A DNA stretch of 64,000 nt from an uncultured Polynucleobacter sp. (GTDB lineage Bacteria > Bdellovibrionota_B > Oligoflexia > Oligoflexales > RGVZ01). The DNA is taken from positions 21,766 to 85,765 of the forward strand of contig CAYOEM010000003.1 in assembly GCA_964402975.1 (NCBI GenBank), in the 5' to 3' direction. This document shows positions 1 through 64,000 of the stretch, in pieces. A program made the position numbers and the translations under genes. The notes under the pieces were generated by a model. That model saw only the letters and a program-made list of their open reading frames with translations, searched no databases and had not been told where the DNA came from. How positions within the stretch are numbered: position 1 is the first letter of the stretch; each line of letters opens with the position of its first letter.

Positions 1-16
1 CCTAACTGATTTTTTG

Positions 17-44
17 GTCATTGGCCCGAAGGCGGGCCAATGAC
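17..44 (+). other. Perfect 11-bp stem-loop in the spacer just upstream of rpoC (presumed rpoB-rpoC junction)
   Basis: GTCATTGGCCC (17-27) and GGGCCAATGAC (34-44) are exact reverse complements around a 6-nt loop. TAA at 3-5 fits the end of an upstream ORF that is not visible here. The T-run lies 5' of the stem, not 3', so this is not a canonical intrinsic terminator. Confidence 0.5.
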
Positions 45-103
45 ATCGATGTGTTAGATTTGTGCCGTGATCTAAATCCAAGACCTGAAAAGGGGAGTCC
101 ATC

Positions 104-3100
104 GTGAAGGATTTGATTAATTTCTACGACAAACCAAATGATCCTCTAAATTTTAGCGCGATCAAGATTTCGCTTGCGTCTCCAGAGAAGATTCGTAGCT
201 GGTCTTTCGGCGAAGTGAAGAAACCGGAGACAATCAACTATAGAACGTTCAAGCCTGAGCGTGACGGCCTGTTCTGCGCGAAGATTTTTGGTCCGGTTCG
301 TGATTTCGAGTGTATCTGCGGCAAGTATAAGCGCATGAAGCACCGCGGCATCGTTTGCGATAAGTGTGGTGTTGAAGTTATTCACTCGAAGGTACGTCGT
401 GAGCGATTGGGTCACATCAACCTTGCGACTCCAGTGGCTCATATTTGGTTTTTGAAGTCACTGCCTTCGCGCATTGGTGCGATTCTCGATATCCCTTTAA
501 AGGACGTCGAAAGGATTCTTTACAGCGAGTCTTACGTTCTTCTTGAGGCGTCCGAAGAGATTCTCAAGGACAAGGAGCTCAAGAAGGAAATCGGAAGTGT
601 CATCACGGAAGACGAACTTGACGAGATGCTCAAGAAGTATGGCAACAACACCTTCCGCTACGGTGTTGGCGCTGAAGCTCTGCAAGAGCTCTTGGGTAAC
701 CTGCGCGTAGAAGAACTTGCGGATGTGCTTCGCGCGGAGTTGGAAGAAACGACGTCTGAAGCTGGCAAGAAAAAACTTCAAAAAAGACTGAAAGTTGTCG
801 AGGCGTTCAACCAGCTTGACGAGAACGGCGACTTTTATGCTAAGCCGCAGTGGATGATGCTGAACGTTATTCCAGTTCTGCCGCCTGACCTGCGCCCGCT
901 AGTTCCGTTAGATGGTGGTCGATTTGCAACATCAGACTTGAATGACCTCTATCGCCGAGTCATTAACCGTAACAATCGCTTGCTACGTCTTCAGGAGCTA
1001 AACGCGCCTGAGATCATCGTGCGCAACGAAAAACGCATGCTTCAAGAGTCCGTTGATGCTCTGTTTGATAACGGGCGTCGCGGCAAGGTCTTCACTGGTC
1101 CGAACAAGCGTCCCCTGCGGTCTTTATCGGACATGCTTAAAGGTAAGCAAGGTCGTTTCCGTCAAAACCTCTTGGGTAAACGCGTAGACTACTCCGGTCG
1201 TTCCGTAATCGTCGTTGGTCCAGATCTTCGTCTTCATCAGTGCGGTTTGCCAAAGAAAATGGCAATCGAGCTGTTTAAGCCATTCCTGTACAACAAGCTT
1301 GAAGAGCACGGTATCGTCTCGACCATCAAGTCGGCTAAGAAACTGGTAGAAAAAGAGCGTCCTGAGGTTTGGGATTGTCTTGAGGAAGTTTCAAAAGAGC
1401 ACCCAGTCCTTCTAAACCGCGCTCCAACCCTTCACCGTTTAGGTATTCAGGCATTCGAGCCGGTTCTCATCGAGGGTAAGGCGATTCAGCTTCACCCGCT
1501 AGTTTGTTTCGCGTTTAACGCGGACTTCGACGGTGACCAGATGGCGGTTCACGTTCCTCTATCTGTAGAGTCACAGATGGAAGCGCGTGTTCTTATGATG
1601 TCCTCAAATAACATTCTTTCGCCAGCGTCTGGTACGCCGGTGATCGTGCCGACACAGGATATAGTACTTGGTATTTACTACATGACCAAAGATGATATCG
1701 GTGCGCAAGGTGCGGGCAAGGTGTTTGGTTCGATCGAGGAAGTCCGTGCCGCTTACGATCACGATCAAGTCGACCTACAGGCACCAATTACGGTCCGAAT
1801 CGATGGCAAGCGTTGGGAAACAACAGTTGGTCGGGTGATTTTAAGAGAAGTTCTGCCTGAAGGTTTGGACTTTGCTCTGATCAACAAGACGTTGGGCAAA
1901 AAAGATCTTGGCAAGCTTGTTGATGATGCATTCCATAAGTGCGGTCCGAAGGCCACAGTGCTTCTCGCGGACAAGCTGCGTAGCATGGGTTACCGTTATT
2001 CGACGAAAGCCGGTCTATCGATTTCGATCGGGGACATGGTCGTTGCTCCTGGCAAGCAGAAGATGCTTGAGAAGGCGTATGAGGAAGTTAAGAAGATTAA
2101 GGAGCAGTACTCCGAAGGTCTCTTGTCGGATGGTGAGCGTTACAACAAAGTAATCGATATCTGGGCAAAAGTTACAGATAATATCGCGGACGAGATGTTC
2201 AACAACATCAAGTTTATGAAACGCGATGATCACAAAGGGCAGACTCAAACGGTCGCGTCGAACAACTCGATCTACATGATGGCTGACTCTGGAGCTAGGG
2301 GATCTGCTCAGCAGATTCGTCAGTTGGCTGGTATGCGTGGTTTGATGTCAAAACCAAGCGGTGACATCATTGAAACTCCGATCACATCCAACTTCCGCGA
2401 AGGTTTGACGGTTCTTGAGTACTTCACATCGACCCACGGTGCGCGTAAAGGTCTAGCAGATACAGCTCTTAAAACAGCGTCATCTGGATACTTGACTCGC
2501 CGTCTAGTCGACGTTGCACAAGACTCGATCGTGTCCGAGCTTGACTGCGGAACCAAAGAAGGTATCCCAATGGGCCACCTTCGTGAGGGCGCTGAGATTA
2601 AAGAAAAACTTAGTGAGCGTGTACTTGGTCGTGTAGCTCTTGAAGACGTGACAGATCCTGTCAATGGCAAGGTGTTGCTAAAAGCTGGGGACCTCTTTAC
2701 AGAGGATCTATGCAAAGCCGTTGACGCAGCCGGCGTAGAACAAGTCATGATTAGGTCTGTATTGACCTGTCAGTCTGTCCGCGGAAACTGTGCTAAGTGC
2801 TACGGCCGTGACTTGGCAACGGGCAAGATGGTAAACGTTGGTGAAGCTGTCGGTGTTATTGCCGCGCAGTCGATCGGTGAGCCTGGAACCCAGCTGACCA
2901 TGCGTACGTTCCACTTCGGCGGTACGTTCTCCGGTAAAATGGCCCAGAATAAAATCGAGGCTAAATTCTCCGGTAAAATTAAGTTTGAGAATATTCGCGC
3001 AGTGACAAACCGAGATGGTGAGACAATGGTCGTCAGCCGTAATGGTGAGGTTGCCGTTGTGGATGATCACGGTAAGATCAAAGAGACATATCCGGTCAAC

Positions 3101-4234
3101 TTTGGATCGTTCATCAAAGTTAAAGATGGTCAAACGATTCCGGCGGGTCAGGTCATCACAGAATGGGATCCGTTCTCGGTGCCGATTATCTCGGAAGTCG
3201 CTGGTGCAGCTAAGTACAAGGACCTGATCGATGGCCAGTCCATGGAGCAAAAACTCGATGAGCAGACCTTTATCAGTCGTAAGACAGTTATTGAGTCCAA
3301 GGGCTCTGCGCACAAGCCAGCTATCGAAGTCGCTGGTAAACGCTACGCGCTTCCAGTTGGTGCGACGATTAACATCGAAGACGGCGCGGACATTAAGCCA
3401 GGTGACGTTTTAGCTAAGATTCCTCGTGAGGCGCAAAAGACGAAGGACATTACTGGTGGTTTGCCAAGGGTTGCGGAATTGTTTGAAGCGCGTAAGCCAA
3501 AAGAAATGTCAATTATGGCCGACCGTGACGGAACGATCTCCTTTGGTGCTGACACCAAAGGTAAGCGTAAGGTTGTTCTGACCGATGACAATGGCGAACA
3601 AAAAGAGTTTTCGATCTCCAAAGGCAAGCACGTGATCGTCACTGAAGGTGACTACGTTCGCAAAGGTGATCCGCTTGTGGATGGTTCGCCGAACCCACAT
3701 GAGATTCTTGAAGTGCTTGGACGTGTTGCGCTGTCTCGCTTCCTAGTCGATGAGGTTTTGGATGTGTACCGTCTGCAAGGTGTAAAAATTAACACCAAGC
3801 ACATTGAAGTCATCGTTCGACAGATGCTTCGCCGCGTCAAGATTACTGAGGCTGGCGATGCGCGTGGGTTCTTACCAGGCGAACAGGTGGATTTGGGTAT
3901 TGTGGAAGAGGCGAATGCTAAGCTTGTGGCGGAAGGAAAGCGTCCTGCCAAGTTCGAGCCGCTGCTATTGGGTATTACGCGAGCCAGCTTGTCTACAGAT
4001 AGCTTTATCTCTGCGGCATCCTTCCAGGAAACGACGAAGGTCCTCACAGAGGCTAGCATTAACAGTCGGGTCGATAAGTTGCATGGTCTGAAAGAAAACG
4101 TCATCATGGGTCGTCTTATTCCTGCAGGAACAGGTGCTGCAGCTTACCGTGGTCTAAAGGCTATGGTTGCTGGGTCTAAGGGAGTGGTTGCAGGCGACGC
4201 TGGTGAAGTTGCTGGTGAGGCCGTTGCAAGGTAA
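104..4234 (+). CDS. rpoC: DNA-directed RNA polymerase subunit beta'
   Basis: 1376-aa ORF with a GTG start preceded by AAAGGGGAG. The translation has beta' hallmarks: a zinc-binding CxC...CxxC block near the N-terminus, the catalytic NADFDGDQM motif, and trigger-loop/bridge-helix regions. Confidence 0.98.
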
Positions 4235-4386
4235 TGAAATTAGGGCCTTATTTGGGGTTGGGTGGCCGTACTTTTCTCGGAGATCGGGGCTTTTAGGGGT
4301 CTGCGGTTAACGTGAAAAATAAGTTGCAGTAAAGTCGCCCGTTTGCTAATTGTAGCGTCCGTTTTTGACATTTAAGAGGAATATTA

Positions 4387-4776
4387 ATGCCGACCATTAA
4401 TCAACTGATCAGCAAGGGCCGTACGAAGGTGACTTACAAGTCAAAATCGCCGGCTTTGAACAACAATCCGTTCCGTCGCGGTGTGTGCACACGTGTGTAC
4501 ACAACAACACCAAAGAAACCAAACTCGGCTCTCCGTAAGGTCGCGCGTGTTCGCTTGACCAATGGCATCGAAGTTTCCAGTTACATTGGTGGTATGGGCC
4601 ACAACTTACAGGAACACTCCGTGGTTCTTGTTCGCGGTGGTCGTGTGAAGGATCTTCCAGGTGTGAGATATCACACAATCCGTGGCGCTTTCGATTGTCA
4701 GGGCGTTGCCAACAGGAAGAAGGGTCGTTCAAAATACGGAACGAAGAAGCCTAAAGCCGGCGCTGCCGGTAAGTAA
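4387..4776 (+). CDS. rpsL: 30S ribosomal protein S12
   Basis: MPTINQLI...[19 protein letters not shown]...[13 protein letters not shown] is the canonical S12 sequence. AAGAGGA Shine-Dalgarno lies upstream. Confidence 0.98.
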
Positions 4777-4795
4777 TTTTTAAGGAGTAAACAAA

Positions 4796-5284
4796 ATGGC
4801 TCGTCGCCACGTAGTTGCAAAACGACAAGTGTTACCTGATCCAAAGTTCAAGGATCCGGTCGTAACTAAGTTTATGAACTGTATGATGATCAACGGTAAG
4901 AAGTCGGCTTCAGAGAAGGCTTTCTACGGTGCGATCGACATTATTGAAAGCAAAGGTGCTCAAGGTCTTGGTACATTTAAGAATGGGATCGAGCTATTCC
5001 ATGCCGCCTTGGAAAACACCCGTCCTTTACTTGAGGTTAAAAGTCGCAGGGTTGGTGGTTCTAACTACCAAGTTCCTGTAGAGGTACGCCCTGAGCGTCG
5101 TCAGGCGCTTGCAATTCGCTGGTTGATTGAGTTTTCTCGTGAACGAGCTGGTCGTTCCATGCGTGAGAAGTTGGCTGCTGAGCTGGTTGATGCGGCGAAT
5201 AAGCGTGGCGGAGCTATCAAGCGTCGTGAAGATGTTCACAAGATGGCAGAAGCCAATAAGGCGTTCGCCCACTTCCGCTGGTAA
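4796..5284 (+). CDS. rpsG: 30S ribosomal protein S7
   Basis: MARRHV..KR.VLPDPKF... and the C-terminal ...[13 protein letters not shown] are typical of S7. It follows rpsL by 19 nt. Confidence 0.98.
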
Positions 5285-5314
5285 GACCTCTACGTTATGT
5301 ATGAATAGACAATG

Positions 5315-5349
5315 GGGATTGAGTCGAAAGATTCAATCCCTATTTTGTT
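5315..5349 (+). terminator. Intrinsic terminator/attenuator-like hairpin between rpsG and fusA
   Basis: GGGATTGAGTC-GAAA-GATTCAATCCC forms an 11-bp stem (one G-U pair) with a GAAA tetraloop, followed by TATTTTGTT. A second 6-bp hairpin, GTTAGC-TTTTT-GCTAAC, lies at 5347-5363. Confidence 0.5.
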
Positions 5350-5397
5350 AGCTTTTTGCTAACCTCTCCGCTCCAAAAGTTATGAGGACGTCTTGCA

Positions 5398-7476
5398 ATG
5401 AGTGCAAAGCCAATTGATTTAAAAATGCTGCGTAACATTGGCATTATGGCGCATATTGACGCCGGCAAAACCACGACTACGGAGCGTATTTTATTTTACA
5501 CAGGTAAAATTCACCGGGTCGGCGAGGTCCACGAGGGGAACACAACGACAGACTGGATGATTCAGGAGCAGGAGCGGGGGATTACCATCACGGCGGCTGC
5601 CGTAACGTCGTTCTGGAAAAATCATCAAATCAACATCATCGATACCCCGGGCCACGTGGATTTCACGATTGAAGTCGAACGTTCACTTAGAGTGCTCGAC
5701 GGGGCTGTAGCTGTTTTTGATGGTGTGAGTGGCGTTGAACCTCAGTCCGAGACTGTTTGGCGACAAGCTAACAAATACAAGGTCCCCAGAATATGTTTCG
5801 TTAACAAGATGGACCGCGTTGGTGCTAATTTTGAATCGTCAGTTGAGTCCATTCGTGAGCGTCTAGCGGCTAATCCCGTGCCATTTCAACTTCCAATTGG
5901 ATCGGAAGATCAGTTCGCGGGGGTTATTGACCTCATCCGCATGAAGGCTCTTGTGTGGGGTGTGGGTGATACTAAGGGCGACAAATGGGATGAGATAGAT
6001 GTGCCGGAGAATCTGAAGGATGACGCTCTTCTTGCGCGCGAATTTTTAATCGAACAGGTGGCTAACTCTGACGACGTTCTTGCCGAAAAATATCTTTCTG
6101 GCGACGCGATATCAGAGTCAGATCTCAAGGCCGCGGCGAGACGCGGGGCGATTGATTTTAAGTTTGTTCCGGTATTTTGCGGTAGTGCTTTTAAGAATAA
6201 AGGCGTTCAGCCTCTGCTGGATGCTGTGCTTGATTATCTGCCGTCGCCATTGGATCTGCCTGCTGTTGAAGGTATGGCGGTAGACGATGAAGACAAGAAG
6301 CTTATTCGTAAACGTACGCCAGATGATCACTTTTCTGGTCTGGCTTTTAAGATCATGAGTGATCCCTTCGTTGGGCAATTGACGTATGTGAGAATTTATT
6401 CTGGGAAAATTTCGGTGGGAGAAGTCGTTCTTAACACTAGGACCGATAAAAAGGAGCGGATAGCGAAAATCTTACGTATGCAGGCCAACGATCGTGAGGA
6501 ACTAGAAACTGCCGCCGCCGGAGAGATTGTTGCCATAGCTGGATTTAAGGGGATAGCGACCGGTGATACCGTCTGTGATCATCGACATCCTATTCGTTAT
6601 GAGAGTGTTGTATTCCCTGAGCCCGTGATCTCAATAGCCATTGAAGCCAAGAGCTCTGCGGATACGGACAAGCTTCAGAAATCACTTGAGCGCTTACAAA
6701 ATGAGGATCCATCATTCCGGGTGAGTTTTAATCCTGAGACTGGTCAGACGTTGTTGTCAGGAATGGGTGAATTACATCTAGAGATTATTGTCGACAGGCT
6801 CTTAAGGGAGTTTAAAGTTGATTGTAACGTGGGTAATCCTCAGGTGAGTTACCGGGAGACGATATCTGGTGAGGGTAAAGTTGAGGAGACGCATCGCAGA
6901 GAAGGTGCTGGTGTTAATCAGTTCGCTTACGTTGCTTTAGAGTTTGGTCCGGGGCCGAAAGAGGGTGGGCTACAGTTTGAGAATAAGGTTAAGGAAGCGA
7001 AACTACCTAAACAGTATGTTGATCAGGTCAAGAAAGGTCTGGAAGAGGCTCTTTTGGCCGGCCCGATCGCCGGATTTCCAATGGTCGGCGTCAAGGCGCG
7101 GCTCGTAGATGGAAAATTTGACCCCGCCATACCAGATCCAAATGCGTTCAAAGTTGCAGCCGGTATGGGTCTCAGACGCGGTCTGCGCGAGGCGGGACCA
7201 CTTCTGCTGGAGCCGGTTATGGCGCTCGAGGTTCTTGTTCCGGAAGATTACCTGTCAAACGTCATGACCGATTTGAATAGTCGCCGGGCTCAGGTCAATA
7301 ATGTCACCATGAAGGGGCATTTGCAGTGTGTTGAGGCCACAGCCGCACTGTCTGAGATGTTTGGGTACTCAACTCAGTTGAGATCTATCAGTCAGGGGCG
7401 AGCGACATTTACAATGCGTTTTGCGAGCTACGAACAGGTATCTTCGCAAACGTTGCGACGTATTACGGGTCAATGA
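5398..7476 (+). CDS. fusA: Elongation factor G
   Basis: 692 aa. GTPase motifs [17 protein letters not shown] and NKMD are present, and EF-G domains II-V are recognisable. The position after rpsL-rpsG fits fusA. Confidence 0.95.
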
Positions 7477-7517
7477 TCGAGTTTGTTCGGGCAGCTCCTT
7501 TAAAGAGGGATGCATCT

Positions 7518-8498
7518 CTAAAAGCTATAACCAAGTAGCCCGCTGATTCCCCCAGTATGCACAATGAGGATGCGGCCTTTGAGGTTTTGTCCTTTGATCA
7601 GATCGAAAGCCCTTGCAAATAATTTGGCGCTATAAACGGGATCTGTGAGAATGCCCTGCTCTCGAGCCATGGACTTTATGAAATTAAACAGCTCGGTACT
7701 TGTGGCGCCGTAAGATCTTGGACTTAAAGGTCTATAGACTCTGACCGAAGATGACACGTAATCCCAGGTCACGCCCGTGACCGGCGTGACCCAGCTACGA
7801 AAGGCATATTGTATCTGCTCGTCAAAGCCAGCCATCTGGATGACGTGCAGCTTTATCGATTTAGCCGCGGCTGTTTCTGCCGCAAATAAGCCGGCAGCAA
7901 GACACGCAGCACTGAGACCTGTTCCTGAATCAATGAAAATATGCGCGGGCACACCTCCGTTCGGCCATTCAAGTCTTGGCCTCAGGACGTCGTTGGCAAG
8001 GGTTAGTCCGCCTTTTACAGCCGCTTGGCAACCGCCACCTTCTTCTAAGATGAGGACCTTTGCTCCGCTAAGCTCGTAAGTTCTTGCCATCTCCTGCATA
8101 CGTGCCGAGATGGATTTTTTATCGTTTCGCTGAACAATAATCAGTCGCTCCGGTGGAATGGCTGTTCGGATAATTAAACGGTTACCGCGTGGGGCCTGCG
8201 AGTCGTCTGCATGATCGTCCACGGCAAATGCAGTGACAATGATCCCAGCCTCTCGGCAAAGTACGGCCGCCGCCGCAATGCTGTTACTGTTAATTCCCCC
8301 AGTGCAAATGACATGAGTGATGGATTCTGCGAGGCAATATTCAATGATGGATGAAAATTTTCGGTACTTAGTACCCCAGAATCCGCCGAGCTCATCATCT
8401 CTTAGGGTCCAAATACTTCTGTCTGAGGAGTTTGAGATCCCAAGAGGCCCACTTGCTTGGAGTTGTGTTAGGCGTGACTGAAGTTCAAAATGAATCAT
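7518..8498 (-). CDS. PLP-dependent enzyme of the ACC deaminase / D-cysteine desulfhydrase family
   Basis: LRDDELGGFWGTKYRK (Lys-containing motif resembling RDDL..GNKxRK), TGGINSNS and a C-terminal HTGG block. The start overlaps the upstream gene's stop (TAATG). Confidence 0.8.
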   Translation of the reverse strand: MIHFELQSRLTQLQASGPLGISNSSDRSIWTLRDDELGGFWGTKYRKFSSIIEYCLAESITHVICTGGINSNSIAAAAVLCREAGIIVTAFAVDDHADDSQAPRGNRLIIRTAIPPERLIIVQRNDKKSISARMQEMARTYELSGAKVLILEEGGGCQAAVKGGLTLANDVLRPRLEWPNGGVPAHIFIDSGTGLSAACLAAGLFAAETAAAKSIKLHVIQMAGFDEQIQYAFRSWVTPVTGVTWDYVSSSVRVYRPLSPRSYGATSTELFNFIKSMAREQGILTDPVYSAKLFARAFDLIKGQNLKGRILIVHTGGISGLLGYSF

Positions 8499-9505
8499 TA
8501 CTGGGCGCGTGAGACGTCTATTTTGAAAATCCCACCCTCTTTCCGGCCTCGAAGGCTTGATGAATTGCGTGACAGTTCGTACGCATAGCCCGTTAAAAAT
8601 CGGTAACGAAGTCCTTGCTGCTTTCCAAAAGCCATTTCGAAGTACCCGGTTTTTGTTTTTGTTAGCGTCACAGATGAAGCCAGTCCCGATTTATTGATGT
8701 CATATTCAAACTTGAAGGCATACGCACTTGCCTCGCCTTGATATCCAACCTCAGCGGCTGAGCCTGACGTTAACTCATGAAGACCTGCGCTAATCAACTC
8801 CGATTCTTTCACCTTTAACTTTGTGCCTATGAATAGTTTCTCGCCCACCGCCAAGCGGATGGGTAATGTCAAATCAGTCTCTAGCAGGTCAGATTTATTC
8901 GTGATGCTATACTCTAGACCAGCGTGTACCGGATGATTGAGAAGCTGTAGCCCAAAGATCTTTTTGTTGTACTCTGTGGACTGAGACGTGTCGGGAGATG
9001 TAGTGCCGGACTGCACATAGTCACGTTTTTCTGGTACCCACTCAGTTCGCATACCAACCCATAGCCAATTTTTTGGCTTTATGGATATAGTCCCTGAAAT
9101 TGGAGTCGCGCCGCCATCATCAAGATATAGATCGGCCTGAGAACGAGGAATTGCCGGTGAATAATAGTCCGTGTTTTTTGTGTCAGCTTCGAGCTCAACT
9201 CCAAACCCCAGGGAAATACGGCCGTTTTGGATCAAAGTATTATAATCCAAACCAAGCTTTGCATCTGCAGAGTATTCGGCAGCAAAAGCCTTAGCGCCAT
9301 CCCGTGTGAGCGTCGTTCTAGATTTAAACTCACTGTAATACAAATGAAAATCGAGAAGTGATGTCGTAAAAGGCTTATTTGGTGTAGCTTTCACGTCAAG
9401 TCCAAAAAGCCAAGTCGGATATTTAATGGTCTCGCTTTGTCCGAGTAGGGGGGTGGCGATCCAACACGCGATGATCAAAATAGTATGCTTTGTTTTTAAC
9501 GTCAT
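8498..9505 (-). CDS. Secreted / probable outer-membrane beta-barrel protein (paralog A)
   Basis: N-terminal signal peptide (MTLKTKHTILIIACWIATPLLGQS). The sequence has an alternating, Gly/Tyr-rich beta-strand character. Its C-terminal half is clearly similar to the next ORF. Confidence 0.6.
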   Translation of the reverse strand: MTLKTKHTILIIACWIATPLLGQSETIKYPTWLFGLDVKATPNKPFTTSLLDFHLYYSEFKSRTTLTRDGAKAFAAEYSADAKLGLDYNTLIQNGRISLGFGVELEADTKNTDYYSPAIPRSQADLYLDDGGATPISGTISIKPKNWLWVGMRTEWVPEKRDYVQSGTTSPDTSQSTEYNKKIFGLQLLNHPVHAGLEYSITNKSDLLETDLTLPIRLAVGEKLFIGTKLKVKESELISAGLHELTSGSAAEVGYQGEASAYAFKFEYDINKSGLASSVTLTKTKTGYFEMAFGKQQGLRYRFLTGYAYELSRNSSSLRGRKEGGIFKIDVSRAQ

Positions 9506-9578
9506 CTATTCATCCTCTTGTGTTAAATCTCTTTATGGATCTTGGTGCTATCCAGCAGTCAAAAGGCGCTCATCTTGG

Positions 9579-10790
9579 TCACTGGGCTATGGCAACCCTG
9601 AGTTGCAAAACTCCGCCTTCCTTCGTGGCGGCCGGTGCGCCGGTGTCTTTTTTCGTGTCGACAAGATAGCCAGTAGCAATCCCGAAGCGCATGCCGATTT
9701 GCGAGCCAAAATTCAAGACAACAGTCCCTGTTTTAGTTTTGACCGTAGTCACATTGGCTTCCGATCCAGATTTTTCTAGGTCGTACTCATATTGAAACAC
9801 AAATGCGTTTGCTGCGCCTTGAATGCCTGTTTCAAGTAGATGGTAAGTCTTACTCGACTTGCCTGAGGAGGAAAAGTCCTTGTCTGTTTCATGTCCAACG
9901 GAGCCTCCAATGAAAAATCGGTCTGTTAAAGCCAAACGCATCGGAACATCCCAGCGTGTTATCGTGTCATCCTTTTTATTTTGGATTGAGTATTCAAATC
10001 CGAAGTGAGCTGGATAGCCACGGTATTCAAGCCCCACCACTTGAGTGGAGTTTTCAGAGCGCAAGGTAGCTTTTTCTGTACCGGTGCTGCTCTTGGATTC
10101 GACTTTGATATAATCGCGCGCCCAACTGTTTTTCGCGCCGATCCAAATTCCGGGAGCAGCTTGAAGCGAGATGACTGCTCCAAGTTCTGGTATATCAGCG
10201 CCGGACTGATAGGTCGACTTGGCGGTGCTGTTTGATGTGATGACACTGGTTTCGTAGTCCGTGCGGCCCCTAACAAGAATTCCATCGACCTTAAAGAATA
10301 ATTTTTGCGATTTCATGATACTGCCATATGAAACCTTCGTGGCTAAAACTGTAGTTTTCACGTTGAGCTTCGTGCTAATTCCAGCGATCGAGGATTTGAG
10401 TCGCTGTTTGTCTTGCCCGTAGGCTACGTCAAACGATGCGAGAGAATTTTCAAATATTTCGGCGGGTGTCGCTGTTAGCTGTAGCCCATACAGCCAAGTC
10501 GGTGCAGCGTAATATCCCTTTTTAGCTGGATAAAGGTTATCCGTTGGCGTCTCAGAGGCGTTTTGGGCTTGTTCTGTGGTCGTGTCTGTGTCAGTGGCTG
10601 AAGCGTCAGGGGCTGGCGGCTTTTCCACGGCAGGCTTTTTGATTTTGGCTGGTATTTTATTTGGCTTAGAGGCGGCTTTTTTTTGTTTCAGATCGGCCGG
10701 ATTGGGTGAGGTGCTAGTGGTTTCAGTTTCGGCAAGAGACGTTGGGCTGACGAAAACAAGGATCATAAATATCAAGACCTGGTGGAGCAT
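9579..10790 (-). CDS. Secreted / probable outer-membrane beta-barrel protein (paralog B) with a low-complexity N-terminal linker
   Basis: Signal peptide, then a P/K/A/T-rich stretch, then a region alignable by eye with 8498-9505 (for example FVFQYEYDLEKSG...TKTGTVVLNFG vs FKFEYDINKSG...TKTGYFEMAFG; both end in ..AQ). Confidence 0.6.
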   Translation of the reverse strand: MLHQVLIFMILVFVSPTSLAETETTSTSPNPADLKQKKAASKPNKIPAKIKKPAVEKPPAPDASATDTDTTTEQAQNASETPTDNLYPAKKGYYAAPTWLYGLQLTATPAEIFENSLASFDVAYGQDKQRLKSSIAGISTKLNVKTTVLATKVSYGSIMKSQKLFFKVDGILVRGRTDYETSVITSNSTAKSTYQSGADIPELGAVISLQAAPGIWIGAKNSWARDYIKVESKSSTGTEKATLRSENSTQVVGLEYRGYPAHFGFEYSIQNKKDDTITRWDVPMRLALTDRFFIGGSVGHETDKDFSSSGKSSKTYHLLETGIQGAANAFVFQYEYDLEKSGSEANVTTVKTKTGTVVLNFGSQIGMRFGIATGYLVDTKKDTGAPAATKEGGVLQLRVAIAQ

Positions 10791-10952
10791 GCCGGTTCCT
10801 TTGCTTTAGAACATTACAAAACGAAAATTCGTTGATGCTTGTCCGGTATTATCGAAGTTTGACTATGTATTAGCAACTGTGAAAGCAACCCTGGGGTCAT
10901 AGAGGTCCAGAGGCCGACCAGTGATTTTAATGATGTGGTTTGGCAGACAGAA

Positions 10953-11029
10953 TGGTGCGGGTACGCTGACTCGAACAGCGGACCTCCACGATGTCAACGT
11001 GGCGCTCTAACCAACTGAGCTATACCCGC
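10953..11029 (-). tRNA. tRNA-Val (anticodon GAC)
   Basis: The reverse complement reads GCGGGTA-TA-GCTC-AGTTGGTTA-GAGC-G-CCACG-TTGACAT-CGTGG-AGGTC-CGCTG-TTCGAGT-CAGCG-TACCCGC-A-CCA. This is a perfect cloverleaf with an encoded CCA and anticodon loop TTGACAT. Confidence 0.93.
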
Positions 11030-11119
11030 AAACAGATAAGAGACGGTTTATAGACCGGGGGGGATGTATCTGTCAAGGAATGAAATAACGGCACTAGCAC
11101 AAAGAAAAAATGTTTTTTT

Positions 11120-12001
11120 TCAGCTAGTTGCGTCGTTTCGGGGAAACCCATGCTGGCGGTGGTATTCGCCCAAAATGAGGGCTGCCGCAACCCCCACGTT
11201 GAGGCTATCAACGGCTCCCGATCCTGGTATGGAGATAAGACCCTGGGAGTTTTTTCTGGCGTCAGCGGAAAGCCCCTTGGCCTCATTGCCGAATACGATA
11301 GCGGTTCGCTTGGGAAGTAAGCCTGCATCCCCTTTATCGTATAATTTTACTCTGCCTTGCATGGCGGTACCCAGAACCCTGACGTCGCGATGGCGTAGTT
11401 CTGCGGCAATAACGTTGAATGACGGCGCACACATTATTTCTACGCTCTCTCCGCCCCCTTCCGCCGTTCTCATGAGCGCGGCTGACGGTTTGTAGGTTTT
11501 TTCGCCGGGCAGAATGATAAATCGACAACCAAAGTTTGCGGCACTGCGTACAATCGCGCCTACATTATGGGGATTTTCCACATCTTCAAGAATGAGGGCT
11601 AAAAGAGGCCCATCTGGATCCTGCTCCAGCATGCGAAGAAACCCGTCCCAACCTAATGGAGGTTTTCGCTTAGCCAAAATACAAATACCTTCATGATGGC
11701 TACTGCCCGCGATTTTATCGAGATCAGCGGCTGATACGATATGGTAAGCCTTTCGTCGACGTGCGCATGATTTGATGAGTTCCACGCAGCGCTCGGCCCT
11801 GGTCTCGACCAAGTAAACCCTAATGATGTCTTCGGCCCTGGTTTCATAGAGCTTCATACAGGCGTTGAACCCACAAAGTTTTATCTCGTCTGGGCTGCCC
11901 TTGCCGCGGTTGGCTTCCTGGAAACCCCCGACTGGAGGGCGGGGCCGCTTTAAATCCGTGGGGGTAGAACGCTTCTTGGGTGGTTGCCTTTGTGTGCTCA
12001 T
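11120..12001 (-). CDS. TrmH/SpoU-family RNA 2'-O-methyltransferase (RlmB-like) with a basic N-terminal extension
   Basis: SpoU motifs are present: LEDVENPHNVGAIVRSA, FGNEAKGLS and IPGSGAVDSLNVGVAAAL. The N-terminus is Pro/Lys/Arg-rich. Confidence 0.85.
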   Translation of the reverse strand: MSTQRQPPKKRSTPTDLKRPRPPVGGFQEANRGKGSPDEIKLCGFNACMKLYETRAEDIIRVYLVETRAERCVELIKSCARRRKAYHIVSAADLDKIAGSSHHEGICILAKRKPPLGWDGFLRMLEQDPDGPLLALILEDVENPHNVGAIVRSAANFGCRFIILPGEKTYKPSAALMRTAEGGGESVEIMCAPSFNVIAAELRHRDVRVLGTAMQGRVKLYDKGDAGLLPKRTAIVFGNEAKGLSADARKNSQGLISIPGSGAVDSLNVGVAAALILGEYHRQHGFPRNDATS

Positions 12002-12212
12002 GGCGATCCTCGGCTATGCCAACGTAAAAATGGAGGCTTGTAGTCCTCCGGCGGTAGATACATCGTTTTGAAATAGCCCTCAATCGTTTTTATAGTATTT
12101 AAAGGGTTTTTTAATTGAATTAAGCAAAAGCTCTTGCTATACGGGGGCTCCCGGAAAAGAGCCAAGGCTTCTCAATGCCTGTCTCTACCTGGTCCTTAGA
12201 GGAGGGCCTGTT

Positions 12213-13385
12213 ATGGCAAGTCTACCGATCGTTCGTATGAAAACTCCGAAAAAATTCTCCCATCCCTGGGTCTTTCAGAAGATGGTGGAGCGTGCCACGG
12301 GCGATTCAAGGCCAAAGAATGGCAGTGTCGTAGACTTGGTCAATCCCGACGGAGCGTGGGTGGGGCGTGGGTTGTACAACGGTCACTCCCGAATCGCCGT
12401 CCGTATTCTTACCGAGAATGACCATGAGGATATCAACGAAGATTTTTTTCTCGACCGCTTTCGAAGGGCGTTGCAACTAAGAAAAGATATTCTGAAATTA
12501 GATGCTGTCACGGATGCCTACCGTATAGTTCATTCCGAGGCTGATGGGTTGAGTGGTTTAGTTATCGACCGATTTGGGGATCTCATCGTCATCGAATATT
12601 TTTCAAGTGGTATGTATCGATTACATAAGACCATCGAGGCTGCATTAAGACGCTTCTTTCCGCAGGCACATTTTTACTTCTTCGCCGAAGAGCATGTGCA
12701 GAAGCAGGAATCGATTGATATTCGAAGTCCTGCCAAGCCTGAGCCTGTCATCATCCACGAGCATGGACTGAAGTTCCAGGTGGCTCCAGGGTCGAAACAC
12801 AAGACAGGATTTTTTTGCGACCAACGAGACAATCGTAAGCTCTTGACGGAGTTAAGTCGAGGTGGGCGAGTCCTGGACATTTGTTGTAATAGCGGCGGAT
12901 TCGCTATTTATGCCAAAGCTCTTGCCAAAGCGAGTGAGGTCGTCGGCCTAGATCTTGACGAGGATGTCATTGAACTCGCTAAGAAGAATGCTGCACTCAA
13001 TCAAGCTGACATCAGATTTGTACATGCTGATTTATTCCCATGGACGCGTGAGGCAGCACAAAAAAAACAGACGTGGGACACAGTAATTTTGGATCCGGCG
13101 AAGCAAACTAGAAGTAAAGAGGATGTTTCGACTGCGCTTAAAAAATATTGTGACATGAACCGACAAGCTCTTAGCGTGGTAAAACCCGGTGGTCTTTTTG
13201 TTACATTCTCCTGTACCGGCCTTGTCAGTGAGGATGAATTTTTGGAGTCTGTGCGACGTGGTGCGTTTCAGGCGCAGAGGCAGGTTCAGATTTTTAAAGT
13301 CACAGGTGCTGCGAGTGATCATCCGCACTTGGTTAATGTGCCAGAAAGTCGTTACCTAAAAGCATTATGGGCCAGAGTTTGGTGA
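12213..13385 (+). CDS. rlmI: PUA-domain class I SAM-dependent rRNA (cytosine-C5) methyltransferase, RlmI-like
   Basis: HPWVF, YRIVHSEADGLSGLVIDRFG, HKTGFFCDQRDNR and ILDPAK follow the order and spelling I recall for E. coli RlmI. Confidence 0.8.
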   Translation: MASLPIVRMKTPKKFSHPWVFQKMVERATGDSRPKNGSVVDLVNPDGAWVGRGLYNGHSRIAVRILTENDHEDINEDFFLDRFRRALQLRKDILKLDAVTDAYRIVHSEADGLSGLVIDRFGDLIVIEYFSSGMYRLHKTIEAALRRFFPQAHFYFFAEEHVQKQESIDIRSPAKPEPVIIHEHGLKFQVAPGSKHKTGFFCDQRDNRKLLTELSRGGRVLDICCNSGGFAIYAKALAKASEVVGLDLDEDVIELAKKNAALNQADIRFVHADLFPWTREAAQKKQTWDTVILDPAKQTRSKEDVSTALKKYCDMNRQALSVVKPGGLFVTFSCTGLVSEDEFLESVRRGAFQAQRQVQIFKVTGAASDHPHLVNVPESRYLKALWARVW

Positions 13386-13388
13386 CGA

Positions 13389-14156
13389 ATGCCAGTACAA
13401 ATCGCGTCGACGGGCGTAGAAGATCATCCGCTAGCTGAGCTTACATACGTGACCGAAACCGCTGCGTGGCGAGTCGCGGGAGAGAATCTTCAACTCACAA
13501 CGTTGAAAAATGTGGAGGCATCGATCGACCAAGTTATTGACTGGCTCGATATGAAAGGTTACGCGCCAGATCAAATAGAAAACTTAGCCCCATATTTTGG
13601 CGTAGTTTGGCCGGCTTCTCTAGCTCTTTGCGCATATTTGGACCAAGCTGACATCAAGCGCCGAATTCGTGGTCGTTCTGTGGTTGAGCTTGGATGTGGT
13701 CTTGGATTGCCCGCAATGATTTGTAGCCGAGCTGGCGGTGATTGTACTGTGGTGGACAGCCATCCAAGTGTGCCGTCTTTTTTGCGATTAAACGTCTCTC
13801 AAAATGAGCCCTTGAATCTAATATTTGAGTCACCGGAAGATCTTGTCGCAGAATGTAAAACAAAAGGTAAAGTTTTCGATTGGGTGATTGCAAGTGACGT
13901 TCTTTATGATCGTTCCATGGCAGCTGGTTTTGCCGATATCATCTCTGTGATAGCTAGCTCGGATGCCACATGTGTTGTTACCGATCCCGGTCGAGCCTAC
14001 GTTAACGAGTTCGTGAGCGCCATGCGGGCGCAAGGTTGGGCGGACGATTTCGTTGTCTGGTCGGTACCCGCCGGTTCTAGCCCTAGAGGCAAAGAGACCG
14101 ACGTCTTCGTCATGGTATTTCGACGTAATAAAAACCAAGAACAAAGTAGCAGATAA
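13389..14156 (+). CDS. Class I SAM-dependent methyltransferase (Methyltransf_16 / protein-lysine MTase-like)
   Basis: VVELGCGLGLPAMI SAM-binding motif, and DWVIASDVLYD (post-II motif). Starts 3 nt after the rlmI-like stop. Confidence 0.75.
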   Translation: MPVQIASTGVEDHPLAELTYVTETAAWRVAGENLQLTTLKNVEASIDQVIDWLDMKGYAPDQIENLAPYFGVVWPASLALCAYLDQADIKRRIRGRSVVELGCGLGLPAMICSRAGGDCTVVDSHPSVPSFLRLNVSQNEPLNLIFESPEDLVAECKTKGKVFDWVIASDVLYDRSMAAGFADIISVIASSDATCVVTDPGRAYVNEFVSAMRAQGWADDFVVWSVPAGSSPRGKETDVFVMVFRRNKNQEQSSR

Positions 14157-14170
14157 TTTTTTAAGGAAAC

Positions 14171-14247
14171 TGGTGGGGAAGCACAGACTCGAACTGTGGA
14201 CTTCCTGCTTGTAAGGCAGGCGCTCTAACCAACTGAGCTACATCCCC
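14171..14247 (-). tRNA. tRNA-Val (anticodon UAC)
   Basis: The reverse complement reads GGGGATG-TA-GCTC-AGTTGGTTA-GAGC-G-CCTGC-CTTACAA-GCAGG-AAGTC-CACAG-TTCGAGT-CTGTG-CTTCCCC-A-CCA. There is one U-U mismatch in the acceptor stem, and CCA is encoded. Confidence 0.9.
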
Positions 14248-14262
14248 TTTTAGGAAGGCCCT

Positions 14263-14291
14263 GTTATCGCAGCCGAAAGCTGGTTTGTCAA
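14263..14291 (-). promoter_or_regulatory. Putative sigma70-type promoter of tRNA-Val(UAC)
   Basis: On the minus strand: TTGACA (14291-14286), a 17-nt spacer, then GATAAC (14268-14263). It ends about 15 nt before the mature tRNA 5' end. Confidence 0.4.
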
Positions 14292-14330
14292 CTCTTTAAG
14301 GGGGGTGGCAGGTGTTGCGCTTGATGGTTA

Positions 14331-14358
14331 TTGGCATTAAATAAATCAATAATATCAT
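14331..14358 (+). promoter_or_regulatory. Putative sigma70-type promoter facing the ORF-free interval
   Basis: TTGGCA (14331-14336), a 16-nt AT-rich spacer, then TATCAT (14353-14358). It is divergent from the tRNA promoter. Confidence 0.35.
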
Positions 14359-14364
14359 CTATTT

Positions 14365-14726
14365 AAAAAAATTATTACGGTCCCGTGACGCGGCGCCGAC
14401 TGAGTTTTTAAGCTCGGAAATGATGCCTCGGTGGTCGAGAGTCAGGGTTTCGAGTTGGGAGGGGCGCTTCATGCTTGTTGGTTGTACAGCAGAGCACGCC
14501 GCGGAGATGACCGTGGCGACCGTAATGCTTGATTTTAGGGCTCATCCAGAGACCGCTGGTCCTGTTAGCTGACGACATCTTCTCGAAGGTGTGTGGATAC
14601 TGGCTGGCAAAGTCTAGAGTTGCCGGCTGCGAGGAGAGTCGGACGCGTGAGTGAGGTGGTGTAGCACCGCAACGTGTCGCAAAGGAGAATTCAAACGCGG
14701 CCCCGAGGAGAGGGCCGCTTTTTTTT
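14365..14726 (+). ncRNA. Candidate structured non-coding RNA of unknown family (about 360 nt), bounded by a promoter and an intrinsic terminator
   Basis: No credible ORF; the best is 50 codons at 14420-14572 with no SD. GC-rich hairpins lie at 14497-14518, 14604-14626 and 14642-14678, with a strong terminator at the 3' end. No RNase P, tmRNA or SRP core motifs were recognised. Confidence 0.3.
14697..14726 (+). terminator. Rho-independent terminator (plus-strand orientation; may also serve thiQ on the minus strand)
   Basis: GCGGCCC-(8-nt loop)-GGGCCGC followed by T8 (14719-14726). The thiQ stop codon (14725-14727) abuts it, but on the minus strand only a weak GTTT tract follows the stem. Confidence 0.8.
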
Positions 14727-15687
14727 ATTCACTTACGTGGATAGCCAATCGCCGGTCAAACCATACCACATCATCGAATTCAGCGCTGTGTTCAAGTGTT
14801 ACGTCATTGGCGTCTTCAAGATCAATAATTCTCATCAGCCCGCCTATGTTTGTTTTCTGCGGCGCCTTGAATTTGTGACTCGCTAAAAAATTATCTGGTA
14901 TCTGTTTAGCTTGGCTTAGTGAAGTAAATAGATGGCCGGCCGCAATAAACATGCCGCTTCCATTTAGATCCGTCACGAGTCCTGATCGGAGAAGTCTAGC
15001 TGAACGTGCCGACTTTGGCCTAGTCAGTGCTTCATGTAAGGGCGCATGTTCTATCACAGATCCTTGATCGAGGACCGTAATATCCGTAGCAATCGTAAAA
15101 ATATCATCAAAGTCGTGAGTAATCAGGATGATGCCAGATAGTGTCTGCCTCATCCAAGATTGCAACCAACCAAGAATTTGAAGTCTGGTGGGCCGATCTA
15201 CAGCCGCAAAAGGCTCATCCAGGATAAGCCAACGGCAAGGACGTAGGACTGCTCGCGCCAAATTACAGCGTGAGAGCTGACCGCCTGACAATTGCGATGG
15301 CAGTCGATCTAACAAGGATCGATCAATACGAAGAGACGTTAGTACGTCGTTGATGCGCTCTGCAGTGGCCTTTTTAGATATTCCGCTGTCGTGCATGGCA
15401 AGACTAAGATTTTCAGCAACTGTGATACTAGGAAAAAGGCTGTCGCTTTGACCCATGAAGCTTATGGTGCGCTTATGGGGAGGGAGTGCGCAGATGCTGT
15501 TGTCGTCGATGAGAATATCGCCTTGTTGCGGCGTAAGAAAACCCACGGCTAAATTGACCAGTGTTGACTTCCCCGCTCCGCTTGGCCCACACAATACGTA
15601 GCATCGCCCGGATTCAAACTCTAAGTTATACTGAGCGGACCATGTCGTGGTCGCGTATTTTAGATTTTGAAATTTCATTTTAGGCAT
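14725..15687 (-). CDS. thiQ: Thiamine ABC transporter ATP-binding protein with a C-terminal extension of about 90 aa
   Basis: Walker A GPSGAGKST, signature LSGGQ and Walker B LILDEP. The preferred start is MPKMKF (ATG at 15687), which overlaps the thiP stop by 8 nt. The longer ORF to 15771 lies inside thiP. Confidence 0.85.
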   Translation of the reverse strand: MPKMKFQNLKYATTTWSAQYNLEFESGRCYVLCGPSGAGKSTLVNLAVGFLTPQQGDILIDDNSICALPPHKRTISFMGQSDSLFPSITVAENLSLAMHDSGISKKATAERINDVLTSLRIDRSLLDRLPSQLSGGQLSRCNLARAVLRPCRWLILDEPFAAVDRPTRLQILGWLQSWMRQTLSGIILITHDFDDIFTIATDITVLDQGSVIEHAPLHEALTRPKSARSARLLRSGLVTDLNGSGMFIAAGHLFTSLSQAKQIPDNFLASHKFKAPQKTNIGGLMRIIDLEDANDVTLEHSAEFDDVVWFDRRLAIHVSE

Positions 15688-17317
15688 GATCAAGCCCTTC
15701 TGACTTGTAAAAATAATAAACAATAACCACTGTTGCAAACATAAGAGCACATGCAATAACCGCCGATTCATTAAATCGATACTGATTCATGAGACGCATC
15801 ATCGTCGTGGTTAGGGCGGGTGTCGAGGGATCGCCAAGCATCGTAACCAGTGATGTTTCATTGAGGCACAGGGCAGCTGATATTGAGAATACCATCGCAA
15901 GGGGTGTGCGTAGGGTCTTCCATTCTATCTTTTTAATGAATGTCCATTCTGTCAAACCAAGAATCAATCTTGATTGATTTGTTCCCGAAAAACGAGATTC
16001 ATAAGATGGCAATAGAACTGAAATCGCGAAAGGAAGGGTTATGGCAGCCAAAGCGGGGGCTATCAAGAGAGAGTGTGAGGTGACTAAATCTGCTCTTGAT
16101 TGAAGCACCATGATGCCGAAGGCTAAAGCCATCGGGGGTACAATGACGCTGGTGAGGGCTAGTGCTTGTAACCCTGTGGCCATTCTGTAGCGTTTTTCGT
16201 ATAGATATCTGCAGTAAGCCCTGACAATAGCCCACGCAGAAAGCGTCGTTATAATGGCTGCGGGTATCATGAATCCCAACGATGTTACTGCGGCTGATTC
16301 GATTCCCTGCAAACGTTCACTTATGTTTTCTTGCCATGTGAATCCAAGTGCCTCTGCGCAGACGGCAGCTAGTGGAGACAATGTTAAAAAATCAAGAACG
16401 ACGGAAAAACCTGCCATTACCATGGCGAGGATACGGAATTGCTTGAGCGTCTTGCGTACATAACTTAGTTGGAACGAAAAGTTGCCGTGGGTACCTTTTT
16501 TATTTGCTGATGCAGAATGAGATTTGATTATTAGAAACGCAAAAAATCCACAGATCACTGTATGGATTACCGATAAAAGTCCCCCCTGATTCCAGTCAGC
16601 GTCATAGTAAACGGCCTGGTATAGAGCGAGCTCGATGGTTTCGGATTGAGGGCCACTTCCAAGAATACTCAGAGCACCAAAGGAACCCATGCTTAACAAA
16701 AACGAGAGACCGGCAAAGTAGACAGCTACTGGTTTGATCACTGGCCAAAGTAAAGAATTAAAGACTTGAGCAGGATTCAGTCCGAGCAGGGACGCTGATT
16801 CGTGTTGCGCAGATGGTATCTCTAGAAGCCGCTTAAAAATAATTCCGGAACAAAATGGCACATTCATCAGTGCATTGGCCAAAACTATCGCATAAGGCGA
16901 GTAAATTATATCTGAAATCGGGTTGTCTAATCTCAGATGCAAAAGTATCTTTGAAAATAAACCTGCACGCCCCCACGCAAGGATTAATCCGCTTGCTACC
17001 ACGATTGACGGCACGCAAAATGACGCGATTCGAAGGGTTAACGAGAACTTTCGGTAGGTTTGCGGAAATAAAAAAAGTCCGAAAGCGCAAAGTGGGCCAA
17101 AAATACATACAATCGCGGCCGTGGAAAATGCCTGTAATACAGTAAACGCTAGGCTGTTTTTGACGGCATCGTCGTTAAGTCTTTTGAGCAAATCCGCCAC
17201 AGATGTATCAGAGATAAGAATGTTAAGAGCGTAGATTAAGGGTAGTATCGAGATCGAGGCGAGGATTATGGCCACAGAAAAACTAGTTAAAGAATGTCTT
17301 GATTTCCAATAGGTCAT
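15680..17317 (-). CDS. thiP: Thiamine ABC transporter permease (duplicated two-domain type)
   Basis: About 545 aa, polytopic, with two permease halves as in ThiP. It sits between thiB and thiQ. The start MTYWKS gives an ATGA overlap with the thiB stop. Confidence 0.85.
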   Translation of the reverse strand: MTYWKSRHSLTSFSVAIILASISILPLIYALNILISDTSVADLLKRLNDDAVKNSLAFTVLQAFSTAAIVCIFGPLCAFGLFLFPQTYRKFSLTLRIASFCVPSIVVASGLILAWGRAGLFSKILLHLRLDNPISDIIYSPYAIVLANALMNVPFCSGIIFKRLLEIPSAQHESASLLGLNPAQVFNSLLWPVIKPVAVYFAGLSFLLSMGSFGALSILGSGPQSETIELALYQAVYYDADWNQGGLLSVIHTVICGFFAFLIIKSHSASANKKGTHGNFSFQLSYVRKTLKQFRILAMVMAGFSVVLDFLTLSPLAAVCAEALGFTWQENISERLQGIESAAVTSLGFMIPAAIITTLSAWAIVRAYCRYLYEKRYRMATGLQALALTSVIVPPMALAFGIMVLQSRADLVTSHSLLIAPALAAITLPFAISVLLPSYESRFSGTNQSRLILGLTEWTFIKKIEWKTLRTPLAMVFSISAALCLNETSLVTMLGDPSTPALTTTMMRLMNQYRFNESAVIACALMFATVVIVYYFYKSEGLDHA

Positions 17318-18339
17318 TTTCTGAAGGCTTTTTCCCACTGTTCAGTCCAAGCGCGACGATTTTTATTAATCTCGGACGGAGCGATGTTTAAAACTTTAGT
17401 CGGCTTTTGAATTGTGGAGAAAGCGGTGGGAAGCCCTTTTATAACCTCGTTGACTGGATACATCCAGTTCATTGAAGCGATAATCTGCTGCGACTTCTCT
17501 CGAAGCATGAACTCCAGGAAATACTTTGCCAGGTCCTTGTTTTTTGAGTTTTTCAGAATGCCGGCGCTCTCCACCACAGCGTAGTGTCCTTCTGGAAAAA
17601 TAAGCGATTGAAAACGAGATGTTTTTTCGACCTCACGGTGATATGCCTCGCTGGTTGAATAGGATAGAACAAAAGGGGCTTCGCCTTTGGTGAATAGGCT
17701 ATAAGACTCGGACCAGCCTTTACCAACCTTGAGTGTCTGTTGCCGAAGTTTTGACAGGGCGTTCTCGTATCCGTCTCCATAAACCGACTTTAGCCAAAAG
17801 AGAAGCCCCAGACCGGTTGCGGATGATCTGGGATCCTGAATCAAAATTGATTTCGCAAAATCGTCTGACGTAAGTAGATCTTCGAGAGATTTAGGTCTCC
17901 TATAAAGTTTGCCATTTTTTTGACGAGATTCCGTATCGAGCATAAAGGTGTAAAATCCGAAATCGTAGGGCACGAATCTAGACGATGGATTGTGAAATTT
18001 ATCGATTGAACTAAATTTCGCCTTTATACCGCTGTCGGTGAATAGTCCGAGAGAATCGGCAGCCAAGGCTATCGAGTCGTCAAGCCCGATCACTAGGTCA
18101 GCCTTCGAGCGCGAGCCGTCAATCTTAAGCCGAGCTAGTATGGCTGCTCCATCAGATGCTGCGATCCATTTAATTTTACAGTTACATTGGCTTTCGAAGT
18201 CTTTCTTCAAGGTGGGGCCCGGACCCCATTCAGAAATAAACGAGTCATTGGTATAGATGACTAGTTCTTTTGTCTTCTGCGCCAAGCTTTGTGAGCTTAC
18301 GAATAAAATAGCCAGCGTTAGATGATTGATTTTAAGCAT
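17314..18339 (-). CDS. thiB: Thiamine/TPP-binding periplasmic protein
   Basis: Signal peptide, then colinear similarity to E. coli TbpA as I recall it: YTNDSF..EWGPGP..K.FE..CNC, SKADLVIGLD, FVPYDFG.., QDPRSS.TGLGLL.W...VYGD, KGWSE.Y.LF.KGE...VLSY.TS.AYH, NWMYPV. Confidence 0.9.
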   Translation of the reverse strand: MLKINHLTLAILFVSSQSLAQKTKELVIYTNDSFISEWGPGPTLKKDFESQCNCKIKWIAASDGAAILARLKIDGSRSKADLVIGLDDSIALAADSLGLFTDSGIKAKFSSIDKFHNPSSRFVPYDFGFYTFMLDTESRQKNGKLYRRPKSLEDLLTSDDFAKSILIQDPRSSATGLGLLFWLKSVYGDGYENALSKLRQQTLKVGKGWSESYSLFTKGEAPFVLSYSTSEAYHREVEKTSRFQSLIFPEGHYAVVESAGILKNSKNKDLAKYFLEFMLREKSQQIIASMNWMYPVNEVIKGLPTAFSTIQKPTKVLNIAPSEINKNRRAWTEQWEKAFRK

Positions 18340-18450
18340 ATTAAAATCGAATTCCTCGTTGCGATACCCTTATCAAGATGAAGGAAAAACCCGAAAAAGT
18401 AAACCTTTTCAGCTTATTCCTCAGGTTGTGCTTGTTTGAAGTAGGGTGTT

Positions 18451-19914
18451 TCAGGCTGCCGAGGGCATGATCATTTTGATGCCGTCGATTTCAATTTCTA
18501 TAAAACCGTTTTTGGATGAGAACAGTATTTTCCGAGGGCCAACGTTAATGCTGCCGGACTTGTGAGCGCTGCTGTCGATCACTGTTTTCAGCCCGTTGGA
18601 CCAGGCGATGACTGGGTTGCCAGATCGATCGATGTCGAATCCTTCGAAGTCCCAGGCTTGACTCGACGCGCTCGGCTCTATTGTTTGTGAGGATTCAGCA
18701 CGGATGTCGCTTTCCAGATGCTGTAGTCGATCGGCGATATCGATGAGTTCTCGATTCAGCTGTTCATCGTCGGCAGGGGGCGCAACATCGCCATCAAGAG
18801 AGACGTTTGAACTTGAAAGATCCTCGGCGTTTTTATCCCGTTGGGAGGCAGACTCAAGTTCTTCTGAGCTATTCGGGAATTCAGACATGTGGGCAACTAA
18901 ACGAGATTCTAAATCACTTTCAGTATCCGCATTAATTGTTTCATGATTTGAGTCGTTGACGTCTGAGTACTCGTCTTCGCGAATCCGTATTTCAGGACCT
19001 CTTGATGGACTCGTGCTGATGGGGATTTCCAGGTTGGTTGATGGACCATGATTATTGACGAAGATATCACTTATGACTTCGAAGTCTTTAGGGTCTTGTG
19101 GGGCAAGATCCTGAGATTGAACGGAAGTAAATTCTGATGGTGACTCCTGATCAGCCGCGGGAAGGGTGTCGGCGAAATCTATAGTGCTAGCATCCTGGCT
19201 CCAAGGCGCTAACGCTGCAGTAAGAGTGCTGGATCCTGCTCTCTCTATGAACTCATTCAAGGATTCACCAGGCTTCGCTTTTGATCGATAGATGTCAATG
19301 ATTGTTCGGACGGATTTTGGAGTCTCGGCAGCAGGCACCCCTTCTGCAATCAGGGTCGCAAATTCCGGGTACTGCGCATTCTTGCCTCCCACCGAAATTC
19401 TATAACCGGTCGCCTCGCCCACGATGCTTATATCTAGCGTGTGACATGGCGTGCAACATTTTCCGCATCCGTTTATACCAATCTTGAGGGGATTTTCGAG
19501 TGGGCCAGCGAATGGTTCACTGGAAATATCCATCGCGGTTCCAAGCGCGTCTTGTTCATGGTCCGGGCAGAGTGCGCCTAAGCACGATACGGGTTGATGT
19601 AATCCGTCTTGATAATGACGAACTCCCATCCCAAGTGTTTGAAGTTCACTCGTTACAGAGCTCACTTTTTCAGCTTTTACCACTAGTGCTAATCGTTGAT
19701 CTTCAGTGGCTTTAATCATCAAGCAGTCTTGCTCGCCAATTGTGGCGATTTTTTTAAGCTGGGACGGACTGTAAACACCGCCGTCTACTTCAGGGATGAT
19801 AACAATTGCCTGATTCTTAAGGTTAAACTGTCGAGTCATAGCCACGTCCTGCAAAGTATTAAGCCGTTGGACAACATTCAGGTGCGATTGGGGATCGGAT
19901 GCCGACTGAACCAA
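18451..19914 (-). CDS. Nitrite/sulfite-reductase-like Fe-S domain protein with a long acidic disordered region and a small C-terminal domain
   Basis: The N-terminal ~230 aa resemble the NIR_SIR ferredoxin-like half-domain plus the 4Fe-4S region (SCLGALCPD ... KIGINGCGKCCTPCHTLDISIVG). Residues ~240-410 are D/E/S-rich low complexity. The track start is TTG; an ATG (MTRQFNL) at 19839 is an alternative. Confidence 0.6.
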   Translation of the reverse strand: MVQSASDPQSHLNVVQRLNTLQDVAMTRQFNLKNQAIVIIPEVDGGVYSPSQLKKIATIGEQDCLMIKATEDQRLALVVKAEKVSSVTSELQTLGMGVRHYQDGLHQPVSCLGALCPDHEQDALGTAMDISSEPFAGPLENPLKIGINGCGKCCTPCHTLDISIVGEATGYRISVGGKNAQYPEFATLIAEGVPAAETPKSVRTIIDIYRSKAKPGESLNEFIERAGSSTLTAALAPWSQDASTIDFADTLPAADQESPSEFTSVQSQDLAPQDPKDFEVISDIFVNNHGPSTNLEIPISTSPSRGPEIRIREDEYSDVNDSNHETINADTESDLESRLVAHMSEFPNSSEELESASQRDKNAEDLSSSNVSLDGDVAPPADDEQLNRELIDIADRLQHLESDIRAESSQTIEPSASSQAWDFEGFDIDRSGNPVIAWSNGLKTVIDSSAHKSGSINVGPRKILFSSKNGFIEIEIDGIKMIMPSAA

Positions 19915-20012
19915 CTTAAATTTGAACGTGTGACACTAGATAGCGTGAATATTGGTAAAAACAAAAAAGCCAAAGGGTTTCCCCTTTGGCTTCGCATAGT
20001 CATGCGACTGAA

Positions 20013-20915
20013 TCAATTGAGGTTTTCCATGAAGTCTCGGAGCCTTTGGTTCATGAGCGCTTTTGATACCCAGAAGACCTCGGATAGCTGGGTCACGATA
20101 TCATGGGACGCATCAACTTTTTCAACTTCCTTACGCAGCATTTTGCTGGGGACTAGTAGTAGACCAGCAAACAGATTTGCACGAATATCCAGAACCTCAT
20201 CCGGACAAGTGCGGATGTGCGCGACGTGCAGGCTTGAGCTGTTTACGAGGTACTTAAATAGCTCGCGGGCAACGAGGAAGCGCAAGTAAGGGCGCATATC
20301 ACTGCCTTTATGTCGCACTGTTACTTTTAAGTCCGCGCCCTGGCCTTCGGTAGTTACCTGAACAGGGGTTGTTAGCGTGTCGTCAGAAACTATGGTGAAG
20401 TTTGGAAACAGTTGGCAGATCTCTGGAAGGTAAATGGGCGCTTCTTCGAATTTGCCGGCGGTCACGATTGAGTCAACAGCCTTGCAAACGCTTGGGCGAT
20501 CGATATCAAATAGCTCTTCGAAAGACAGGCGGGAATTTTCGCCCTGATAGCGGCTTGGATTCTTGAAGAATTCCTTTTTTAGATTTTCGCTTGTGCGACC
20601 AGTTAGGCCGAATGCGCCATAGCCACGATATTCGAAAACGGCCTCATCAAATCCGACTTTGCCAGCAGCGATGTCGATGAGCAAACGCTCGTCGATCGAA
20701 AGGTGGTCTGCGATCGTGCGCAAGGTGGAGAGAGCGCGAATGTTCTTCTTGCCTTTTTTCCAGTGGCTGCAGTCTGCCGGGTCATAACCCAAGATAGCTC
20801 CGACGTCTTGGTCGATGACTTTGACGTTGCCCTCATATCGAATATCAAGCGCCTCTTTGCAGAACTTGAATAGGGTGGCCGAATGTGGGTAACGATTCTC
20901 GGCTATCTTCTTCAT
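20013..20915 (-). CDS. HTH plus ImmA/IrrE-like (COG2856-like) protein with a degenerate metal-binding motif
   Basis: The N-terminal XRE-like segment is QDVGAILGYDPADCSHWKKGKKNI. The C-terminal FLVARELFKYL aligns to the family's ..AHELGH.. motif with both His replaced by R and K. The downstream RANLFAGLLLVPSKML matches the conserved E.AN.FA..LLmP block. Confidence 0.6.
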   Translation of the reverse strand: MKKIAENRYPHSATLFKFCKEALDIRYEGNVKVIDQDVGAILGYDPADCSHWKKGKKNIRALSTLRTIADHLSIDERLLIDIAAGKVGFDEAVFEYRGYGAFGLTGRTSENLKKEFFKNPSRYQGENSRLSFEELFDIDRPSVCKAVDSIVTAGKFEEAPIYLPEICQLFPNFTIVSDDTLTTPVQVTTEGQGADLKVTVRHKGSDMRPYLRFLVARELFKYLVNSSSLHVAHIRTCPDEVLDIRANLFAGLLLVPSKMLRKEVEKVDASHDIVTQLSEVFWVSKALMNQRLRDFMENLN

Positions 20916-21208
20916 CGCAACTACCTCCTTGTGGTATCAAAAACGGCGTGACCCGTTTAGCGACAGTGACCTGATCCCAAGCGTCCTGCTTTAGGTTTTT
21001 TTGGTATTTTGTTGAATTGTCTCTCTACAAAATTAGACAGCACATCGAGGTGTGCTGTCAACTCGGCGGCATCTGTATTAAACAACTTGGAGATATGGCG
21101 GATTTGCGCCTTGGCACAAGGCATTGTGGATGGCGAGCTCAACGCAGTCAAAAATCAGAATGATTTCAGGCGTCTGCATCAAAATAATAGGCGGCTAGGT
21201 CCAGATGC

Positions 21209-21682
21209 CTACTTGACTGGTTCAAGTATCGCCATGGTGATTGGCCCAGGAACGTAGTTTGGCTTGCATTTTACGTTTGTGATGACCCGATCAAGAAGTT
21301 GTCGAGCTCGCTCCGGATTTTCACGTTCACGGCCTTTGAGCCTAACAACGACTTTAACTTTGTCGCCGCGACCAAGAAATTTGTCGATGGCATTTATTTT
21401 TGTTTGGAAATCGTGGTCGGCAATATTGAGTTTCAGTTGGATTTCTTTAAGCTCTTGTACGACTTGTTTTTTCTTAGCTTTCTTCAGCTCGTACTGCACC
21501 TTTTTAAAGTCTTGAACGCGCATTACGGGGAAATCCCCTTTGTCGCTGATCATGACCAAGTCTAGTCCGGCCTCTTCGGCGCGGGACAAGGCTTCAAGCA
21601 CTGAGACTATTTCGTTGGTTTCCTCGCCGACGAGGCGAACTTTGGTGTAATTGCGGGCAGCGACACGATTAATAACTTGCAA
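21209..21682 (-). CDS. infC: Translation initiation factor IF-3
   Basis: INR....VRLVG...N.IVS..EAL..AEEAGLDLV.IS......P.V.R..DF.K..YE.KK and the C-domain KEIQLK..I..HDF..K.....FL..G.KVKV...L.GRE. are typical of IF-3. The start is TTG (21682) with GAGGAG 7 nt upstream. Confidence 0.93.
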   Translation of the reverse strand: MQVINRVAARNYTKVRLVGEETNEIVSVLEALSRAEEAGLDLVMISDKGDFPVMRVQDFKKVQYELKKAKKKQVVQELKEIQLKLNIADHDFQTKINAIDKFLGRGDKVKVVVRLKGRERENPERARQLLDRVITNVKCKPNYVPGPITMAILEPVK

Positions 21683-21942
21683 ACAAAGACTCCTCTGGAG
21701 GTTGACCTAATGGGCTATGATTCGCCGGATGGTGAAAAATAGCAGTACCGAAGCGGGAATGCTAGCACAGTCTGCACGGGATTGTGAAGTTTGAAAGGGC
21801 GCATTGGCGGGGGCGAGTCTACTTTTTTTACCCATTAAAAACAGTATGTTATAGACAAGCGGCGGAGCCTCTTCGTTCCGACTTGGCAAGGTCTGCGCCT
21901 CGTTTGGTCGCGTCCGAAGGGGTCGGCAGTTGTTTTGTGGTA

Positions 21943-23271
21943 TCAAAGTAGCGCAGCCGCCAGTGTTGCAAGCTCGCTACGTTCTCCACGATTAAATGTA
22001 ATATGGGCTGCGATCCGCTCTGATTTGAACTTCTCAATCACATAGGTCAATCCATTATTCTCACTGTCAATGTAAGGGTTATCGATTTGATAAGGGTCAC
22101 CTGTCAGGACGATCTTCGTTCCCTCACCGGCACGAGTCAGGATTGTCTTAATCTCGTGAGGCGTCAAATTCTGAGCCTCGTCCACAACAAAGAACTGATT
22201 GGGCAATGATCGACCGCGGATGTAGGTGAGAGGTTCAACTGCCAGCATTCCTTGATTAATCAATTCTTGATAACTCTTGCTGAACCGCTTTGTGCGACCC
22301 TGCTGACCGCCGCTCAGTAATAGCTCGAGATTGTCAAAAATTGGCTGCATCCATGGATTAAGTTTTTCATCCAAATCACCAGGTAAAAATCCAATGTCTT
22401 TACCTAGCGGGAATATGGGCCGGGCTACTAGAAGTTTGTGATACTCGTCGTCATCTGTAGTCTTGGATAGCCCGGCGGCAATAGCCATCAGGGTTTTACC
22501 AGTTCCAGCGCCACCGCTTAACGTCACGAGTTTGATGTTGTCATCCAGTAGTGCTTCTAGAGCAAATGTTTGCTCAATATTTCGCGGATAGATTCCCCAT
22601 ACGCCCTCACTGTGAGGATCAAGCATTCTGAGAATACGATCTTGTCCGTCAAACATACCGTAGACGAACTGATTTGAATCAGCTTCATCTTCAAGAATGA
22701 CAAACTGGTTTGGGAATAAACCTTTATCTTCGAGGCGTAACTCTCGTCGCGAGTAGAAATCATTAATTACATCCGCCGAGACGCGCATGGTCGTAATGCC
22801 TTTATAAAGGTGACTGATATCGACCTTGTCGGCTTCAAAATCTTCGGCGGCGATATTGAGGGCGTCGGCTTTGATCCTCAGGTTGGAGTCTTTAGTGATG
22901 ATGACCACTTTTCGAGACGATCCGTGCTGCTTTTGAAGCGTTAGTGCTACGGCTAGGATCTGGTTGTCCGTGTTTTTTGCAAGCTGACCAACAATCTCGT
23001 AGTCAGCGCCGAGATTGACGAACAAGCGACCACTGTCATCGCGGCCGTCAAACAGGGGTATCCCTGCAGACAGGGTTCCTCGCTCCCGAAGCCTATCCAG
23101 GATGCGACTGACTTCGCGAGCGTTTCTGCCGGTCTCGCTAAGATCTTTTTTGAAGGTGTCTACTTCTTCGATAACGGAGATGGGGATGACGACATCGTTG
23201 TCGTCGAACTTGAATATACTGGCTGGGTTATTCAAGAGGATGTTGGTATCGATTACGAATGTCTTTTTCAT
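21943..23271 (-). CDS. PhoH2-type protein (N-terminal PIN domain fused to a PhoH-like ATPase)
   Basis: The PIN-like N-terminus is KTFVIDTNILL. The PhoH domain has Walker A GGAGTGKT and VVDEAQNLT. The preferred start is MKKTFVID (ATG at 23271); the track ORF extends to 23310. Confidence 0.88.
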   Translation of the reverse strand: MKKTFVIDTNILLNNPASIFKFDDNDVVIPISVIEEVDTFKKDLSETGRNAREVSRILDRLRERGTLSAGIPLFDGRDDSGRLFVNLGADYEIVGQLAKNTDNQILAVALTLQKQHGSSRKVVIITKDSNLRIKADALNIAAEDFEADKVDISHLYKGITTMRVSADVINDFYSRRELRLEDKGLFPNQFVILEDEADSNQFVYGMFDGQDRILRMLDPHSEGVWGIYPRNIEQTFALEALLDDNIKLVTLSGGAGTGKTLMAIAAGLSKTTDDDEYHKLLVARPIFPLGKDIGFLPGDLDEKLNPWMQPIFDNLELLLSGGQQGRTKRFSKSYQELINQGMLAVEPLTYIRGRSLPNQFFVVDEAQNLTPHEIKTILTRAGEGTKIVLTGDPYQIDNPYIDSENNGLTYVIEKFKSERIAAHITFNRGERSELATLAAALL

Positions 23272-23516
23272 TCCGTCACAAGTTCCTTTTGCAAAACAAT
23301 TAAAACTCATAATGTTTTTCAGCTATTCCAACAGTTTAGCATGCGTATCCTTTGAGTGGCAAATATTTGGGGGCGTGGACCTTGTAGGCCATGCGCCCCA
23401 AAAAGATGCCCCTAGCCGTCACTGCAGGTACAATGGACTGTAGGTATAAACACGCTTAATGGCTATGAAAATGACCTTAGGCCATAGCATTCAAGCTTCA
23501 CCGGGAAAATCGGCGC

Positions 23517-25799
23517 ATGGCTGCGAATCAACAAACGATAAAAGATGTGTCGACGGAAGTTCGGCGCCTGTTTAAGCAGCGTCAGAGCATTCTATCCTTT
23601 GATCAATTTTTAGACATCGTGAAAGACAACCCTCGTAGTCTGATGCGCAACTCGGCGGAGTACTTGCGCGACTGTTTTCTCTATTTTGGAGAAACGAGCT
23701 CCCAGGAAGACCCGCATAGTAAGGCATCCACGAGACGATTCAAATTGTTCGACATGGGAACCGACAAGGGAGTCCCAATTATTGGTTGTGAGCGAGCGCA
23801 GGAAGATATTTTCAGGGTGTTGCAGGCATTTGTGCGTCAAGGCGTAGCCAATAAAGTCATTTTTCTACATGGACCCAACGGGTCCGCGAAATCGTCCACT
23901 GTAGAGGCGATTTCGAATGGCATGCAAAAATACAGTGAGGTTGAAGAGGGAGCCGTATACCGATTTAACTGGATATTTCCGGTTGAAAAAGGTGCGACAC
24001 CGCGAACGGTTTCTGGCGAATCTGGTCCTATAGGTTTTGCTGCTCGGTACGATGATGGGCGTGGCAAGGATGAAAGTTACGCCCTGCTTGAAGACAGCCA
24101 GATTTCCAGCAAGTTAATGAGTGAATTTAAAGAGAATCCCCTTTATCTGATCCCCATGCCGTTTCGTGAACAAATACTGCGCGAATTCCTTGGAGCGAAA
24201 GAGGGGAGAAAATCAGAGGACGTTGAGCTTCCACCGCATATTTTACTGCCAGGCTTGAGTAAGAAAAATCAGCTTATATTTGAAAACCTGCTTGCGGCTT
24301 ATGATGGCGAGATCGATAAGGTTTATCGTCATATTCAGGTCGAGCGTTTTTTCTATTCGCGTCAGTACAGAATAGGGATTTCTACAGTTGAACCGCAAAT
24401 GTCCATGGATGCTCAAGAGAAACAACTAACCATGGATCGAAACATAGCGAACTTGCCTGCGGTGCTTCACAACATCCGATTTACCGAGGCTATTGGCGAA
24501 ATTGTAGAGGCGAATCGAGGTATTCTTGAGTTCAGTGATCTATTGAAGCGTCCGGTCGAGGCGTTTAAATACCTTTTGACCACAGTTGAGAGGGCGACAC
24601 TTGGCTTACCGTCCGCAACGCAGAATCTGGATGTCGTGTTTTTTGCGACTGCCAATGAAAAGCACTTGGACGCATTTAAAACCCTTCCTGATTTTAGTTC
24701 GTTTAGGGGCCGTTTTGAGCTAGTGACCGTACCTTATCTTCTCAAAGTGTCTGAGGAGACACAGATTTACAGGCGTGACGAACAAGCGATTTCAAAGTCC
24801 AAGAAAATCGCACCGCATACGATTGAAGTGCTTTGTGCCTGGGCGGTTTTGACCCGCTTAAAACATCCTGATTCTGACTTCTATGCGAGCGAACACCGTG
24901 GGATTGTGAATCGGCTTGATCCATTTGCCAAAGCGATGCTTTATGACCGAAAGCCTCTGGGTGACGCTTTTGTGGCAGCGGATCAGATGATTCTTAAACA
25001 AATTCGCAGACAGATTATGGGTGAGACCGTAGGCAACGTGATCTATGAGGGGCGATTTGGCGCCTCGCCTAGAGAGGTTAGAGCATTGCTCTACAGGGTA
25101 GCAGAGGAATCCACATCCGAAACAATCACTCCGATGGCAGTGTTTGCTGAGCTGGAGCGACTTCTTAAAGATCGAAGTGTCTACGAGTTCCTTCAGTTTG
25201 AACCGCGGAATAAATATCATGACGTGGCGTTCTTTATTCGTAATGTTCGAGATTGGTTCGCTGAGATCTTTGAAGAGGAGATTCTTGGCGCAATGCTGCT
25301 TGTTGAAGAGGGGCAATATGATCAGCTGCTTGGACGTTATGTCGAACATGCGGTTGCATTTATAAAGAAGGAAAAAATATTCAACCGCAAGACTGAGGGA
25401 TATGAGACTCCATCTGAAGTTTTGATGAATGACGTCGAGTCGATCTTGGGGGTTAGTGGTGGTGATCCCACTCGATTTAGAGAGAGCCTCCTTTCGCGAA
25501 TCGCTAGCTATAAGCTTGATAACCCGAAAGCAAAAATTGATTTCAGCATGATATTTTTTGACCACCTGCAGCGTTTAAAAGAACACTACTATGAGCAAAA
25601 GTCTAAGCTCATCGACGCCAACCTTAGGGCGGTTTTGGCTCTGGATACCGATCGACAAAGACAGCTGAGTGAAAAGCAAATCTCAGCCGCTAGATTAACT
25701 CTCAGTGAGCTTGAAAAACGGTACGGTTATGATGAAGTTTCTGCTAGGGAGTGTATTAAATTTTTGATGATGGCAAAGGAGAGGTCCGGTAAGGAGTAG
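23517..25799 (+). CDS. prkA: PrkA-family putative serine protein kinase / AAA protein
   Basis: 760 aa. P-loop FLHGPNGSAKSS, then the PrkA-type AAA region (ANRGILEFSDLLKRP) and a C-terminal PrkC-like region. Confidence 0.82.
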   Translation: MAANQQTIKDVSTEVRRLFKQRQSILSFDQFLDIVKDNPRSLMRNSAEYLRDCFLYFGETSSQEDPHSKASTRRFKLFDMGTDKGVPIIGCERAQEDIFRVLQAFVRQGVANKVIFLHGPNGSAKSSTVEAISNGMQKYSEVEEGAVYRFNWIFPVEKGATPRTVSGESGPIGFAARYDDGRGKDESYALLEDSQISSKLMSEFKENPLYLIPMPFREQILREFLGAKEGRKSEDVELPPHILLPGLSKKNQLIFENLLAAYDGEIDKVYRHIQVERFFYSRQYRIGISTVEPQMSMDAQEKQLTMDRNIANLPAVLHNIRFTEAIGEIVEANRGILEFSDLLKRPVEAFKYLLTTVERATLGLPSATQNLDVVFFATANEKHLDAFKTLPDFSSFRGRFELVTVPYLLKVSEETQIYRRDEQAISKSKKIAPHTIEVLCAWAVLTRLKHPDSDFYASEHRGIVNRLDPFAKAMLYDRKPLGDAFVAADQMILKQIRRQIMGETVGNVIYEGRFGASPREVRALLYRVAEESTSETITPMAVFAELERLLKDRSVYEFLQFEPRNKYHDVAFFIRNVRDWFAEIFEEEILGAMLLVEEGQYDQLLGRYVEHAVAFIKKEKIFNRKTEGYETPSEVLMNDVESILGVSGGDPTRFRESLLSRIASYKLDNPKAKIDFSMIFFDHLQRLKEHYYEQKSKLIDANLRAVLALDTDRQRQLSEKQISAARLTLSELEKRYGYDEVSARECIKFLMMAKERSGKE

Positions 25800-25808
25800 C
25801 CGGACCGG

Positions 25809-27365
25809 TTAGTGGCTCCTGACGAGTTTTTGTAATTCATCCCGAACGACATCCACAGTCGATTTTCCAGATTTGAAGTTTTTACGGTTTTCCACGTAGA
25901 GCCTCGTTATGTGGACCTGCGAGTTTTGATCAATAAGACTCATTTGGTCTTCAATGGGGATTACACGAGGGAACTGGAAGTCGTCTTTTTTGATCAAGCG
26001 TAGTTTGTTTGAACTTGGCTCGTCGCCGGTTCTGGGGCGGAAACGTGTGAGTGAGTTAGTGCTCGAGACCTTCTCGAATTTAATGCCAAGTCCAGCGATT
26101 ACAGTGGCCGCCTCGTCGATGCTTTCCACCCCGCTTGAAGGACCCGCGTTTGAGGCTACTTCAAAAGCTCGTTTCCAAAGTCGCCGGTGGTACATTAAGT
26201 CCTGAAGTAGCTCGTTAAATTCCTGAAGCTCATTTTTATTTTTAAGACGAGCCTTCGCAGCGTCTTGTAATATGCTCGGCATGTTGTATTCGTCAATAGA
26301 GGCGTAGCTGTCAATATCCGTTGGCAGAGTCCAGCCAGGGAGCATGGTGGTCAGTTTCTTTATCATGGCTTCAGCCGCCACGGATGTTTTGTGAAAGTAA
26401 AGTTGCAGATACATGGAGTGACGGGCGCGTAAATAGTCCTCGAACGCTGCGAGTCCGGAAAACTGAATGGCTAAATGGAGGGATTGGCCCTTATCGTCCC
26501 AGTAAATGGCCAAAGAATTCAAGATGCGGCTTTCGTCAAATATTCCGTACACGACTCCACACTCTCGACTGTCCCGCAATAAATAGTCCATCCGGTCAAC
26601 GTCGAACTCTCCTGAAACCAATTCGTGGCATAGTTGATGCATGCCGTACTTTAAAAGAGGGCTTTTCGGTGATGGTGGAATTTGCGGCGCGATGATTGAG
26701 GCGACATCTTGGGCGGTGACTTTGGGTGATCTTAGCTGGGGATTTTCACGGTAAATATCCGAGAGCACCCGGTCGATTGCGATGAGGGTGTAGAGTTCAT
26801 GCCTGACTTGTGTTGTCGCCGGATCCTTGCCTTTTGCCTTAAGTTGGGCGCAGCGATCTGCGATGAATTTTGCGATGTAGTCAGGAAGTTTTTGACTTGC
26901 CTCGTTCATTTGCTGCCATGTTGGCATAAAGCCTTCGCCGCTGTGGGAAAACGGCGAATGCCCGAGATCGTGCATGAGGGCCGCGAGTCTCAGTGCCTGC
27001 AATGGGTACTCGTCCCCAAATATTTCATCGATCATGCCGAAAGTCGGGCTGAGAAGGCCGTGTACCGCTTTCGATTTTCGTGGGGTCGTCTCAAGCTGAG
27101 CGAAATCACCATACTTTTGGGTTGAATTTCGCAGGGCCTTTTGGTTTTCATAAAGTTTGTTCCAGGCCACACCGGCTAAGTGCATGACGCCGAGGCTATG
27201 CTCAAAGCGGCTGTGACTGGCGCCAGGAAAGACGTACTGGAGAAAAGCAAGCTGCTTGATCCGGCGCATGCGTTGAACAAGCGGATGCCCTATAACTAGG
27301 TCTTCAAAATGGGACACATTGATTGTGCCATGGATGTTTTCGCGAATACGCCGGGTTATTTCCAT
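25809..27365 (-). CDS. HD-domain phosphohydrolase, SAMHD1/COG1078-like (putative dNTP triphosphohydrolase)
   Basis: RFEHSLGVMHLAG, AALMHDLGHSPFSH and DRMDYLLRDS motifs. It lies 34 nt downstream of pyrD on the same strand. Confidence 0.85.
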   Translation of the reverse strand: MEITRRIRENIHGTINVSHFEDLVIGHPLVQRMRRIKQLAFLQYVFPGASHSRFEHSLGVMHLAGVAWNKLYENQKALRNSTQKYGDFAQLETTPRKSKAVHGLLSPTFGMIDEIFGDEYPLQALRLAALMHDLGHSPFSHSGEGFMPTWQQMNEASQKLPDYIAKFIADRCAQLKAKGKDPATTQVRHELYTLIAIDRVLSDIYRENPQLRSPKVTAQDVASIIAPQIPPSPKSPLLKYGMHQLCHELVSGEFDVDRMDYLLRDSRECGVVYGIFDESRILNSLAIYWDDKGQSLHLAIQFSGLAAFEDYLRARHSMYLQLYFHKTSVAAEAMIKKLTTMLPGWTLPTDIDSYASIDEYNMPSILQDAAKARLKNKNELQEFNELLQDLMYHRRLWKRAFEVASNAGPSSGVESIDEAATVIAGLGIKFEKVSSTNSLTRFRPRTGDEPSSNKLRLIKKDDFQFPRVIPIEDQMSLIDQNSQVHITRLYVENRKNFKSGKSTVDVVRDELQKLVRSH

Positions 27366-27399
27366 TCCTTTATAGCCTCACTTTAGCGTTTGGGACCAT

Positions 27400-28452
27400 T
27401 CAAAGATAGTAGGAGCCGATGGCTTCTTGGGCGGAATTGAAGCCCCTTAGCTTCAGTTCTCCAGCCAGTTCTTCGCAAATATTACGGACAGCACCGGGGC
27501 CACGGTATACCAAGGCCGTGTAAATTTGTACAGCGCAAGCGCCTCGGGCTAGTTTGTGGAATGCATCCACGCCTGACAAGACTCCCCCGGAGGCAATGAT
27601 GGGAAGGCTGCCCTTGGTGACCTCCCAGGCCCATTCGAGACACGAGTTTGACGGCGAGAGCAGTGGGTGGCCGCTTTGGCCTCCGGCCTGCGGCCATTCA
27701 ACACGGTGCGTGTTGGATAGAATTGCGCCCTGAAAGCCTTCCGTCTTGACGCTGGTAATCAAGGTTTGAAATGTTTTTTTGTCCATATCGGGATCGAGCT
27801 TGATCCAGCACTTGGATAGGATGTGCTCACAAGCTCCGGCTAATTCGCGCAAAAATTCTGGAGATGCTAGATCACGCAGTCCTGGCGTGTTGGGAGAGGA
27901 GATATTGATTGTCAGCCAGTGGGACTTTTTCTCGAACGCTCGCAAGCCTGTCACGAAGTCGTCGATAGACTTCGTGTTTGGTGTGTTTTTATTTTTCCCA
28001 ATATTAATACCGATCGGCACACGCGACGAAGACCAGTTCAGAGATTCAAGCCTTCGTAAAACGGCTTGAGCGCCATCACTGTTAAAGCCCATGCGATTGA
28101 TAATCGACATGGACTCCGGGTAGCGAAAGAGTCGTGGTTTTGGATTACCAGCTTGTGGTTGGGGCGTTACCGTGCCCAGCTCGAGAAATGAGAACCCCAT
28201 TTTTTCAAAGGCCGCCGGGCAGCGGGCATTTTTGTCAAAACCCGCAGCCAATCCGATCGGGTGTTTGAGTCGGCCGACGCCCGGAAGGTCAACGTTGAGT
28301 GCAACCGGTAACGGTTTGAGTGCAGGTGGAGGCAAGAGATTTAAGGCGCCACGCTCAAGGACGAACATGGCGAGATCATGGGCTAGCTCTGCAGGTAGCA
28401 GGCGCAGCAAAGCCGTCAGGATCCTGCCAATATTGTCGAAGCTTGGTCCCAT
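27400..28452 (-). CDS. pyrD: Dihydroorotate dehydrogenase (quinone), class 2
   Basis: GLAAGFDKN, GTVTPQPQAGNPKPRLFR, NRMGFN, NISSPNTPGLR, LSNT and GGV.SG are present. The preferred start is MGPSFDN (ATG at 28452); the track ORF begins at 28494. Confidence 0.92.
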   Translation of the reverse strand: MGPSFDNIGRILTALLRLLPAELAHDLAMFVLERGALNLLPPPALKPLPVALNVDLPGVGRLKHPIGLAAGFDKNARCPAAFEKMGFSFLELGTVTPQPQAGNPKPRLFRYPESMSIINRMGFNSDGAQAVLRRLESLNWSSSRVPIGINIGKNKNTPNTKSIDDFVTGLRAFEKKSHWLTINISSPNTPGLRDLASPEFLRELAGACEHILSKCWIKLDPDMDKKTFQTLITSVKTEGFQGAILSNTHRVEWPQAGGQSGHPLLSPSNSCLEWAWEVTKGSLPIIASGGVLSGVDAFHKLARGACAVQIYTALVYRGPGAVRNICEELAGELKLRGFNSAQEAIGSYYL

Positions 28453-28694
28453 ATGCGTGGATACTTTCAGGTCCTGTCGGCGGCTTAGGTCCACCGGTTC
28501 GCCAATGATAGGAGCATTCTAACGGCCCATCCGCAAGGATGAAAGAGGTTTTGCCATGGGGTGAGCGTAAACTGGTCGCCGAAATAATAGATCTCAGGAC
28601 CGATTTTATTCAAGATTCCAAGTCGCTCAAATGTGATGGTTTGCCACCGTTTTGGTGTATAATTTAAGTCGTCAAGTCGAGAGGGGGCCCCGCA

Positions 28695-31019
28695 GTGTAC
28701 ATCACCGGTATTAGGTTCAGAAAACACGGTGTCAAAGCCGTTCGCGGTTGGCGACTCACGGCGGGCGTTGGAAAATTGAGGCCCGTCGTTGCTTTTTATG
28801 GTGACTCGCGTGAGCTTGATACTTTAGCAAGAGCCCTTGTTTTTGCGCTTGCTGGCAGGCGTCACGAGGACCTCGCGGAGGTTTGGCTTGATGCAGCCGA
28901 CGATGCAGGTGATGTGTGGACTATTGAAAGGGGAACAAAAGGGACCCTTTTCAGGAAAAATAATCGTTTGTTGTCAACGGAAGAGGCACAGGGGTCCATG
29001 TTGGCGTCTCTTTTGGATCTTGATGCCAGTTTGAGTCGCGCCGAAGTTTTAGTTGCCCCGGTCGAGCTTCGTCAGATTATCACCAGAGGCTCGGATGTAG
29101 CGGCGACCGTATGGGATCTAAACAGTCGAGATGCCCGGGGAGACGTGGCTGCGTTGGTCGCGGCCCGTGAGTTATCAGCTCGCTGCGCAGAACTGGTGGG
29201 GCAGGATGAGTTTGGAGACGAGAAGAAGCTTTCTAGAATCGCAGGTCCATCTGCGAGGCTTCTTGGAGCCATGGATGAGCTGAATCGGCAAGCAGAGCAA
29301 CTTGGAACGCCTGGAGCCGATGAGCCCAAAATTGAGGCAGGGCTCGAGTTTATTCAATCTGAGATTGATGTTCTCAACCAAATTGACCAGCTGCTACGGC
29401 GTGTCAACGAGGGTGGAGAGACTTTTGGACGATTAGCTTCTTTATTAGAGTCATACGATTCGCGCCTCATTGAAATTGAAACAAAATGGTCCAAAGAGAC
29501 ATTAAGCGCCGTGGTCAAGCATGGTGAGGCATTCCGTTTGATCGATCTTTTGGTGCGGCTCAGGGCTTGCTCTAAATTTTCCGACAACATCAGTCGTATC
29601 AAGAAAGTTATAGATGAACAAATAAGACCAGTGAGCACTGACGGGGTAAGGGTTTGGAGTGATTATTTGACTGGTAGTCGATCCGACGGACAAGAGATCG
29701 AGAGCTGTCTTGCAAGTATGCTGCTGGGTGTTAAGCAAATGGCGCTCGAGGTCGATCGATATGTGTCACAAGCATCTGGAATCTCCCGTGGATCCTCCAA
29801 AGCTCAGACGGGCTGGTTTGAAAAGTTGAAGGCCGGCTCAACTCGATTGGTTGATGAGCGGTTTAAAGAGGCCTCCCCAGTTTTGCAGCAGCAACGAGAG
29901 TGGGTCGCGCGACTAGCGCGGGATGTAGATGCAGTAAAATTAGCCACTGAGTACGCGCTTCAAGCATCTCAGGGACTCACGGATAAGGTCAGTGCCGCAG
30001 GGGATAGGCTCCAAAAAGAAATATCTTCTTTGACCACTCTTTCTGCAAGGGTGTTATCAGATCTTGAGGCCTTGAGGGCTGAATGGAACGGGGTAGCCAA
30101 GGAATTTGCCATCCCAGAAACAACCGGCGTTGAGCAGCTTGTTGGTTTGATACGAGATGCGGGTGAGTACCTGGTGATCAGGGATACGAGACAGGACCTG
30201 GCTATTCGCGTTGAAGACCGTCGAGCGGTCCAGGCGGCATTAGAATCAGCCGTCAGACAGTGGTGGGATATTATCGGCAGTCAGAAGTCCACGGATCTTT
30301 CGAATTTATCATTTCTTGTCGGTGAGGCTAAAGGTGCGCTTCGTTACAGGGAAGGCCGTCGTCAGCGTATTCAAAAAGGTCTTGAAGATGCAGCACGCCG
30401 CTATGGTGCTCGAGCAACCTCTGACTGGGTAGCCCTGAGGCGCCAGGAAATCCGAAAAGAGTGGGCCAAATTGTTTTCAGGCGTCGATCTCCCTAGCCTG
30501 GAGCTTGACGATAACAGAGCCAGGGACGTGGTCGAACTTGCGCATCGCTGCGCTGCTCTGCTTGACGTTGCCAGGATAGAGGAGCAGGAAAGATTTTCGG
30601 CGGCCTCGTTATGGCCATCCAGGCTTGATTCGGCTGTATTAGTTTATCGCTGGTTAGACGAGCGAGTTCCACCGACTCAGAAGACAACCTTTGTTAAATC
30701 CCTAGGCTCGTTCACCGGGGATGGCAGTGTTCCGGTCGTACTGATGATGACGGATCCTGATATGGTCAAGAGTCTTGTTAACCTTGGGGCGGGGTCGGCA
30801 ACGGTTATAGACATCGATGATCTTGCGGCCATTGATGGCCCGAGACGAGAGGGTGCTATCGTAAAAGCCGAGCTGAGAAGCCGAAAGTCTCACCCCGTTA
30901 AACAGGATCAATCGGCGCAACCTAGTCAGTCCAATCCCAACCAACAGTCGGCTCGAGGCGACCTTCTAACCCGCGCTGAGGCGGCGTTACGGGTGCTCAA
31001 TCCAAAAGCCAGTCGTTAG
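28695..31019 (+). CDS. Large coiled-coil protein with an SMC/Rad50/YhaN-like head whose nucleotide-binding motifs are eroded
   Basis: GTG start. The N-terminus MYITGIRFRKHG...VVAFYGDSRELDTLARALVFALAG resembles the SMC-type N-terminal head, but GxxGxGKS/T is replaced by GDSRELDT. The middle is long, Ala/Leu/Glu/Arg-rich and helical. The C-terminal VPVVLMMTDPD sits where Walker B (hhhhDE) is expected. Confidence 0.55.
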   Translation: MYITGIRFRKHGVKAVRGWRLTAGVGKLRPVVAFYGDSRELDTLARALVFALAGRRHEDLAEVWLDAADDAGDVWTIERGTKGTLFRKNNRLLSTEEAQGSMLASLLDLDASLSRAEVLVAPVELRQIITRGSDVAATVWDLNSRDARGDVAALVAARELSARCAELVGQDEFGDEKKLSRIAGPSARLLGAMDELNRQAEQLGTPGADEPKIEAGLEFIQSEIDVLNQIDQLLRRVNEGGETFGRLASLLESYDSRLIEIETKWSKETLSAVVKHGEAFRLIDLLVRLRACSKFSDNISRIKKVIDEQIRPVSTDGVRVWSDYLTGSRSDGQEIESCLASMLLGVKQMALEVDRYVSQASGISRGSSKAQTGWFEKLKAGSTRLVDERFKEASPVLQQQREWVARLARDVDAVKLATEYALQASQGLTDKVSAAGDRLQKEISSLTTLSARVLSDLEALRAEWNGVAKEFAIPETTGVEQLVGLIRDAGEYLVIRDTRQDLAIRVEDRRAVQAALESAVRQWWDIIGSQKSTDLSNLSFLVGEAKGALRYREGRRQRIQKGLEDAARRYGARATSDWVALRRQEIRKEWAKLFSGVDLPSLELDDNRARDVVELAHRCAALLDVARIEEQERFSAASLWPSRLDSAVLVYRWLDERVPPTQKTTFVKSLGSFTGDGSVPVVLMMTDPDMVKSLVNLGAGSATVIDIDDLAAIDGPRREGAIVKAELRSRKSHPVKQDQSAQPSQSNPNQQSARGDLLTRAEAALRVLNPKASR

Positions 31020-31047
31020 CGTATTTTATCACTGCTGTTCTCTTCAG

Positions 31048-31073
31048 GCCCCACCCATACGTCTCGGTGGGGC
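31048..31073 (+). terminator. GC-rich hairpin after the 774-aa gene (weak terminator candidate)
   Basis: GCCCCACC-(10-nt loop)-GGTGGGGC. No clear T-run follows it. Confidence 0.3.
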
Positions 31074-31888
31074 TGCTGCAAATTTATTCATCGAAAGATG
31101 CTTCAAAGACTATTTTGTTGGTTTGCCTCTGACTCGTAGACGCGCTTCAACTGAAGAGGCACTGGTCATAGGTCTCGTATCAATATAGCTGAAGCAGCCA
31201 TCTGCATCTGGGTCAAAATTGCCCCTCTGGTGTTTTTGAGTTTTTAGCCGCCAGTGTTCGGGGGCGTTGGTTCTGTCGATGGTCCAGGCAGTGATGCCAG
31301 TGTTTTGAGGCGAGTTGAAAGAAACGGCAAAGCCTTATAGGCCAAGCTGCGCAGCCATATTTTGTTGGTTGTTGAGGGTGGGTGATGGCCACTCGAACGG
31401 AGCAGATTAAGATTTTTTGACTTGGTCAAGCCCGTTAAAGGAGAGCGCGCCGCTTTGCTCGCTGACCTCACCCCCGGGGGTTGCTGTTCGTCTTGGTCGC
31501 ATGCGGTGGTTGGGGGGTTCGCCAACCTAGTCGATTCGCCTCGTCGAGCGCTGACTGCCGCGACCCATTAATCCATGATGTTTTTGAAAACGTTGTGCGC
31601 CAACGATTGCAAGGATCGTTGGTGTCGTCGTCAGCGTTTGCAAATCCGTCTCAACCGGGAAATTTTTTCCAAACGTTGTCAGTATTTTCTGTGCGTGGTC
31701 GATCAGAAATATTGTGCGCTTAAAAAAAAATGAAAAAAGTTTTCTCTGAGGTATAGTAATTTTAATTCGTGTTGTGTTATTATTTTCTCATAAGCTTCTC
31801 GCTCGCAAAGAAATCTATACTCGTGAGAGTATGGCAGAGGGCTTAGGACGAAAGTCGAAAAGACAAATTTTAGGAGGAGTGTTTAACA

Positions 31889-32086
31889 ATGGATAACATG
31901 GAACAAGGAGCAGCCGTGGCTAAGAAAGCAACAAGAAAAAAAGCAACGAAGAAAAAAGCAGCTAAAAAAGCGACAAAAAAAGCTACTCGCAAAGCACCTA
32001 AAAAGGCTGCTAAAAAAGCGACGAAAAAAGCTACTCGTAAAAAAGCTGCTAAAAAAGCAACTAAGAAGGCTTCCAAGAAGAAGTAA
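31889..32086 (+). CDS. Histone H1-like Lys/Ala-rich nucleoid-associated protein (65 aa)
   Basis: AGGAGGAG Shine-Dalgarno lies 8-9 nt upstream of the ATG. The translation is (A/T)KKA-type repeats. A strong terminator follows 45 nt downstream. Repeat copies differ only at synonymous positions. Confidence 0.75.
   Translation: MDNMEQGAAVAKKATRKKATKKKAAKKATKKATRKAPKKAAKKATKKATRKKAAKKATKKASKKK
31958..32071 (+). repeat. In-frame tandem DNA repeat inside the H1-like gene
   Basis: The 36-nt blocks at 31958-31993 and 32006-32041 (GC[A/T]GCTAAAAAAGCGAC[A/G]AAAAAAGCTACTCG[C/T]AAA) differ at 3 third-codon positions only. Both encode AAKKATKKATRK. A third, degenerate copy starts near 32045. Confidence 0.7.
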
Positions 32087-32130
32087 TTCTCCTTGGACTT
32101 TCCTTTTTAGGGAGTCTTTTAAAACGATGT

Positions 32131-32164
32131 CCCGTGTGGGTTACGACCCACACGGGTTTTTTTT
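32131..32164 (+). terminator. Rho-independent terminator of the H1-like gene
   Basis: CCCGTGTGGG-TTACGA-CCCACACGGG forms a 10-bp perfect stem, followed by T8. Confidence 0.88.
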
Positions 32165-32291
32165 ATAGCGTTTTGCCCAAACAATAGACATCCATCCCTA
32201 AAACTATTGAAGTGCGGGGTCTTTGTTGGCATAACCTAGGGCTCGTTTTCTCATCCATGGGTTTGAATGAACTCGTCTCTAGGAGGTCAAG

Positions 32292-34430
32292 GTGGAGTCT
32301 GTTGTCGGTATTATTACCCTGTGCGGTGTTCTGGCGCTCGTTGTGGCAGCGTATTTTGCCGTCCGGGTCAACTCTTTGAAGCTAACGGCCGCCGAGGTCA
32401 ATGCCTCTGAGGACGTTGTTGCGCGTTTGAGAGAGATTTCGGGAGCGATTTCCGAGGGCGCCATGGCTTTCTTAGCCCAGGAATACAAATTCGTGGGTGT
32501 TTTTGCAGCCGCCTTTGCTGTAGTGATCGCGCTTGCTCTGGATAATCCCGAAACTGCCGCCGTAAACGAGGGACTTTACAGTGCTGTCGCCTTCGTTCTT
32601 GGGGCCTTGATCTCAAGTGTATGTGCCTTTATGGGGATGAAAATTGCCACCCAAGGTAACGTTCGAACTGCCGTAGCCGCTCGTCGAAGCATCACAGACG
32701 CATTTAGGGTCGCATTTCGATCCGGCGCCGTGATGGGTTTTGGTCTTACGGGTTTGGCCGTTCTTGGGCTTTTGGCCGTGGTAGTGGTTTTTGATTCCAT
32801 GCTGGCGAATTCCGGCATTGAGAAACACTATATTATGGAGATGGTTGCTGGCTTCGGTCTCGGTGGATCCACAGTCGCCCTTTTTGGACGGGTGGGTGGT
32901 GGTATTTACACCAAAGCAGCCGATGTTGGAGCTGACTTGGTTGGTAAGGTTGAAGCTGGTATCCCTGAAGATGATCCACGGAACCCGGCGGTCATTGCCG
33001 ATAACGTCGGCGATAACGTGGGTGACATCGCTGGCATGGGTGCCGACCTTTTCGGTTCATGTGCCGAGGCCACTTGCGCTGCGTTGGTGATTGGTGCCAC
33101 GTCGGCGGCCCTTGCGGGTAATCTTAACGCCTTGCTCTATCCGCTACTGATTAGTGCCATCGGAATTCCGGTTTGTCTGATTACCGCGTTTTTTGCCAGA
33201 TTAAAACCAGATGCCAAGCAGGTAGAGCCTACTCTAAGGGGTCAGCTCATTATCTCGACGGTTCTCATGTCGATTGCCATGTATTTCGCGACTAAGTACC
33301 TGATGCTTGACTCCTTCACCATTGGTGAGGTCGAAATTACTAACGACAAAGTGTTGTACTCGGTACTGGCTGGCCTTTGGTCAGGAATGGTGATTGGCTA
33401 TATGACGGAAGTGTACACGTCGCATGGCTTCAAACACGTACGTCGGCTTGCACAGGCATCAGATAAGGGTCCGGCGATCAATATCATTTACGGTCTATCG
33501 CTAGGCTATGAGTCGGCGGTTGTGCCGGTCGTAGCTATAGCTGTAACTGTTTATATTGCTTGGACGTTGGCCGGCATGTACGGCATCGCATTGTCTGCAA
33601 TCGGTATGATTTCCACAATTGCCACTGGTCTTACGATAGATGCATATGGACCGGTCTCCGATAATGCAGGTGGCATCGCGGAGATGGCGGAGCTCGGTAA
33701 AGACATCCGCGAGAGAACAGATCTCCTTGACGCTGCAGGTAATACAACCGCCGCAATCGGGAAGGGTTTTGCCATTGGTTCGGCTGTATTGACGGCTCTA
33801 GCACTTTTCGCTGCGTTCCTTACGAGAGCTCAATTTGAGTCTCTGAACATGCTATCTCCCATGGTTTTTGCCGGTCTATTTGTGGGAGGGGTCTTGCCAT
33901 TCCTATTCACCGCCCAAACCATGCTAGCTGTGGGCCGTGCTGCAGAGGGTATGATCCACGAGGTGCGACGTCAGTTCCGCGAGATTCCTGGTCTTTTGGA
34001 GGGTAAAGCCCGCCCGGATTACCGAAGCTGTGTGGCGATATCCACCAATTCAGCTCTCAAAGAGATGATTGCACCTGCAATTTTGGTGATTGCATCTCCT
34101 ATCGTCATTGGTGTTGTCTTTGGCGTCGAAGCGCTGGCCGGTGTTTTGGCTGGATCAATGGTGTCTGGAATCGTGATGGCTCTATCCACGTCCAACTCTG
34201 GTGGCGGCTGGGATAACGCCAAGAAGTACATTGAAAAACACGAGGGTAAGGGCACCGACAAGCATAAAGCTGCAGTCGTGGGTGACACCGTTGGTGATCC
34301 GTTCAAGGATACCTCTGGTCCGTCTCTGAATATCCTGATGAAGCTTATGGCCATCATCAGCCTCGTATTTGTTCCGTTTTTCCAGAACGCTCACGAATGG
34401 TTGATGGGTGTACTTGGAATAGGACAATAA
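32292..34430 (+). CDS. hppA: Membrane-integral ion-translocating pyrophosphatase (K+-dependent sequence type)
   Basis: 712 aa and polytopic. GTG start with AGGAGG upstream. Motifs [26 protein letters not shown] and DTVGDPFKD are present. Confidence 0.95.
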
Positions 34431-34454
34431 TAGGCATTTGCTGTTAAAATTGAG

Positions 34455-34490
34455 GGGCGCGGAAGCTTGCTTTCGCGCCCTTCGATTTTT
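34455..34490 (+). terminator. Rho-independent terminator of hppA
   Basis: GGGCGCGGAA-GCTTGC-TTTCGCGCCC forms a 10-bp stem (one G-U pair), followed by TTCGATTTTT. Confidence 0.75.
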
Positions 34491-34532
34491 ATAAACCGGC
34501 TGAGTGCCGAAAGAGTCATGTAGGGGGCAGGC

Positions 34533-35018
34533 GTGGCTATTAGAGTATTTGTGACGGGTGGTACGTTTGATAAAGAGTACAATGAAATTGATGGAACGCT
34601 CTTCTTCAAAGACTCTCATATCAATGAGCTTTTGGCGCTGGGTCGCTGCAAACAAGATGTTATTTCGACAACTCTCATGATGGTTGACAGTCTTGAGATG
34701 ACTGATGGCGATCGTCTCACGATCCTTGATAACTGCAGACGATGTCAGGAAAATCAAATCATCATCACGCATGGAACAGATACCATGACCGAAACGGCGA
34801 AGGTTCTGGGGCAAGCTAATTTGCCAAAGACTATCGTGATGACCGGAGCCATGATCCCGTTCAAATTTGGTAGCTCCGATGGGTTATTTAATATGGGTTG
34901 CGCTATCGGCTTTGTTCAGGCGCTCAAACCAGGAGTGTATATCGCCATGAACGGCCGAGTTTTCAACTGGGATAACGTGAAGAAAAATCGCAAGCGTGGT
35001 GAGTTTGAGGAACTATAA
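34533..35018 (+). CDS. Single-domain asparaginase-family protein (N-terminal catalytic domain only, 161 aa)
   Basis: VTGGTFD (TGGT motif), DSLEMT, ITHGTDTM and VMTGAMIPF...SDG follow the order of asparaginase N-domain motifs. No C-terminal domain is present. Confidence 0.75.
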   Translation: MAIRVFVTGGTFDKEYNEIDGTLFFKDSHINELLALGRCKQDVISTTLMMVDSLEMTDGDRLTILDNCRRCQENQIIITHGTDTMTETAKVLGQANLPKTIVMTGAMIPFKFGSSDGLFNMGCAIGFVQALKPGVYIAMNGRVFNWDNVKKNRKRGEFEEL

Positions 35019-35042
35019 CGGGTGAGGGCTTTATGGATGCTC

Positions 35043-35489
35043 TTAAAGCCCGAAATCGGCCGAACCCTGTCCCACGTCGCTGCCATTCAGAGTGACTTTA
35101 TAATGGATCGGAGAGACCTTCGATATCATGGCACTTACGCCGCAGTATTTCGTCAAACTCTTTTCGACGGCATCGTTTATCATCTCTGGAGTGATGTCCT
35201 TATCTTCAACGTTAAAATGAAGGTGGATGGCATCAAAGATTCTTGGGTGCTCGATTCGCGGCTCGGCATCTGCTGAAATGTGGAGTTTCTTTGGGCTAAT
35301 ACGATGCTTTTTGAGACTGGAAATTATATCCATCCCCGTGCAGCCTAGGATACAAGACAATACAAGTTCCTTTGGGCTTGGTCCTTGATTGTCGCCGCCA
35401 GCGGCTTCCTTGGTGTCCAAAGTAAGCGCATGCTCGCGGATTTTAGAATAAAATTTGAACTTGCCAGCGTGAGTTACTTCGGCGTGCAT
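35043..35489 (-). CDS. OsmC/Ohr-family peroxiredoxin-like protein
   Basis: SPKELVLSCILGCTG and LTKYCGVSAM carry the two conserved Cys in the OsmC arrangement. Confidence 0.85.
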   Translation of the reverse strand: MHAEVTHAGKFKFYSKIREHALTLDTKEAAGGDNQGPSPKELVLSCILGCTGMDIISSLKKHRISPKKLHISADAEPRIEHPRIFDAIHLHFNVEDKDITPEMINDAVEKSLTKYCGVSAMISKVSPIHYKVTLNGSDVGQGSADFGL

Positions 35490-35496
35490 AGTTACG

Positions 35497-36885
35497 TCAT
35501 ATCTCCTTGATATTTTCGCCTGTCACCTGAAATAGGAAAACGGGCCAGCTGCTCTCGCGGCCACTGTCAAATGCCAATTCCGATTTTGGAAAGTACATGT
35601 CCCATTTATTTGTCATCGACTGCAGCCGATTGGCGATTTCATGACGGTTTAATCCGTAGCGAGCCGCCTCCGCACCGAGGCTGCCCAATCGGTGGCCGAT
35701 AATTTGATAGTCAATCTTACTGGCAGCCTGAGCGGTAGTGAAATAGTCGTTATCTGAGAGCGGCGTTTCGATAGAGTTGGGGAGGTTACGGTAGTTCCCA
35801 ATAAAGTCGACGAAGATCGCGCCCTGCAAAGTCTCTTCTCTAGGTATTACTAGGGCAGGAGACCTCCACTGTTGATTGCCAGCGAACAGTATTTTATTGC
35901 CTGGCAATGATGTGCCGAGGATGTTGACAATGTGGCGCACCATTCTGAAATTATCCAGAATCAAAACGGCGGGCTTGTCGGAGCTGTTGGCAAGTCGCGG
36001 CACCTGGGATTTGACCGCGTTTAAAATAGATTGGGGGTTTTCCGGGTTGTAGGAGGCTTGGGAAAACGCATAACCGCCACCTAACTCTCGTCTCAGGAGT
36101 TGATAGAGGTCCAAATTAGCTCCGTTCGGATAGAGTGTTGTAATTGTTTTGACAGAGCTTGATCGAAAGTGATCGGACAACCTACTCGCCAGTCGTTTAA
36201 TTGGAGGGTAAACCCGCATCGTTTGTCTGGTCAAACCTAGTTGTGCATGGGGATTTACGATCAGGGCAGGTGTCTGTGTTTGATCAGCCAACTGCGCCAT
36301 CGCATTAGCATGACTTATTGACAAACCTCCAATCAATATCGCAACTCGCTCTATGTGTACGAGCTCTGCCACAGTTCTCGTAGCCTCTCCGATGTCTTTG
36401 CCGACCCGTCGGATCACTAAAGTCCTGTCAGGAGAATATCCGGACTGTACTAACTGAATTTTGACTTGATCGAGGATCGTCTGCAGCGCCGCTTCGTTGG
36501 TAGAGTCAGCTGGTAGTATGAAGCCTATTTTGTAAGTTTTTGAGGCGAAGATCGTCTCGAAGTCATTTAAAATTTCGCCACGCTTCTTAAATGAATCACA
36601 TTGCTGAGGTTTGTAAGATGCGATTCGCTCTGGCCACTGCAACTTGGCCTTCTGCTCGTTTGAAAGCGATGTGATTGACGCTATTAGGGTCGCAGGGATG
36701 ACCTCAATGGCCTTCGTGCAGTACTCTTTGGCGCGGTAATGACGTGGTGTTAGGACCGTTTTCTCTAACTTGTTTGAGCTGGTGAGGACGTCCACGGTTC
36801 GATCTGGACCAATAAGCCGACAGCCGTTAGACAGCAGAAGAGTCACGAGTAGCGCGGGCACATTATTTGGTCTAAAAACCTTCAA
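35497..36885 (-). CDS. Probable lipoprotein with a type-1 periplasmic-binding-protein fold (LpoA-like candidate)
   Basis: A signal peptide ending LLSNGC, then YKIGFILPA....A...I...V..., ILIGGLS and ALIVNP reminiscent of Leu/Ile/Val-binding-type folds. It lies 17 nt downstream of the PBP1A gene on the same strand. Confidence 0.5.
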   Translation of the reverse strand: MKVFRPNNVPALLVTLLLSNGCRLIGPDRTVDVLTSSNKLEKTVLTPRHYRAKEYCTKAIEVIPATLIASITSLSNEQKAKLQWPERIASYKPQQCDSFKKRGEILNDFETIFASKTYKIGFILPADSTNEAALQTILDQVKIQLVQSGYSPDRTLVIRRVGKDIGEATRTVAELVHIERVAILIGGLSISHANAMAQLADQTQTPALIVNPHAQLGLTRQTMRVYPPIKRLASRLSDHFRSSSVKTITTLYPNGANLDLYQLLRRELGGGYAFSQASYNPENPQSILNAVKSQVPRLANSSDKPAVLILDNFRMVRHIVNILGTSLPGNKILFAGNQQWRSPALVIPREETLQGAIFVDFIGNYRNLPNSIETPLSDNDYFTTAQAASKIDYQIIGHRLGSLGAEAARYGLNRHEIANRLQSMTNKWDMYFPKSELAFDSGRESSWPVFLFQVTGENIKEI

Positions 36886-36902
36886 ATTATTCCCCCTAGT
36901 AT

Positions 36903-38954
36903 TTATTCGCCAAGCTTAAGTTCGCGGTAAGCACCTTTATCTGTCTTCAGGGTTCTCATGTCGGCTGCTGCTTGCGATTTTTTTGGTGTTTTGCCTGCGG
37001 GAAATAGGGCTGTAATTCCTTGATCAGACGGGTTGCCGTAGTCTGGATCGATTGTCACTGGAACCAAACCGTCAGCCGGAGGCCAAGGTGTTGTCGGCAG
37101 ACCGATGGTAACGAGACCATCGAGGAACGTTTTCCAAATCGGTAATGCCAGCGATGTACCACTTGATGCATCTCCCAACGGCGAATGGCCGTCACCGCCG
37201 ACCCAGACAGTCGCCACGATATCTCGCGTGCAACCTGCAAACCAATTATCTCTTGAATCATCAGATGTTCCGGTCTTCCCGGCCGCATAGGGTGCCATGT
37301 AGGCGATGGAGCTGGCGGTCCCGTATGAAAGTACGGCTTGTAGGCCTGAGCGAAGCTGCTCGGCGACATCAGTTTCTAGGGCTTTAATGGGTGACTGCGT
37401 TCCGGGATCGTAGGAGAATAATACATTCCCATCGCGGTCCTCGATTTTGGTAATCGAATAAGATTCGTGCCGCAGGCCTTGGTTAGCAATTGTCCTGTAG
37501 ATTGCGTCTACGTCGAACATGGTGGCGCTAAATCCTCCAATGGCGACACCTGTCTCAAGTTTCATGGGAGACCTCACACCCATCAGTTCAGCGCGGTCAA
37601 TAACCGTTTGCATTCCGTATTTTTGCGCTAAGCTGATAACCGGTGTATTCAAAGACTTTGCCAAGGCTTTGACCAAGGTGGCCTCGGTCATGTCGTCGCC
37701 TTTGTGGTTTTTGGGTCGAAATTTTCCGACTGCAACTGGACTGGCATAAACCAAGTCTGACCAAACCATACCGTGCTCCAAGGCGAGGCTGAAAACCACA
37801 GGTTTGAACGCCGAACCAGGCGATCTTTTTGCTGTTACAGCCCTGTTGAATTGAGATTCTCGAAAGTTTCGCCCACCCAGCATGGCTAGCACGGCGCCCG
37901 TTTTGGGATCGGTCGCAAGAAGTGCTGCTTCGATCCTTTCGGGGGGCTTTTGCCGTCGTCGCGGATTGTCATTGATTTTGGTTTGCAGAGCTTCAAGTGC
38001 CCCTGTATTTTCAGATACTGCGCGATTGGCGACCTCTTGGAAGTTGCGATCAAGAGTTGTCGTTATTTTATAGCCACGGTCGTTGAGAACCGTGTCATCC
38101 TCTCCGAGTAATACCCCAACTTCGTTTCGGATCCACGATATAAAGAACGGCGCAATCGTCTCGTTGATTGGCACCCAAGGCTTAAATTCGAGAGGCTTAT
38201 TTCGCGCCTCTTCAATCTCTTCTTTTGTTGCGAGTTTAGAGTCAAGCAGAGCATCCAAAACAACTTTTTGCCGCTTTATGGCGCCCTGAGGGTTTTTGTG
38301 TGGATCGTAGGCACTGGGTGCTTGAAAAAGACCAGCCATTAAAGAAAATTCGGCCAATGACAATTCTGGAAGAGGCTTTCCAAAATAGACGACCGCTGCT
38401 GCACCAACGCCGTAAGCGCCGTGCCCCATGTACATGGTATTGAGGTAGAGCTCCAAAATTCTCTCTTTTGATAAGTTTTTTTCTACATAATAGGAGAGAA
38501 TAATCTCTCTTAATTTTCTTGAGACCTTTTTTTCGCGGGTTAAAAGGTAATTCTTGACCAATTGCATCGTGATCGTCGAGCCGCCCTGTTTGAGGCGCCC
38601 AGATGTTATAACGCTAAAAAACGCGCGAAGCATCGAGCGCCAGTTGACGCCTTCGTGCTCGAAAAACTTTCTGTCTTCGATCGCTAAAAGCGAATGAACC
38701 ATGCCGCGCGGAATGTCTTTGTAGGCGAACTCAATATGAAAGTGGTTGTAGTATTCCCCAATTTTATTACCCGTGCGGTCGAAAACCACGGAATTGTCGG
38801 GGATGATGGCCGCTGTCAGTTTTTTAATCTGCTCGTCTTCACTCTCAAAAACGCCAGACGACCAAAGGTAACTGCCCAGCGCTATCATCGCGACGATTAA
38901 AACGCCTGATATGACAGCTAAAACTCTGACCTTGTGCTGGCGCTCCATGATCAA
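36903..38954 (-). CDS. mrcA: Bifunctional penicillin-binding protein 1A (glycosyltransferase GT51 + transpeptidase)
   Basis: N-terminal TM segment. GT51 motifs EDRKFFEHEGV, GGSTITMQLVKN and RKLRE are present. Transpeptidase motifs RSPGSAFKP (SxxK), SLN and KTGTS are present. Confidence 0.92.
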   Translation of the reverse strand: MIMERQHKVRVLAVISGVLIVAMIALGSYLWSSGVFESEDEQIKKLTAAIIPDNSVVFDRTGNKIGEYYNHFHIEFAYKDIPRGMVHSLLAIEDRKFFEHEGVNWRSMLRAFFSVITSGRLKQGGSTITMQLVKNYLLTREKKVSRKLREIILSYYVEKNLSKERILELYLNTMYMGHGAYGVGAAAVVYFGKPLPELSLAEFSLMAGLFQAPSAYDPHKNPQGAIKRQKVVLDALLDSKLATKEEIEEARNKPLEFKPWVPINETIAPFFISWIRNEVGVLLGEDDTVLNDRGYKITTTLDRNFQEVANRAVSENTGALEALQTKINDNPRRRQKPPERIEAALLATDPKTGAVLAMLGGRNFRESQFNRAVTAKRSPGSAFKPVVFSLALEHGMVWSDLVYASPVAVGKFRPKNHKGDDMTEATLVKALAKSLNTPVISLAQKYGMQTVIDRAELMGVRSPMKLETGVAIGGFSATMFDVDAIYRTIANQGLRHESYSITKIEDRDGNVLFSYDPGTQSPIKALETDVAEQLRSGLQAVLSYGTASSIAYMAPYAAGKTGTSDDSRDNWFAGCTRDIVATVWVGGDGHSPLGDASSGTSLALPIWKTFLDGLVTIGLPTTPWPPADGLVPVTIDPDYGNPSDQGITALFPAGKTPKKSQAAADMRTLKTDKGAYRELKLGE

Positions 38955-39109
38955 CCGAGACCTCCTTCGAGAAGCTGACGACTATAGCATCTAAGTTACC
39001 GATTAGAAAGAAGAAATAATGGTGTCAACGGGCTTGGGTTTTGGTATGGTTTTGCCGTCTAGGTCAGTGGGTCAACCATGTGTGACTAAACTTTGGGGGC
39101 GACTGGGCG

Positions 39110-39697
39110 GTGCGAATAATATCAATTTTTATGATTATATTTGGATTTTGCCCGGTAGCTGTTGCGGCAGACCGGGGGACTGATCAAGGAACGGTGGTCT
39201 CATCCCGTAATGATCTGGCTCGGTTTGATGTTCACGTAGGTCTTGCAAACCCATCTCCGGCCATTTCCGCTGACGCATCCGCTCTGATGACTAAATATCC
39301 TCTGGATGCATTAGGTGTTGGTATAGGTTTTTCGAGGCATGAACTGGTTCAAGATAATGCTCGATTCTCTGATGAGCATATGGACCTCATTTGGGAGCAT
39401 TCTTGGCCGATTTTTTCTGGATATCACGCGTTTCGTTTTCGAGGCGGCCTTGGTCTCGCAAAGGCTCATCGCGCGATGGATAAGAATGTGGCGAATTTAG
39501 CCGGCGACGATCCTAGCCGCATATACTGGGGTGCCCACGTTCGTGCGTCGATTGGCTTCGACTTCCCCCTTGCAGACCTCGTTTGGGCGCGTTTGGGTTT
39601 TAACGCTCAAAAGATACTTCTGGAGCGTACTCCCACACAAAGTTCGGTGATCGGTGGCTTAGTTTGGGGTGGTCAGTGGTTCGGTATCGGTGATTGA
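39110..39697 (+). CDS. Small secreted protein, possibly outer-membrane beta-barrel (hypothetical)
   Basis: Signal peptide (MRIISIFMIIFGFCPVAVAA) and a Gly/aromatic-rich body. A terminator follows immediately. Confidence 0.5.
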   Translation: MRIISIFMIIFGFCPVAVAADRGTDQGTVVSSRNDLARFDVHVGLANPSPAISADASALMTKYPLDALGVGIGFSRHELVQDNARFSDEHMDLIWEHSWPIFSGYHAFRFRGGLGLAKAHRAMDKNVANLAGDDPSRIYWGAHVRASIGFDFPLADLVWARLGFNAQKILLERTPTQSSVIGGLVWGGQWFGIGD

Positions 39698-39738
39698 CAT
39701 GGATGGGCCCGCAAACAGTTGCGGGTCCATGTCGTTTT
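39698..39738 (+). terminator. Rho-independent terminator
   Basis: CATGGA..CCCGCAA-ACAG-TTGCGGG-TCCATG forms a 13-bp stem with a 4-nt bulge, followed by TCGTTTT. Confidence 0.7.
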
Positions 39739-39819
39739 GATATGATGGCTGCAAATTTTTTCATGATTTCATCTTGTTAGGTTTCAATTTTTTTTGCGAT
39801 ATGAACAGTGGAGGTTTGT

Positions 39820-40653
39820 ATGAGTTTGTCGTTTCTAATCTCAGTATTGTTGTCTTTTTCCATCTTTGCAAGTCAAGCCGCCGCAGCCGATGATAAAGAG
39901 TTAAAAGCAAAGTTCACAACCACGGAAGGCGTTTTCGAGGCGAAACTTTTTTATAAGGAAGCTCCCCAAACAGTTTCCAACTTTGTCGAACTTGCTCGAA
40001 AGGGTTTTTATAACGGACTGATTTTTCATCGAGTGATTCCGGATTTCATGATTCAAGGTGGAGATCCCAAGGGTAATGGCACAGGTGGTCCTGGGTATAC
40101 TTTTTCAGATGAGTTTGATCCCTCCTTAAAACATTCCAAACCCGGGATGCTGTCTATGGCAAATAGTGGCCCCAACACGAACGGTAGCCAATTTTTTGTT
40201 ACCGTAAAAGAGACTCCGCATCTTGACAATAGGCATTCAATTTTTGGCGAGGTTGTTTCCGGGTACGACGTTGTGAAGAAGATTTCTCTTGTAAAGGCGT
40301 CAAACGACAAGCCGCTGAAGGACGTAAAAATCGAGAAGCTTGAGATTTTGGGTGATTGGTTCAAACCAGTTGAAGTCAAGAAATCCAAGGAACTCACTCA
40401 GGACGACATTAAAAACATTTCAAAACGTCCCGTGGAGTCCCTATTGTCAAAGATTGGGGACAGTCAGGGATTTGGCTCCTTGTCCCAGGCGACATTTACT
40501 GATGGTATGGCCAGGGGCGACCAAATTCAGGTGCGCTATACGGCCAATTACTCGAAGTCAAAGGGCGCCCAGTTTATCGGAATATTCTCCGTGAAAAATG
40601 GTAAAACGGCAGAAGTGCAGCAATTTCAGTTTGCGCGCGGACAAGGGCAATAA
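39820..40653 (+). CDS. Cyclophilin-type peptidyl-prolyl cis-trans isomerase with signal peptide and an extra C-terminal domain of about 80 aa
   Basis: [42 protein letters not shown] and HLD..H.IFG. The ATG at 39820 has GGAGG 6 nt upstream; the track ORF starts at GTG 39808. Confidence 0.9.
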
Positions 40654-40656
40654 ATT

Positions 40657-41760
40657 TTGGTCAATGAAGGGTCATCCATTACACCCAAGACCGCTCTCGA
40701 GTCGGATGACGATTTAAACGAGTTGTATGACGCTGAGAGGTCTGCGGGTCGGTGGTATCGCCGGCGGCGGTACTGGGCGCTCTTCGTTGTCGTCATTTTT
40801 TTGATTTGGTTTGTCCCTTTTGTTCCGGCCCTATTTTTATCGACAATTACGGTCACGCGATTAGACGCGCGAGGTGATCCAATTGAAGTCGACGTGGGTC
40901 GGGGAACAAAGCAATGGGTTGATATCGAAAAGGTCTCGCGTCACTTGGTTAATGCCGTGATCGTGGCTGAGGATGCAAAGTTTTACCGACATCATGGTTT
41001 TGATTTTCAGGCTATCGCCAAGGCCATAGAGCTGAATCGGAAAAAAGGGCGATACGTCCGTGGAGCCTCTACCATCAGTCAGCAAGTGGTAAAGATTGCA
41101 TTCTTAAGCCGAGAAAAGACCATCGTTCGCAAAGTCAGAGAAGCCATGGGGACTTTGTTACTCGAAGTTCTTATGTCAAAAGATCAAATCTTAGAGTGGT
41201 ACATCAATCTCTGTGAGTTTGGTGGTGGTATTTATGGTGTGAAGTCGGCCGGCGCATATTACTTCAAAACCAGGCCAGAACTTCTAACGATCGAGCAGGC
41301 CGTAAACTTGGCGGTGGTTATTCCTAGTCCTAACAAATGGAGTAAGGGCTTGCGATCAAAATCATTGACACAATTTGGGCAAAAACGATTCGCTCGTATT
41401 GTGAATAACCTTTACTTAGCGAATTACATAACTGACGTTCAGCGCCAGACCGCGCTAGCCCGTGGAAACTTTGGATACCCAATAACAGGTTATGGCGCCC
41501 TCAGTGGTGATGATGACGATTGCGGCGGGGATAAGGAGTGTGAGGATGGTGCATCCGATGCGCGAGATGTTAATCAGACGCCCGCCGCGCCACCAGAAAA
41601 CGCGCCCAACGTGGGCGTCAGTACTCCGCAAGTTGGAGGCGAGATGGAGCAGCCAACGGCCCCGGTAGAGACGCCGACCGACCAGGTCGTTCAACCCAAC
41701 GAAGACGACGACGCCGACGGCGATGATGCTATGGAACCGGCAGCGGAGGGACAGCCTTGA
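40657..41760 (+). CDS. mtgA: Monofunctional peptidoglycan glycosyltransferase (GT51) with an acidic C-terminal tail
   Basis: TM anchor, then AEDAKFYRHHGFD, GASTISQQVVK and RKVRE. There is no transpeptidase domain. The last ~90 aa are D/E/P-rich. Confidence 0.85.
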   Translation: MVNEGSSITPKTALESDDDLNELYDAERSAGRWYRRRRYWALFVVVIFLIWFVPFVPALFLSTITVTRLDARGDPIEVDVGRGTKQWVDIEKVSRHLVNAVIVAEDAKFYRHHGFDFQAIAKAIELNRKKGRYVRGASTISQQVVKIAFLSREKTIVRKVREAMGTLLLEVLMSKDQILEWYINLCEFGGGIYGVKSAGAYYFKTRPELLTIEQAVNLAVVIPSPNKWSKGLRSKSLTQFGQKRFARIVNNLYLANYITDVQRQTALARGNFGYPITGYGALSGDDDDCGGDKECEDGASDARDVNQTPAAPPENAPNVGVSTPQVGGEMEQPTAPVETPTDQVVQPNEDDDADGDDAMEPAAEGQP

Positions 41761-42602
41761 GCTCTCTATACTCCGTCATTGTTGCAGCGCAGTCATTTTA
41801 CTTTTGGTCCATCGTAGCTCTTGGCGCTTGCATCGGTTCATTTATGAACGTTTGCATCCTTCGAATTCCAGAGCAGAGTTTTTTTAATCATTTGCGTTCA
41901 GTTTGTCCGTCTTGTGGAAAACAAATTCCAGCGTGGTTAAACATACCCATTTTCAGTTTTGTTATGCTAAGGGGTCGCGCCCAATGTTGCAGCGCAAAAT
42001 TATCGTGGCAGTATCCTTTGATTGAAATAGCCGGCGCGCTGATTTTTGCCGGAATGTATCTCAAATTTCCATTTTTAGGTTGGTCAATTTCAGGTTCAGA
42101 ATTTGAAATCAATCTGTTTATTCGATGGATGCACGCATCATTATTTGTGTCGCTTATGCTTGTCATGAGTGTGATTGACGCCAAGCTCATGATTATTCCG
42201 GACGTTTTAAGTATAGGAATGATTATTACCAGCCCCATCGTTGTCTTGGTACATCCTGATTTGGATTTTAAGTCGTCGGCAGTGGGTGTTTTTTTGGGGG
42301 GCGGAATTCTCTACCTTGTGGCTTGGATATATTGGTTGATACGCCGGGAATATGGCCTTGGTTTTGGAGATGTAAAATTACTTGCTGCAATTGGTGGGTG
42401 GCTAGGTTGGCAGGCGGTTTTCCCCACATTATTTCTGGGCAGTATTACCGGGACATTGGTGGCTGTGGCCATTATGTTAACGGCCAGACGATTCTCTTGG
42501 CAGATGAAAATTCCATTTGGACCTTACCTTGCAATCGGAGCTGTGAGTCATCTTTTATGGGGCGCTGAGTTTTTCTTGTTTTTCGTTGGTAGCCAGCCAT
42601 AA
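41757..42602 (+). CDS. pilD: Prepilin peptidase (A24 family, type IV pilin leader peptidase/N-methyltransferase)
   Basis: CPSCGKQI....NIP..SF..LRGR..CC...S..YPLIE is the DiS_P_DiS zinc-ribbon region. The protein is polytopic with GFGDVKL. The TTG start overlaps the mtgA stop (TTGA). Confidence 0.9.
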   Translation: MSSLYSVIVAAQSFYFWSIVALGACIGSFMNVCILRIPEQSFFNHLRSVCPSCGKQIPAWLNIPIFSFVMLRGRAQCCSAKLSWQYPLIEIAGALIFAGMYLKFPFLGWSISGSEFEINLFIRWMHASLFVSLMLVMSVIDAKLMIIPDVLSIGMIITSPIVVLVHPDLDFKSSAVGVFLGGGILYLVAWIYWLIRREYGLGFGDVKLLAAIGGWLGWQAVFPTLFLGSITGTLVAVAIMLTARRFSWQMKIPFGPYLAIGAVSHLLWGAEFFLFFVGSQP

Positions 42603-42782
42603 AATTAAACCTATGAGTAATTGGTATTGTGACAAAGTAGTCCGCAAACGGCTTTGATTACAGTGCTATTCTTCCGCTTTGGTATGGGGATGTTGTGTGA
42701 TCCTTTGGTTTCAGGGGTTGTGAATTAGGGGTATAATTGGTCAAAGGGTTTCTGCGGCATTTTGTATTTTGGGAGATAGATC

Positions 42783-43928
42783 GTGGCGTCCGATATGAGT
42801 TCGAGTAATGATGTGAGAACGGCCGCGGCGCTGGCAGCTTTTAGATCGCCTCCTGCGGTGTATGGAACCTTCCAAGGTACCCAGCTGGAGTTTGCGCGAT
42901 ACTGTTCTGAACAATTTGAGTCGGAAGTCAGCTTGAAAGGGCTTTTGCGAAAACTGGTTGCCATGATGGCAAGTTGGACTGGCATTGATAGGGTTGAGTA
43001 CTTTACGACGGCTTCAGTTGACCAGGGTATACGAGTCGAGGAAACGCAGATATCTTTTCCTGGTGAGAAAAGCTTTGACGACCAATCCGCGCAGGATATT
43101 GCTCAGGCCTTGAAAAATCGCGTGGAACTCGCAAAGTCAGAGACTTATGGGATGGCCTTGCTGACTATGCAGGGACAGAGTCACTGGTGCGCAAAATTTT
43201 CGGGACCTCGTGGGGCCGAGGGGTTTCTCGTCTGGACCGTGCAGGATTTCATGCGAGGCACCAGTAATCCCGCGCATCAGTCTGGAGCTTCCGAGGGTCG
43301 TCAACAGCTTGAATTTTTGGTGGAGTCCGCGCAGCAGGCCGCTAAGTGGCTGCTACGCCTCGACCATGCTCAAGCTTTATTGTACGAGGATGATGTAACT
43401 GGATTGTTTAACTTCAGGTATCTTGATGTCGCACTCGATAGCGAGTTTCGGCGTCTTCAAAGATTCCATTCCCCATTTAGCGTTCTTTTTATTGATATCG
43501 ACAACTTCAAGCAAGTTAATGATATCCATGGTCACCTTGTTGGTAGCAGTATCTTGCGACAGGTGGGAGCGCAGATTAGATCAGCCCTGCGGGACGTGGA
43601 TGTCGTCATTCGCTACGGCGGCGATGAGTTTGTTGTTGTTCTGATTGGCACAAATAGTACCCAGGCATTACAGGCTGCTGAGCGGGTTCGAAACCAAGTC
43701 AGTCGATTTGGATTTTCAGGCGAGGGGCATTCTGAAAGTATCAGTGTGACCGCTTCGATCGGTGTGGCGTCTTGCCCCCAGCATGCACGTGATAAACAGT
43801 CGCTTTTGAAGTTGGCTGACGAAACCATGTATGCCGCTAAACGTAGCGGAAAGAATCGAGTGATTATGGTTCAAGACAAGTTTGATCAGATTGCGGGCAG
43901 TTTGACGCTGCCAAGGGGAGCTAAATAA
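42783..43928 (+). CDS. Diguanylate cyclase (GGDEF) with an uncharacterised N-terminal sensor domain
   Basis: DIDNFKQVND..GH and RYGGDEFVVVL are present. An RxxD I-site (RDVD) lies 5 residues upstream of GGDEF. Confidence 0.88.
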   Translation: MASDMSSSNDVRTAAALAAFRSPPAVYGTFQGTQLEFARYCSEQFESEVSLKGLLRKLVAMMASWTGIDRVEYFTTASVDQGIRVEETQISFPGEKSFDDQSAQDIAQALKNRVELAKSETYGMALLTMQGQSHWCAKFSGPRGAEGFLVWTVQDFMRGTSNPAHQSGASEGRQQLEFLVESAQQAAKWLLRLDHAQALLYEDDVTGLFNFRYLDVALDSEFRRLQRFHSPFSVLFIDIDNFKQVNDIHGHLVGSSILRQVGAQIRSALRDVDVVIRYGGDEFVVVLIGTNSTQALQAAERVRNQVSRFGFSGEGHSESISVTASIGVASCPQHARDKQSLLKLADETMYAAKRSGKNRVIMVQDKFDQIAGSLTLPRGAK

Positions 43929-44440
43929 TGGGTCAAACTACGGCGGCAGCTGCTCCGAAGCCAGTGTCTTTGAGTCAGGTAACAATGACGGAAATGGTTT
44001 TACCTCAGCATACTAATGCACTAGGCAGTGTTTTTGGCGGCACTGTCATGAGTTGGGTTGATATAGCAGCGGCTACGTGTGCCATGCGACATTCGGCTCG
44101 GCAAGTTGTCACGGCAAGCGTGGATGCCATGCATTTTTTAGCACCCGTAAGACTTGGCTGGATCATAACAATTCAGGCATCCGTTAACTACGTGGGCGGA
44201 ACTAGTTGTGAGATTGGAGTCAAAGTAACATCAGAAAATCCTATCTCAGGCGAGCGATTTCATAATGCGTCAGCCTATTTGACATTTGTTGCGCTTGATA
44301 GCCATAGTCGTCCGACTGCGATCCCTGGCTTGATCCTGCAGTCAGACGATGAGCGACGAAGAAACTCCGCTGCTCGTCTTCGGCGTGAGAGTCGATTGAA
44401 ACTGAAAAACGAACTGCATGTCCGTCGCGACAATACATAA
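43928..44440 (+). CDS. Hotdog-fold acyl-CoA thioesterase (YciA/Acot-like)
   Basis: LPQHTNALGSVFGGTVMSWVDIAA and VTASVD.M.F..PV. The ATG overlaps the GGDEF gene's stop by 1 nt (TAATG). Confidence 0.85.
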   Translation: MGQTTAAAAPKPVSLSQVTMTEMVLPQHTNALGSVFGGTVMSWVDIAAATCAMRHSARQVVTASVDAMHFLAPVRLGWIITIQASVNYVGGTSCEIGVKVTSENPISGERFHNASAYLTFVALDSHSRPTAIPGLILQSDDERRRNSAARLRRESRLKLKNELHVRRDNT

Positions 44441-45779
44441 TAAGAGAACGAATCTTTTCGTCTCGTTTTTTTCGACACTATCGGTTGTCATGGTCGTGGC
44501 CGTCTGGCCGGTCTATGGGCAGAGACTAGTGCCGCCCATGCCTAAAGATATGAAAACGACCCGAGTGAGTATGATGACTGTTGGCGCCGGAGAAGCGCTA
44601 TACTCAAGATATGGTCATACGATGTTGAGGGTCATGGACTCCTCAAACAATCTAGATTATTTGGTTAATTGGGGGATATTCGATTACTCCGATCCGTTCT
44701 TTATCCCCAAGTTTTTCCGCGGCGTTATGATCTATCAACTTGGGTTCACCGGCACTGGCCCGACAATTGATTATTATCGCGACGTGGAGCGTCGACCCAT
44801 AGTCGAAAGCGAATTAATATTGACGACTCGGCAAAAGCAGAAACTGTTTGATAAGATTTTTTTGAATGCATTGCCAGAAAACTATAGGTATCCGTACCAA
44901 TACTTTAGAAACAACTGTGCCACTATAACTAGGGACTATCTTGACGAGGTTCTCGGAGGGGCTATAAAAGCCAAGTATCAAGGTGTTTCAGCCGGCGTTA
45001 CGTACCGAGATTATTCCCGACAGAATTTTGCAAGTCACACCATCGTAGGTTGGGGATTGGATGTTCTTTTTAATAGTGATACGGACCGGATATTATCGCG
45101 ATGGGAGGAAATGTTTTATCCTCCGAAGCTTCGTGAGTATCTTGCAAAGATGCCAAGTTTGGATGACGAGGGGCGCCCGCATCCTTATCTTAAGCTTTTG
45201 TCGCCGCAGAATGTTGTTGTAAATCTGCCAGAGCCCAGCCATTACGCCATTGATGGGTACTACCTGACCTGGGCGATATCGGGCGTTCCGCTGTTCTTGA
45301 TTGGCATGATGATGCTTGCCAGATGGCGCCAGTCGCGAATAGATTTGCCCGCTTGGTGCTTTCGTCTATTCGGCTTCGCAAGTCTTTGGTGGGGAATGAC
45401 GCATGGTTTTTTTGGTTTGATACACCTTGGGGCTTGGATGTTTTCTAGTCATACAGATCTGCATAAAAACATGAATATGATTATGTTTTGGCCGATTGAT
45501 ATGTTGATTCTGGTGGTGGGCATTCAAATGGGTATACTCGGTCGAGATTGGCGTTTTAAGGGGCGGCTTTCAAAAGAATTCTGGCATAAATTTGCGAAAC
45601 TACACATTTTGGCGATTCCAGTTTTCGCAATTGTGTCGATTTCGGGGGTGTCTTCGCAGAATACGGCTCGTGTCCTGGCCTACCTGACGCCGCTAACTCT
45701 GCTATACTATCTTGTGATGGTCAGGCTGACCCTGTGTGAGAGGGCCTCCGGACCGAAGGGGCAATCATCCTATGCATGA
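44418..45779 (+). CDS. DUF4105 (Lnb-like N-terminal periplasmic domain) membrane protein
   Basis: Signal/TM segment, then YSRYGHTMLRV and NNCAT motifs typical of DUF4105 as I recall it. The C-terminal third has several hydrophobic TM segments. It overlaps the thioesterase gene by 23 nt. Confidence 0.7.
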   Translation: MSVATIHNKRTNLFVSFFSTLSVVMVVAVWPVYGQRLVPPMPKDMKTTRVSMMTVGAGEALYSRYGHTMLRVMDSSNNLDYLVNWGIFDYSDPFFIPKFFRGVMIYQLGFTGTGPTIDYYRDVERRPIVESELILTTRQKQKLFDKIFLNALPENYRYPYQYFRNNCATITRDYLDEVLGGAIKAKYQGVSAGVTYRDYSRQNFASHTIVGWGLDVLFNSDTDRILSRWEEMFYPPKLREYLAKMPSLDDEGRPHPYLKLLSPQNVVVNLPEPSHYAIDGYYLTWAISGVPLFLIGMMMLARWRQSRIDLPAWCFRLFGFASLWWGMTHGFFGLIHLGAWMFSSHTDLHKNMNMIMFWPIDMLILVVGIQMGILGRDWRFKGRLSKEFWHKFAKLHILAIPVFAIVSISGVSSQNTARVLAYLTPLTLLYYLVMVRLTLCERASGPKGQSSYA

Positions 45780-46536
45780 AACACGGAAGCATTTAGCTGA
45801 CCTCTTTGATAGAGGAAAAAATGGTGAGAGCGAGGCCTTTGAAGCTCTCCTCGCTGCTGAAAGCGGACGTCTTTTTGACTATTTAATGCGGATGAACGGT
45901 CAAATTTCTCGATCATATGAGATTATGCAAGAGTCATTGAACGGTATCCGTCATATAGCTGACCAAAAAGAAGACCTACAGGATCTTCTTGTTGTTCTCT
46001 ATAAGACTGCCAGATCTTTTTCCATCGAGATATGGAATGCCGATACCTCCAAACTGGAGAATTCTGCTTATTTTTCAAATGCAGGTAATGAGATCGATTC
46101 GAAAACCGCAATCCAGCTTGTTGAATTGGAGAAAGTTTTAAGATCACTTCCTGCTAAACAGCGTGAGACTGTTCTTTTGAAATCTCGATTTGGATTCGCA
46201 GAAGAAGATATAGTTGCGATAACTGGGTACTCAGCAGATGACGTTCAGGAGTTCTTATCTCAAAGTATGAGTGTGCTCGAGGCGGCCACGGATCTAAATT
46301 CGCAGAAGATTGCGAAATTCATGGGTCTTCTTTTATTTTTTCCAGTTCCTGATCAAGGGGACCAGGGGACTCAGAATCTTAGCTTAGTTGTGCGTGATCT
46401 AAAAAAGTCATCAAAATCTGTCCGTATTGGTCTTATTCGAGTTATTAGCGGATTGTTTTTGATTATCGTCGTTACTTTTATTGTTCTAAACTTCAGGTTA
46501 ATATCTGACTACTTGCAAGCTATTTTGGAGCTTTAG
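45772..46536 (+). CDS. ECF-type sigma-70 family protein with a C-terminal transmembrane anchor
   Basis: The region-2-like segment is EAFEALLAAESGRLFDYLMRMNG. The region-4 segment is LPAKQRETVLLKSRFGFAEEDIVAITGYSADDVQEFL. The C-terminal hydrophobic helix is IGLIRVISGLFLIIVVTFIVL. The preferred ATG at 45772 gives an ATGCATGA overlap with the upstream stop. Confidence 0.6.
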   Translation: MHETRKHLADLFDRGKNGESEAFEALLAAESGRLFDYLMRMNGQISRSYEIMQESLNGIRHIADQKEDLQDLLVVLYKTARSFSIEIWNADTSKLENSAYFSNAGNEIDSKTAIQLVELEKVLRSLPAKQRETVLLKSRFGFAEEDIVAITGYSADDVQEFLSQSMSVLEAATDLNSQKIAKFMGLLLFFPVPDQGDQGTQNLSLVVRDLKKSSKSVRIGLIRVISGLFLIIVVTFIVLNFRLISDYLQAILEL

Positions 46537-47194
46537 TCGTTTTATTTTTCTTAGCTTGACGTTTAGTCTTATCAATTGTTTTTTGAATGTCTTTACCAAC
46601 CCGGCGTAACTCGCTGTTGCCGCTCATTTTTAATTCTTTTGCTAATTCGCTGATGAAATAATCTGAATCAACTGTCGCGAGGTGAACTAAGGTGTGAACG
46701 TCGAAATACTCGGTAATCCCTTGCATTTCAGCGGACGTTTTGTGCCCATCAATCTTAATTCTTTCAAAGTATATGTCTTCGACTTGGGCGATCTCGGCAT
46801 GAATCCTGTGGGCGAATTGATTCAAAAAGTTATCAAGATCACGCTGCGTTTTTGATGAATTCTTCAAGGATTTAAATTGTGAAACTTCGGCAATTTTGCT
46901 GTCAAAAGACGGGAGCCAGAGGTTAAAACTTGCATCAATGGCGGCTGTTTGTGATTTTTTTATGGCGATCGGTAGATCCCTCGACTTTGGGAGGGCGAAA
47001 TGGAATCTGCTCTCCTTGGCTGTGCTGATCAATTGATCACTCGGAGTGTCTACCCAAGTTGGCCTTGTTTCTTTATTGCGCTCTACAACAACGCCGTCGG
47101 GTCTTGAATTACGTGAAAGATAAACGCAGCTCATAATGCTGGAGCTCAGGAGTGCTACTGCGGAGTAGAGAACTAGAGGCTTATTGACGTTCAT
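46520..47194 (-). CDS. Hypothetical lipoprotein
   Basis: Signal peptide with a lipobox-like IMSC, and a Lys-rich C-terminus. The start overlaps the upstream small ORF by 1 nt. Confidence 0.5.
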   Translation of the reverse strand: MNVNKPLVLYSAVALLSSSIMSCVYLSRNSRPDGVVVERNKETRPTWVDTPSDQLISTAKESRFHFALPKSRDLPIAIKKSQTAAIDASFNLWLPSFDSKIAEVSQFKSLKNSSKTQRDLDNFLNQFAHRIHAEIAQVEDIYFERIKIDGHKTSAEMQGITEYFDVHTLVHLATVDSDYFISELAKELKMSGNSELRRVGKDIQKTIDKTKRQAKKNKTTKAPK

Positions 47195-47415
47195 TATTTT
47201 TTTTCTTGGCCGTTGTTCTTGGCTTGCGATTTTCCATCATTGGATTTGGATGCTCGGTGCGAGCGAATTTTTTCAAGTACGCGTGAGAGTAGTCCTGGAT
47301 TGCTCGACACGATAGACCTCACCGCCTCATATTCATCCATATTACCCCGGGGGCTACTTTTGGGAATTCCGTTGTTATCGGAAGATTTTTTTTTATCTTG
47401 CGAATCACCAAACAT
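47194..47415 (-). CDS. Small hydrophilic hypothetical protein (73 aa)
   Basis: The ORF has an ATG start preceded by GGAGGAAAC, and is translationally coupled to the lipoprotein gene. No recognisable domain. Confidence 0.4.
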   Translation of the reverse strand: MFGDSQDKKKSSDNNGIPKSSPRGNMDEYEAVRSIVSSNPGLLSRVLEKIRSHRASKSNDGKSQAKNNGQEKK

Positions 47416-47475
47416 GGGGTTTCCTCCAATCTGCGTTTGAGCGCAGGGTTCTTACCCGATTATACCACGAAAGTA

Positions 47476-48252
47476 TCAAAGGAAGTGATAGAGTAGACCA
47501 AGGGCTGCGCCTTGGCTTCGGCGTTTGATCTTTACATCCACTAACTTATCTTCGGCGTCAGCAGGACGTTTAAAAAACGTTGTTGAGTCGCTCCAGATTA
47601 TATGTACCGCGGTATCTAGTACGAAGAACAAATCCACCCCAAAATAAAACTGCAAGGATTCTCCTGTCAGAGAAGCATTTTCCCAGGTGCCATCCTCGCG
47701 CCGTGTTTTCAGGTCATTAAAGCGCTCTAATTGTGCTCCGATGCCAGCAATAATACGCCCCGATGGATCGTAATTGTAGGTGAGGCCGGCCTGCACTCCG
47801 GGTAAAAACCATGAGGGAGTCGGTTGAAATTTATCGTCTAACTTTTTCTCGTCGGCTAAAGCGTAGCCAGCGCTTGAGCCGAGAAAGTAGCCAGTTTTTC
47901 CCGCGATCAAGATATGAAATGTATAATTACCGATGAGTGTCACCTGCCTTGATCGGTAGTTTTCGCTACGAAGGTCACCAAATTTGTCGACGATCCACGT
48001 AGTCGATGAATAGCCAGACTCAAGGCTCAAATTATGATCACGGCGAAATCCTCGTACATAGCGGTCCCAAACGTGGGGGGACAGCTCTAGTGTCCTGATG
48101 TTATCGGGTTGATTTGTGACCGATTCGCCTATGGATGAGTCAGTTAGGCTCTTAGGGGGGGCAACATCTTTGGCGTAAACATCTGAAAAAAAAGCAAAAA
48201 ACAACGAGATCCCAATGAGGTGGGGCAGCGTCATTTGCGTTTTTTTTACCAT
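47476..48252 (-). CDS. Hypothetical outer-membrane beta-barrel-like protein
   Basis: Signal peptide ending VYA-KD, alternating beta-strand-like sequence, and a C-terminal ...GLLYHFL (aromatic-rich terminus). Confidence 0.5.
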   Translation of the reverse strand: MVKKTQMTLPHLIGISLFFAFFSDVYAKDVAPPKSLTDSSIGESVTNQPDNIRTLELSPHVWDRYVRGFRRDHNLSLESGYSSTTWIVDKFGDLRSENYRSRQVTLIGNYTFHILIAGKTGYFLGSSAGYALADEKKLDDKFQPTPSWFLPGVQAGLTYNYDPSGRIIAGIGAQLERFNDLKTRREDGTWENASLTGESLQFYFGVDLFFVLDTAVHIIWSDSTTFFKRPADAEDKLVDVKIKRRSQGAALGLLYHFL

Positions 48253-48279
48253 GATTATTCGGCCTTATATGCGGTATAA

Positions 48280-49506
48280 ATGTTGCGGCTTCGCGAAAAT
48301 GATGACCTCAATGATAGTTGTTTGGAGCAAATGATGCAAAGTGATCCTTTCGAGTACCTTCAAAACGCCGGAAATCACAACCAGACGTGGATCCTCCTCT
48401 TGGGTCCTTTAGGTCTGTTGATGGCTCTAGTAGTGGTTTTGGCGATTTACATACGTTGGCAACGTCGTAGGGCTGCCCAAAATATGGAGGCAGATCTTAA
48501 GTCTTTGTCTACAGCCATGGCGGATAAACAGGATCAATCCGCAGCGATAAGTTCTTCTGTGTCCAAGCAGCAATTGCCCGAGTCTTCTTCTGCAGAAGGA
48601 GTGATTAGTCTACTCAAACGTGGGCTCATTCGGACTAGAGACGCGCTGAGTGGAGGCCTCGAAGGTATTTTTTCCTCTGGTGCAAAAATTGACGATGGTA
48701 CTCTTGAGCGGATTCATGAGGTGCTTTATCGCTCGGATGTCGGGGTTCAGGCATCGGATCGTCTTGTAGATAAAGTTCGTCAGACGCTGTCAGGGCAGAC
48801 AGTTGATTGGCCCACAATTCGTTCTGCCATAGCGGAGGCTGCTAAGACGATTTTTGTCGATGCGGAACAACCTCTCAATCAACCTGAGAGTGGTTTATAT
48901 GTTCTACTTATTGTTGGTGTTAACGGTGTTGGAAAAACGACAACTATCGGTAAGCTAGCCTCAAAATTCAAATCCCAGGGTAAAAGTGTCATGCTTTGCG
49001 CTGCCGATACGTACCGAGCAGCCGCAATTGAGCAATTGTCAATTTGGGGTGAGCGCAATGATGTATCCGTTATTAAACAGCAGCAAGGGTCTGATCCCGC
49101 TGCTGTTGCCTTCGATGGTGTGCAGGCCGCAAAGTCGCGAGGTATCGATGTCTTGATTATCGACACCGCAGGGCGTCTCCATAATAAGAATGACTTGATG
49201 GCTGAGCTTTCAAAAATAAATAAGTCGATTGGTAAGGGTTGTGAGGGCGGGCCTCATGATACTTGGATCGTGGTTGATGCCACGACAGGTCAAAATGCAA
49301 TTCAGCAAGTAAAAGCCTTCAATGAAGTTACTAAAATCACCGGGATTGTTGTTACTAAATTAGATGGAACTGCTAAAGGTGGCGTGATTATTGGTATTGC
49401 CGATCAGTTTAAAATGCCAATCCGATATGTTGGAGTTGGTGAGGCTGTCCAAGATTTAAGGCCATTTAATGCTAGTGATTTTATGGACGGAATACTTGGA
49501 GTTTAA
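48280..49506 (+). CDS. ftsY: Signal recognition particle receptor FtsY (with N-terminal TM anchor)
   Basis: The NG domain has GVNGVGKTTTIGKLA, DTAGRL and TKLDGTAKGG. The N-terminal hydrophobic segment is TWILLLGPLGLLMALVVVLAIY. The exact start is uncertain (internal Met codons near 48331). Confidence 0.92.
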   Translation: MLRLRENDDLNDSCLEQMMQSDPFEYLQNAGNHNQTWILLLGPLGLLMALVVVLAIYIRWQRRRAAQNMEADLKSLSTAMADKQDQSAAISSSVSKQQLPESSSAEGVISLLKRGLIRTRDALSGGLEGIFSSGAKIDDGTLERIHEVLYRSDVGVQASDRLVDKVRQTLSGQTVDWPTIRSAIAEAAKTIFVDAEQPLNQPESGLYVLLIVGVNGVGKTTTIGKLASKFKSQGKSVMLCAADTYRAAAIEQLSIWGERNDVSVIKQQQGSDPAAVAFDGVQAAKSRGIDVLIIDTAGRLHNKNDLMAELSKINKSIGKGCEGGPHDTWIVVDATTGQNAIQQVKAFNEVTKITGIVVTKLDGTAKGGVIIGIADQFKMPIRYVGVGEAVQDLRPFNASDFMDGILGV

Positions 49507-49522
49507 TCGTTAGCGATTGGAA

Positions 49523-50491
49523 TTAGTCGGGCTTCTGATCTGAAGGCATCCTAACCACCGTGCCACTTTGTGTGATGGGGAGCATCAGATTGTGGGTGTC
49601 AGAGAAAAAAACTGATAGCTTCGGGTATCGAATCCGCATCTGATACGCCCAGAAAAGTTGGCGTCTTGGGTGACGATGATTTGCGAGTAGATCAAGAAGC
49701 TGAACCTCTTCTTCAGACAGATCCAGCTCGGTCCGGTGCTCAAGCGCTGATTGGGCCGCATCCCGAACTTTTTGATCTAACTCAAACTGCTTTTGTCTTT
49801 GTCCGAACAAGTCGAGCCTTTGATGCTCATCCTCGTACAGCTCAGCGTACTGATCCCAGTTCGACGCCAAAAGTGACAAGGAGGGAATTCGGGTATTAAA
49901 ATGTCGAATCATGACCAGTATCTGATCAACCGGATGAGCAGACGCGAGCGTCACGGCGACTTTTAGGTTTGTCTTCTCCTCATGCGCGTCTAACTCGCGG
50001 CCGCGCGTAAATGCTTCAATGATTCGCTTGGTGGTGTCGTCATCTGAAAGAGCTCGGTGAATGATTGGACGATCATTATGGATGTCGTCTCTTCGACCTT
50101 CCACAACTGATAGCTTAGGAAAGCCCTTTTTAAATGGTAGTATTACGGCCTCGTGATGGCTTGGTGATTCCTTTAGTCCTAGTTTCCATTTGGCCATGTC
50201 CCACTGAATGCTCAGGCTAAGGCTTTGTAGCTTTGGAGTTTGGCGCCCGTCTCCATACCGCGATTTAATAATTTGACGCCCTTCAAGCTCTTCAATGGCT
50301 TGCTGAACCTCGCGCGCGCTGTGACCTATCATCGAGGCCAAATCACTTTCGGTCGTAATGAGATTCTCGAGTCCTGTCATCGCCGTGTTAAGCAAATACA
50401 TCATAATTGAGTACTGGCACGAGTTCATTTTCGACACAGCGAGGACCTTAAAGCCTGACTCGCGAAGAAAACGTTGAATATTTGTATCCAT
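49523..50491 (-). CDS. Hypothetical protein with a probable N-terminal winged-helix domain
   Basis: The N-terminal ~90 aa look wHTH-like (..SIMMYLLN...TESDLASMIGHSAREVQQAIEELEGRQII). The rest has no recognised motif. Confidence 0.45.
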   Translation of the reverse strand: MDTNIQRFLRESGFKVLAVSKMNSCQYSIMMYLLNTAMTGLENLITTESDLASMIGHSAREVQQAIEELEGRQIIKSRYGDGRQTPKLQSLSLSIQWDMAKWKLGLKESPSHHEAVILPFKKGFPKLSVVEGRRDDIHNDRPIIHRALSDDDTTKRIIEAFTRGRELDAHEEKTNLKVAVTLASAHPVDQILVMIRHFNTRIPSLSLLASNWDQYAELYEDEHQRLDLFGQRQKQFELDQKVRDAAQSALEHRTELDLSEEEVQLLDLLANHRHPRRQLFWAYQMRIRYPKLSVFFSDTHNLMLPITQSGTVVRMPSDQKPD

Positions 50492-50656
50492 CAGAATTGG
50501 TCCAAAAGTTTAAGTAAAAACTTTAAAATCTTTCCCGTCGTTCTATTCTACCACGTGGGATAGTTAGAGCGGACTTTGATCATAATCGTCCATTATATCT
50601 GATCTAAATAACCTAATGTGTGATTTTTTCAATCACCCTGTTCTTGTATTTATGGA

Positions 50657-52687
50657 TCACTGCTCTGAGGCCCACTGGGCAAGTTGCTGACCTGCAGCTA
50701 CTTGCTGCCCTGTCTTAACCAGGATTGTTCCAGCACGTCCATCTAAGGATGCCTTCACCTCAAACTGCATTTTCATACTTTCAAGAACAAACAGGGTCTG
50801 ACCTTTAGTGATCAAGTCACCGCCCGTGATGGAGATCTGGATCACTTTTCCTGGAACTGGAGCCGTCATGCCGTCCAAGTTGCCAGCGGTGGCTCCGCTG
50901 CTAGCAATCGTCTTTCGCTCATCGATTCGGACCCAGTTGTGCCCAGAGACTCCTATCCAATATTCAAATCGGTTAGGTGATTTGTACACAGCAAAGCTAA
51001 ACGCTAGGTCAATTTGACCGTTTATCAGTCGCCGGCCGAATCCGAATTGGGAGCTAGCGCGAGGATCTTGGGGAGACCAAGCGACCTGTCCCGAGATGAT
51101 TTGAATCTTGTCGGCGGTCATTTGTCTACTCGAGGGCGCATGGGTGGCCCGAAGTGAAAAAGAACTCTCCGTCACGGTTGGGATATTGGTATGGGCTGTT
51201 GAGATCGTTGACGCATCAAAACCAGCTAACGAACCTGACTCAAGGCGGTCGAGTAACTGATTAACCACGGGTTCAAGGGCAGAGCGTTTGCTCGTTTCCC
51301 ATTCCAGAGCATCATTAACATTTTTACCTATAAAATGAGTGTCCACAGGACGACTTGTTATTTTTGGGTGTCTGACGAGCCAAGTTAAAAATTGAATATT
51401 GTTGCGTGGACCGGCAAACAACGTGCGCTCAAGTGTTTGAGCCACTAGTTCTAGTGCCTGGCGTCGATCGCCTGCTGAACATACAAGTTTTGCGATCATG
51501 GGATCGAATTTATCGGAGATCTCATCGACCAGGTCAATCCCAAGTTCCCAGCGAATTCCTTTGCCTGATGCCGGGGCGAAAGCCCGCACCGATCCTGGAG
51601 CCGGGAAGAAATTGTTACCCGGATCTTCGGCGTAAATTCTCACCTCGATTGAATGTCCACGAGGCTTCAGTGTTGAAAATTCTGGCGGAAGTGTTTCCCC
51701 TCTCGCTACGCGTATTTGCCACTCGACAAGGTCTACACCGTAAATTTCCTCCGTAACGGTGTGTTCAACTTGCAGGCGTGTATTCATCTCGAGAAAGTAA
51801 AAACAAACGCCGTTGGGATTGGTCTCGTCCACAAGGAACTCTACGGTACCGGCGTTGTCGTAACCTACCGCTGCGGCAAGACTTGACGCCGCAGTGTGCA
51901 TCGACGCTCGAAGGTTGCTTGGCAGATCAGGCGCCGGCGCCTCTTCTAGAATTTTCTGATGTCGTCTTTGAAGTGAGCAATCTCTATCGCCGAGAATGCA
52001 AACGTTACCATGTTTATCCGCCAAGACCTGAACTTCGACGTGCCGCGGCGCAGGCAGATACTTTTCAACGATGAGCGATGGGTTGCCGAAGGAGCTTTGC
52101 GCCTCAGCCGAGGCTCTCTGCGCGTTTGTGATCAAATCCTCTCGTTTTTCAACGACGCGCATGCCTTTGCCGCCGCCTCCGAAAGCAGCTTTCATGAGGA
52201 CAGGAAAGCCGTGTTGCGTGGCAAAACGCTCAAGTTCTTGAGCTGCAGCGGAGCCGCCAGACTCCAGATTGATGCCATTGATGCCAGGTAAGCACGGAAC
52301 TTTAGCCTTTTGAGCGTGCTCGCGGGCCGTGGCTTTGCTGGCCATAGCATCGATGGCTCCCGGACGCGGCCCGATCCATGTGAGACCAGCTTTAATCACC
52401 GCCGAAGCAAAATCAGGATTTTCTGATAAAAATCCGAAACCCGGATGCACGGCGTCACAGCCGCAAGATTTGGCCAGAGAAATTATTAGATGGGAATCAA
52501 GATATGTCTTGGTTGATTCATCTGGGACGTGGATGAATTCGGAAACAAGTCCAAACAGGTAAGAAGGAGGCGTGTCACTCGACAAAATGGCGACAGTTTG
52601 TATGCCTAACTTCTTCGATGATTCTGCAATGCGTCGCGCGATTTCGCCGCGGTTTGCTATGAATATTTTCTTGATCGTTGCGGTCAC
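50657..52687 (-). CDS. Acyl-CoA carboxylase alpha subunit (biotin carboxylase + BCCP), methylcrotonyl/geranyl-CoA carboxylase type
   Basis: IFIANRGEIA, the ATP-grasp motif GGGGKGMR, EMNTRLQVEH, and the C-terminal biotinyl site LESMKMQ. Confidence 0.9.
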   Translation of the reverse strand: MTATIKKIFIANRGEIARRIAESSKKLGIQTVAILSSDTPPSYLFGLVSEFIHVPDESTKTYLDSHLIISLAKSCGCDAVHPGFGFLSENPDFASAVIKAGLTWIGPRPGAIDAMASKATAREHAQKAKVPCLPGINGINLESGGSAAAQELERFATQHGFPVLMKAAFGGGGKGMRVVEKREDLITNAQRASAEAQSSFGNPSLIVEKYLPAPRHVEVQVLADKHGNVCILGDRDCSLQRRHQKILEEAPAPDLPSNLRASMHTAASSLAAAVGYDNAGTVEFLVDETNPNGVCFYFLEMNTRLQVEHTVTEEIYGVDLVEWQIRVARGETLPPEFSTLKPRGHSIEVRIYAEDPGNNFFPAPGSVRAFAPASGKGIRWELGIDLVDEISDKFDPMIAKLVCSAGDRRQALELVAQTLERTLFAGPRNNIQFLTWLVRHPKITSRPVDTHFIGKNVNDALEWETSKRSALEPVVNQLLDRLESGSLAGFDASTISTAHTNIPTVTESSFSLRATHAPSSRQMTADKIQIISGQVAWSPQDPRASSQFGFGRRLINGQIDLAFSFAVYKSPNRFEYWIGVSGHNWVRIDERKTIASSGATAGNLDGMTAPVPGKVIQISITGGDLITKGQTLFVLESMKMQFEVKASLDGRAGTILVKTGQQVAAGQQLAQWASEQ

Positions 52688-52708
52688 GCCATTAATCCTG
52701 AAAAAAAA

Positions 52709-53512
52709 TTACGACTCTAACTTACGCAGCCACGGCGGCTCCGTTTTCGAAAAAAAGCAACTGAGTCCATCCTGTCCGTCTTTGCTGGTGCGGGCCTTTG
52801 CAATGGCTTCGACGGTCTGGTGACTTTGCTTGAAAGCGTTTTCCCGTAAGGAAGCGAAAAGTTGGTTGATGGAGGTCTGAGCGGTAAGAGAGCAGGTCAG
52901 TAATGCGCTGAGTTCGTCTGCCAGCTTTTGATCGGGCGAATCTGTAACGATTTCAACCAAGCCTGCCTCAAAAGCGTCTCGCGCAGAAAAAACCATTCCG
53001 GTCAGCGCAAATCGTTTGAGCATTCCCGCTTTCATTTTTCGCAGCAAGTATGGAGCGATAACTGCTGGAAGAAGCCCGAGTTTGACCTCACTAAGGCAAA
53101 ATTTTGCCTCTTGTGAAGCGATAGCATAATCGCAGCATGCAATCATGCCAACGGCACCACCGTAAGCGGCGCCCCGTATCAACGCAATTTTAGGTATCGT
53201 AAGATTAAAAAGTGATTCAAACATCTCGAGGAGTTTTGACGCATCCTTGATATTTTCGTCATAAGATAGTTTCGCAGACGTCTTCATCCAATTTAGATCG
53301 GCACCAGCCGAAAAGTGTTTTCCTGACCCAGTAATAACCAACGCGCGAACGTCGGTCATCGCTGCAAGAGATTTTAAGTGCTCAGTGATCTCAGTCATCA
53401 TCGCAGACGAGAATGCGTTGGCTTGCTCTGGCCTGTTGAGTTCAAGTCTAGCAATTCGACCGCCGCCGGCGAGTGATTTCAACTCAAATGTTGTGGTTTT
53501 AGGGGTGGTCAT
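52709..53512 (-). CDS. Enoyl-CoA hydratase/isomerase family protein (methylglutaconyl-CoA hydratase-like)
   Basis: Crotonase motifs: LNRPEQANAF, GSGKHFSAGADL and GAAYGGAVG. Confidence 0.88.
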   Translation of the reverse strand: MTTPKTTTFELKSLAGGGRIARLELNRPEQANAFSSAMMTEITEHLKSLAAMTDVRALVITGSGKHFSAGADLNWMKTSAKLSYDENIKDASKLLEMFESLFNLTIPKIALIRGAAYGGAVGMIACCDYAIASQEAKFCLSEVKLGLLPAVIAPYLLRKMKAGMLKRFALTGMVFSARDAFEAGLVEIVTDSPDQKLADELSALLTCSLTAQTSINQLFASLRENAFKQSHQTVEAIAKARTSKDGQDGLSCFFSKTEPPWLRKLES

Positions 53513-53514
53513 TT

Positions 53515-55338
53515 TTACCTGAATCTATTTTGTTCAACGTCGTCAAGAACGTCTTGTGGTATTGGCGCCAGCTGCCGAAGTAAGGCTTGTGCGAACGTTT
53601 TGCCTTGAGCGTCAGTTCTTAAAGTAAGTGTGCCGCCGCCACCCAGCGACGAATCTAGGAGAAAGTTAAAACCATTCATGTTTTCCAGTTTGTAGCGAAC
53701 AACCGATCCCTGGCAGATCTCCTGAAAAAGATCTTTGACCTTTTGAGCGGTTAACCATGTTTCCAGCCAAGCAAAAGCTTTGGGGCTTCTGGCCAAAACA
53801 CCGATGTTGGCCATGTCCCCTTTATCGCCGGATCGACCTAAAGCGATCCTCGAAATGGGACTTAAAGACGCTGTGCCAGTGACCTTTGTTGCGGTTGCGA
53901 TGTCGCATGAGGGCTGAAAAGCTTTCTGGGTATGAAGAGCCGCGGCTGAGAAGTTACCGATAACATCGGAGTCCACTATTTTCTCATCGCGGACGCCATG
54001 ATCGAATAAGGCGATTTTGGGTTTGACGGCGGCTTTGGGCATGAGCGCAGGCCAGTAACTTACCACTTCTGTGGGTTTGGGCGCTCCGCCAAGTACGCAC
54101 ACCCCAGGTGGTCCACTGAGTATAAGCGCAGGCACCATTTTGCTGAACTTTCGTAGTTTGCCTTGATCGTGGTCTCGGGCGCCAACGCGCAGAATTATCT
54201 CGTTACCATCATCCTTTTGACCAAGACTTCGGTGACATGCATTCCAACCAAAATACTCGGTTTCTGTCGCTGCAAAATTATGGCCTACCTTATTCCAGAA
54301 GATCTTGGCAAATGTCTCAGATTTACGACGGGCATCAGGTCCAGATATGCAGATGGAGCCTAGCACTTTAAAGCCGTCTTGATACGCCATGGAGACTTTG
54401 TAGAGTGGTGTTGGTTCAAACCCTTTAACACCCGTGATTTTAACCCGGTCCCGGCCGTCGGACTCAAGGTTAATGGATGAGAAATCTGCAACGACATCAG
54501 GGGTAATATAGGCCTTGGGATTGCCCATTTCATAAAACAGTTGTTCTCGAACCGTATCGATTGAGACAAGGCCGCCGGTGTTGGGGTGCTTGGTCACGAC
54601 AAAGGTCCCGTCGTGATCTACTTCAATGATGGGATATCCCATTTGGTCGAAAGATGGCACCAAGTGCCAGTCAGTGAAATTGCCACCCGTCGATTGGCAC
54701 CCACACTCGATAATATGGCCCGCTACGATGCCAGCCGCCAATTTATCCCAATCTTTATTGCTCCAGCCAAACTCATGAATCATGGCTGCAAGGGTGATCC
54801 CAGTGTCCGTGACACGACCAGTCACTATAATGTCAGGATCCCATTTGAGTGCTTCCACAACCGGACCAGCGCCAAAATAGACGTTAGCGGCTTCTACTTT
54901 CCCCGAAATCGTCTTGAACTCCCGTCCGTCTTCCATGTTCTGGAAATCACAGCCTTTGGCTCGAAGGTCTTCGATGGATGTTAAGATGTCGTCACCGTAT
55001 ACGATGGCGATCTTGGGTTTTAGATTCAATTTTTTGGCCAGTGATGAAATAGCTTCCGCGCAAGCTACTGGATTTACTCCACCGGCGTTCGTGATGATTT
55101 TTGTTTTATTTTTCAGGACGTCTGCCAGCACGTCCTCGAGCATAACGAGAAAGTCTCTGGCATATCCAAGTTTGGGGTCGACGCTGCGCTGCTTTTGCAT
55201 GATGGACATGGTGATTTCAGCTAAGAAGTCCATGGAAATATAGTCGAGATGTCCACCTTTGACTTGGCGCGCAAGAGCAGAGGGGTCATCACCCCAATAG
55301 CCGCCCGCATTTCCTATTTTAATCGTTTTTTTTCGCAT
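53515..55338 (-). CDS. AtuA-like (DUF1446) protein
   Basis: 607 aa. The N-terminus IKIGNAGGYWGDDP and the overall length match the acyclic-terpene-utilisation AtuA family as I recall it. It is embedded between the carboxylase subunit genes. Confidence 0.75.
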   Translation of the reverse strand: MRKKTIKIGNAGGYWGDDPSALARQVKGGHLDYISMDFLAEITMSIMQKQRSVDPKLGYARDFLVMLEDVLADVLKNKTKIITNAGGVNPVACAEAISSLAKKLNLKPKIAIVYGDDILTSIEDLRAKGCDFQNMEDGREFKTISGKVEAANVYFGAGPVVEALKWDPDIIVTGRVTDTGITLAAMIHEFGWSNKDWDKLAAGIVAGHIIECGCQSTGGNFTDWHLVPSFDQMGYPIIEVDHDGTFVVTKHPNTGGLVSIDTVREQLFYEMGNPKAYITPDVVADFSSINLESDGRDRVKITGVKGFEPTPLYKVSMAYQDGFKVLGSICISGPDARRKSETFAKIFWNKVGHNFAATETEYFGWNACHRSLGQKDDGNEIILRVGARDHDQGKLRKFSKMVPALILSGPPGVCVLGGAPKPTEVVSYWPALMPKAAVKPKIALFDHGVRDEKIVDSDVIGNFSAAALHTQKAFQPSCDIATATKVTGTASLSPISRIALGRSGDKGDMANIGVLARSPKAFAWLETWLTAQKVKDLFQEICQGSVVRYKLENMNGFNFLLDSSLGGGGTLTLRTDAQGKTFAQALLRQLAPIPQDVLDDVEQNRFR

Positions 55339-55359
55339 GCTTCGTTTGACTCGCTAAAT

Positions 55360-56949
55360 TTACATTCTGAAAATTCCAAACTTGGTCTGATCCCAAGGAT
55401 GGTGAAGTGTTGATGCTAAAGACATTGCCAAAATTTTGCGGGACTCACGTGGATCGATAATGCCGTCATCCCATAGTCTCGCCGAAGAGTAGTAGGCGCT
55501 GCCTTCTCGGGCGTATTTTTCTAGAATAGGAGCTTTCATGTCCTGAACCTCCTTCGCGCTTAATGATAGGTTCTTTCTGGCTAGTTGTTGTTGTTTTACA
55601 GTTACTAATACGTCGGCGGCTTGTTCCCCACCCATGACAGATATTCTAGCGTTCGGCCACATCCAAAGGTAGCGCGGGTCGTAAGCACGTCCGCACATAC
55701 CGTAATTACCTGCGCCAAAACTACCGCCGATCACCATTGTCACTTTTGGGACGTTCGCGTTTGCAACGGCGTGTACCATCTTGGCTCCGTCTTTAGCAAT
55801 TCCTCCGTGCTCGTATTTTTTACCTACGATAAACCCCGTGATATTTTGAAGGAAGACTAGTGGAACCTGTTCTTGACTACAAACTTCGATAAAATGAGCG
55901 GCTTTCTGCGCGCTTTCAGAAAACAAAACACCATTGTTAGCAAGGATGCCGCAAGGAATGCCGTTGATGTGGGCGAATCCTGTAACCAACGTTTGACCAA
56001 AATTCTTCTTAAATTCAAACAATTCGCTACCGTCGACAATTCTAGCTATGACCTCGCGAACGTCGAAAAACTTCTTCGAGTCTGTTGGTATGATCCCGAG
56101 AAGTTCCTCTGGATCGTAATTTGGCTGTCGCGGTTCGGCGAGTTTGATCGGCGCTTTGTTGTGCTTACCGAGATGTCTAACGATATCGCGGATGATGGAT
56201 AATGCGTGCTCGTCATTGTCGGCGATATGGTCAGCTACTCCACTTATGGAAGTGTGAACATCGGCACCGCCGAGTTCTTCAGCGGTCACATCTTCGCCAG
56301 TGGCGGCTTTTACAAGAGGTGGTCCCGCTAGAAAAATAGTCCCTTGACCACGTACAATCACACTCTGATCACTCATGGCCGGAATGTAGGCGCCGCCAGC
56401 AGTGCAAAAACCATGAACTGATGATATTTGTGGGATACCTGCCGCGCTCATGCGAGCTTGATTGAAAAAAATACGACCGAAGTCATCTTTGTCCGGGAAT
56501 ACCTCGTCTTGCATCGGTAAAAATGCACCGCCAGAGTCCACGAGATAGATGCAAGGTAGGCGGTTCTGCAAGCCAATTTCTTGGGCGCGCAGGTGCTTTT
56601 TTACTGTGATTGGGTAGTAGGTGCCGCCTTTTACGGTGTGATCGTTTGCAACGATGACCGTAGGTCGTCCTGCCACGATTCCCACGCCCGTCACAATGCC
56701 TCCGGATGGGACGTCGTCTTCGTAAAGGCCCTGGCCGGCGAGTGCGCTCAGTTCTAGAAACTCAGTGCCGGTGTCGATCAGTTTTTTGACGCGTTCACGA
56801 GCTGACATTTTTGTTTGGTTGGAAGCTGACGATGGACGAGAGCTTGTGACGTCCAGGTTGTCTTTGAGTTCCTGTACGGTCTTGAGGAGGGCGTCCCTGT
56901 TCGCGCCGAATTCTTTGCCTTTTGTATCGATCTGACTTTGAATTTTCAT
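55360..56949 (-). CDS. Acyl-CoA carboxylase beta (carboxyltransferase) subunit, methylcrotonyl/geranyl-CoA carboxylase type
   Basis: 529 aa with both carboxyltransferase halves (..[13 protein letters not shown].., ..[16 protein letters not shown]..). Confidence 0.92.
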
Positions 56950-56972
56950 TAAGAAGCGATCCTATTTTGGAT

Positions 56973-57659
56973 TCAGTTGACAACGCAATCGCTAACGTCG
57001 CCCCAGGTTTTGATATCAAGCTCTTCGTTTTCCAGGATTTGCTGTAAAACCCCATTTAACACTTTCACGTCACCCACAGCGCGGTGCCGAGCCTCAAATT
57101 TAAGTTTGAAATGATCTGCTAGGGTGTCGAGATTATATTTTGGAAGTCCTGGCAGTGCTTTTCTTGTGAGTTTAACCGTACAAAAAGCAGGGCAATTCAA
57201 TTCGTATCCAAGTCGTCCAGCGGCGGCTTTGAGCATTCCCATATCGAACTCGGCATTGTGGGCGGCAATGATTGAGCCTTCCAGGAACTTTAGGAATTTG
57301 GGTAACACCTCAGCAATGTCGGGTTGACCCACCAGCATGTCCTGCGAGATGCCAGTCAAATTGACGATATTTTGGGTTAGCTCAATATCGGTGTGTACGA
57401 AGCTCCAGAATTCGTCGATGACCTCGCCGCCTTTTATTTTAAGGGCGCCGAATTCTATAATTCGGTCGAGGTCTGTATCGAGACCTGTGGTCTCTGTGTC
57501 AAATACAACCATAGGCGTGTCCGCGAGCACGGCAGAGGGCGGAACCATCCAATGGACCATCCGACGCAATGTGAATTGGCTATCATCTGAGACAGTATTG
57601 AGATTAGTGACTCCATTTGGAAATAAAGCATCATGAAATACTGAGTGACGTAAAAGCAT
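56973..57659 (-). CDS. DEDDh 3'-5' exonuclease (DnaQ/epsilon-like)
   Basis: ExoI VVFDTETTGL, ExoII AHNAEFD and ExoIII HRAVGD. The preferred ATG (MLLRHS) at 57659 overlaps the upstream stop (TGATG). The track ORF to 57809 lies inside the upstream gene. Confidence 0.85.
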   Translation of the reverse strand: MLLRHSVFHDALFPNGVTNLNTVSDDSQFTLRRMVHWMVPPSAVLADTPMVVFDTETTGLDTDLDRIIEFGALKIKGGEVIDEFWSFVHTDIELTQNIVNLTGISQDMLVGQPDIAEVLPKFLKFLEGSIIAAHNAEFDMGMLKAAAGRLGYELNCPAFCTVKLTRKALPGLPKYNLDTLADHFKLKFEARHRAVGDVKVLNGVLQQILENEELDIKTWGDVSDCVVN

Positions 57660-59023
57660 CAGATGGGCCTCCGGAAAAGCCTTCTTCGCAATACAGCAGT
57701 AATGTTTAAAGCCACGGCTCCCACGATTATAAAAATAATTGCCTGAGCCGAGAGAGGTAGATGGCCTAGTAGTGGAATCCAAAATGATAGAAACAAAACA
57801 GGCAGCCACAATAGAGCCCGGGTAAAAATCTGAAGAGCTGGATGAGCGGCTACGACCTGGGCTGCGGCGGGACCATGCTCATAGTACCAAGCGATGAATG
57901 CCGCGCCGGACTCACTTTTTTTGAGTACGACGTCTCGGAACCAGCGCAGAGGTTTTAGGTTTTTATGAAGTGCTGTTCCATATGCGGCCGTTGCTATAAA
58001 GCATTTGGGATCACTCAAAGTGGCTTCGCCTTCACCGTTATGTTCGCTCCACGTCGTATTCGGTGAGGGAGTTGCGACTGCGCAGCCGCTTCTTTGCAGG
58101 CCTCCTGGGGTGAAAAAAGTCAAGACATCATAACTTTTGCCGTTTTCAAGTCCATTGATGGTGGTCTCTCCGGAGCTGGCACTCGAGGCGCTTTGAAAAA
58201 CGCCGCTCGCCGAGAGCTGTGTTAGCTTTGTTGGGTTTAGGTAGTGGCGATCGGGATCTGAGCATTGCACGCAATTTTCGCTGTCGCGAACGTAGACGCA
58301 AGCGCCCTCGCTGGCATCGCTGTCTGTGGGGGAGGTGGAGTCGTAAAGGTAAGCTGGAACACTCGCAATCGTGGAGGACTTTTCAATGGCTACAGCAATG
58401 ACCTGGGACGGTGTTTGGGTTGATCCATCCGACCAGGTTGCGCTCGCGGGTGTTGTCCATTTTACTATGATCGCTCGGTGGGTTCCTTTTGCCGTCACGT
58501 TTGATGGTGCCGTTTTTACGATAGCTGTGTTGATTGAAATGGTCTTACTTTCAACTTTTGCTTCGGGTGTGGGTTTCTTTTCTTCGTAGTAATAAACCTG
58601 CAGTACGGTCGAACTCTTGCTGTTGGGTAACAACGTGTTTTTTAGTCCGCCAACTGTGTTTGCTGAGATTCGGACGTTATATGTAAAGTCAGTTAGACTG
58701 CTGGAGTTTGGCGTCTGGATGATCTGCGTATTTAAACGTACGGTAAACGGAACCTTCGCTAGCACGGGGTCGGTTTCAAAAGGGACGTATTCGGTCGGCG
58801 AGGTGCTGAGGTCGTTTAGCCAAACTCGGATACGGTCCTTGAAGAGATCCTCGCCAGCAGCGGGGGTGGTTTTGCTGATGTCTGTAACTTTAATTTCCAG
58901 GTCAAAGTAGTCTTGGCTTAAATCGCGAGGAAGATGTCCGGTAACGGTCATCGTTTTGGAGAAGCCTTGATGAGCGTATAATAGGGATGCTAGAGCTATG
59001 AGGATGGCCGTGCCACGTATCAT
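57659..59023 (-). CDS. Secreted repeat/Ig-like surface protein with a C-terminal CFIATAAYG (CFI-box-type) membrane-anchor region
   Basis: Signal peptide, a Thr/Ser-rich beta-type body, then CFIATAAYGTALHKNLKPLRWFRD..L.......FI.WYY..GP..A (58003 downwards), followed by hydrophobic helices and an Arg-rich end. Confidence 0.6.
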   Translation of the reverse strand: MIRGTAILIALASLLYAHQGFSKTMTVTGHLPRDLSQDYFDLEIKVTDISKTTPAAGEDLFKDRIRVWLNDLSTSPTEYVPFETDPVLAKVPFTVRLNTQIIQTPNSSSLTDFTYNVRISANTVGGLKNTLLPNSKSSTVLQVYYYEEKKPTPEAKVESKTISINTAIVKTAPSNVTAKGTHRAIIVKWTTPASATWSDGSTQTPSQVIAVAIEKSSTIASVPAYLYDSTSPTDSDASEGACVYVRDSENCVQCSDPDRHYLNPTKLTQLSASGVFQSASSASSGETTINGLENGKSYDVLTFFTPGGLQRSGCAVATPSPNTTWSEHNGEGEATLSDPKCFIATAAYGTALHKNLKPLRWFRDVVLKKSESGAAFIAWYYEHGPAAAQVVAAHPALQIFTRALLWLPVLFLSFWIPLLGHLPLSAQAIIFIIVGAVALNITAVLRRRLFRRPI

Positions 59024-59080
59024 TCGTTAACCCCTCTTTGAATTGCGAAAACCAAAGCGGGGGTAGTCTAGTACCTGAAC

Positions 59081-60100
59081 TCAGGCCTTGTCGAGGTCAA
59101 TTACCAGGCCGTCCCAAGCCGTAATCAGGCGTGGCCCCAGGGGCTGATCTGTTTTATCCCATTCCGCCTTAAATGCGGGCAGTTGGGCCTTTAGATGATC
59201 GGCTGCTGACCTTGCCATACGGCGGAGCTTGCCCGGTGTCGCCCAGGGGTCATGGTGGGTAAATACTAAGTTTTTAATTTGTTCCCTAAGAGCTAGATCG
59301 ACGCCAATATGGGGGCTACAGTGTCCCCAGTCAAAGCGATTGGCAAGCTCAGTGATTTCGTATTGAGCATCAAAAACAAGAAGATCCAGATTTTCATAAA
59401 AGGCGAGATCCTTGCCTAGGTCTTTTCTTGAGATTCGCTTAAATTCGCTGTCAACCGCGATGACGCATGATCTGTTCCCACTATCAAATCTAAAACCGAA
59501 GGACCCCCCGGGGTGATCAAGCACGAAGGCGGTGATCGAGGTCTCGCCAATCTTAACAGGCTCATAGAGCTTCATTTGGACGAACTCGATTTTTCCGCCC
59601 AACTGATCCCAGGTTAAGGGAAAATTGATCCCGTTAAAATTAATTTTGACGTGTTCAGGGGCGTTGCGATGAACGTGGTAAATTTTTATCGAATAGCCTG
59701 CTAGATGCACGGGGACAAAAAACGGGAGCCCCATGATATGATCCCAGTGCATGTGGGTCAGGAAAATATGGAACTCTTTTGCACCATTGGCCATGTGCTC
59801 TGTGCCCGCTTCCCGAAGCCCCGAACCCATGTCGACGAAAAAGCTTTGCTCGCCGACTCGAACTTCCGTGCAAGTGGTATTGCCTCCATAACTTAGAGGA
59901 CTGCCCAGTTGGCAGGCTTGAACCGCCGCCTTTAATTCGGGTAGAGATTTGATACCTGCTTTGTCAGCGTCTTGGAGAAGATCATTGATAATTGCGTGCA
60001 GGTCGGAGTTATTTAAAGCCTGTGGCAGGGAACCCCTTGTACCCCAAAAACGTACTTTCAAACTAAAGTCCTCGATAAACTGATTTCTCGGTCCGAACAC
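59081..60100 (-). CDS. MBL-fold metallo-hydrolase
   Basis: The THMHWDH motif (HxHxDH), plus downstream His/Asp positions (LDHPGG, THHDP). Confidence 0.85.
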   Translation of the reverse strand: MFGPRNQFIEDFSLKVRFWGTRGSLPQALNNSDLHAIINDLLQDADKAGIKSLPELKAAVQACQLGSPLSYGGNTTCTEVRVGEQSFFVDMGSGLREAGTEHMANGAKEFHIFLTHMHWDHIMGLPFFVPVHLAGYSIKIYHVHRNAPEHVKINFNGINFPLTWDQLGGKIEFVQMKLYEPVKIGETSITAFVLDHPGGSFGFRFDSGNRSCVIAVDSEFKRISRKDLGKDLAFYENLDLLVFDAQYEITELANRFDWGHCSPHIGVDLALREQIKNLVFTHHDPWATPGKLRRMARSAADHLKAQLPAFKAEWDKTDQPLGPRLITAWDGLVIDLDKA

Positions 60101-60186
60101 GTTGGGGCCAAATTGCTTTTGGGCAAAATATCCGCTACCTTACTTATTATTATCTGACATTTTCTCAATAAAGGGAAACCTAGGAA

Positions 60187-60648
60187 ATGACGATGAAAAT
60201 TTCCCGCACTGGTGCTGCCGTGTTATTGGAAGGTGTCATAGATGAAAACGCCGATTTCTCGCCACTTTTAAGAGAGAAGGCACCCCTTCGTATCGACTTT
60301 TCTAGGGTCACCCGAATTAACTCCATCGGTGTCAGGTCGTGGATGAAGTTTTTGACCCAGTGGGGCGATAAGTCACTGGAATATTTGCAGTGTCCAGCCT
60401 CTATCTCAGAGCAGTTGATCGTCACACCGGTGCTTTTAGGCGTTAAAAAACGTGTCGCCAAGGTCGTGAGTGCTTATATTTCATTTGTTTGCCCCAAATG
60501 CAATGAGTCGGAAGACCGCATTGTGACATTTGATCAGTTATTTCAGAATGTTAAGACGGACACTAAGTCTCCTCCTTGTCGGCAGTGTGGGGCTCTCATG
60601 ATGGCGTCCAATTCGGCAAGTTACTCTATATTTGACCCTCCAGTCTGA
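60187..60648 (+). CDS. Hypothetical STAS-like domain protein fused to a C-terminal CxxC...CxxC zinc ribbon
   Basis: The N-terminal ~95 aa resemble anti-sigma-antagonist/MlaB-type STAS (LRIDFSRVTRINSIGVRSWMKFL). The C-terminus has CPKC...CRQC. Confidence 0.5.
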   Translation: MTMKISRTGAAVLLEGVIDENADFSPLLREKAPLRIDFSRVTRINSIGVRSWMKFLTQWGDKSLEYLQCPASISEQLIVTPVLLGVKKRVAKVVSAYISFVCPKCNESEDRIVTFDQLFQNVKTDTKSPPCRQCGALMMASNSASYSIFDPPV

Positions 60649-60878
60649 GTCTTTTCATATTGGGCTTCAGATCATAGTTTTTGTACTAAATATCCTTGAA
60701 ATGTATTTTAACAGCGTGCTATAAGTCGGCTCCATTTTGAGGAAAATCATCCCTCCTGTAGGGTGATGGCGCTCCCGATAGAATGAATGGATTTATGGTC
60801 TCGGCGTCAAAAACGGTTTAATGGACCGTGGCTGTGACTAAAGTGATTAAGATGTAATGTTTGAATTCCGGAGGATTC

Positions 60879-61235
60879 ATGGCAACCACGCTTCGTATGC
60901 AACGTCACGGTAACACTCACCGTCCCTTCTATCACATTGTCGCGGCCAACAGTCGCGCATCAGCAACCAAGAAATTCTTGGAAAAGGTCGGCTACTACGA
61001 TGCGTCAACTGAGCCGTCGACGTTCGTTGTAGACGAGGCGCGCGTTCGTTACTGGTATGGTATCGGCGCGACCATGAGCAATACTCTCCGCGTTTTGCTT
61101 AACAAAAAAGGCATCAAGCTGGAGCGCGCAAAGACCACTGCACCGACCGGAGCAAAAGCAAAAAAGCCGAAGGCAGCTAAGACTCCAAAGGCCGCAAAAG
61201 CTCCCAAAGCGGCAACCAAAAAAACGACGAAGTGA
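60879..61235 (+). CDS. rpsP: 30S ribosomal protein S16 with a Lys/Ala-rich C-terminal tail
   Basis: MATTLRMQRHGNTHRPFYHIVAA.SR..ATKKFLEKVGYYD. The ATG at 60879 has GGAGGA 4-9 nt upstream. The tail is AKAKKPKAAKTPKAAKAPKAATKKTTK. Confidence 0.95.
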   Translation: MATTLRMQRHGNTHRPFYHIVAANSRASATKKFLEKVGYYDASTEPSTFVVDEARVRYWYGIGATMSNTLRVLLNKKGIKLERAKTTAPTGAKAKKPKAAKTPKAAKAPKAATKKTTK

Positions 61236-61774
61236 TGCTTCTTAAAATTGGAATCGTGGGAAGAGCTTTGGGTCTCCAAGGCTCTTTTTACGTTTCCGGT
61301 CGTGATGAACCGATGCCAGAATCGCTGAAGATTGTCCAAATTGGCAGAACAGTTGCTTCGGCGAAAGATGCCAAAATTTTAAAATCATTTCTTCAAAATG
61401 GACGTCCTGTGATTTTGTGTGATTTAGCCAGTGACAGAACCTCTGCCGAGCTGCTTACCGGTATGTCCATCTGGGCTCAGAGTCATCTGATATCAGTTCA
61501 GGATGACAAAGAGTTCTTGCTCAGTGATCTGAAAGGCCGTGAGGTTTTTGATGCGGACGGCGTGCTCTTGGGAACAGTCGAGGATGTCATAAAAATGCCG
61601 GCTTCTGTAAATGTCATCGTGGTTAATCCAACTAAATCTTCTGACCTCGAAATCCCAGTCATTTCTGATTACGTTGACATGTCTTTTCGGCGCGGAGAGA
61701 CCGTCCTGCGGTTGACTGTTTCCGGCACGGTGTTTGAAGAGATTTGGAACTCGCGAGTCAAGAATGAATCCTAA
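61232..61774 (+). CDS. rimM: 16S rRNA processing protein RimM
   Basis: IGRALGLQGSFYV, and a PRC-barrel C-terminal half (LKGREVFDADGVLLGTVEDV). The position between rpsP and trmD fits rimM. The GTG/ATG start overlaps the rpsP stop. Confidence 0.88.
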   Translation: MMLLKIGIVGRALGLQGSFYVSGRDEPMPESLKIVQIGRTVASAKDAKILKSFLQNGRPVILCDLASDRTSAELLTGMSIWAQSHLISVQDDKEFLLSDLKGREVFDADGVLLGTVEDVIKMPASVNVIVVNPTKSSDLEIPVISDYVDMSFRRGETVLRLTVSGTVFEEIWNSRVKNES

Positions 61775-62480
61775 GCGTATCATCGCATTCGTCACGATCC
61801 ATCCTGGAGTCATCGAGTCTTACCGGGAGTTTGGCGTCGTTAAATCAGCGGAGTCTCAAGGTATTGCGGATATTCTGCCGATAGATTTGCGAGATTTCGC
61901 TGCAGATAAGCATGGCTCTGTAGATGACTCTCCCTACGGCGGCGGCGACGGAATGATTATGCGGCCGGACTGCCTCGGTAACGCCCTGGATTTTATTTGC
62001 GAAAAAAAACTATCCGGGGAAAAGCCAATCGTCATCTATACATCACCCGCTGGTAAGCCATGGAATCAGACCACAGCCAGTCAGCTGGCCAGTTCGCGTT
62101 CGCCGCTAGTTTTCATCTGCGGACGCTTTGGCGGAGTTGATCAACGCTTTATTGATCAGTGTGTCGATGAGCAATTCAGTGTAGGAGATGTCGTGTTGGC
62201 CGGTGGAGAACTGCCAGCACTCATGATTTCGGAGAGTATTCTTCGGCTTGTTCCAGGCGTGCTCGGACATGATCAAAGTGCCAGTGATGACTCGTTTGGT
62301 CCGGGGATGGGCGGTCGCTTGGAGTATCCTAGCTTTACTAGGCCCTCCGACTGGCGTGGCCAGAGGGTTCCCGAGGTCCTTTTAAGTGGCAATCATGAGG
62401 CCATTCAAAAATGGCGAAAAAAAGAGTCCATTCTGATTACTAAAAAACTGCGCCCTGACTTGATCACCAGAGAAGATTGA
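61764..62480 (+). CDS. trmD: tRNA (guanine37-N1)-methyltransferase
   Basis: VTIHPGV...Y...GV, DDSPYGGGDGM, ICGRFGGVDQR, SVGD.VL.GGELPA and LLSGNH..I..WR. The ATG at 61764 overlaps the rimM stop. Confidence 0.93.
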   Translation: MNPKRIIAFVTIHPGVIESYREFGVVKSAESQGIADILPIDLRDFAADKHGSVDDSPYGGGDGMIMRPDCLGNALDFICEKKLSGEKPIVIYTSPAGKPWNQTTASQLASSRSPLVFICGRFGGVDQRFIDQCVDEQFSVGDVVLAGGELPALMISESILRLVPGVLGHDQSASDDSFGPGMGGRLEYPSFTRPSDWRGQRVPEVLLSGNHEAIQKWRKKESILITKKLRPDLITRED

Positions 62481-62481
62481 T

Positions 62482-62847
62482 TCAATACTGATTGGTTTGA
62501 AGCAGAACAAGGGTGCATGCGTCGATGGTGTCGATGGCGTTGGCTTTCAGTACTCTCGATAATCTTGGGTTTTCGGCTCCAGGATTAAAGATCACTCTTT
62601 TGGGTTTGAGCTTCAGAAACTCCTCCGCTAATCGATCACTAATACTTGCACTAACATAGACCGTGACGGTGTCAACAGGCTGTTTGACCTCAGTCATTGA
62701 TTGGCTGACGGGAATACCGTCGACAGAGTTTAACGAAGGGTGCACCAGCACAACGTCGTGGCCATGCTGCAAGAGCATTCTAAGGGCTTTGTGAGAGTAT
62801 CGGTCTGTTTTGTCAGAAGCGCCGAGAATTAACGTGGTCATAGTCAC
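62482..62847 (-). CDS. CoA-binding domain protein (YccU-like)
   Basis: ILGASDKTDRYSHKALRMLLQHGHDVVLVHP and VIFNPGAEN. Its stop lies 1 nt from the trmD stop (convergent). Confidence 0.8.
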   Translation of the reverse strand: MTMTTLILGASDKTDRYSHKALRMLLQHGHDVVLVHPSLNSVDGIPVSQSMTEVKQPVDTVTVYVSASISDRLAEEFLKLKPKRVIFNPGAENPRLSRVLKANAIDTIDACTLVLLQTNQY

Positions 62848-62952
62848 TCACCTTTTTGAAACGTCTTAACAGTTGACAGTTTGTCGGCAAATGGGGAACC
62901 TTGTTGGCCCTGGAGATAATGTATCTCACCAACAACCGAGGAGTCTACCGAG

Positions 62953-63636
62953 ATGGCAACCAAAAAAGCGACCGCAAAAAAAGCAAAAAATACAAAAAAA
63001 ACCAAAGTGAAACCGACTACAAAGTCTACGAAAAAATCAGCGAAAAAAGCACCCGCAAAATCGTTAAAAAAAGCCACTAAGTCCGTGGCCAAGAAAAAAC
63101 CAACAGGTATGAAGGCGAAAAAAGTAACCCGAAAGACAGCAGGTGCATCTAAAGCGAAAAAAGCAGGCAAAATGCCAGTGGTCGGGCATTTAGCTCCTGA
63201 TTTTGCCTTGCAGAGTGACGTCAACGGCACGGTCAGCCTGTCTCGTTACCGCGGCAAGAACGTGGTTTTATACTTCTACCCCAAGGATGACACTCCTGGT
63301 TGCACGCGCGAGGCTTGTTCTTTTCAGGAACATAAACCTAAGCTAATAGGTCAAAACGCCGTCGTTATTGGTGTCAGTCCAGACGGTCCAGAAAGTCATA
63401 AGAAGTTTAGGGCTAAGTACGGCCTTGATTTCGTCCTTATTTCTGACGAGGAACGAGAGCTCTGCAAAGCCTACGGTGTCTGGGTTGAAAAAAACAATTA
63501 CGGCAAAAAATATATGGGTGTGCAGCGCGCGACATTTCTTATCGACGGGCAAGGCCGCGTGGCTTACGTCTGGCCAAAAGTTTCAGTTGACGGGCATACC
63601 GAGGAAGTATTAACCGAGTTGTCCAGGTTGAATTAG
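62953..63636 (+). CDS. bcp: Thioredoxin-dependent peroxiredoxin Bcp with a 73-aa histone-H1-like Lys/Ala-rich N-terminal extension
   Basis: The Bcp core is APDFAL....G..V.LS.YRGK.VVLYFYPKDDTPGCTREAC.F. The in-frame upstream 73 codons encode KKA/KKT repeats, with GAGGAG 9 nt before the ATG at 62953. An internal ATG at 63172 (MPVVGHLAPDF) would give a canonical-length Bcp. Confidence 0.85.
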   Translation: MATKKATAKKAKNTKKTKVKPTTKSTKKSAKKAPAKSLKKATKSVAKKKPTGMKAKKVTRKTAGASKAKKAGKMPVVGHLAPDFALQSDVNGTVSLSRYRGKNVVLYFYPKDDTPGCTREACSFQEHKPKLIGQNAVVIGVSPDGPESHKKFRAKYGLDFVLISDEERELCKAYGVWVEKNNYGKKYMGVQRATFLIDGQGRVAYVWPKVSVDGHTEEVLTELSRLN

Positions 63637-63654
63637 TCCGTTTTTGCCCACTAG

Positions 63655-63698
63655 AACCATCTTTCAGCTAACGATTGCTGGAAGATGGTTTTGTTTTT
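63655..63698 (+). terminator. Rho-independent terminator of bcp
   Basis: AACCATCTTTCAGC-(8-nt loop)-GCTGGAAGATGGTT forms a 14-bp stem (one G-U pair), followed by TTGTTTTT. Confidence 0.75.
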
Positions 63699-63781
63699 AC
63701 ATGTTTACTTTAGGGTTTTGGTAGCCAACTGTTTGATGAGGTAGAATAAGGGGGAGACCATCGCAAGTACGAGAGTTTTAA

Positions 63782-64000
63782 ATGAAACACTGGATTCGAT
63801 TCATTCTAACTGGGGCGCTATTATGGCCAACGTCAGGGCAGGCAAATACGGCCTCCTCAAATTCGTCCTCTGTCAATTCTCGTTCAAGCCATGCGGTTAT
63901 TCTCGTGCACGGATGGGGGCGAAGCCCGCGTAAACCGAAAGCTCTATGGGAATCTAAAATTAAACCCTATACGGATCTTACGACTCTCAAGCGAAGGTTC
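63782..64000 (+). CDS. 5' part of a secreted protein, possibly alpha/beta hydrolase (runs off the window)
   Basis: The ATG at 63782 is open to the window end. The signal peptide is MKHWIRFILTGALLWPTSGQA. AVILVHGWG resembles the oxyanion-region motif of alpha/beta hydrolases. Confidence 0.45.
   Translation, partial: MKHWIRFILTGALLWPTSGQANTASSNSSSVNSRSSHAVILVHGWGRSPRKPKALWESKIKPYTDLTTLKRRF

Follow-up and report, generated by a model that had tools for sequence, protein, structure and literature searches.

What, if anything, is encoded between a tRNA-Val gene and a thiQ-like gene: a spacer, a structured RNA or a protein? In the window, that is, the whole stretch of 64,000 nucleotides that was analysed, tRNA-Val(tac) occupies 14171-14247 on the minus strand, and an ABC ATPase gene (thiQ-like), also on the minus strand, ends at 14725, convergent with the plus-strand unit described here. 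A sequence-only reading of this gap had seen no credible ORF in it and had proposed a non-coding RNA; the promoter, the terminator, the three hairpins and the 50-codon ORF that it listed are all present where it had placed them.

A conserved plus-strand unit between tRNA-Val and thiQ

To compare the gap with its relatives, we used 17 homologous loci that freshwater metagenomes of Oligoflexales-like bacteria had yielded. The whole gap can be aligned among relatives (nhmmer E-values from 5e-39 to 1e-152), a check that the sequence-only reading had named, and its conservation equals or exceeds that of the flanking genes. The identity of these flanks in the relative L003 (methyltransferase 55%, thiQ 56%, thiP 48%) lies far below the conservation of the peptide described below. 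The statistics of the single sequence are modest: the folding z-score of 14365-14727 is -2.68 on the plus strand and -2.08 on the minus strand, and that of the 3' part (14570-14727) is -3.52, the single-sequence minimum free energy structure matching the comparative 3' fold. The comparative data indicate that the unit exceeds chance, and the proposal of a discrete, conserved and strongly structured plus-strand unit with real covariation is borne out.

The promoter-like site TTGGCA-16-TATCAT (14331-14358, plus strand) agrees with the consensus at 10 of 12 positions; by itself, however, the match is not significant, since one such site was found against 2.0 ± 1.4 expected. A -10-like TAATAT (14350-14355) overlaps this site and is kept in the closest relatives, and the alignments show it retained among the group-1 loci together with the AT-rich block TTTAAAAAA. 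Distant loci carry TATAAA or TATACG at the aligned position, followed by TTGTCTCAG. The -35 element is not conserved, and the conservation of the promoter is partial. As judged from the sequence, transcription probably starts at 14362-14378. No promoter-like site was found on the minus strand of the region.

At the other end, the intrinsic terminator GCGGCCC/GGGCCGC (14697-14718, plus strand; 7-8 GC pairs) is followed by T8 (U8) at 14719-14726; six terminator-like sites were found against 2.1 ± 1.5 expected. Every complete homologue except L087 has a strong terminator at the same place, with differing stem sequences. Its U-tract and the stop codon of the convergent thiQ-like gene share bases, so that the hairpin may also terminate that gene.

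A 33-codon ORF under protein-level selection

Within this unit, a small ORF of 33 codons plus TGA, MLVGCTAEHAAEMTVATVMLDFRAHPETAGPVS, extends from an internal ATG at 14471 to 14572 on the plus strand, in frame with the 50-codon ORF (14420-14572). It is preceded by the Shine-Dalgarno (SD) sequence GGGAGGGG at 14457-14464, 6 nt upstream of the ATG. A GGAGG-like purine run lies 5-10 nt 5' of the ATG in all 16 loci that cover the region, and the ATG, the frame and the stop region are retained in 17 of 17 loci. The remark that the 50-codon ORF has no SD is correct for the ATG at 14420, but the in-frame ATG at 14471 with its strong SD had been overlooked. As a gene, the 50-codon ORF was rejected: conservation is confined to the final 33 codons, and the ATG at 14420 is unsupported. 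The stretch 14420-14470 shows no protein-level conservation and contains an indel relative to L003, its sole similarity being the translated SD, which also appears as 'GG(R)' or 'LGG' in over-long gene calls.

Over codons 15-31 of the alignments, variable columns number 6, 2 and 16 at the first, second and third codon position, respectively. The differing codon pairs are 416 synonymous to 414 non-synonymous in frame; read out of frame, they are 101/713 and 56/767. Third positions take most of the substitutions, and those over codons 18-31 are synonymous: Arg23 is encoded by five synonymous codons (AGA, AGG, CGA, CGG and CGT), Leu20 likewise by five (CTA, CTG, CTT, TTA and TTG), and each of the invariant residues 24-31 by two to four. 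The stop codon is kept within a window of 0-3 codons as TGA, TAA or TAG. Moreover, a gene of 32-33 aa was predicted at this ORF by three public annotation pipelines (JGI, ENA and Logan data), independently of one another. These substitution patterns indicate that the ORF at 14471-14572 is under protein-level purifying selection. Codon periodicity, which the sequence-only reading had set against its own non-coding proposal, is present in the 3' two-thirds of the 50-codon ORF, and the claim of a gap with no credible ORF does not hold. We are highly confident that a coding small ORF inside a conserved structured transcript is the core identity of this locus.

The peptide belongs to a family of, so far, about 35 protein clusters. 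M1, D21 and A24-P31 (AHPETAGP) do not vary in the 36 family members compared, and in 35 of the 36 sequences the stop follows 0-3 codons past P31. The C-terminal motif reads D-(F/L)-(R/K)-A-H-P-E-T-A-G-P, with the stop almost directly after it, and the N-terminal half is variable and predicted to be helical. The peptide measures 31-33 residues, with four acidic residues, one basic residue, two histidines and a net charge of about -3, and has no signal peptide, transmembrane segment or hydrophobic N-terminal segment. Cysteine is frequent at positions 3-5. The AF2 model (mean pLDDT 80) places residues 2-24 in a helix followed by a C-terminal tail; being a single 24-residue helix, it carries no fold information.

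Searches of the peptide against Pfam, PADLOC and PHROGs profiles gave no match at E ≤ 10. The sole NCBIfam match, to FixC, was obtained with one of four peptides and is not significant (E 0.13; 10.9 bits against a cutoff of 610 bits), and the best E-value among PDB sequences was 0.46. Family members in databases are named 'hypothetical protein' only, others not being called as genes, and the motif AHPETAGP is absent from the searchable literature. A mobile or viral origin was also considered and found no support, with no match in plasmids or IMG/VR and none to PHROGs or PADLOC profiles.

Helices around and inside the ORF

The leader contains a hairpin at 14412-14455 (plus strand) with the outer stem GCUCGGAA/UUUCGAGU, ending 1 nt 5' of the SD. 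Its inner stem-loop is CUCG-GUGGU-CGAG (14427-14439), and the hairpin was obtained with RNAalifold. The inner helix is 85.6% paired with compensatory changes at five of eight pairs (CUCG/CGAG, CUCUG/CGGAG, CGCG/CGCG; CM R2 alignment A10), and the outer helices are weaker (71% paired). The start codon is covered by a second hairpin (14472-14496, plus strand), in which UGCUU (14472-14476) pairs with GAGCA (14492-14496); 97.7% of its cells are paired, and L100 keeps the pairing by a double change (AUGGAU/AUUCAU). Directly next to it, the in-ORF hairpin CGCCGCGG/CCGUGGCG (14497-14518, plus strand) spans codons 9-16 in the variable part of the peptide. It is 89.6% paired with four of eight pairs compensatory, and such changes alter the encoded residues.

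The 3' domain on the plus strand consists of helix PA and hairpins A and B. Helix PA (14573-14641) pairs a CU-rich strand (14573-14585), which begins 1 nt past the stop codon, with a GA-rich strand (14630-14641) and encloses hairpin A. Its 7-bp core is 100% paired in 14 sequences with six of the seven pairs compensatory, the variants including CUUCUCG/CGAGGAG, CCUCUUCG/CGAAGAGG, CUUCUUCG/CGAAGAAG and CCCUUUCG/CGGAAGGG. Hairpin A (14603-14627, the CTGGCAA/TTGCCGG region) has compensatory changes at 6-7 of its eight pairs and a 9-nt loop, AGUCUAGAG (14611-14619), with the palindrome UCUAGA. This loop reads AGUCUAGA(G/U) in 12 of 14 complete 3' domains and differs in L094 and L095. Hairpin B (14642-14678) is built in two tiers, GACGCGU/ACGUGUC enclosing GGUG/CACC. 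The outer helix is 97.9% paired with three compensatory pairs, and the inner tier is found in all sequences, in a register that differs between groups.

In the MAFFT alignment, 89.9% of the cells of the 3' domain are paired, compared to 78.3% after shuffling (a value as high as the observed one occurred in none of 500 shuffles) and 38-50% when the partners are slid; it should be underlined that the homologues all come from metagenomes of one bacterial group and are non-independent, so this shuffle control does not give a probability. Compensatory changes occur at 20 of 31 pairs, and the CM-aligned 3' and 5' parts give the same pairing picture as the MAFFT alignment. The hairpins proposed at 14497-14518, 14604-14626 and 14642-14678 are, like the terminator, kept with compensatory changes in relatives. 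With regard to strand, the paired cells amount to 89.9% and 84.2% on the plus strand versus 76.5% and 71.0% when read on the minus strand. A minus-strand RNA or a DNA palindrome is disfavoured, since 65-68 G.U cells turn into A.C on the other strand. The alignments thus indicate that at least seven helices around and inside the ORF are maintained through compensatory change and that the fold belongs to the plus strand. Conservation of RNA through the variable half of the ORF, together with the near-invariant 9-nt loop of hairpin A, exceeds what a stability element usually needs and hints at a function at the RNA level.

Two further structures were tried and rejected. Sequestration of the SD as a switch is not supported, as the CU-rich strand covaries with the GA-rich strand and not with the SD. 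RNAalifold paired the SD with an in-ORF segment in one alignment and with the CU-rich strand past the stop in others, and single-sequence folds gave a different SD partner in almost every homologue; given these inconsistent partners and the CU/GA covariation, we claim no specific anti-SD. A small hairpin over codons 26-31 (GAGACC/GGUCCU) is broken by wobble changes, which places the conservation there at the protein level.

Rfam scans returned nothing in 14248-14726 at E ≤ 1 (3 kb searched) and nothing at E ≤ 10 for 14340-14740 (401 nt). At gathering scores (Rfam 15) the whole window gave no match for the element, and the homologous loci gave only the neighbouring tRNA and tmRNA genes. ARAGORN found no tmRNA in the gap. 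The absence of a known RNA family, expected by the sequence-only reading, is therefore confirmed; this covers RNase P RNA, tmRNA, SRP RNA, 6S RNA and large ornate RNAs. The family databases searched contain no entry for the peptide and none for the RNA fold.

Distribution and gene neighbourhoods

The module occurs in at least six gene neighbourhoods: tRNA-Val/thiQ, cyclase/550-aa gene, trmFO-like/TIM, trmFO-like/SnoaL, between two minus-strand genes, and after tmRNA. The next gene is convergent in five of seven contexts. There is one copy per locus and no further copy within the 64-kb window. These contexts show that the module moves between neighbourhoods as one unit, and no conserved neighbouring gene hinting at the role of the peptide was seen across them. 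The unit in L087 is fused directly to the 3' end of a tmRNA gene, has no terminator and lies upstream of a gene whose product is a small secreted protein. A general link to tmRNA was rejected, as this arrangement is limited to L087, and L103, the closest relative by peptide, shows the usual stand-alone organisation.

The most distant lineage (L101/L102) carries the peptide motif in two tandem paralogues and has no 3' RNA domain, while in L100 the peptide persists and the 3' domain is unrecognisable to the CM. Since L101/L102 keep the motif without the 3' domain, the peptide is the more deeply conserved part. The product under strongest selection is the peptide.

Proposed mode of action

Our preferred explanation, which as a whole we consider probable at a moderate level of confidence, is that 14360-14726 on the plus strand is a self-contained coding module in which the role of the RNA is purely in cis. 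The predicted order is promoter, structured leader of about 100 nt, strong SD, 33-codon ORF, three-helix 3' domain of about 110 nt and intrinsic terminator, and the predicted plus-strand transcript would be about 350 nt long, its ends being placed from the sequence. The peptide would be made, and its C-terminal motif would contact a partner that is itself highly conserved. Protection of the message would come from the 5' hairpin and from the compact 3' domain with the terminator, and the start-codon hairpin and the helix starting 1 nt past the stop would couple the initiation and termination of translation to RNA folding, since no ribosome can terminate here without opening the CU-rich strand of helix PA. 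The module may also be a dual-function RNA or encode a regulatory nascent peptide, and these possibilities are weighed below.

Comparison with known systems and alternative explanations

In a dual-function RNA, the transcript would encode the peptide and also act in trans by base pairing or protein binding via its 3' domain, either at full length or after processing to a 3'-derived sRNA that ends at the terminator. The layout matches that of known dual-function RNAs (PMC12612679, PMC12310071) such as SgrS-SgrT, SR1-SR1P (PMC3526287), RNAIII-hld, VcdRP-VcdP (PMC8672173) and AzuCR-AzuC. Like these, the module would be a stand-alone transcript of a few hundred nt, comparable in size to an sRNA, with a putative promoter and a Rho-independent terminator of its own, an ORF within the range of 25-45 codons conserved as protein, and conserved RNA structure outside the ORF. 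Covariation over nearly the whole transcript, ORF interior included, and a hairpin A loop that is invariant in 12 of 14 domains on a freely changing stem, as is typical of a recognition loop, argue in the same direction. However, the complement of this loop occurs at chance level in the 64-kb window (9 matches versus 8.4 expected), the loop is different in L094 and L095, and the peptide outlasts the 3' domain in L100 and L101/L102. The module has no sequence or Rfam relationship to any of these RNAs, and it differs from them in having helices also inside the ORF, a 3' domain that starts directly at the stop and an uncultured Oligoflexales-like host. We therefore consider action in trans rather unlikely. 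Processed sRNAs from 3'-UTRs (CpxQ, SroC) have a structured 3' region that ends in the mRNA's own terminator; the 3' region of the module is similar and may be released by processing, although its parent ORF has only 33 codons. Type I toxin mRNAs (hok, tisB, aapA) likewise consist of a small ORF in a long, highly folded mRNA, with the start region held in structure and a structured 3' end, as in the module. The module differs from them in encoding an acidic peptide with no hydrophobic transmembrane helix and in being single copy, and no antisense promoter or antitoxin RNA was detected in the region.

The invariant C-terminus might also act in the exit tunnel and cause the ribosome to stall, either at AGP or on reaching the stop codon. 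A stalled ribosome could then hold the CU-rich strand of helix PA open and switch the 3' domain, the output being a freed SD-like GA-rich strand or changed decay. The peptide family is consistent with this in its variable N-terminus, in its 11-17 invariant C-terminal residues that end at a proline with 0-3 free residues before the stop, in the fixed distance from Met to Pro31 (30-31 residues, about the length of the tunnel) and in a size near that of TnaC (24 aa) and SpeFL (34 aa) (PMC8429421; bioRxiv 10.1101/604074). As in arrest peptides, conservation is thus concentrated close to the stop, and the position expected for a stalled ribosome is directly followed by structured RNA. The Arg-Ala-x-Pro and Ala-Gly-Pro elements, R-A-H-P and T-A-G-P, resemble RAGP of SecM, LAGP, RAPP, RAPG and NSP-stop/NAP-stop (PMC10987492, PMC7897499); ApdA, ApdP, ApcA and the RQH family are likewise arrest peptides of the RAPP/RAGP type (PMC10951233). 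The similarity was judged by eye only, however, neither RAHP nor TAGP belongs to the motifs with demonstrated stalling, and RAHPETAGP is not a described arrest motif. By the criteria in PMC10987492, arrest peptides of the monitoring-substrate class (SecM/MifM/VemP/Apd/RQH) are encoded by uORFs directly upstream of secA, secDF or yidC and carry an N-terminal signal or transmembrane segment plus a spacer of at least 30 residues before the arrest motif. In contrast, the genes downstream of the module encode thiQ (convergent), a 550-aa protein, TIM, SnoaL and other proteins, with no sec or yidC gene among them, and the whole peptide is 31-33 residues, acidic and devoid of a hydrophobic N-terminus, signal peptide or other localisation signal; nothing connects the module with sec, yidC, tna or speF. 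In most contexts a strong terminator and a convergent next gene leave no downstream gene to regulate, and a TnaC/SpeFL-type attenuator is likewise not indicated, as the transcription unit holds no regulated downstream gene and ends in a terminator in all complete loci but L087, where the unit without terminator precedes the small secreted protein gene, which speaks for a regulatory peptide. Ribosome arrest is accordingly improbable in our view. We would give equally little credit to its stand-alone form, in which ...D(F/L)RAHPETAGP stalls at or near the stop, perhaps sensing a small molecule or the state of a translation factor, and the stalled ribosome perhaps melts the post-stop helix and so switches the 3' domain between two states. 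If true, the output of the transcript would be an RNA conformation or an sRNA and not a downstream gene, an arrest peptide without a downstream cistron would be a layout so far undescribed, and the tmRNA-fused copy in L087 would be of special interest. A precursor of a signalling or RiPP-like peptide, in which the invariant C-terminus would serve as the core or as the recognition sequence, would fit a short peptide with an extremely conserved segment, a variable rest and frequent Cys at 3-5. It is very improbable, as no maturase, protease or exporter gene travels with the ORF in at least six neighbourhoods, the radical-SAM gene near L101/L102 is of CofH type, about 1.2 kb away and absent elsewhere, and the peptide shows neither a match to NCBIfam or Pfam RiPP-precursor models nor a signal sequence. 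That the RNA is purely non-coding and the ORF incidental, as first proposed, would agree with a strong covarying structure outside Rfam and a peptide in no protein family; RNA-level selection cannot, however, explain synonymous turnover with invariant residues at codons 18-31 or the conserved SD, ATG and stop, and the peptide motif outlives the RNA fold, so we regard this reading as hardly tenable. A mere spacer with a bidirectional thiQ terminator and chance hairpins has next to no chance of being correct: the terminator does abut the thiQ stop codon and the promoter match is not above chance, but the gap is conserved like or better than its flanks, occurs away from both thiQ and tRNA-Val, and shows both coding and structural selection.

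Implications

Genome annotation routinely misses small proteins and the RNAs that encode them. In the present case, a seemingly empty gap contains a gene: its peptide surpasses the adjacent housekeeping genes in conservation, and its RNA fold is also selected. For scans of this kind, the lesson is that a first ATG without an SD does not imply a non-coding region. To our knowledge, there is essentially no RNA biology on record for the Bdellovibrionota-related freshwater bacteria that carry the module. The family, which has no Pfam or Rfam entry, is a clean candidate, open to testing, for either a new regulatory nascent peptide or a dual-function RNA.

Genomic context and relatives

The gap at 14248-14724 is bounded by two minus-strand features, tRNA-Val(tac) (14171-14247) and a thiQ-like ABC ATPase gene ending at 14725, both located downstream of plus-strand RlmI-like and Methyltransf_16 genes. 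A consensus scan reproduced the plus-strand promoter (TTGGCA-16-TATCAT, 14331-14358, 10/12 matches) and the strong intrinsic terminator (14697-14718 followed by T8) proposed in the sequence-only reading, and the hairpins and the 50-codon ORF (14420-14572) named there are also present. The scan found one promoter-like site against 2.0 ± 1.4 expected, which alone is not significant. The terminator U8 tract overlaps the TAA stop of the convergent thiQ-like gene (14719-14727), and the hairpin is listed for the minus strand as well, followed there by a weak tail (GTTTGAATTC), so that it may terminate transcription in both directions. The tRNA-Val promoter is likely the minus-strand site at 14263-14291 (TTGACA, 17-nt spacer, GATAAC), which ends 14 nt short of the 5' end of the mature tRNA; the block GGTTTGTCAAC is invariant in all relatives sharing the synteny. 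The scan missed this promoter because it accepts only -10 hexamers with T in the sixth position. A second tRNA-Val (anticodon gac; 10953-11029, minus strand) lies 3.1 kb upstream, and the pair is also kept in the related metagenomic loci L004, L033, L083 and L098.

The closest RlmI-like relatives (82–88% amino acid identity) in a scan of GTDB species genomes came from freshwater-lake MAGs labelled Oligoflexales, and the flanking methyltransferase had matches on metagenome contigs only. The gap, whose alignability in relatives had been named as a check, is alignable in two loci from MAGs so labelled (L003 and L032). L003 has the same synteny as the window (nhmmer E 5e-39; 303/506 identical columns), with neighbouring proteins only 48–56% identical, much below the conservation of the small-ORF peptide described below. 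RlmI-like proteins 59–75% identical to that of the window occur on contigs labelled Proteobacteria (L005), Polynucleobacter (L006), Bacteroidales (L008) and Patescibacteria (L028), among others; these four labels probably reflect mis-binning or loose MAG taxonomy and not the true hosts. In L005 and L006 the upstream tRNA-Val(gac) is present as well.

A conserved small ORF

In a three-way alignment, the 50-codon ORF showed in-frame third-position changes only from the internal ATG at 14471 onward, 6 nt downstream of GGGAGGGG; codon-periodic conservation, named beforehand as a refuting condition, holds for the 3' two-thirds of this ORF, and the part upstream of the ATG is not conserved as protein. 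Seventeen distinct homologous loci were collected from a peptide-based metagenome scan, protein searches and contig look-ups. The ATG, the frame and a stop 31–33 codons later (TGA, TAA or TAG) were kept in 17/17, and the Shine-Dalgarno sequence (SD) in every locus that includes upstream sequence. Variable columns were evenly spread over the codon positions in codons 1–14 (11/12/13), and were distributed 6/2/16 in codons 15–31. Residues 18, 20, 21 and 23–31 are invariant, most with 2–5 codons each, as for Arg23 (AGA, AGG, CGA, CGG, CGT) and Leu20 (CTA, CTG, CTT, TTA, TTG), D21 being GAT only. Differing codon pairs were 416 synonymous and 414 non-synonymous in frame; in the two alternative frames the synonymous share was 12% and 7%. 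On this comparative evidence, RNA-level selection cannot produce such invariant residues with synonymous turnover, and the earlier statement that the gap holds no credible ORF is contradicted by the conserved frame, the retained SD and the 6/2/16 pattern.

M1, D21 and A24-P31 (AHPETAGP) do not vary among the 36 family members, of which 35 have 0–3 residues after P31. Exactly this 32–33 aa ORF has already been called 'hypothetical protein' by several annotation pipelines; the longer ORFs of other pipelines carry N-terminal extensions that are not conserved except for the translated SD. The peptide had no match at E≤10 in Pfam, PADLOC or PHROGs, its sole NCBIfam match was FixC (E 0.13, far below the FixC cutoff), the best E-value against PDB was 0.46 (not significant), and the motif string is absent from the searchable literature. 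AlphaFold2, given the 36-sequence alignment, predicted a single helix (residues 2–24) with a C-terminal tail at a mean pLDDT of 80. The predicted 179-aa protein P0012 has four tandem 22-residue repeats, MIDSYDQHRSHPATAGPVPAER, each bearing the motif variant HRSHPATAGPV, and may represent related units arrayed in tandem and joined into a single read-through ORF.

Conserved RNA structure

No Rfam match was found in the gap at E≤1 (3 kb scanned), at E≤10 (401 nt scanned) or at gathering scores (whole-window scan); the unit is novel as an RNA, as first proposed. The single-sequence fold exceeded shuffles by a moderate margin only (z -2.68 on the plus and -2.08 on the minus strand; -3.52 for the 3' part). 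RNAalifold on eight full-length units predicted 105 pairs, 28 with compensatory changes. In a plain 14-sequence MAFFT alignment (A7), the 3' domain was delimited manually as three plus-strand helices: PA, formed by a CU-rich strand (14573-14585) and a GA-rich strand (14630-14641); hairpin A (14603-14627, loop AGUCUAGAG); and hairpin B (14642-14678). On A7, 89.9% of cells were paired, against 78.3% when shuffled (0/500 reach the observed value; the sequences are related to one another, and this count is not a probability) and 38–50% with slid partners. Both sides had changed in 20/31 pairs. PA has a 7-bp core that pairs in all A7 sequences and covaries at six pairs. Alignments A8 and A10 were fitted to the model, and the model-fitted 3' alignment agreed with A7. 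A covariance model of the domain (R1) detected a single copy in each related locus, and in the window none besides the one described.

A second covariance model (R2), spanning the leader plus the 5' half of the ORF, gave 85% paired against 75% shuffled and ~44% slid. Its alignment supports an inner 5' hairpin (CUCG-GUGGU-CGAG and variants), a start-codon hairpin (UGCUU/GAGCA, 97.7% paired) and an in-ORF hairpin (14497-14518) whose compensatory changes alter variable residues 10–16, all on the plus strand. With the same columns read on the minus strand, 65–68 G.U cells turn into A.C, which lowers pairing to 76.5% (from 89.9%) and 71.0% (from 84.2%), so the fold belongs to plus-strand RNA. No specific anti-SD partner could be established from RNAalifold or homologue folds. 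A weak partial R2 match at 29140-29173 (plus strand; 14.1 bits, E 0.056, model positions 24–57 only, 68% GC) is probably due to chance. The conserved hairpin-A loop (14611-14619) contains the 6-nt palindrome UCUAGA, which could in principle permit loop-loop (kissing) RNA dimerisation.

The unit in different neighbourhoods

The unit consists of an AT-rich promoter block, leader, SD, small ORF, 3' domain and terminator, and it occurs in several neighbourhoods: between tRNA-Val and thiQ (window, L003, L083, L086, L088, L090-L092 and L098, with only the thiQ side in L089, cut at the ATG), behind an adenylate cyclase gene (the gap homologue in L032, and L096 and L100), behind a trmFO-like gene (L094, L095), between two minus-strand genes (L103) and immediately downstream of the CCA that ends a tmRNA gene (L087). 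No gene travelling with the unit was found across these neighbourhoods. In L087 (1-620, JGI contig Ga0138276_1046816) the tmRNA gene spans 1-345 (Rfam tmRNA, 123.7 bits), and the unit begins 8 nt past its CCA end and has neither its own leader nor a terminator. Downstream follow an SD and a gene (ATG at 611) whose 85-aa product, a small secreted protein, starts with a signal-peptide-like segment. This arrangement suggests co-transcription with tmRNA in that lineage. L103, the closest relative by peptide, shows the usual stand-alone arrangement.

The most distant lineage found, the AT-rich L101/L102, carries two tandem paralogues of the small ORF, ...AILDFRTHPKTAGPNSKGHI and ...SVATDLRAHPETAGPF. 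They lie ~300 nt apart at 3690-4100 (MSICEALYFAVDCINCAILDFRTHPKTAGPNSKGHI and MTTDLARNDFTDFSVKSVATDLRAHPETAGPF), each with its own SD and terminator-like hairpin. The first has a recognisable leader, starting with TATACGATTGTCTCA as in L095, and the 3' RNA domain is absent from both. Since L101/L102 keep the motif without the 3' domain, the peptide motif is, among the sequences compared, the deepest conserved layer, with the RNA fold conserved within the Oligoflexales-like clade.

Possible mode of action

Sequence comparison shows the 14471 ORF to be a coding small ORF inside a plus-strand transcript region with conserved secondary structure. We infer that the peptide would be the main product, working through its invariant C-terminus, and that the RNA fold would influence stability and translation in cis: the start codon would be held in a small hairpin, and since PA begins 1 nt past the stop, a terminating ribosome would have to open it. 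The transcript may instead be a dual-function RNA: hairpin A has a near-invariant loop containing the UCUAGA palindrome, and covariation extends even into the ORF, both of which exceed what a stability element needs. A regulatory nascent peptide of the arrest type is a further, less likely reading. The conservation profile resembles that of TnaC, SpeFL and SecM-type arrest peptides (PMC10987492, PMC7897499, PMC8429421), as do the R-A-x-P and A-G-P elements, the Met-to-Pro31 distance fixed at 30–31 residues and the RNA structure abutting the stop codon; however, the defining context of such peptides, a downstream regulated gene or a localisation signal, is missing.

Of the sequence-only reading, the unit, its hairpins and its novelty as RNA stand, and the absence of a credible ORF does not. 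No Rfam family and none of the curated protein families searched includes the unit. As a small-protein gene carried by a structured transcript of sRNA size, it belongs to the same class as SgrS/SgrT, SR1/SR1P and VcdRP (PMC12612679, PMC12310071), with which it shares no sequence relationship.

Follow-up and report, generated by a model that had tools for sequence, protein, structure and literature searches.

We consider it reasonably probable that the bcp gene described here yields a single product from the ATG at 62953, in which a polycationic N-terminal tail precedes a Bcp peroxiredoxin, and that this tail binds polyanions, with nucleoid DNA as the likeliest ligand. The gene lies in the window, by which we mean the whole 64-kb stretch of DNA that was analysed. 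The assignment of DNA as the ligand draws on the composition of the tail and on analogy with other systems, and the tail probably tethers Bcp to DNA or to another polyanion. Peroxiredoxins of the Bcp type are ubiquitous, their specific part in cell physiology is still unclear, and a tether to the nucleoid would give Bcp a concrete job in the tailed lineages, namely local DNA protection. Many bacteria would in that case break down peroxide in a spatially ordered way, on the chromosome itself, and the device that achieves this could hardly be simpler: a disordered tail that acts through charge only. Cultured carriers, among them species of Archangium and Myxococcus whose tails are C-terminal, make the proposal directly testable.

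The bcp locus

The coordinates of the gene and of related features are collected in Table 1. The forward-strand frame of 227 aa (62953..63636), the GAGGAG at 62938-62943, 9 nt before its ATG, and the internal ATG at 63172 are all present exactly as the initial annotation had described them, the last corresponding to Met1 of ordinary Bcp proteins. ATG 62953 is the earliest start codon past the upstream in-frame stop, with just 11 open codons upstream of it, and its Shine-Dalgarno (SD) sequence gives an anti-SD duplex of -8.4 kcal/mol. On the 3' side of bcp, the terminator scan returned a 17-pair stem followed by TTTTT. No sigma-70-like promoter was found in the 105-nt spacer upstream of bcp, in a scan that is uninformative for this phylum.

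Table 1. Positions, within the window, of the tailed bcp gene, its parts and other K/A-rich coding segments.
Feature	Position	Strand	Basis or remark
Stand-alone 65-aa KKA-repeat (H1-like) protein	31889..32086	+	ORF and K-rich scan
rpsP (S16)	60879..61235	+	Pfam Ribosomal_S16 limited to aa 15-73 of listed ORF
K/A/T/P-rich C-terminal tail (about 33 aa) of ribosomal protein S16	61134..61232	+	ORF and K-rich scan
Shine-Dalgarno GAGGAG	62938..62943	+	9 nt 5' of distal ATG, read from sequence
Tailed bcp ORF	62953..63636	+	227 aa, stop codon included in span
N-terminal polybasic tail (aa 1-73)	62953..63171	+	Composition, predicted disorder, ortholog comparison
Internal ATG (Met74)	63172..63174	+	Equals start codon of tail-less Bcp (junction alignment)
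Bcp/PrxQ core (aa 74-227) and stop codon	63172..63636	+	Pfam, NCBIfam and PDB matches
Cys117 codon, peroxidatic, in PKDDTPGC motif	63301..63303	+	Alignment; codon read from sequence
Cys122 codon, resolving (CP+5), atypical 2-Cys	63316..63318	+	Invariant in alignment
Intrinsic-terminator-like hairpin, then T-run	63652..63693	+	Terminator scan; 16 nt past stop codon

The enzyme core

Judged by its sequence, the portion of the protein that follows the tail is a complete atypical 2-Cys Bcp/PrxQ peroxiredoxin with predicted peroxidase activity, and the canonical Bcp core proposed at the outset is borne out by Pfam, NCBIfam and PDB matches and by the invariant catalytic residues. Pfam AhpC-TSA (PF00578) matched aa 77-205 (E 3e-41, 140.7 bits versus a cut-off of 26), Redoxin matched the core at E 6e-21, and the NCBIfam PrxQ/Bcp and thioredoxin-dependent thiol peroxidase models matched aa 77-224. 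The NCBIfam scores fell under the equivalog thresholds (137.3 bits versus 140 for NF006960, 161 versus 260 for NF053650), so that Pfam and the motifs place the protein in the family, without equivalog status to the curated E. coli or Deinococcus proteins. The PxxxTxxC motif is present as P110-K-D-D-T114-P-G-C117; Cys117, Cys122, Arg192, P110 and T114 are invariant in a 37-sequence homolog alignment, and 120 of the 150 nearest cluster representatives have a Cys at CP+5. From family knowledge, H2O2 or an organic hydroperoxide would oxidise Cys117 to a sulfenic acid, the oxidised Cys117 would form an intramolecular disulfide with Cys122, and thioredoxin would then reduce the Cys117-Cys122 disulfide.

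The nearest solved structures are bacterial Bcp proteins, 5enu (1.6e-35) and then the 5iiz/3gkk group, and in the AlphaFold2 model the core has a pLDDT >90 and a beta-alpha thioredoxin-like topology; its pI is 7.71. Set beside the canonical Bcp/PrxQ proteins E. coli Bcp, Xanthomonas campestris Bcp (3gkk/5iiz) and Burkholderia 5enu, the window protein shares PxxxTxxC, the Cys at CP+5 and the conserved Arg, with E 1e-32 to 1e-35 to solved structures. Those enzymes, however, span 150-163 aa without an extension, and residues 1-71 of the window protein are not covered by any of the solved chains.

Composition of the tail and its probable ligand

Residues 1-73 comprise 29 K, 14 A, 11 T, 5 S and 1 R with no D or E (K 40%, A 19%, T 15%), and have a net charge of about +30 and a pI of 11.84. 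In the AlphaFold2 model the tail is coil at a pLDDT of about 50, without secondary structure, and it is predicted to be disordered with a K/A/T composition like that of the histone H1 CTD. The histone-H1-like basic tail of the initial annotation holds in this sense, as a K/A-rich, acid-free and predictedly disordered segment, and the likeness is compositional rather than homologous, since Pfam HC2 (PF07382) gave no match to the window protein even at E <= 1. Precomputed PF07382 matches are present on eight homologs (P0022, P0024, P0026, P0027, P0029, P0054, P0055 and P0086). A homology search with the 73-aa tail only was uninformative, with 488 candidates sharing words and none at E <= 0.001, and a tandem-repeat search returned a sole, trivial array (9-nt x 3, GCAAAAAAA, at 62974-63000); the tail is compositionally biased rather than regularly repeated. 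A signal peptide or secretion role was rejected on inspection, there being no hydrophobic segment after the basic N-terminus.

A tail of this kind would bind polyanions through electrostatic attraction and irrespective of sequence, with chromosomal DNA in the nucleoid as the likeliest partner, and the peroxidase would be concentrated where peroxide-driven Fenton damage matters most. The nearest analogues are the Lys-rich tails of Dps and the chromatin-bound PfnPrx of Plasmodium. Observations that favor DNA as the ligand are that a free-standing 65-aa protein with an identical composition is encoded in the same genome, that the eight homologs named above score against HC2, a histone H1-like nucleoprotein family, and that PfnPrx is chromatin-bound while Ku, Hlp, HU and Dps have DNA-binding tails.

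The alternative that survives best, although we think it unlikely, retains a translated and functional tail and assigns it a different in-vivo partner, namely rRNA or ribosomes, mRNA or polyphosphate granules, perhaps engaged via coacervation; the peroxidase would then sit on ribosomes or polyphosphate bodies and not on the nucleoid. The absence of sequence specificity in the Bcp tail would suit such partners, and two observations weigh against a DNA ligand: the kindred tail of S16 in the same genome has a like composition and implies RNA contact, and the H1-like KPAA tail of AlgP is found at polyphosphate granules (PMC9239181). Polybasic tails are thus not diagnostic of DNA binding. DNA is, however, the target of the characterised bacterial K/A-rich tails, the Lys-rich low-complexity tails of Ku, Hlp and HU (PMC3553676), the H1-like domain of CarD is cited as acting on DNA (Garcia-Heras et al. 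2009, cited in PMC2919716), and the sole characterised peroxiredoxin with such a tail binds chromatin (PMC3064226).

Relation to known systems

Tethering of Bcp to nucleoid DNA through its tail would have a parallel in Plasmodium falciparum PfnPrx (MCP1), an AhpC-TSA peroxiredoxin with a strongly positive lysine-rich C-terminal tail that shows genome-wide chromatin association by ChIP-seq; its authors likened the tail to the histone H1 CTD, proposed DNA-backbone binding and genome protection, and aligned the peroxiredoxin domain with yeast Dot5 (PMC3064226). The window protein has the same combination of an AhpC-TSA domain and a lysine-rich tail, but PfnPrx belongs to a eukaryotic, nucleosomal context and carries its tail C-terminally, after an acidic Glu-rich middle region. 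The two are independent fusions without tail homology, and DNA binding by the PfnPrx tail is itself proposed. The BCP of Coxiella burnetii is not known to exceed the usual Bcp length or to carry a polylysine tail, and its binding would then be via the core. As represented in papers that cite the original work, this BCP is a DNA-binding peroxiredoxin that counters oxidative stress (Hicks et al. 2010, J Bacteriol; cited in PMC4416765, PMC8945050) and supplies a precedent for a Bcp that works at DNA. The view in the initial annotation that a DNA-binding tail on a thiol peroxidase is not a described architecture was accordingly too strong, given chromatin-bound PfnPrx and, from those citations, DNA-binding Coxiella BCP. 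What stands is that the bacterial fusion of Bcp with a Lys tail is itself apparently undescribed: literature searches for a bacterial Bcp or peroxiredoxin with a lysine-rich or H1-like tail gave the Plasmodium case and general analogues only, and the Bdellovibrio histone paper makes no mention of H1-like proteins or peroxiredoxin.

Dps is reported to bind DNA through disordered terminal tails (PMC13319912), and it resembles the proposed Bcp arrangement as an antioxidant that joins ROS chemistry to DNA association and is kept at the nucleoid by a flexible, Lys-rich, disordered N- or C-terminal tail. It is, however, an unrelated ferritin-like dodecamer with ferroxidase activity, whose tails are short (about 10-30 aa) and multivalent from 12 subunits, whereas the window protein has a single long tail and is probably monomeric. 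The sole domains found in the window protein were AhpC-TSA and Redoxin, and the likeness to Dps is one of function, not of membership. H1-like or PAKKA-type tails (Chlamydia Hc1/Hc2, Pseudomonas AlgP, mycobacterial Hlp/HupB and Ku, Deinococcus HU, myxobacterial CarD) are similarly K/A/P/T-rich, fast-evolving low-complexity segments that recur as appendages (PMC3553676, PMC9239181). Their partner domain is a DNA-binding or nucleoid protein, whereas in the window protein it is a redox enzyme. Saccharomyces cerevisiae Dot5/nTPx (2a4v), which is localised to the genome-holding compartment, is a peroxiredoxin of the same subfamily (E 9e-15 to the core) but is eukaryotic and depends on nuclear import, with no polybasic DNA-binding tail.

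Conservation and spread of the tail

Homologous tails are present on 88 of the best 120 homology matches, and the tail is kept by the entire clade, even where core identity has dropped to 63%. Over 96 homologous tails (6326 residues), K accounts for 38% and D+E for 0.8%, compared with 12.3% D+E in the cores, and 61 of the 96 lack acidic residues altogether; since K to E is a single transition, this near exclusion points to selection on charge. Aromatic residues number 5 among the 6326. Tail length varies from 16 to 196 aa, and among near-identical strains tail identity is 71-84% compared with 94-97% in the flanks, a hypervariability that fits relaxed, composition-only constraint. The alignments show that the conserved property of the tail is its charge and composition and not its sequence, which makes it a clean natural example of a disordered region conserved for composition or charge without sequence conservation.

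In a core-only search, basic tails of 28-196 aa were found on 55 of the 150 nearest Bcp cluster representatives, at the N terminus in 37, at the C terminus in 17 and at both in 1, so that, to judge from these sequences, the tailed architecture is widespread among related Bcp clusters and no one-off. In Myxococcota the tails sit at the C terminus, and their coding DNA has 68-71% GC and AAG as the only Lys codon, which argues for selection on the protein and not on an A-rich mRNA; an A-rich leader acting as a translation enhancer at the nucleic-acid level was rejected on the same grounds. Their presence at the N or the C terminus, in genomes with GC contents as different as 47% and 70%, indicates that Bcp lineages gained such tails repeatedly, independently and at either terminus, the NJ tree of Bcp homologs being indicative only as to gain counts. 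More tentatively, H1-like tails on Bcp/PrxQ may mark a widespread, convergent and unrecognised class of nucleoid-tethered peroxiredoxins, N-terminal in Oligoflexia/Bdellovibrionota and others and C-terminal in Myxococcota, in which a hypervariable recombining cassette would tune affinity. Such a class, if real, would make tailed Bcp the bacterial equivalent of PfnPrx and parallel to Dps in function, and bacteria would as a matter of routine place a thiol peroxidase on the chromosome itself.

The great variability of the tail in length and sequence, its hypervariability among near-identical strains and the K/A/T-rich segments elsewhere in the same 64 kb could also be read as a tolerated, near-neutral low-complexity expansion without a targeting role, in lineages prone to K-rich repeats. 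We regard this as quite improbable, because the tail dN/dS is below 1 (0.17-0.33 versus close orthologs, with the core at about 0.03), acidic residues are almost wholly excluded though one mutation from Lys, the tail is kept across a clade with saturated synonymous sites, and N- and C-terminal gains were independent in genomes so different in GC. More doubtful still is a tail that anchors Bcp on the inner, anionic side of the cytoplasmic membrane, where the enzyme would reduce lipid hydroperoxides. Organic and fatty-acid hydroperoxides are substrates of the Bcp/PrxQ family, lipid hydroperoxides are the substrate class that some Bcp enzymes prefer, and an amphipathic helix is conceivable for some of the orthologous tails, for example KKAVKKAVKKAVKKVVKK in L002. 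The tail in the window is nevertheless very hydrophilic (mean Eisenberg hydrophobicity -0.44) and proline-broken, its best 18-residue hydrophobic moment is just 0.51, tail aromatics are nearly nil, and the window protein has neither a lipid anchor nor a hydrophobic segment.

Translation start

Comparison of seven orthologous loci shows that the tail is real, conserved and translated from the distal ATG. A strong SD precedes the distal ATG in all seven (-6.4 to -8.4 kcal/mol), conserved as GAGGAG, TAGGAG or AAGGAG, whereas none of the seven has a conserved SD at the internal ATG (-0.1 to -4.7 kcal/mol): the weak AGCAGG before it in the window (-4.7 kcal/mol) is not kept in more distant orthologs (-0.1 to -3.2 kcal/mol). 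The length differences among ortholog tails are all in-frame indels, which, together with purifying selection and charge conservation, imply that the tail must be translated. The in-frame fusion that the initial annotation had claimed, with an ortholog alignment suggested as a check, is thus upheld by the conserved distal SD, the indels, dN/dS and charge selection, the alignment having shown the tail to be conserved and in frame. The annotation had also remarked that the tail stays stop-free for 219 nt where stops are easy to generate. The frame is indeed open, but the second half of the remark was overstated: as the tail DNA is just 9% T, 4.1% of mononucleotide and 4.8% of dinucleotide shuffles also remain stop-free in frame, and at a shuffle P of about 0.04-0.05 the argument is weak. 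By itself the open frame is just marginally beyond chance, and the comparative evidence is decisive.

The internal ATG, for which the initial annotation had thought two isoforms conceivable, is a possible but unsupported second initiation site that would give a minor short isoform alongside the tailed protein. A tail that is not or rarely made, with initiation mostly at ATG 63172 to give a 154-aa Bcp, or with both isoforms produced, is very unlikely: the retention of Met74 by all members of the window's own clade, the weak AGCAGG and the SD-independent initiation that A-rich, unstructured mRNA can allow would suit it, but the tail must be translated to account for its purifying selection, its in-frame indels and its conserved charge, the strong and conserved SD belongs to the distal ATG, and at least 20 tailed homologs have lost the junction Met.

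The single close 'tail-less' homolog, P0014, was rejected as a genuine tail-less form; its gene begins at base 7 of its own contig, which makes it a contig-end truncation that does not speak for a short form. Tailed genes are mishandled by gene callers and assemblers, as with the truncated P0014 and the open antisense shadow ORF, and tail-bearing Bcp proteins are therefore likely under-annotated.

Other open frames and K/A-rich segments

The antisense ORF at 62844..63230 (minus strand, 128 aa, Phe-rich) was rejected as a real gene. The antisense frame over the tail is open in every ortholog (7 of 7) because the tail is without Tyr, His and Gln codons, and the sense frame is preferred for its SD, its continuity with the Bcp core and its purifying selection.

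The K-rich scan found further K/A/T-rich segments within the 64 kb, and the S16 tail is conserved in four related loci. The 65-aa KKA-repeat protein, which had no Pfam match, contains K 42%, A 28% and T 11%, a composition as in the Bcp tail, and its gene is preceded by AGGAGGAG and followed by a hairpin with a T-run.

The tail as part of the bcp reading frame

The initial annotation described the bcp ORF accurately, with the GAGGAG motif 9 nt before the ATG and a lysine-rich tail; the product has 227 aa. An upstream in-frame stop is followed by 11 open codons and then by the distal ATG, the first possible start. Tail residues 1-73 comprise 29 Lys, 14 Ala, 11 Thr, 5 Ser and 1 Arg with zero Asp or Glu, for a charge of ~+30 and a pI of 11.84, compared with 7.71 for residues 74-227. 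The tail is predicted to be disordered: AlphaFold2, run with a 37-sequence alignment, assigned residues 1-70 a pLDDT of ~50 without secondary structure, as against >90 for the core. By sequence and structure comparison the core is an ordinary, intact atypical 2-Cys Bcp/PrxQ, since P110, T114, the peroxidatic C117, the resolving C122 (CP+5) and R192 do not vary across the aligned homologs and, among solved structures, bacterial Bcp proteins match best (5enu, 1.6e-35, followed by the Xanthomonas series 5iiz/3gkk), with 2a4v, the yeast nuclear protein Dot5, at 9e-15. Pfam AhpC-TSA matches residues 77-205 (E 3e-41) and the NCBIfam PrxQ and thiol-peroxidase models span residues 77-224, with the NCBIfam equivalog cut-off narrowly missed (137.3 vs 140 bits). 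The structure search with the bcp product found 0 solved chains covering residues 1-71.

Features of the window (strand given where reported)
Feature	Coordinates	Strand	Remarks
rpoC	104..4234		1376 aa
fusA (EF-G)	5398..7476		692 aa
ORF	9579..10790	-	403 aa
Two tRNA-Val genes	10953..11029, 14171..14247		GAC and TAC anticodons
KKA/KKAT-repeat protein	31889..32086	+	65 aa, stand-alone; K 42%, A 28%, T 11%
H+-pyrophosphatase gene	32292..34430
rpsP (ribosomal protein S16)	60879..61235	+	~33-aa K/A/T/P-rich C-terminal tail at ~61134..61232
Antisense ORF	62844..63230	-	128 aa, Phe-rich, overlaps bcp tail
SD GAGGAG	62938-62943	+	9 nt 5' of ATG 62953
bcp	62953..63636	+	227 aa

Translation and selection

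Coding of the tail had been argued from its freedom from stop codons, which is weak evidence: because T makes up just 9% of the tail DNA, 4-5% of composition-preserving shuffles are stop-free in frame, and one antisense frame is open too. That antisense frame is stop-free in all seven orthologs, solely owing to the absence of Tyr, His and Gln codons from the tail; we rejected the antisense ORF as a gene and regard it as a compositional shadow that could mislead gene callers.

Comparison across genomes shows translation of the tail as a single ORF from the distal ATG. Five syntenic loci were retrieved (L081-L086, with L082 and L083 duplicating L081), sharing the order rpsP-rimM-trmD-(CoA-binding, minus strand)-bcp-DUF676-(methyltransferase, minus strand)-ligA, together with two loci from species-representative MAGs, L001 (81% core identity) and L002 (75%). 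The ortholog tails, which the initial annotation had proposed to compare, are present and in frame; every length difference is a multiple of three, and dN/dS is 0.17-0.33 in the tail (pairs with unsaturated dS) vs ~0.03 in the core. A good SD precedes the distal ATG in 7/7 loci (anti-SD duplex -6.4 to -8.4 kcal/mol). Across 96 tails (6326 residues; K 38%, A 19%, T 11%, S 9%, V 8%, P 5%), Asp and Glu make up 0.8%, vs 12.3% in their cores, and are absent altogether from 61; net charge runs from +4 to +52 (median +27). A single transition turns Lys into Glu; the exclusion of acidic residues therefore points to selection on charge, and these alignments indicate that what is conserved in the tail is its charge and composition.

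The two isoforms envisaged by the initial annotation fare less well. Met74 matches Met1 of ordinary Bcp proteins in the alignment, and no member of the window's clade (P0001-P0046) has lost it; in at least 20 further tailed homologs the junction holds Leu, Ile or nothing. At the internal ATG the anti-SD duplex is only -0.1 to -4.7 kcal/mol and the seven orthologous loci have no conserved SD; a minor short isoform from Met74 is possible but unsupported.

P0014 (154 aa), the only near-identical homolog appearing tail-less, was rejected as a tail-less form since its gene begins at base 7 of its own contig; it is evidently a spurious entry created by an assembly break inside the low-complexity tail, as P0049 probably is too. 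The L087 contig (JGI Ga0480364_0000553, bases 1-471) stops 6 bases 5' of the internal Met.

The tail also diverges locally. Between L081 and L084 the flanks and core are 94-97% identical and the tail only 71-84%, with a synonymous divergence of 0.83 in the tail and 0.28 in the core, whereas between the window and L081 the tail DNA (62953..63152) is 86-90% identical and the flanks ~80%. This mosaic identity and the raised dS mark the tail as a hypervariable cassette and suggest recombinational exchange of tail alleles.

Distribution of tailed Bcp proteins

The best homologs of the bcp product are Bcp proteins of 183-283 aa that carry basic extensions, N-terminal in 88/120 best hits to the full-length query and C-terminal in 8/120. 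Since a full-length query favours tailed hits, residues 74-227 were searched against 1.84 billion 50%-identity cluster representatives. Basic tails (≥15 aa, K+R ≥25%, D+E ≤6%) occurred in the 150 nearest Bcp clusters at the N terminus in 37, the C terminus in 17 and both in 1, with lengths of 28-196 aa; the resulting 37% overstates the share of genomes, because families whose tails evolve quickly are divided among more clusters. Of the 80 best species-representative loci, L001, L002 and L065 (a Rhodobacterales MAG) have N-terminal tails; the tails of Archangium (L004, L017) and of Myxococcus llanfairpwll..., the latter ~230 aa long, are C-terminal. A rough NJ tree of cores contains one large clade whose complete members are all N-tailed; outside it lineages with and without tails are intermixed, and Archangium, with its C-terminal tails, stands apart, a scatter that implies repeated, independent gains. 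Myxococcota tails are 68-71% GC with AAG as the only Lys codon, while the window's relatives use AAA at 35-42% GC; selection therefore acts on the protein rather than the nucleic acid.

By sequence comparison, tailed bacterial Bcp is real, widespread and convergent, under a database label of merely 'peroxiredoxin Q/BCP'. The initial annotation's view that this is not a described architecture holds for the bacterial fusion of Bcp with a polybasic tail, of which no description was found in the literature searched, but not for the concept, as a peroxiredoxin placed on chromatin by a Lys-rich tail is published for Plasmodium (PMC3064226). Coxiella BCP is reported as DNA-binding, as cited in PMC4416765.

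The 394-aa Bcp ORF of L011 (Myxococcus llanfairpwllgwyngyll..., NZ_VIFM01000019.1) carries a C-terminal extension of ~230 aa, an acidic/Pro-rich linker followed by ~150 aa of AKK/PAKK repeats. This succession of peroxiredoxin, acidic region and Lys-rich tail is similar to the published layout of Plasmodium PfnPrx.

Putative role of the tail

We propose that the tail binds polyanions non-specifically and, by analogy, most probably tethers Bcp to chromosomal DNA, which would raise the local level of a thioredoxin-dependent peroxidase at the nucleoid. The proposal draws on precedents: in Ku, Hlp and HU, low-complexity tails rich in Lys provide or tune DNA binding (PMC3553676); the DNA-binding HMGA domain of myxobacterial CarD is reportedly replaceable by an H1-like domain (Garcia-Heras 2009, cited in PMC2919716); Dps is described as binding DNA via disordered terminal tails (PMC13319912); and PfnPrx is chromatin-bound genome-wide (PMC3064226). 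RNA or ribosomes may be the partner instead, as ribosomal protein S16 of the same genome is also K/A/T-tailed, and so, by analogy with AlgP (PMC9239181), may polyP granules. A membrane anchor is less likely, because the tail is hydrophilic and interrupted by prolines and aromatic residues are essentially absent from the tails.

Other lysine-rich segments in the window

Two more K/A/T-rich segments, with the same composition, lie within the 64 kb. The S16 tail (AKAKKPKAAKTPKAAKAPKAATKKTTK) is kept in four related metagenomic loci (L081, L084, L085, L086); K-rich tails therefore recur in this lineage's proteins, not in Bcp alone. The 65-aa KKA-repeat protein, with no match in a Pfam search, is likely to be a histone-H1-like bacterial nucleoid protein of this Oligoflexia lineage; its gene, directly 5' of the H+-pyrophosphatase gene, has its own SD (AGGAGGAG 5') and a hairpin plus T-run terminator 3'. 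The window has a GC content of 48%, and its RpoC is 72-74% identical to Pseudobacteriovorax, Oligoflexus, Oligoflexales and 'Bdellovibrionota bacterium' sequences, the closest matches being metagenomic proteins; this comparison assigns the window to an uncultured representative of Oligoflexia (Bdellovibrionota). The 403-aa ORF, likewise without a Pfam match, contains a K/P-rich low-complexity stretch near its N terminus (…KQKKAASKPNKIPAKIKKPAVEKPP…).
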